This document shows, piece after piece, positions 1 through 18,359 of a DNA stretch of 18,359 bases. The stretch comes from Zygophlyctis sp. KS116 (Eukaryota; Fungi; Chytridiomycota). A program made the translations under genes and the position numbers. The notes under the pieces are model-generated. The model did not search any database. It saw only the letters and a list, made by a program, of their open reading frames with translations, and was not told the origin of the DNA. Positions within the stretch are counted from its first letter, which is position 1. Each line of letters begins with the position of its first letter. The stretch spans positions 1 to 18,359 of the forward strand of contig BAAFSQ010000196.1 in NCBI GenBank assembly GCA_054661495.1, written 5' to 3'.

Positions 1-326
1 TTAAATTAGTGGCTTCAAATTCATCTCTCATTTTCTATTGCTTAATATAAAATACAAATTACCTGAATCTTCTCTTCGGCAGATTTAGCTCTATCACTTA
101 CCAAACGCAGTTGTTCCTGAAGCTCATTTTCCTTTTGCAGATACTCTGCATGCATAGTGGAAGCAGTTAAATTAGTGGCTTCAAATTCATCTCTCATTTT
201 CTATTGCTTAATATAAAATACAAATTACCTGAATCTTCTCTTCTGCAAATTTAGCTCTATCACTTGCCAAACGCAGTTGTTCCTGAAGGTCATTTTCCTT
301 TTGCAGATACTCTGCATGCAAAGTGA
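1..326. repeat. Tandem duplication with a 166-bp period (138-nt exon plus 28-nt intron)
   Basis: 1-166 repeats at 167-~326 with about 5 substitutions. The two intron copies (35-62, 201-228) are identical. Confidence 0.95.
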
Positions 327-1100
327 AAACATTCGCATTTGATCGATTTAAATCTTGAATAACTTTAGCATCCAATTCCCTTTCGTCTTTCAAATCTTTG
401 ATTTTTTGAATAAAGTCTACGATCTGATCTTGTCTTTGATCATTTTCAAATTTAAGACTTGAATCTAGTTTTTCAATTTCTTTTATATTGTGTTCGATTA
501 TTTTGGATTTGACGTCATTATCTCTTTTAAGAGACTATTATTTAGTTTTTCAAATTCACCTCGATTTGTGTATCTGAATTGTATAATAACTTTTGAACCA
601 TATCGCAGAGTGTACTGTAGCTATTATGATCATTTTCATTCTATTTATTATTTAATCGACTTGATGATTACTTTGGTATGAGTTAAGTTATCGGCTGAGT
701 TATTCCGGTAACTATCAACAACAGCTTGAATACTAGATAGTATACGATTATAATCTTCATTTTTTTCAAGCGAATCCGTAATTGGCCTTTGTTGATTTCT
801 GTATTCCCTCAGTTCCAGGTTCTCTTCCTGGAGCGTGTAAATTCGATCTCTAATTGATTCCTCTTGTTTTTCAAAGAATTTGTTTTTTTCAACAGCCGAT
901 GCTATCTTCTTTTGTAGCAAACCAATCTTATCCTGAAATTCTTGATTCTGATTTATATTTTCCTGACATTGCGTCTTTATCTCGAATCTTTCCAAAAGTA
1001 ATTTCGATACGATGATCTTGCTTTCTCTTTCAAACAATCGATGAGCTGATACAAGATCTTCCACAATTGATTTCCAGTCTGTCGACGGCTCTTGATTCAT
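1..1100 (-). CDS. Long coiled-coil protein of unknown function, 3'-truncated by the window edge. Introns 641-671, 535-559, 201-228, 35-62. Start most likely ATG at 1100 (MNQEPS...); upstream in-frame ATG at 1154 is possible.
   Basis: ORFs 648-1154 and 208-393 join into one continuous frame after removing four GT..AG introns of 31, 25, 28 and 28 nt. The product is E/K/Q/L-rich and heptad-like. Confidence 0.8.
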
Positions 1101-1287
1101 TTCGTATCGGAAATTATAGACAATGACGACGGCTTTCTGCAACCCATAAACCATGCATGCATCTTACAGCATTATTTATTATTTGACTGGGTTGATCCGC
1201 AGGAAATATCTATTTTTTGCTTCAATAATTCAATCAGAGGAGGTTTTCTAAATCATCAAAAATATGATTTTCTCACAGAAATTAGAG

Positions 1288-1809
1288 ATGCGAAGAATAT
1301 TCTTGATCTTTATCGTACTTCTTGTTATAAGAGCTGATGAATCAAGTAGTGAAGGTCCAGATACATGCAGATGTTACTGTTGCCCTTCAGAATTAAATCC
1401 ATATAAGGATAAGATGGCAACTTGTGATGCGAAAAATCCTCCATTAGTATGGTCAATCTTGTGATTTTTAGGTTGGATCAATCTCTATAGGAGCTGGTGC
1501 GGGGGAATTAGCATGCAATGCATTGGCTTGTAGTGGATACTTTTCCATCGAATGTCCGACAATAGGAATGAAGTCAAGTAGAGGGGCAGCTGTAAAAGTT
1601 GGATGCAAATCGTGTCCGGACGGTAACTTATTATTTAAATTATTTTAGGTCCATATGGAAATGGATCATTTCCAAACTCTGATCAATCAAATATTGATAA
1701 ATCTATAAAAGATTATCTAGAAAAAGGTAATTCACTGCAAAGTAGCGGCGAATCCAAGAAAAATACATTCATCTCTGGATTTTTCTTCCCATTCATTTTC
1801 TTGATATAG
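1288..1809 (+). CDS. Small Cys-rich secreted, probably GPI-anchored protein (156 aa). Introns 1447-1471 and 1623-1648.
   Basis: N-terminal signal peptide MRRIFLIFIVLLVIRA. Ten Cys, including CRCYCC and CKSC. C-terminal SSG small-residue site followed by a hydrophobic tail FISGFFFPFIFLI*. The spliced frame is continuous. Confidence 0.8.
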
Positions 1810-1882
1810 CATTATATTTTTGAATAGATTTTAAAATATAAGTTATATTGCCATTTTTGAAATAACCATATATTAACACAAT

Positions 1883-3078
1883 CTAATAATTCTGGATTGT
1901 TATGATTAACTTCATCGCCCATTTGGTCAATTCTGATTTATTTGGATTGGCGAGTACTTGCTTGGCCAGTTTACTTTCAAGTAGAATCTTTGGAGTTGAC
2001 CGTTGTAATGGATCTTTAGATAAACTATCAGTTTACTTTCAAGTATTGATTTACCATATAGAAACCAGTTGTATCAACTCTGGATCAAATTCCTGCGGGA
2101 GAGTAGGAGACGGTTCATTTAAAATCATATCAAAAAGCTCCATGATTCCTCCAGAACCTGGAGATCCACTCAAATCCAAATACGGCATCTTTCCTGTACT
2201 TATTTCAATAATACAAAGTCCCAAAGCCCAAATATCTGCTGCCACAGTAATTTTCCCAATATTACTAATCCTCTCTGGGGACAAATATCCCTGAGTTCCT
2301 GTAAAAGTAGCTCCTGCAGTTGAACTATTATCCTCCTTGCTAACTCCAAAATCTCCAATTTTGACATCACCCCTGGAATTTACTAAGATGTTACTTGGCT
2401 TGATATCTATTATTTAAAAAACTTAAAATACCTCTATGTACTATTTTTCTTTCTGACCACAAATAATCCAATCCTCTTAATACATTTACCATAATATAAG
2501 GAACAATCTCATTTTCTATTGAACCAAGCTTTTTATAAATAAAGTCTAGAGATCCCAAATCCATATATTCCATGAGAAGTATTATATCTCCATCAGAGAA
2601 CCTAGCTCCAAAGAATGAAATAATAAACGGTGATTTACAGGTTTTCATCAACTTAACCTCTCTAACCAGATTCTTGCGCAACTTGTTCTCTTCTTCATCA
2701 CCAAATACCCCATGAATCGTCTGTATTATTAATGATTATGTAAAATACTTTTTTTGCTAAAACCATTCCAGAAGGCTTATAAATTACTTTTAGGACAGAT
2801 CCACCTTTAATATTTAATGATTCAATCTTACCAGCTCCTGCTCCCAAAGTTCCAACGACTGACAAATCCCGGTCTTTAAAATCAATAATCTCTGTATTAT
2901 CCTCTTTCGCCAATGGAAGATTGTCTATAATGGATTTTAGATCGATATTTGACGCCGATTTTGATGCAGACGCAGTTAACTGTACCTGAGGAGGACGATT
3001 CAACCGTCTGAAGAATGCTGGAGATGTAGTAGTTGAATTGTTGCATGATGCATTGGAAGCTAGACTTTCAAAAGACAT
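1883..3078 (-). CDS. STE7: STE7-family MAP kinase kinase (361 aa). Introns 2805-2831, 2721-2748, 2407-2431, 2025-2054.
   Basis: Spliced product contains [61 protein letters not shown] and ADIWALG. The N-terminal RRLNRPPQVQL resembles a MAPK docking site. HRDIKPSN and SPERI are typical of STE7/MEK kinases. The exact ortholog (Ste7 versus other MEKs) is not certain. Confidence 0.88.
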
Positions 3079-3697
3079 TTGTTTGTTTAATCACACGCCA
3101 CTTGTTATCATCAGCCTTAATTTCAAAGTTTAAGAATTTAAATACTATCAAGGGATATATAGTCTAGGCCTCGGAAATATAGATAATAATGATTTATGTC
3201 ACAGCTATTGAAAGTCTAGGCATCGACTTTGGCCGGGAACAATGCAAAATAATTATCCAGAGCGATAAATGACTCATTTATAGTCAAAATAGGAGAGAAA
3301 TATCCCGGTTAACCATAATTGAACAGTTGGATCGCTATCATCTATCAGTAAGTACAAGTCTCAAGTAATATTAGGAATTCTCATAATTAAAGATGAAAAG
3401 GAAAAGTCGCAGCCTTATTTGTGCTTGGGGATTGCTCCAAATTGATATTACAATTGATCGGTATCTGAGTAAAAATTCAATTGACTAAAACATGGAATTT
3501 CCAATATTTAAATCTGGAAACTGGATAAGATTCAAACATCATTCTTTAGAACTGGATAGTTTACATATATAGGCTGGTATTAGACAAATTGGCAAAATAT
3601 TTAACCCAGTGGCTATGCTCGGATGATATATTTTGACTCATTTACCAGACAAGTCTCCGATTGCGCGGATAAGTGTTTTCATCAAAATATTTGGAAA
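3079..3697. promoter_or_regulatory. Divergent promoter region between the MAPKK and the PAS receptor, with two AP-1/Gcn4-type sites (ATGACTCAT 3269-3277, TGACTCA 3634-3640)
   Basis: Longest non-coding interval in the window, lying between head-to-head start codons. Motifs are read directly from the sequence; their function is inferred. Confidence 0.45.
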
Positions 3698-6600
3698 ATG
3701 ACTGATACTGTTGGAGAATCAAGTGGACTTTTTAATAATGGTGATGGCATCACGTTTAGATATGTTATGACGATAATTGAGACATCTATTTTTGCAACTG
3801 GATACAAATTGCAGAATAAATTAACTGAAAAACGTCGTTATAGATCGAATGTTTTGACAGCACTTTTTCAAAACTCATTGGATTATGCTCATCTAGTTCC
3901 ATTTTTAGTGCACAGTAAGTTTTTTTCGTGTTTTAAATTTAGGTGGTAAGTGTCGATTACATCATGACTTTTAGGATGGGGATATGGGCGTGTATCTCTT
4001 GCTTGGGCTCAATTTGCATCTTGGATACAGTTGCAGCTTCCTATACTTACGTATGATTCTTTTGCCGTAATTTAATGCTATCTTAAATGGTTAGATTGCC
4101 TTTTGGGTTGTTATTGTAACGTTGGCGATTTTGTTGGCGATGCTGTTCTACATCGCTTTAAGTAATTGGAAAAAATTGCCAATGATTCAGGCTGTAACAT
4201 CAATTACGGCTTTCTATCTTACTAGCGGGTTTCAGGTATTCTTTCCTGTTGCCTTTTATCTTCTTTTCACTCCTTGGCTCTGCGATCCAAAGTCGAAAAC
4301 TCTTTTTGTGATTCAAACATCCACACAATGCTTTGGCTCAACTAATATAATTAGTATCATTTTTGGGACATTTGGAGTTGTTTGCCTGACTGGGTTGTCA
4401 TTCCTGTCCGCTTTTCTTAAAAGTAGTGTGGAGCCTGTTAATAATGATTTTACTGTATCTTGCTTCTTAAATTAATAAGCATATAGATCACTAGCGGAAT
4501 TCTGTTTAAAATTCAGTATTATATTACGATTTCTTTTATGACGATTAATCGTTTCTGGATTTCACCAGCCCTTGGTGCTGAAGGCTATGGCAGTTGGTGG
4601 GAGGCATTGTTGAATCTATTGTCCATGTCACTATTATGCGCAAGTTTGGTTTATTATTTGCCCTATCAAGTATTTTCTTATTATTCTTAGTCTAGGTTCC
4701 TAGAGCAAATCAGCTTCGTGGCACTTTCTTATTTTCGGTCTGGTGGATCTCATGCGTAACATTCATGATGGCTAATATTCCTGAAAATCATGACCATTTT
4801 GATCGACAAATTGATTATATTCTTATGACCGGTATGGGACCATTCTTAATTTTTGGAAACTGGGTTATTAAATCGCGAACTGCTCATTTAGAATGTACGA
4901 TTTTTTAAAGTTAAAGCATAGCATTTGCTGCCTCACTTATCATAGAATCTAAAATAACAAACGAAAATAAGAATCGTGCGGCTCAAAAAGCTGCTGAACT
5001 TAATGCGGAAGTTAAGAAAACAGCTCCCAAAGCTCCTGGTGCTAAAAAGGATGTAGTTAAAGATCCTAAAGCAAAAGAGCCAAAAGGAAAGGATGCAAAA
5101 GCAAACAAAGACGCCACTGGAAAGGCTTCAAAAATTGATTCTACCAAAGATGATCATTCAAATGCAACAGCTGCTGCTCAAAAGGCTGCAATGGCTGCAC
5201 TTGATCAAAAACTTGACGATGACGAGAAAAAAAGAAACGCTCGGCTTTACCTTCCTAGAATACTCCGGGAATATCAGGCAGGAATTACTACTATTGATCT
5301 TGTCGGTCGGATTTTATGGCATTTTTCGGATGACAAAGAGTCGTTAGATGCAGCAAACTCACTTTATGAATCAGCTGAAAAAGCATATCCTGAAGTACCA
5401 TATGTAAAAGTTTTACGAGTCAGTTACTGTACGGCTCAAGCTTCTGATCCATCTGTGCATCTTCCTAAGTTGGATGTCATCAAAAAAATGGACCCTGGTT
5501 TTTTGTCTAGATATTATGTCTACAAACGTTCCGTTGATATTCGAGATAGAGCGAAGGTATCAGCCGTTTCTGATGGTGAAAACTCATTGGATCTTGTTGC
5601 ATATATTGAATTCCAAAACTTGTTTCGGTAAGGATGATTTGCATTTTTTAATTTTAGTGAAACTAAAAAGTATAATAACCGTGCAATTGAATCGATTCGA
5701 GAATTCTGGATGCTTTTCCTGCAGAAGTCAATAAGTATATCCGCCTTTCATCGTGCAGCTAAAGATTTGGAGATTCAATCTCAGCGTGCAGTTTCGGTTT
5801 ATAAGGTATGTTTACACTGCTTTTATTTTAGACGATGATGACCAAATTCCCGAAAAATCCTCAAGTATTGACTTCGTATGCTTATTTTTTGGATTTGGTT
5901 TTGAGAAATACCGAGGAAGCGCAAAGATGCATCAGAAGAGCAGATGAACAAAAGGCACGCGAAGCTGAAGAAGCTCGAAATGGCAATGTTGCTGGTCAGA
6001 TTGATTCCCAAGCTGTTGTGGCCATCACTGAAGACGCATCTATTGATCAGGTGAATAAGGCCTTGCTCGATATGTATGGATATAGCCGAAACGAAGTACT
6101 GGGAAGAAACATTAAGCTTCTTGTCCCAAGTCCTTGGAAAGAAAAGCATGATAATATTCTAGCCAAGTACAGAGCCACCGGAGTCGCGAAAGTAATTGGG
6201 AAAACCCAAACGTAACTTTCCTTTTTTTGATAATAGGTTATACGGCCATCATAAAGAAGGATATGCATTCAGCATGAAGTTGCTGGTTCAGGAGAGAAGA
6301 AAGGAGAATGGCGAGAGAAACTTTATCGGAATGATTCAACAGAGTAATCAAGATTCCAAGTTTGGAGTTGTCATAATTAATGAAATGGGAATTATTAAAA
6401 TGGTAACTCAAAAGACATTAGAACTTTTTGGTGGATATCGTGCTAGCGAACTTTTGAATAAGGTGAAATTTTTCATATTCTAATTTTTAGAATGTAATTA
6501 TTCTAATGATAGATTCTTTTGCCGCTGGGCATGATAATTACCTGAAGAGATACAGAGAGACTGGTGAAGCTCGTGTAATTGGTGGACCTGGGAGAAATAT

Positions 6601-9600
6601 CCCCGCAAAGCGCAAGGATAATACTACTTTTCCTGCTGCCTTGACTGTAGAAGAAGGCTACGCTGATGGTGAACGCTTCTTTTTGGCCAATATCCAAGAT
6701 ACATCAAACGTTGAAGGAACTATATTTATTGATGGTTTTGGAACAATTCAAAATATTGACAGTGGTATTTCTCAACTTTTAGGATATAAAAAGGAAAATG
6801 CTGTTGGAAAAAATATCAAAGTTATCATGCCCTCTCCTTATTGTGACTACCACGATATGTATTTGGAGCGATATCGTAGAACAAAGGTAGCAAACGTTCT
6901 TCGATCACAGGAGGGTCGTGTATTCCCTGCATTACACGCTGATGGCTCGTTAGTTCAGATAAGAGCCTTAATCACAAGAGCTGACAGTGGTGAAACAGGA
7001 GGAAATCTTTTATTTAAGGGGTTCATTCGTCGTGGAAACATGTCTGGATCTGGTCTTAGTGGTGGCCGCAGAGGTTTCCTAGAAAATTATGAAATTGAAT
7101 TAAATAAGGCCGGAATCATTATCAAGCTTACTCGCAAAATCTTATCAATGCTTGGACATCCACAAGAAAGACCTATCAGTGATTTTATTGGACAACCTAT
7201 TGAAGTTCTAATTCCAGTTCTTCCCGATAGACCAATGCAAGCAAAGTCTCACTGGTTGACTCAAGCACTTAAGAATCCAGATCAAAATTTTTATTTAATT
7301 GCTTGTAACAAAAATTATACCCTTCTTCCCGTTACGTTTTGTCTCGATGAAAGGCCTGACGGTTCTATTCGGATGCGCATCAGAGACTTATCGGAATTAG
7401 ATGCATTACTTACAATTGATGAAGTTGGAAATGTACTGAATATGAATGAGGATTCATTTATGCTTCTTGGTTTCGAGCCTGAAGCTACTATAGGCCGCAA
7501 TATCAAGTACATACAGTCTCAAGAGGTCGCTGACCAGCATGATTACTATCTGCAAAGATACAAAGAAACTGGTGTTGCTCGAGTTGTAGGAATAGCTCGA
7601 ACTGTAGATACAGTACATCGTGATGGATCTGTTTTTCCGGTTGAAATTCAGGTTACTGAGCAGGTAAAGGCCGATGGAACTAAAAACTTTGTTGGAAGGC
7701 TTAGACATCGTAAAATAGACGAGAGATGTGAAAAGGAACTCATTTCAAGATACGTAGTCAATACTAGAGCCTTGGGTTCAACATTAGGATCTAGTATTGC
7801 TGGATCTGGCGCACTTCAGTCCTCCACATCTGTTGGATCTGATGGACGAAGAATGAAGTTCAGGGGAAAAAGATCATCAAAAGGATCATCAAAAGCTGAT
7901 GCCATTGGAAATTCATTAATGGGCGTGGGTGCATTAGATAATGAGCATTCTGTTCTATCCAATAGTTTGAATAGTAGTGGCCATGGTAGCTCAAGAAGCG
8001 GTGGATCAAGCTCAGTCTCTTCTAATACGAAATTTTTAACTTTACTAACCAAGCTCAAGTTCCTGAAAAATTCAAACAAAGAAGATCCTTCTCTTTCCCA
8101 ATTCGGTACTGTTCTAAATATTATTCTTGGTATCTATCTGATTTTCTTTGTTACTGGGCTGATTGTTACTAATACTATACAATCACCTGTGAGCTACTAT
8201 GTGCTGATGCAAAATATTCAGAATGTGGACGTTGTGATTAATGAAGTAATAACCGCTGCACGTGTACTTGAATTGACGATAGATAAAGGGATGACTGTAT
8301 CGAACTGTAGCTGGAATCAAATTCATGTATCCAATGATCGTCCCCTCTGTTCTTGGATTAAATCTGGAATTGAAGCAGCAAAAAAACGAAATGATAGCTT
8401 TTTTACTGGAAATTTGACTGGAATATTGCTAGAAGATGGGTCAGTTGATTATGGACTTGTCCCCCAATATACGATAGAATGGATGCTTGGAAACTATACA
8501 AATGAAATGGTTTATCGAACCAATATTCTAAAGCGTGAATACTCAAAGATTCGTGTCCCTGGTGATGTATTTGATCAGGCCATTCAAGGACAGTTCGAAG
8601 TTCTGAGATTTGTTAACGGCGATTGGTCCATTTCAGAACAAGCTGACTTGGTCACTTTTTGGAATGTGTTGGGAACTATATCCTCTGCTATTGATTCATT
8701 AAGGGCAGCAGGATCGATAAATGAAGTTTCTCAGAGAGATTGGGCATTCATTATCTCGAATCGTTACAACTTGATAAGGTTTATAGAAAATATGTGCGAG
8801 ATGATTCCCCCTCAAGCGTCTTCTGCCGTAAACAACACCATGATATTTCATTTCATCATGGCAATTATATCTCTTATTATTGGAATTGTAATTTTATTTT
8901 TAATTACTCTAGGCTTCGTTTTTCTTATTTTTACTTCCAAAAATACAGCAAATAAAGGTCGATCGGGAACGAATTCTTCGCCTCTTGATCCTTATGCCAA
9001 AGTCAGTTGTTTATGATTTGGTTCACCGAGTTTATACTACTAGAAATAGTGAAGAAGAGGAAGATGAGGAAAGTCAAGATGATGAGGATATCGAGGAAGA
9101 CGAGGACGGGGAAGACGAAACTGCAGGGAACGATTCTCAAGAAATTACGGTAATCATTTGTATTGCTAATCGATTAGGTTTTAGCCGATCGTAGCATTGG
9201 CATCTATGTGACATTTGCCGCTGGCCTGATCGCATTGTCATTGCCCTCAATCGTTCATGCAATATATCGTTTTGTAGACAATTCGCAAATTAACCAAACG
9301 ATTAACTTACTGAAAGATTTGAACGTCTTGTATTTGAACATGGAAGCCTTATCTTGGCAGATTTTTGCCGGTTATTTCGAATGCCCTCCGAATTCAGTCT
9401 TTTGCACCTCCCCATATGATAAAGGTGTTCATAACTTTGAGGATGCTATTGATACGGTAAGTTTTTTAATAATTTATGTTTTAGCTTGAGGATGCATATA
9501 CATCTGCCGTCGGTGTTATGCAAGGCTATCCCAAAGTAATCGACGTATTTACCAAATCCCAATGCTTTAACACCCTCAATGGCTTGTATCGATGTGTAAC

Positions 9601-10112
9601 TAGGGATTCTCCCTACATGCCTGAAAATTGGGTGGCCAAGACCTTTAGTGGTTATTCCAATCTTGTTCAAAACTTTATACGTAGTTCCCGCAAGTTTTCA
9701 ACTCGAGTTTTAGAACTTTACAATGTCAACAAGAACCCAGAGGATGTAAGAAAGGACACATTTGTACAAGAGGACTTCCACTATATGTATGAAATCCCAC
9801 TTTTGGAAGGCGAAGCTGGAGCATACCAAGCTATTGATGAATCCATAAAGATTTTGAATGAACAAGTAAGTCACGGTATACTAGCTGCCAATATTTCTTA
9901 TGCAGTTGGACTAGCCTCAAGTTTATTAATTTTCTCTTGGGTCTTTGGTGCTACTAGAAGAAGTGTCCTAGCGGAAACAAGATATGCTCGTGGAGGTAAG
10001 AAGATTTTAAATTTTAATCAAAGTATTATTCATGGTTCCTCATGATGTCCTTCGTAATACAAAGGCCATGATTGAGTATATTGAAAATCTTTATGCATCA
10101 TTGTCTGCCTAA
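3698..10112 (+). CDS. TmcB/TmcC-like (tiny macrocysts / FixL-like PAS) multipass membrane sensor, ~2008 aa. 14 introns: 3915-3942, 3946-3974, 4067-4094, 4455-4486, 4670-4695, 4895-4921, 5628-5657, 5806-5831, 6212-6236, 6463-6490, 8888-8912, 9150-9177, 9457-9484, 9996-10023.
   Basis: 6415 nt minus 388 intron nt = 6027 nt, a single open frame. It encodes an N-terminal multi-TM block with YYLPY, a TPR-like helical region (IREFW...KFPKNPQVLTSYAYFLDLVLRN), five PAS repeats, a Ser/Gly linker, and two TM-loop-TM modules separated by an acidic tract. This matches the TmcB architecture as I recall it. Confidence 0.85.
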
Positions 10113-10123
10113 TAAAGTTTTTT

Positions 10124-10543
10124 CTATACTTCATTATTTTGCAATAGCATGTTTGGTATTCCCTGATCAATCAAGTAGATATGACCACATCCTCTACAAA
10201 CCATTTTACCGTTTTTAATCGAATGCTCTAGTAAAGCATGATGAATAACTTTGCATTGATCTGGAGTGATAACATCTTTTTCCATTTGATTAGGAAATCC
10301 ATTGATCCCAACCTAAAATTACAATATGATATATACCTGAATGATTGCCTGAGTCAATGCATCCCAATCTAATCTAGGAATCATCTTTCGGATGAAATCC
10401 TCATTGAATTCAGACTCCACAATTTCGACCTGAGCCTCTTGAATTTCCAAAGGATAGTTATCACTTTTGCATCCTTTGACATGGCATTGCAACATATTAT
10501 GAGTGATCAGTCTATCGATTAATAAATGCATCATCTACCTCAT
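10124..10543 (-). CDS. TRM112: Multifunctional methyltransferase activator subunit Trm112. Introns 10512-10538 and 10313-10336.
   Basis: Spliced product MRLITHNMLQCHVKGC...FIRKMIPRLDWDAL...GKMVCRGCGHIYLIDQGIPNMLL, with the zinc-knuckle Cys pairs. The first coding exon is only ATGAG. Confidence 0.95.
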
Positions 10544-10608
10544 TTTTTGGATTTAGAATTTTCACTTTGATTAGTCAGCAAGATCATGTCATTCGGCGTT
10601 TAAACAAA

Positions 10609-12596
10609 ATGTCCAAAGTCATTTACCAGATCTCTAAATTGCTTATTGATGATGATGCAAATACAGATGATGCAGATGATACAGATGATCGGGAATCATC
10701 AGATAACGAATCATGCTTTAGTCAATCACAATCAATCAGAGATATTGAGAATGATGATGATTCAAATAGCACCGAAGAAGAAGATTCTTTTGAGGAGGAA
10801 AATACAAACTACGAGGCCATTAATGAATCAAGGTTCATGTCGCCGATTAGATCATCATTGTTTACTGGGGGCGATTTGACGATTCGATTCTTAAAAGAGA
10901 ATGAAATCGGTATATTAATAACCGCCTTATTATAGCGTCGCCGCCTTTGATTATTGCATCGAAACTTAAATTCAAGGCTGCAAGAGCTCCAAAAGTTGTC
11001 CAGAATATGTTGAAAAGAATGGGATTTGATCTGGTAAAAACAAAAGGATGGTTTGGTAATTAATGATTTGAAAATATCTTATTACTCAGGATATTGGGGG
11101 AAACACTTGTCTGTAGAAAAATTTAAGAATATTAAACCATTTCAGAAAATCAATCATTTTCCAATGTCATTTGAAATTGGAAGAAAGGACAAAATGTACT
11201 GCAATTGGGAAAAAATGAAGACGATTATGTCAAGAGAGGAGAAATCTCAATTAGATTATTGTCCAGAAACTTTTATTCTTCCAAGAGATCGTGCTAGAGC
11301 CAAAAGAGAATTTTCTAAATACCCATTATGGTAATATACTTACTATTAAATTATTATAGGATTTTAAAACCTCCTGCTTCAGCAAGAGGATTGGGAATAA
11401 AGGTAATTTCAGACTGGTCAACTATACCCAAGAAAAAATCTCTTATTCTTTCAAGATATATCAATAATCCTCTAATAATTGATAAAAAAAAGTTTGATCT
11501 GCGTGTATACTGTCTAGTTACAAGTTTTGATCCACTTTGTATTTAGTAAGCCTATAATCGTTTCATAAAAAGCATCTATGAAAATGGGCTAGTTAGATTT
11601 GCAGCTAATTCTTACAGTTCGCTCAAAAAGACTGCAAAAAACAGATTTGTACATCTTACAAATTATTCAATTTCCAAGAAAAAGAATAATCCTACTCAAG
11701 AAGAAGATGCTGATACCGAGGATAAATTTAGTACAAAGACAAGTAAATGGTAAATATTTATTTTTAAAAACTGCAGGGATTTTGAGATGCTTAAAGACTA
11801 TTTTATGATACATGGAATTGATTACGACAACATTTTCTCTCAAATCCGTCAAATTGTCATTAAAAGTATCATTAGCGTCCAAACTTCAAATGCCAATGCC
11901 TTACACTCATTATTAGATAATTCCAAGTGTTGTTATGAACTTTTTGGATTTGATATTCTACTAGACAACAATTTGAAAGCATGGTTAATAGAAGTGAATA
12001 TATCACCATCTCTAAAAACATCATGCAAAGTAGATCAGAAAGTTAAATCAAATTTGATTGTCGATATTTTTAATTTAGTAGGATATACCATGAATGATGC
12101 TACTGCATATCAAAGATACTCTAGGACAAAGTATTTCCTTAATTTTTAAATTTTAGGAACCTAAAAAAGAATACCACATATTCTCTAAGTCAAGAAGAAC
12201 GAAAAAAACACAGAGATATTTTATTGGGGAAAAACATGAATTGTTTAGAAAATATTACTATTGACGATGCAAGAATTCTTCGCGATATAGAAGATGAGGT
12301 AATATTTGATAAAATTTAAAATTATTTAGTATCACCGAAGAGGATCTTTTCTTCGAGTATATCCAGATACTGATGCTAATGAATTTCAAAAGTTTTTTCA
12401 GCTTCAACCATATTATGATCGCCTCGTGTCTCAATGGGTTCTTACATATCCTTTAGAGAAGCGAATTCAAATCCTTAAAAATATACCAAGCATGCATCTA
12501 AGACAAGGAAATGCTAGAGGATCAGCAAGACTTTCAATCGGTAGTAGTAAAAGTTCAGGCAAAATTGGATCCGGCAAATTTGGACTCAAAGTTTAG
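10609..12596 (+). CDS. TTLL4: Tubulin polyglutamylase, TTLL4-like (595 aa). Introns 10910-10935, 11056-11089, 11331-11359, 11546-11572, 11750-11776, 12131-12156, 12299-12329.
   Basis: Motifs QKINHFPMSFEIGRKD, WILKPPASARGLGI, KFDLRVY, GLVRFA, HLTNYSI and YELFGFDILLD...WLIEVNISPSL. Acidic N-terminus. The spliced length is divisible by 3. Confidence 0.9.
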
Positions 12597-12604
12597 AGAA
12601 AAAA

Positions 12605-12958
12605 ATGCAAATACCAATACTCTATCGATCATTTCTCAAAGCAGCTAATGCATGGCCTAGCCAAGTTGAAAGATCAAGCTCATTCAAATCATTCTTAATC
12701 CAAAAAATCAAAACCCGATTTAGATCAGACAAATTGGATTTAGATTTGGCAAATCAGGAACTGGGAAATTTAACAAGACTTTTAAATAACCAATTAGGAG
12801 ATTCTCTATCTTTGGGTCGGTCTTCCCCGATCCGAGCTTTCCTGCCTCCATCAAAGCAATTTGATTTATTAAATAAATCTTCTCAAGAAAGTATGGCTAA
12901 CGGCTATGTATCAGCCATATCATACCTTAAAGCAAAGATTTCAAGTCTGTTTAAATAA
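12605..12958 (+). CDS. CBP6: Cbp6/UQCC2-like mitochondrial complex III assembly factor (117 aa)
   Basis: LYRSFLKAANAWP..R...FKSFL and ELGNLTRLLNN follow the Cbp6/UQCC2 pattern. The protein is small and basic. Confidence 0.65.
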   Translation: MQIPILYRSFLKAANAWPSQVERSSSFKSFLIQKIKTRFRSDKLDLDLANQELGNLTRLLNNQLGDSLSLGRSSPIRAFLPPSKQFDLLNKSSQESMANGYVSAISYLKAKISSLFK

Positions 12959-13249
12959 TCATTTATTAATCGTTTTTTGAATTGCCAAAATCTTTAACTG
13001 ATCTAGGAAATCTAGCTGAGACAATATAAATGTGTCAATGATGTCTATCGTGGAAGAAGGAGAATTAGATTTGATTGTAGTATCCAATTGTTTAGATTCG
13101 CTAGTCCGATCAACTGGTTTATTTTGTAAAGATGCAACAGACTCTAGATCATTCATAACTTCCTCTATTTCCTCAAACTCTTCAAAAGATTCATTTGAAT
13201 ACTCATCAAAATCATTAATTGATTCATATGATTGTGACAACTTCATCAT
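12959..13249 (-). CDS. Hypothetical acidic protein (96 aa)
   Basis: Intact ATG-to-TGA ORF that fills the gap between neighbouring genes. Acidic N-half and an amphipathic C-terminal helix. No family recognised. Confidence 0.5.
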   Translation of the reverse strand: MMKLSQSYESINDFDEYSNESFEEFEEIEEVMNDLESVASLQNKPVDRTSESKQLDTTIKSNSPSSTIDIIDTFILSQLDFLDQLKILAIQKTINK

Positions 13250-13286
13250 TGCGGAAATATTAATTCACAGCATAAATGTAATATAG

Positions 13287-14339
13287 TTAATCAAATATAG
13301 ATTCATTGAGTCTTGGCATTTTCCCCTTTTCTTTAAAAAAGACATTTCCAATTTTAGAAATGAGTCTTTTCCTTGTTTTCAAAAGAGCTAATAAAGAGTC
13401 TGGTATTGGTCTACTTTCACCTAAATTCTTCTTCTTTGCTTTTTTAAATGCAGCTTGTCTTTTAGAGTATGATGATTGTATGGCCTTGTTTAATTCGTCT
13501 AATAATGATGAATATTCTTGATACGCCATCCATTTTTTAGCTAAATTTGATACTTTTGCTTTTCTTTGCGAATTAATTTCAGAGACTGATTCATATTCTG
13601 TGTTTAATGTACCTAATTCTGCTGCAATTTGATCTCCTGAAGACTGATTGCCAAGACTTGAATTTACTAGTGAATTACCAATATTAACTCCCAAAAACCC
13701 CAATTCTTTTCCAATTTTATCTTCAATTTCCATTAAATTCTTTGTACTATCTAAAGGTGGTACATATGCATCATGATCCATTAATGAATCTGGTACAACT
13801 CTTAAAACTGTTTCTGGAACTAAACAAGCCAACAAATTCTCAGCCAATGGTCCTAGAGTCTTACAAGGATAAACTGTATCATTCATTTCTATAAAATCCT
13901 TTTCATTTTGTACATAAATCCCTTGATACAATAACGCATCTTCTTCTGCCCATTTTTGAGAGTAATGTCTTCCTAATTCTGGTGTAAAGAGTCTATGAGG
14001 CCTAGTATCTAATCTAGCAAGATCTGAAACCGTCAATGGTCTAGTCATTTGATCTACAAAATTCCAAAACTGAGAGACTTGAATCTGATGAGATGGAGCC
14101 TTGATCTTTGAGAAATCAGATCCAACAATGAGAGGAGGCGGAGGAATATTAATTGGATCATTGTAATATAAACAAGGCACAGACTGTACAGCTTTACAAT
14201 TAAATTTCCAACCAGCATTAGTAATTTTTAAATTTGAATTTAGAATTTCTAAATATTTCTCAAGTTGATTTAATTCATCCGGCAGCTCTAAAAGATGAGA
14301 ATCTTGTATCAAAATCTCTGGAATTTTAGGAAATTGCAT
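13287..14339 (-). CDS. NGG1: SAGA/ADA histone acetyltransferase module subunit Ada3/Ngg1 (~350 aa, apparently intronless)
   Basis: DFSKIKAP..QI.VSQFWNFV...RPLT..DL, PELGRHYSQKWAEED, GPLAENLLACL, EDKIGKELGFLG, DQIAAEL and MAYQEY...LDEL...I...Y.KR are Ada3 hallmarks. The first ATG is at 14339. Confidence 0.88.
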   Translation of the reverse strand: MQFPKIPEILIQDSHLLELPDELNQLEKYLEILNSNLKITNAGWKFNCKAVQSVPCLYYNDPINIPPPPLIVGSDFSKIKAPSHQIQVSQFWNFVDQMTRPLTVSDLARLDTRPHRLFTPELGRHYSQKWAEEDALLYQGIYVQNEKDFIEMNDTVYPCKTLGPLAENLLACLVPETVLRVVPDSLMDHDAYVPPLDSTKNLMEIEDKIGKELGFLGVNIGNSLVNSSLGNQSSGDQIAAELGTLNTEYESVSEINSQRKAKVSNLAKKWMAYQEYSSLLDELNKAIQSSYSKRQAAFKKAKKKNLGESRPIPDSLLALLKTRKRLISKIGNVFFKEKGKMPRLNESIFD

Positions 14340-14365
14340 GGCCACCCACTCCTATGCATTGGAAA

Positions 14366-14639
14366 ATGGTCAAATTAGATACAGGAGAATGCACAATTAA
14401 TAATCTTCAAATAGCATCAACTATTCTTGGGATGCAAGTCTCGGCGGACATTAAAAGTAATTGTGAATTGGGATATCTCAACGATGTACCGGTCGCTGCA
14501 GTGATTTGGGATTTGGAATATAATATTACACAATTAATAGTATTGCAAGATTATAAAGGATGGGGACTGGGTAATTATTTTATTTTAAATCTTTAAAGAA
14601 GAATTATTGAATAATCATGTTCAATCATTAAAGGGCTAG
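14366..14639 (+). CDS. Short NAA50/Nat5-like GNAT protein (81 aa) lacking the C-terminal half of the fold. Intron 14571-14598.
   Basis: MVKLDTGECTINNL...LGYLNDVPVAAV...ITQLIVLQDYKGWGLEELLNNHV aligns by eye with NAA50 (IELGDVTPHN...LAYFNDIAVGAV...IMTLGCLAPYRRLGIG.KMLNHV). Alternative ATG at 14354. Confidence 0.6.
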
Positions 14640-14646
14640 AGAATAA

Positions 14647-16972
14647 ATGTTTTTATTTTTGAGATTGAGATATTATTCAAGAATTAGGAATGCTGGGATC
14701 ATTGCTCATATAGATGCAGGGAAGACAACACTGACAGAGCGGATGTTGTATTATGCTGGTTATACAAGTAGAATTGGAAGTATTTAGAATTATTAAAGAG
14801 ATTAGATGTAGATGATGGGTCGACAGTGACAGATTGTTTACCGATGGAAAGGAAAAGAGGAATTACAATTTCATCTGCATGCATTCCTCTTGGTTGGAAA
14901 GATTACAAGATTAATTTAATTGATACGCCAGGCCATGTGGATTTTACAATTGAAGTTGAAAGATCAATGAGAGTGTTAGATGGGGCTGTTGTAGTTTTAG
15001 ATGGGGTGGCTGGTGTCGAGGCTCAAACTCAAAATGTATGGGAGCAAGCGAATAGATATTCTGTTTCGCGGATTGCATTCATAAACAAGATGGATAGGGA
15101 TGGATCGAGTTTTTTAAAAACTGTACAAGAAATGGATAAATTAAAAGGCGCTGGGAAAGCAGTCATGATTCAATGGCCGTTAAGTTTAGATGAGTCGGTA
15201 CTTAACACTAGTAGTAAATTTAGGTTTTTATAAGAAATGGGAATGGAGGGTCAGGGTTCAATAGGGTTATAGATCTTATTGATATGACTGTACTTGATTG
15301 GGATCACGATGCTATCAATCAATCTAAAATAAGAAAAACCAAATTTGATGATTTTATAAAGCAAGAAAAGCATTCAAATTTAGATGTTTTAGTGCAAGGT
15401 ATACCTAAAATGTAAAATATAATAATAGTGGTTCGTGAAAAAAGAATTCAATTGATTGAAACACTATCAGAAATGGATGAAGAAATAATTAATACGTTTT
15501 TAGATGTTGATGCAGATCATTTTAAAGTACCTTCAAAAGATATTAGGAATTCTCTGCGAAGATTGACAATTTTGGGAAAATGTGTACCTACGCTTTGTGG
15601 AGCTGCATTTAGAAATATTGGGATTCAGCCATTGATGGATAGTATGGTTGATTTTTTACCATCACCAGAAAATACTCCCATGCCAGAAAATGTGGATTTT
15701 ACTTCAAATAATCTATCTGCTTTAGCATTTAAAGTTCTGGATGATGAAAAAAGAGGGCCATTGGTTTTTGTTCGAGTATATTCAGGTATTTTTTAAATAT
15801 TCTAATCGTTAGGGTCAATAAAGGCTCGATCCATGTTGCGAAATGTGAATCAAAATGTCAAAGAGACTGTAGGAAAATGTTTGCAGATGTATGCAGATGA
15901 ATATGAGGAAATTCCAATGATCGGCTGTGGAAGCATTGCCGCGGTTTCAGGCTTAAAAGTTACACAAACAGGAGATACGCTCTCTAGTTGGAATGATAAA
16001 TCTACTACATCTCTTTATCCATTGTCATTAGCACCTCCTGTCATAAGTAGATCGCTGCAAGCTGAATCACTTGAAGAAGAGAAAAAATTGATGCATGCTT
16101 TGGATATTCTAAAACGAGAGGACCCCTCAATCCGTGTATTTACCGATGAAGAAACTGGACAACTATTGCTTAGTGGTATGGGTGAGCTTCACTTAGAAAT
16201 CTGTACCGAAAAATTAATGAACAGACACAAGGTGAATTTTAGCGTTGGTCCTGTCTCTGTATCATTTCGGCAGTCTATTTTTGTGGATGCTAAAAATCAA
16301 AATGGAATATTTGAAAAAGAAATACTTGGTAAAAATGTCAAAATAGGATTCGAATTTGATTTGTCACCGCTCAATATGATTTCAAATCAAGTTATTCCTG
16401 CCTCATCTACAATCAATAAGGTGGATGTGTTATTAGACAAACAAAGTATATTCATAAAAGATCGGCCACTGAAAGATGTGCAACAGAGTAATATTCCCTC
16501 TCATCTTCCTCCGATAGAAAAAGTCTTGGATGCTGTGCGCATGGGGCTACAAAATAGTTTAGATCGTGGTTCTTCACAACGGCATCCCTTTATCAATACA
16601 CATGTCACCTTGAAAAAAATACACTTACTAGATGGATATCCTTTTAGTGAAGGCCTGCTAAAAATGGCATCCTATAGTTGTCTGAACAGAATTCTTATGT
16701 CAATTGAAAGCGTAGTTCTAGAGCCTGCAATGAACCTTGATATTCAAATACATGATAAGCATTTGAAGGCAGTGTCAAAGGATCTTCTTAATTTTCGGAA
16801 TGGGAATATTCTATCACTGAATGATTCTTCTTCAGAACTGAAAAGACTATCAGCAATCCTACCTGTGTCTGGGCTGGAAGGATATTCGTCCCATTTCAGA
16901 AGTTTAACTAAAGGAGTTGGCACCTTCTCTTATTCTTTCCATGGATTTGCTCCAAAAAACAGTTCTTTATGA
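14647..16972 (+). CDS. MEF2: Mitochondrial EF-G2 / ribosome-releasing factor 2 (738 aa). Introns 14780-14805, 15198-15223, 15399-15428, 15786-15812.
   Basis: Short presequence [11 protein letters not shown], then [57 protein letters not shown] and EDPS...[16 protein letters not shown]. The divergent domain IV fits EF-G2mt better than EF-G1. Confidence 0.88.
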
Positions 16973-17053
16973 AATTATCCATGGTTCAAATAATATTAAA
17001 AATAATAGTTTTTCATTTTTGCATCCTGAACAATGTTACACAAACTCCACATT

Positions 17054-18065
17054 TTAGTGAGAGTGTTCGCTTAACCATTCTTCGACAGTTTCTAGAGCTC
17101 CAAAGCATAAAAACATCCCCAAAAAGAATGATAAACTTGATCGTACTTTTCCTGAATATTTAATTGCCATGGGAATCAATTCACTAATATTAAATCTAAA
17201 AATACTTACTGAATCGATACACACATCATCATTCCTCCGACCATTGCCAAACATCTACTTAAAAGTTCATGACTGAGATAAGGATATAAAAGCGACCCTC
17301 CAATAATAACTCCTGCAGGCTCTGCCAAACCATTTAAAAAAGTCCAAAACAAAACTGAAGAATATGAATTCGTAGCTCCATACAATGGAATTGCGACTGC
17401 CATTCCTTCGGGTATCTAGATATTTAAAAACAACCAGGCATACATTATGCAACATAATCCCAATCGCCAACTGAAGTCCCAATTTAGTATCCGAAAGAGC
17501 CGATAAATAAACACCCAATCCTTCAGGCAAATTATGCAATCCCATTGCTAAAAATGTGATTAAACTTGTTCTCTTCATTTGATCTTTTTCCAAGGATGAT
17601 TTTGATTTTTTCTTTGGTGAAGCCTTTGATGATCGTGTTAGTTTTGGAGATTGTACTTGTTCTCTGATCTCATCAACATCTGAATCATGATCATCAGGAA
17701 CAAAATATTCCAGAAACCCAAATATAACAACACCAGCAAAAAAATAACACCTATAATTCTGAAAAAAAAAACAATAATTACATTGTCTCTCGATGACCCA
17801 GAATTTGTATTGCCTCTGGAACCAAATCAAAACTAGTGATATAAAGCATTACACCTGCTGAGAAAGCCTGTAAAACACCCATCAAAAGCTTTGTATCTAA
17901 TGATTTCGGATCAGAATATAAAGATGTAACTAGAATTACAAGTAATCCACCTAAAAACGTTCCCATTGATGCAATAAATGCCAACCAAAATGCCACAAGA
18001 TGAGCGCCGTCCACAGATTCATCCATTGTCCTCTGCAACCAATCATAAATCCAACTTGACGACAT
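17054..18065 (-). CDS. ZIP family (ZupT/GufA-type) divalent metal transporter (308 aa). Introns 17751-17781, 17416-17443, 17184-17209.
   Basis: AFSAGVMLYITSFDLVPEA, MGLHNLPEGLGV, IMLHNIPEGMAVAIP, GLAEPAG and SIHELIP; multiple TM segments. Confidence 0.92.
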
Positions 18066-18187
18066 ATTTCGGAACTTTACTAATATATTGTGACGTTGCG
18101 TAAATCAAGAAATGTAAATTTTTGCGGCACCAAATTAAAAATTAAAATCAAAATCAAAAAAACTAAAGATCTAGAGATCTATCATTT

Positions 18188-18199
18188 AAAAATGAAAAA
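18188..18199 (-). terminator. RNA polymerase III oligo-T terminator of tRNA-Ala
   Basis: TTTTTCATTTTT immediately follows the discriminator base on the minus strand. Confidence 0.8.
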
Positions 18200-18272
18200 T
18201 GGAGAAAGAGGGCATCGATCCCCCTACCTATTGCATGCAAAGCAATCGCTCTACCATCTGAGCTATTTCCCC
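18200..18272 (-). tRNA. tRNA-Ala(TGC), intronless
   Basis: Reverse complement GGGGAAATAGCTCAGATGGTAGAGCGATTGCTTTGCATGCAATAGGTAGGGGGATCGATGCCCTCTTTCTCCA folds as a cloverleaf, with the G3:U70 Ala identity pair, anticodon TGC and T-loop ATCGATG. Confidence 0.97.
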
Positions 18273-18359
18273 GTAGATGAAATGTTAGAGTCTGCGAAAC
18301 CGAGGTTCTTTATATAATCAAATTTGAACTTTTCAACTTAGTAAAATCACTATTATAAC

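Follow-up and report, generated by a model that had tools for sequence, protein, structure and literature searches.

Within the window, the whole 18,359-nucleotide stretch of Zygophlyctis sp. KS116 DNA analysed here, one locus is a single gene, as predicted from homology for both its splicing and its transcription, for a polytopic membrane protein of the TmcB family (Table 1). The path search yielded 14 exons with 6,099 coding nucleotides (~2,032 amino acids), separated by 13 GT..AG introns of 25-32 nucleotides except one of 60 nucleotides. Family members are collinear with the locus from 3758 to 10103 in tblastn comparisons, residues 1581-1607 of the homologue P0153 match the region of the C-terminal tail, and homologous proteins span all intron junctions without loss. 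One exon of 799 codons carries PAS2 to PAS5, the Ser-rich linker and C-terminal module 1. Together with the collinear homologues and an identical layout in those of full length, this exon bears out the preliminary description of one giant membrane protein. The start proposed there (3698) is a possible in-frame one, but a second in-frame ATG is found at 3623, 25 codons upstream, and either may be real. Domain and homology searches were performed exon by exon on the spliced model. In a search over any run type, the locus was found in 20 datasets, every one a DNA-type metagenome assembly and none an RNA run, and all introns are retained in the locus contigs from four metagenome runs. The neighbouring ORF at the locus is Ada3.

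Table 1. Predicted features of the locus (positions in the window).
Feature	Position	Strand	Evidence
Whole coding region, stop TAA 10110-10112	3623..10112	+	Minimal-intron path search: one uninterrupted frame
N-terminal multi-pass membrane domain, exons 1-5, ~7 predicted TM helices	3623..4894	+	Hydropathy, family alignment
Lys/Ala/Asp-rich low-complexity linker, start of exon 6	4922..5211	+	Translation; no Pfam match
TPR_TmcB domain (PF25474), over exons 6-8	5212..5966	+	Pfam, phmmer
PAS1; His codon 6147-6149, Gln at the FixL Arg220 position, intron 6212-6236 inside	5985..6340	+	Pfam PAS_9 7.8e-08, motif scan, residue table
PAS2; His codon 6530-6532, FG-loop GGPGR with Arg, intron 6463-6490 inside	6345..6700	+	Aligns to BjFixL residues 49-108 of 1xj4
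PAS3; His codon 6851-6853, FG-loop SQEGR, two-residue insertion versus FixL	6701..7066	+	BjFixL E 2e-12, full domain
PAS4, degenerate, no haem-ligand His; so in all orthologues	7067..7390	+	Profile match to CitA PASc 4e-4
PAS5; His codon 7538-7540, FG-loop GIAR, nearest to FixL among the five	7391..7765	+	RmFixL 1d06 E 1.1e-14, EcDOS 4.6e-07, Pfam PAS 2.3e-11
Ser/Gly-rich linker between PAS5 and next TM helix, probably disordered	7766..8089	+	Translation
C-terminal module 1: TM, ~215-aa ectodomain, TM; intron 8888-8912 in second TM	8090..8940	+	AF2 pLDDT 83.6
Conserved juxtamembrane motif (RERILRLLILMPKSVVYDLVHRVY), then acidic linker	8941..9149	+	Local phmmer
C-terminal module 2: TM, Cys-containing ectodomain, TM, exons 12-13	9178..9995	+	Hydropathy, family alignment
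C-terminal tail, second copy of the post-TM motif (LFMVPHDVL...EYIENL), stop codon	10024..10112	+	Translation, family alignment

The predicted protein begins with about seven TM helices, which make up its N-terminal domain, and continues with a Lys-rich linker, a TPR_TmcB domain, five PAS domains, a Ser-rich linker and two modules in which a four-helix ectodomain is flanked by TM helices. Its topology, with Cys-paired loops on the extracellular side and the PAS array inside the cell, fits cytoplasmic haem domains. In the family alignment, the N-terminal membrane domain displays a conserved extracellular P..C.P...L.......C loop together with LPY and NR..D motifs. Downstream of the PAS5 match, ~115 residues precede the next TM helix in P0153 and ~290 do so in Blastocladiella. 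The ectodomain of module 1 was modelled by AF2 (pLDDT 83.6) as a four-helix bundle with a β-hairpin and two invariant cysteines. Its best VIA matches, NarQ (Z 11.5) and the sensor bundles of Tsr, Tar, TorS and PcaY (Z ~10), fall in the noise range of helical bundles, for which a Z of roughly 13 is needed. Foldseek against the PDB returned no match for this model, nothing rose above helical-protein noise in Foldseek-PDB, VIA or Atlas, and the Atlas feature search gave eukaryotic clusters only. The juxtamembrane motif that follows module 1 is the most widely conserved segment of the C-terminal part, with local phmmer matches in Blastocladiella, Cyanophora and the 2,720-residue protein P0098. Both modules are trailed by a similar post-TM motif, which hints at an origin by internal duplication, but their profile similarity is weak (hhalign probability 21 %).

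The protein belongs, on its predicted sequence, to the TmcB family (Pfam PF25474). Exons 7 and 8 score 21.0 and 25.2 bits against the TPR_TmcB model, the score exceeds the 27-bit cut-off once frame neighbours are joined, homologues reach 80-98 bits, and local phmmer comparisons of exon 6 with TPR regions of the family give 1e-26 to 1e-73. The HMM search for PAS and TmcB domains that had been proposed as a check thus matched PAS_9, PAS and TPR_TmcB in Pfam. The kinship foreseen with TM+TPR+PAS proteins of the TmcB type, chlamydomonads included, rests on this domain and on a shared layout. Hydropathy and collinear alignments revealed the same architecture in Quaeritorhiza, Rozella, Coelomomyces, Blastocladiella, Cyanophora and chlamydomonad algae, where the proteins are functionally unannotated. 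Full-length homologues laid out as 6-7 TM helices, TPR, PAS array and four TM helices are annotated in four phyla of fungi as well as in a glaucophyte and in green algae. Word-index searches returned mainly close metagenomic relatives, and related environmental proteins carry 13 haem-type PAS domains. In the gene tree, the protein is sister to Quaeritorhiza (support 100/99), in line with the early-diverging fungus initially supposed. The 12.7-Mb genome contains about 8-10 paralogous loci, with TPR_TmcB or FixL-type PAS matches on ~10 contigs. The preliminary description also spoke of a class unknown from yeasts and moulds; a new fungal member it is, but a Pfam model and GenBank hypothetical proteins from chytrids, Rozella and Blastocladiomycota already exist. 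The novelty is therefore lower than on first reading, the family being known and barely studied.

The PAS array is what makes the protein a good candidate for a direct sensor of O2 or another gas in fungi. A six-frame scan of the window with the pattern HD-x-[YIFL]-[LIV]-x-[RK]-Y-[RK]-x-T gave exactly four matches, all on the forward strand; their His codons lie at 6147, 6530, 6851 and 7538, the very positions read at first as FixL-type. In FixL, the proximal histidine corresponds to His200 of BjFixL, and Arg220 of the FG loop hydrogen-bonds bound O2. HMMER aligns to the latter the arginines of PAS2 (GGPGR), PAS3 (SQEGR) and PAS5 (GIAR), as had been described, while PAS1 was rightly said to be devoid of it and displays a glutamine (GKTQ-T, in which an intron splits the Thr codon). 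PAS1, 2, 3 and 5 all keep the residues of the FixL haem pocket, i.e. the proximal His of the F helix, the Tyr/Arg/Tyr of the same helix and the downstream hydrophobic strand. The I/V-I/V-G stretch is found in PAS1, 2 and 5, PAS3 having VLRS in its place, and the FG loop is longer by one residue in PAS2 and by two in PAS3. When exon 10, PAS3 and PAS5 were used as phmmer queries against all PDB chains, the only significant matches were the haem-PAS sensors FixL and DosP/EcDOS. Exon 10 hits best the FixL haem domains 1xj4, 1dp6 and 1d06 (E 3e-17 to 2e-16), followed by EcDOS/DosP; PAS3 taken singly matches BjFixL at 2e-12, and the alignment of PAS5 by itself to RmFixL (1e-14) extends over 102 residues and contains a single gap. 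The remaining domain, PAS4, was described as a degenerate PAS without this histidine at ~7100-7390. It has no match in a single-sequence search of the PDB, the PAS HMM covers its N-terminal half only, and a profile of 17 sequences matches PAS domains over that half (CitA PASc at 4e-4; FixL, PER and CLOCK at ~0.4). Because His is lacking from 7067 to 7390 and the profile still matches PAS domains, PAS4 is a degenerate haem-less PAS.

The conservation of these residues differs between positions. The His of PAS1, 2 and 3 is kept in nearly every member examined (metagenomic clades, Quaeritorhiza, Rozella, Coelomomyces and Blastocladiella), and the Arg of PAS2 and PAS3 is conserved position by position across these lineages. 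In PAS5, His and Arg are both retained only in the chytrid group, Coelomomyces and Cyanophora; the His has been lost in Blastocladiella paralogues, which indicates that not every position is indispensable. The glutamine of PAS1 may give graded ligand affinities, as was proposed at first; at this FG-loop position, some orthologues have a glutamine and others an arginine.

Comparison with known systems helps to delimit what the protein may be. With rhizobial FixL (BjFixL 1xj4/1dp6, RmFixL 1d06), it shares the PAS fold, the proximal His in HD-x-Y-[LI]-x-RY-[RK]-x-T, the basic residues that bind the propionates, I/V-I/V-G, the FG-loop Arg and the F-P...L.V strand (E 2e-12 to 3e-17). However, FixL has a single haem-PAS domain and is a histidine kinase, whereas the chytrid protein is a predicted eukaryotic polytopic membrane protein that carries four PAS domains of the haem type in tandem. 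Neither HisKA nor HATPase_c is found by Pfam in any exon or in six homologues; without a kinase domain, the protein is not a FixL but merely a bearer of FixL-type PAS domains. More generally, Pfam reports no enzyme domain in any exon or in these six homologues, in agreement with the absence of an output enzyme noticed at first. A cyclase output was considered and rejected, none of the Guanylate_cyc loci in this genome (C71, C219, C80, C199) being among those with close relatives of the PAS array. E. coli DosP/EcDOS ranks second among the PDB matches of PAS3 and PAS5 (E 5e-07 to 3e-03) but joins its haem-PAS to GGDEF/EAL enzymes, an output that the chytrid protein does not have, and uses Met95 as distal ligand. 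With the tiny macrocysts proteins B/C of Dictyostelium, the TPR_TmcB domain is shared, and the layout of N-terminal multi-TM part, TPR, PAS and four C-terminal TM helices recurs in every TmcB member examined, those compared being from outside Dictyostelium. The tmc genes of Dictyostelium are reportedly linked to macrocyst size and cAMP signalling, and a 2012 study is said to have reported haem and O2 binding by the PAS domains of Chlamydomonas FXL1 and FXL5; a primary description of TmcB, tiny macrocysts or FXL1/FXL5 proteins was not found in the searchable literature. The chlamydomonad homologues P0175 (C. eustigma) and P0176 (Edaphochlamys) have TPR_TmcB, PAS, the same TM layout and a FixL-type His in the first PAS. 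Yet, this algal pair displays the His in one PAS only and without distal Arg, in contrast to the fungal proteins with their three or four His-bearing PAS domains and the Arg of PAS2 and PAS3.

From the predicted sequence, we favour, at a probability of about 60%, a TmcB-family membrane protein in which each of the four FixL-type PAS domains binds haem and the array reports intracellular O2 (alternatively NO or CO) through a non-enzymatic output. The predicted cytoplasmic cassette of one TPR and five PAS domains lies between the N-terminal bundle of ~7 TM helices and the two C-terminal modules, with the low-complexity linkers acting as tethers at either end. PAS1, 2, 3 and 5 would each accommodate one b-type haem, and binding of intracellular O2, or else NO or CO, would alter the packing of the array. 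In turn, the repacked array may change the binding partners of the TPR domain or the docking of the cassette on the conserved juxtamembrane motifs, and the two ectodomains probably supply extracellular input. The output is most likely non-enzymatic, since no enzyme domain is found and the linkers lack the stiffness that a rigid helical relay would need.

The nature of the ligand is the first point at which another reading has to be weighed. The PAS domains may bind haem and respond in truth to NO, to CO or to the redox state of its iron, as in some sensors of the DosP/EcDOS or NPAS2 type; the Gln that PAS1 has in place of the O2-stabilising Arg, FG loops in PAS2 and PAS3 that exceed the FixL length, and the matches of PAS5 and PAS3 to EcDOS/DosP all speak in its favour. 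Nonetheless, three domains conserve the distal Arg across phyla and FixL is far ahead of DosP (1e-14 versus 5e-07 for PAS5), and we regard this reading as rather unlikely. A second reading concerns the membrane parts, which may form an ion-conducting or transport pathway gated by the haem-PAS array, i.e. a gas-regulated channel or transporter and not a scaffold-type receptor. It would accord with ~11 TM helices, with conserved polar motifs (LPY, NR..D, post-TM LFMVP) and with the lack of enzyme output. Sensory channels are abundant in cilia. A further argument for a channel or transporter is that the cilia proteome (PMC11244166) includes a chlamydomonad 'tiny macrocysts protein B-related' protein. 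However, the AF2 model of the N-terminal membrane domain of the Blastocladiella homologue (pLDDT 74.9) has no fold match in the PDB, solved channels and transporters included (Foldseek E > 0.3, VIA Z < 8), the modelled C-terminal ectodomains resemble four-helix sensor bundles more than pore loops, and the TPR domain suggests partner binding. A gated pathway is thus, in our opinion, also a rather improbable reading.

A loss of haem binding, with a His of structural value and PAS domains turned into modules of dimerisation or protein interaction or into binders of other small molecules, appears quite improbable. PAS4 does illustrate that a haem-less PAS is tolerated within the array, as do the Blastocladiella copies without the PAS5 His for the loss of the ligand, but His, Tyr, Arg, Tyr, I/V-I/V-G, Arg and FP...L.V are jointly conserved in four domains over a deep divergence and the significant PDB matches are haem-PAS domains exclusively. 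Finally, it is extremely improbable that the locus in fact comprises two or more genes, wrongly fused by the model into one long gene: exons 1-9 are connected solely by predicted ultra-short introns and no RNA dataset is among those matched, but PAS2-5 and the membrane module share the 799-codon exon, all intron junctions are crossed intact by homologous proteins and, in at least seven named species, the annotation gives the identical layout as a single protein.

Oxygen sensing in fungi has been described as indirect, via sterol and haem synthesis in SREBP and Hap1-type pathways, and FixL or haem-PAS sensors are absent from a review of the subject (PMC7434965). No paper in the searchable literature combines FixL with 'chytrid', and none of those listed by a wider search pairs it with another zoosporic-fungus term. 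If the haem-binding O2-reporting array that we favour exists, zoosporic fungi would own a direct gas sensor of bacterial type inside a eukaryote-specific membrane protein, with ~8-10 copies in this genome of 12.7 Mb and a conservation that extends from Rozella to chytrids, and haem binding would give a molecular function to the widespread and functionally blank TmcB family. In a bolder version, which is rather unlikely, zoosporic fungi would differ from yeasts and moulds in having a direct haem-based O2 sensor in the membrane that combines, with up to four haems and free of any enzyme, the intracellular gas level with extracellular ligands sensed by the two four-helix ectodomains. Such a sensor may act via ion flux or TPR partners, for instance in zoospore aerotaxis or encystment, and the 13-PAS proteins would be its extreme versions. 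Since the organism is present in the freshwater metagenomes of 13 studies, the sensor may matter to lake chytrids, be it for finding hosts or for coping with oxygen gradients.

The four FixL-type histidines proposed in the preliminary description were recovered in a six-frame scan of the window as the only matches to the F-helix motif (see table). When exon 10 was compared with all PDB sequences, FixL haem domains came first (E 3e-17), followed by EcDOS and DosP, and nothing significant was found beyond these. Taken alone against the same set, PAS3 matched BjFixL (E 2e-12) and PAS5 matched RmFixL (E 1.1e-14), the latter in a 102-residue alignment interrupted by one gap. The alignments matched the proximal His, the F-helix Tyr/Arg/Tyr, the I/V-I/V-G stretch, the FG-loop Arg and the F-P...L.V strand; unlike in FixL, the FG loop is longer by one residue in PAS2 and by two in PAS3, and PAS3 has VLRS in place of I/V-I/V-G. 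The FG-loop Arg aligns with that of FixL in PAS2, PAS3 and PAS5, as had been claimed, and is replaced by Gln in PAS1, so that graded ligand affinities are plausible for PAS1 on the strength of this one residue. PAS4 is indeed degenerate and devoid of the His; as a single sequence it matched nothing among all PDB sequences, and its family profile matched PAS domains over the N-terminal half (CitA PASc, 4e-4). Judged by sequence, four domains of the window protein therefore carry a FixL pocket. Pfam detected TPR_TmcB and PAS in the exons and no enzyme domain, and the earlier interpretation as a whole is upheld at this level of evidence.

The region has a G+C content of 35-40 % and reads in the standard code as a chain of open segments with changing frame. 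A minimal-intron path search yielded 14 exons and 13 GT..AG introns, for a coding length of 6,099 nt (~2,032 aa). Twelve introns measure 25-32 nt; the first is twice as long as the rest, contains an internal AG-GTG-GTAAGT and possibly consists of two ultra-short introns separated by a micro-exon of 3 nt. The start formerly placed at 3698 is an in-frame Met, yet another in-frame ATG lies 25 codons upstream. Homology searches were run exon by exon. The junctions are supported because tblastn alignments of homologues cross the introns collinearly: the homologous protein P0153 aligned over 5233-10103, crossing seven of the eight introns there without residue loss (introns 7-12 and 14), and the Quaeritorhiza protein P0020 over 3758-8698. 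No P0153 residues aligned to exon 13. Twenty metagenome assemblies of freshwater, estuary or wastewater origin (13 studies) also contain the locus, which turned up in no RNA run; contigs from four of the assemblies retain every intron. Since exon 10 alone encodes part of the PAS array together with a membrane module, the two certainly belong to one polypeptide, and the idea of a giant single protein holds.

Features of the window
Feature	Position	Strand	Remark
Gene model	3623-10112	+	ATG 3623; TAA 10110-10112
First intron	3915-3974	+	60 nt
FixL-type His codons	6147, 6530, 6851, 7538	+	PAS1, PAS2, PAS3, PAS5
Exon 10	6491-8887	+	799 codons; second half of PAS2, PAS3, PAS4, PAS5, Ser-rich linker, TM, ectodomain, most of second TM
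Post-TM motif, first copy	8941-9010	+	
Post-TM motif, second copy	10024-10080	+	
TTL-family tubulin ligase	11787-12149	+	Pfam
UQCC2/Cbp6	12605-12958	+	Pfam
Ada3	13287-14345	-	Pfam
EF-G-type GTPase	14826-16972	+	Pfam
ZIP transporter fragment	17267-17830	-	Pfam

An exhaustive HMMER search returned 17,567 proteins at E <= 1e-3 and 249 at E <= 1e-30. The same layout occurs in Quaeritorhiza haematococci (two tandem genes), Rozella allomycis, Coelomomyces lativittatus, Blastocladiella emersonii (at least five members), Cyanophora paradoxa, Chlamydomonas eustigma and Edaphochlamys debaryana, and all these source-named members are annotated as hypothetical or 'PAS domain-containing'. When the residues of every PAS domain were tabulated, the His proved to be kept at PAS1, PAS2 and PAS3 in nearly all fungal members; that of PAS5 is kept in the chytrid group, Coelomomyces and Cyanophora and lost in the Blastocladiella copies. 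The Arg is kept almost everywhere in PAS2 and PAS3, that of PAS5 is kept in most members with the PAS5 His, the PAS1 position varies between Gln and Arg, and PAS4 is haem-less throughout. This position-specific conservation indicates that the five-PAS array is older than the split of these fungal phyla, with haem-pocket residues long constrained. The deposited model of P0020 (KAJ3090545.1, in tandem with its paralogue KAJ3090546.1) lacks one N-terminal TM segment present in all relatives (residues ~290-300) and stops after the first C-terminal module, probably reflecting an annotation gap. Among P0002-P0039 are metagenomic proteins (e.g. P0003, P0006, P0037) of 1,700-4,500 aa with 13 FixL-type PAS domains, the His in all of them, the Arg in most, and many TM pairs. 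P0006 also has TPR_TmcB, scoring 50.9 bits. These proteins appear to be giant relatives within the family, equipped with a far larger haem-PAS array.

The window protein is a fungal newcomer to a known, almost unstudied family. PAS domains of Chlamydomonas FXL1 and FXL5 reportedly bind haem and O2, and Dictyostelium tmc genes are said to affect macrocyst size and cAMP signalling. A literature search combining 'FixL' and 'chytrid' found no paper, nor did a wider search pairing 'FixL' with a zoosporic-fungus or Dictyostelium term among the matches listed. A review of fungal hypoxia mentions neither FixL nor a haem-PAS sensor (PMC7434965), and a Chlamydomonas 'tiny macrocysts protein B-related' protein figures in the cilia methylome (PMC11244166).

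Hydropathy and alignments indicate an N-terminal domain with about seven TM helices and a two-Cys extracellular loop, a Lys/Ala-rich linker (~100 aa), TPR_TmcB and PAS1-5, a Ser/Gly-rich linker (~110 aa), a TM-ectodomain-TM module (ectodomain ~215 aa), a conserved juxtamembrane motif and acidic linker, a second such module, and a short tail repeating the post-TM motif. Placing the Cys-bearing loops outside puts the TPR-PAS cassette in the cytoplasm, as haem-PAS domains need. A good model of the first ectodomain (pLDDT 83.6, 26 sequences) shows a four-helix bundle into which a beta-hairpin is inserted; two of its Cys are invariant. Foldseek found no PDB relative of this model, and the best VIA matches were bacterial sensor bundles, led by NarQ (Z 11.5) and followed by Tsr, Tar, TorS and PcaY (~10), all in the tool's unspecific range for helical bundles. 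The similar cytoplasmic motif after both C-terminal membrane modules reads R-x-x-L-hydrophobic x3-P-x-x-V (LLILMPKSVV and LFMVPHDVL); its first copy shows the broadest conservation of any C-terminal segment in the family.

The features relevant to mechanism are the lack of an enzyme, a cassette flexibly tethered at either end, the TPR, two ectodomains and the conserved post-TM motifs. The four FixL-pocket PAS domains would bind b-type haem, with O2 (or NO/CO) as ligand, and the output would be non-enzymatic: the TPR would bind partners, or the cassette would dock on the membrane modules. A channel gated by gas is a serious alternative to such an output. The N-terminal domain was modelled from a Blastocladiella homologue (pLDDT 74.9) because the window copy is split over five short exons, and this model matched no solved channel, transporter or receptor.

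In a maximum-likelihood tree of the PAS2-5 region, the homologue P0163 is closest to the window copy (81 % identity), the next clade includes two other loci of the same genome (C555 and C557), and all of these together form the sister group of Quaeritorhiza (support 100/99). Matches to TPR_TmcB or FixL-type PAS lie on about 10 of the 1,175 contigs of the 12.7-Mb assembly. Some 8-10 further TmcB-type or FixL-type PAS-array loci were seen (C434, C810, C553, C555, C557, C68, C52, C98, C488). Three of these are 87 % identical to the window PAS5 and may represent haplotigs or recent paralogues. No intron interrupts C555 and C557 over >1,000 codons, and C488 holds a lone FixL-like PAS within an open frame of 429 aa in which Pfam detected nothing else. 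Neighbours of the gene over 10567-17830 were assigned by Pfam; relatives of the Ada3 ORF are environmental only (97 % and 72 % identity).

For 40 of 77 strain differences, 13 were synonymous, 22 non-synonymous and 5 intronic, which suggests only mild overall constraint; most replacements lie beyond the PAS pockets. The second ectodomain (9388-9648) may be evolving fast, with five of six listed differences non-synonymous against four of seven in the PAS region, on small numbers. In the freshwater run X3, one abundant strain has indels at 4594, 5321, 5477 and 7872: a 3-nt insertion, 20-nt and 1-nt deletions (21 nt together) shifting ~52 codons in the TPR region, and a deletion of 12 nt within the Ser-rich linker. 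These could reflect either a genuine allele or the alignment.
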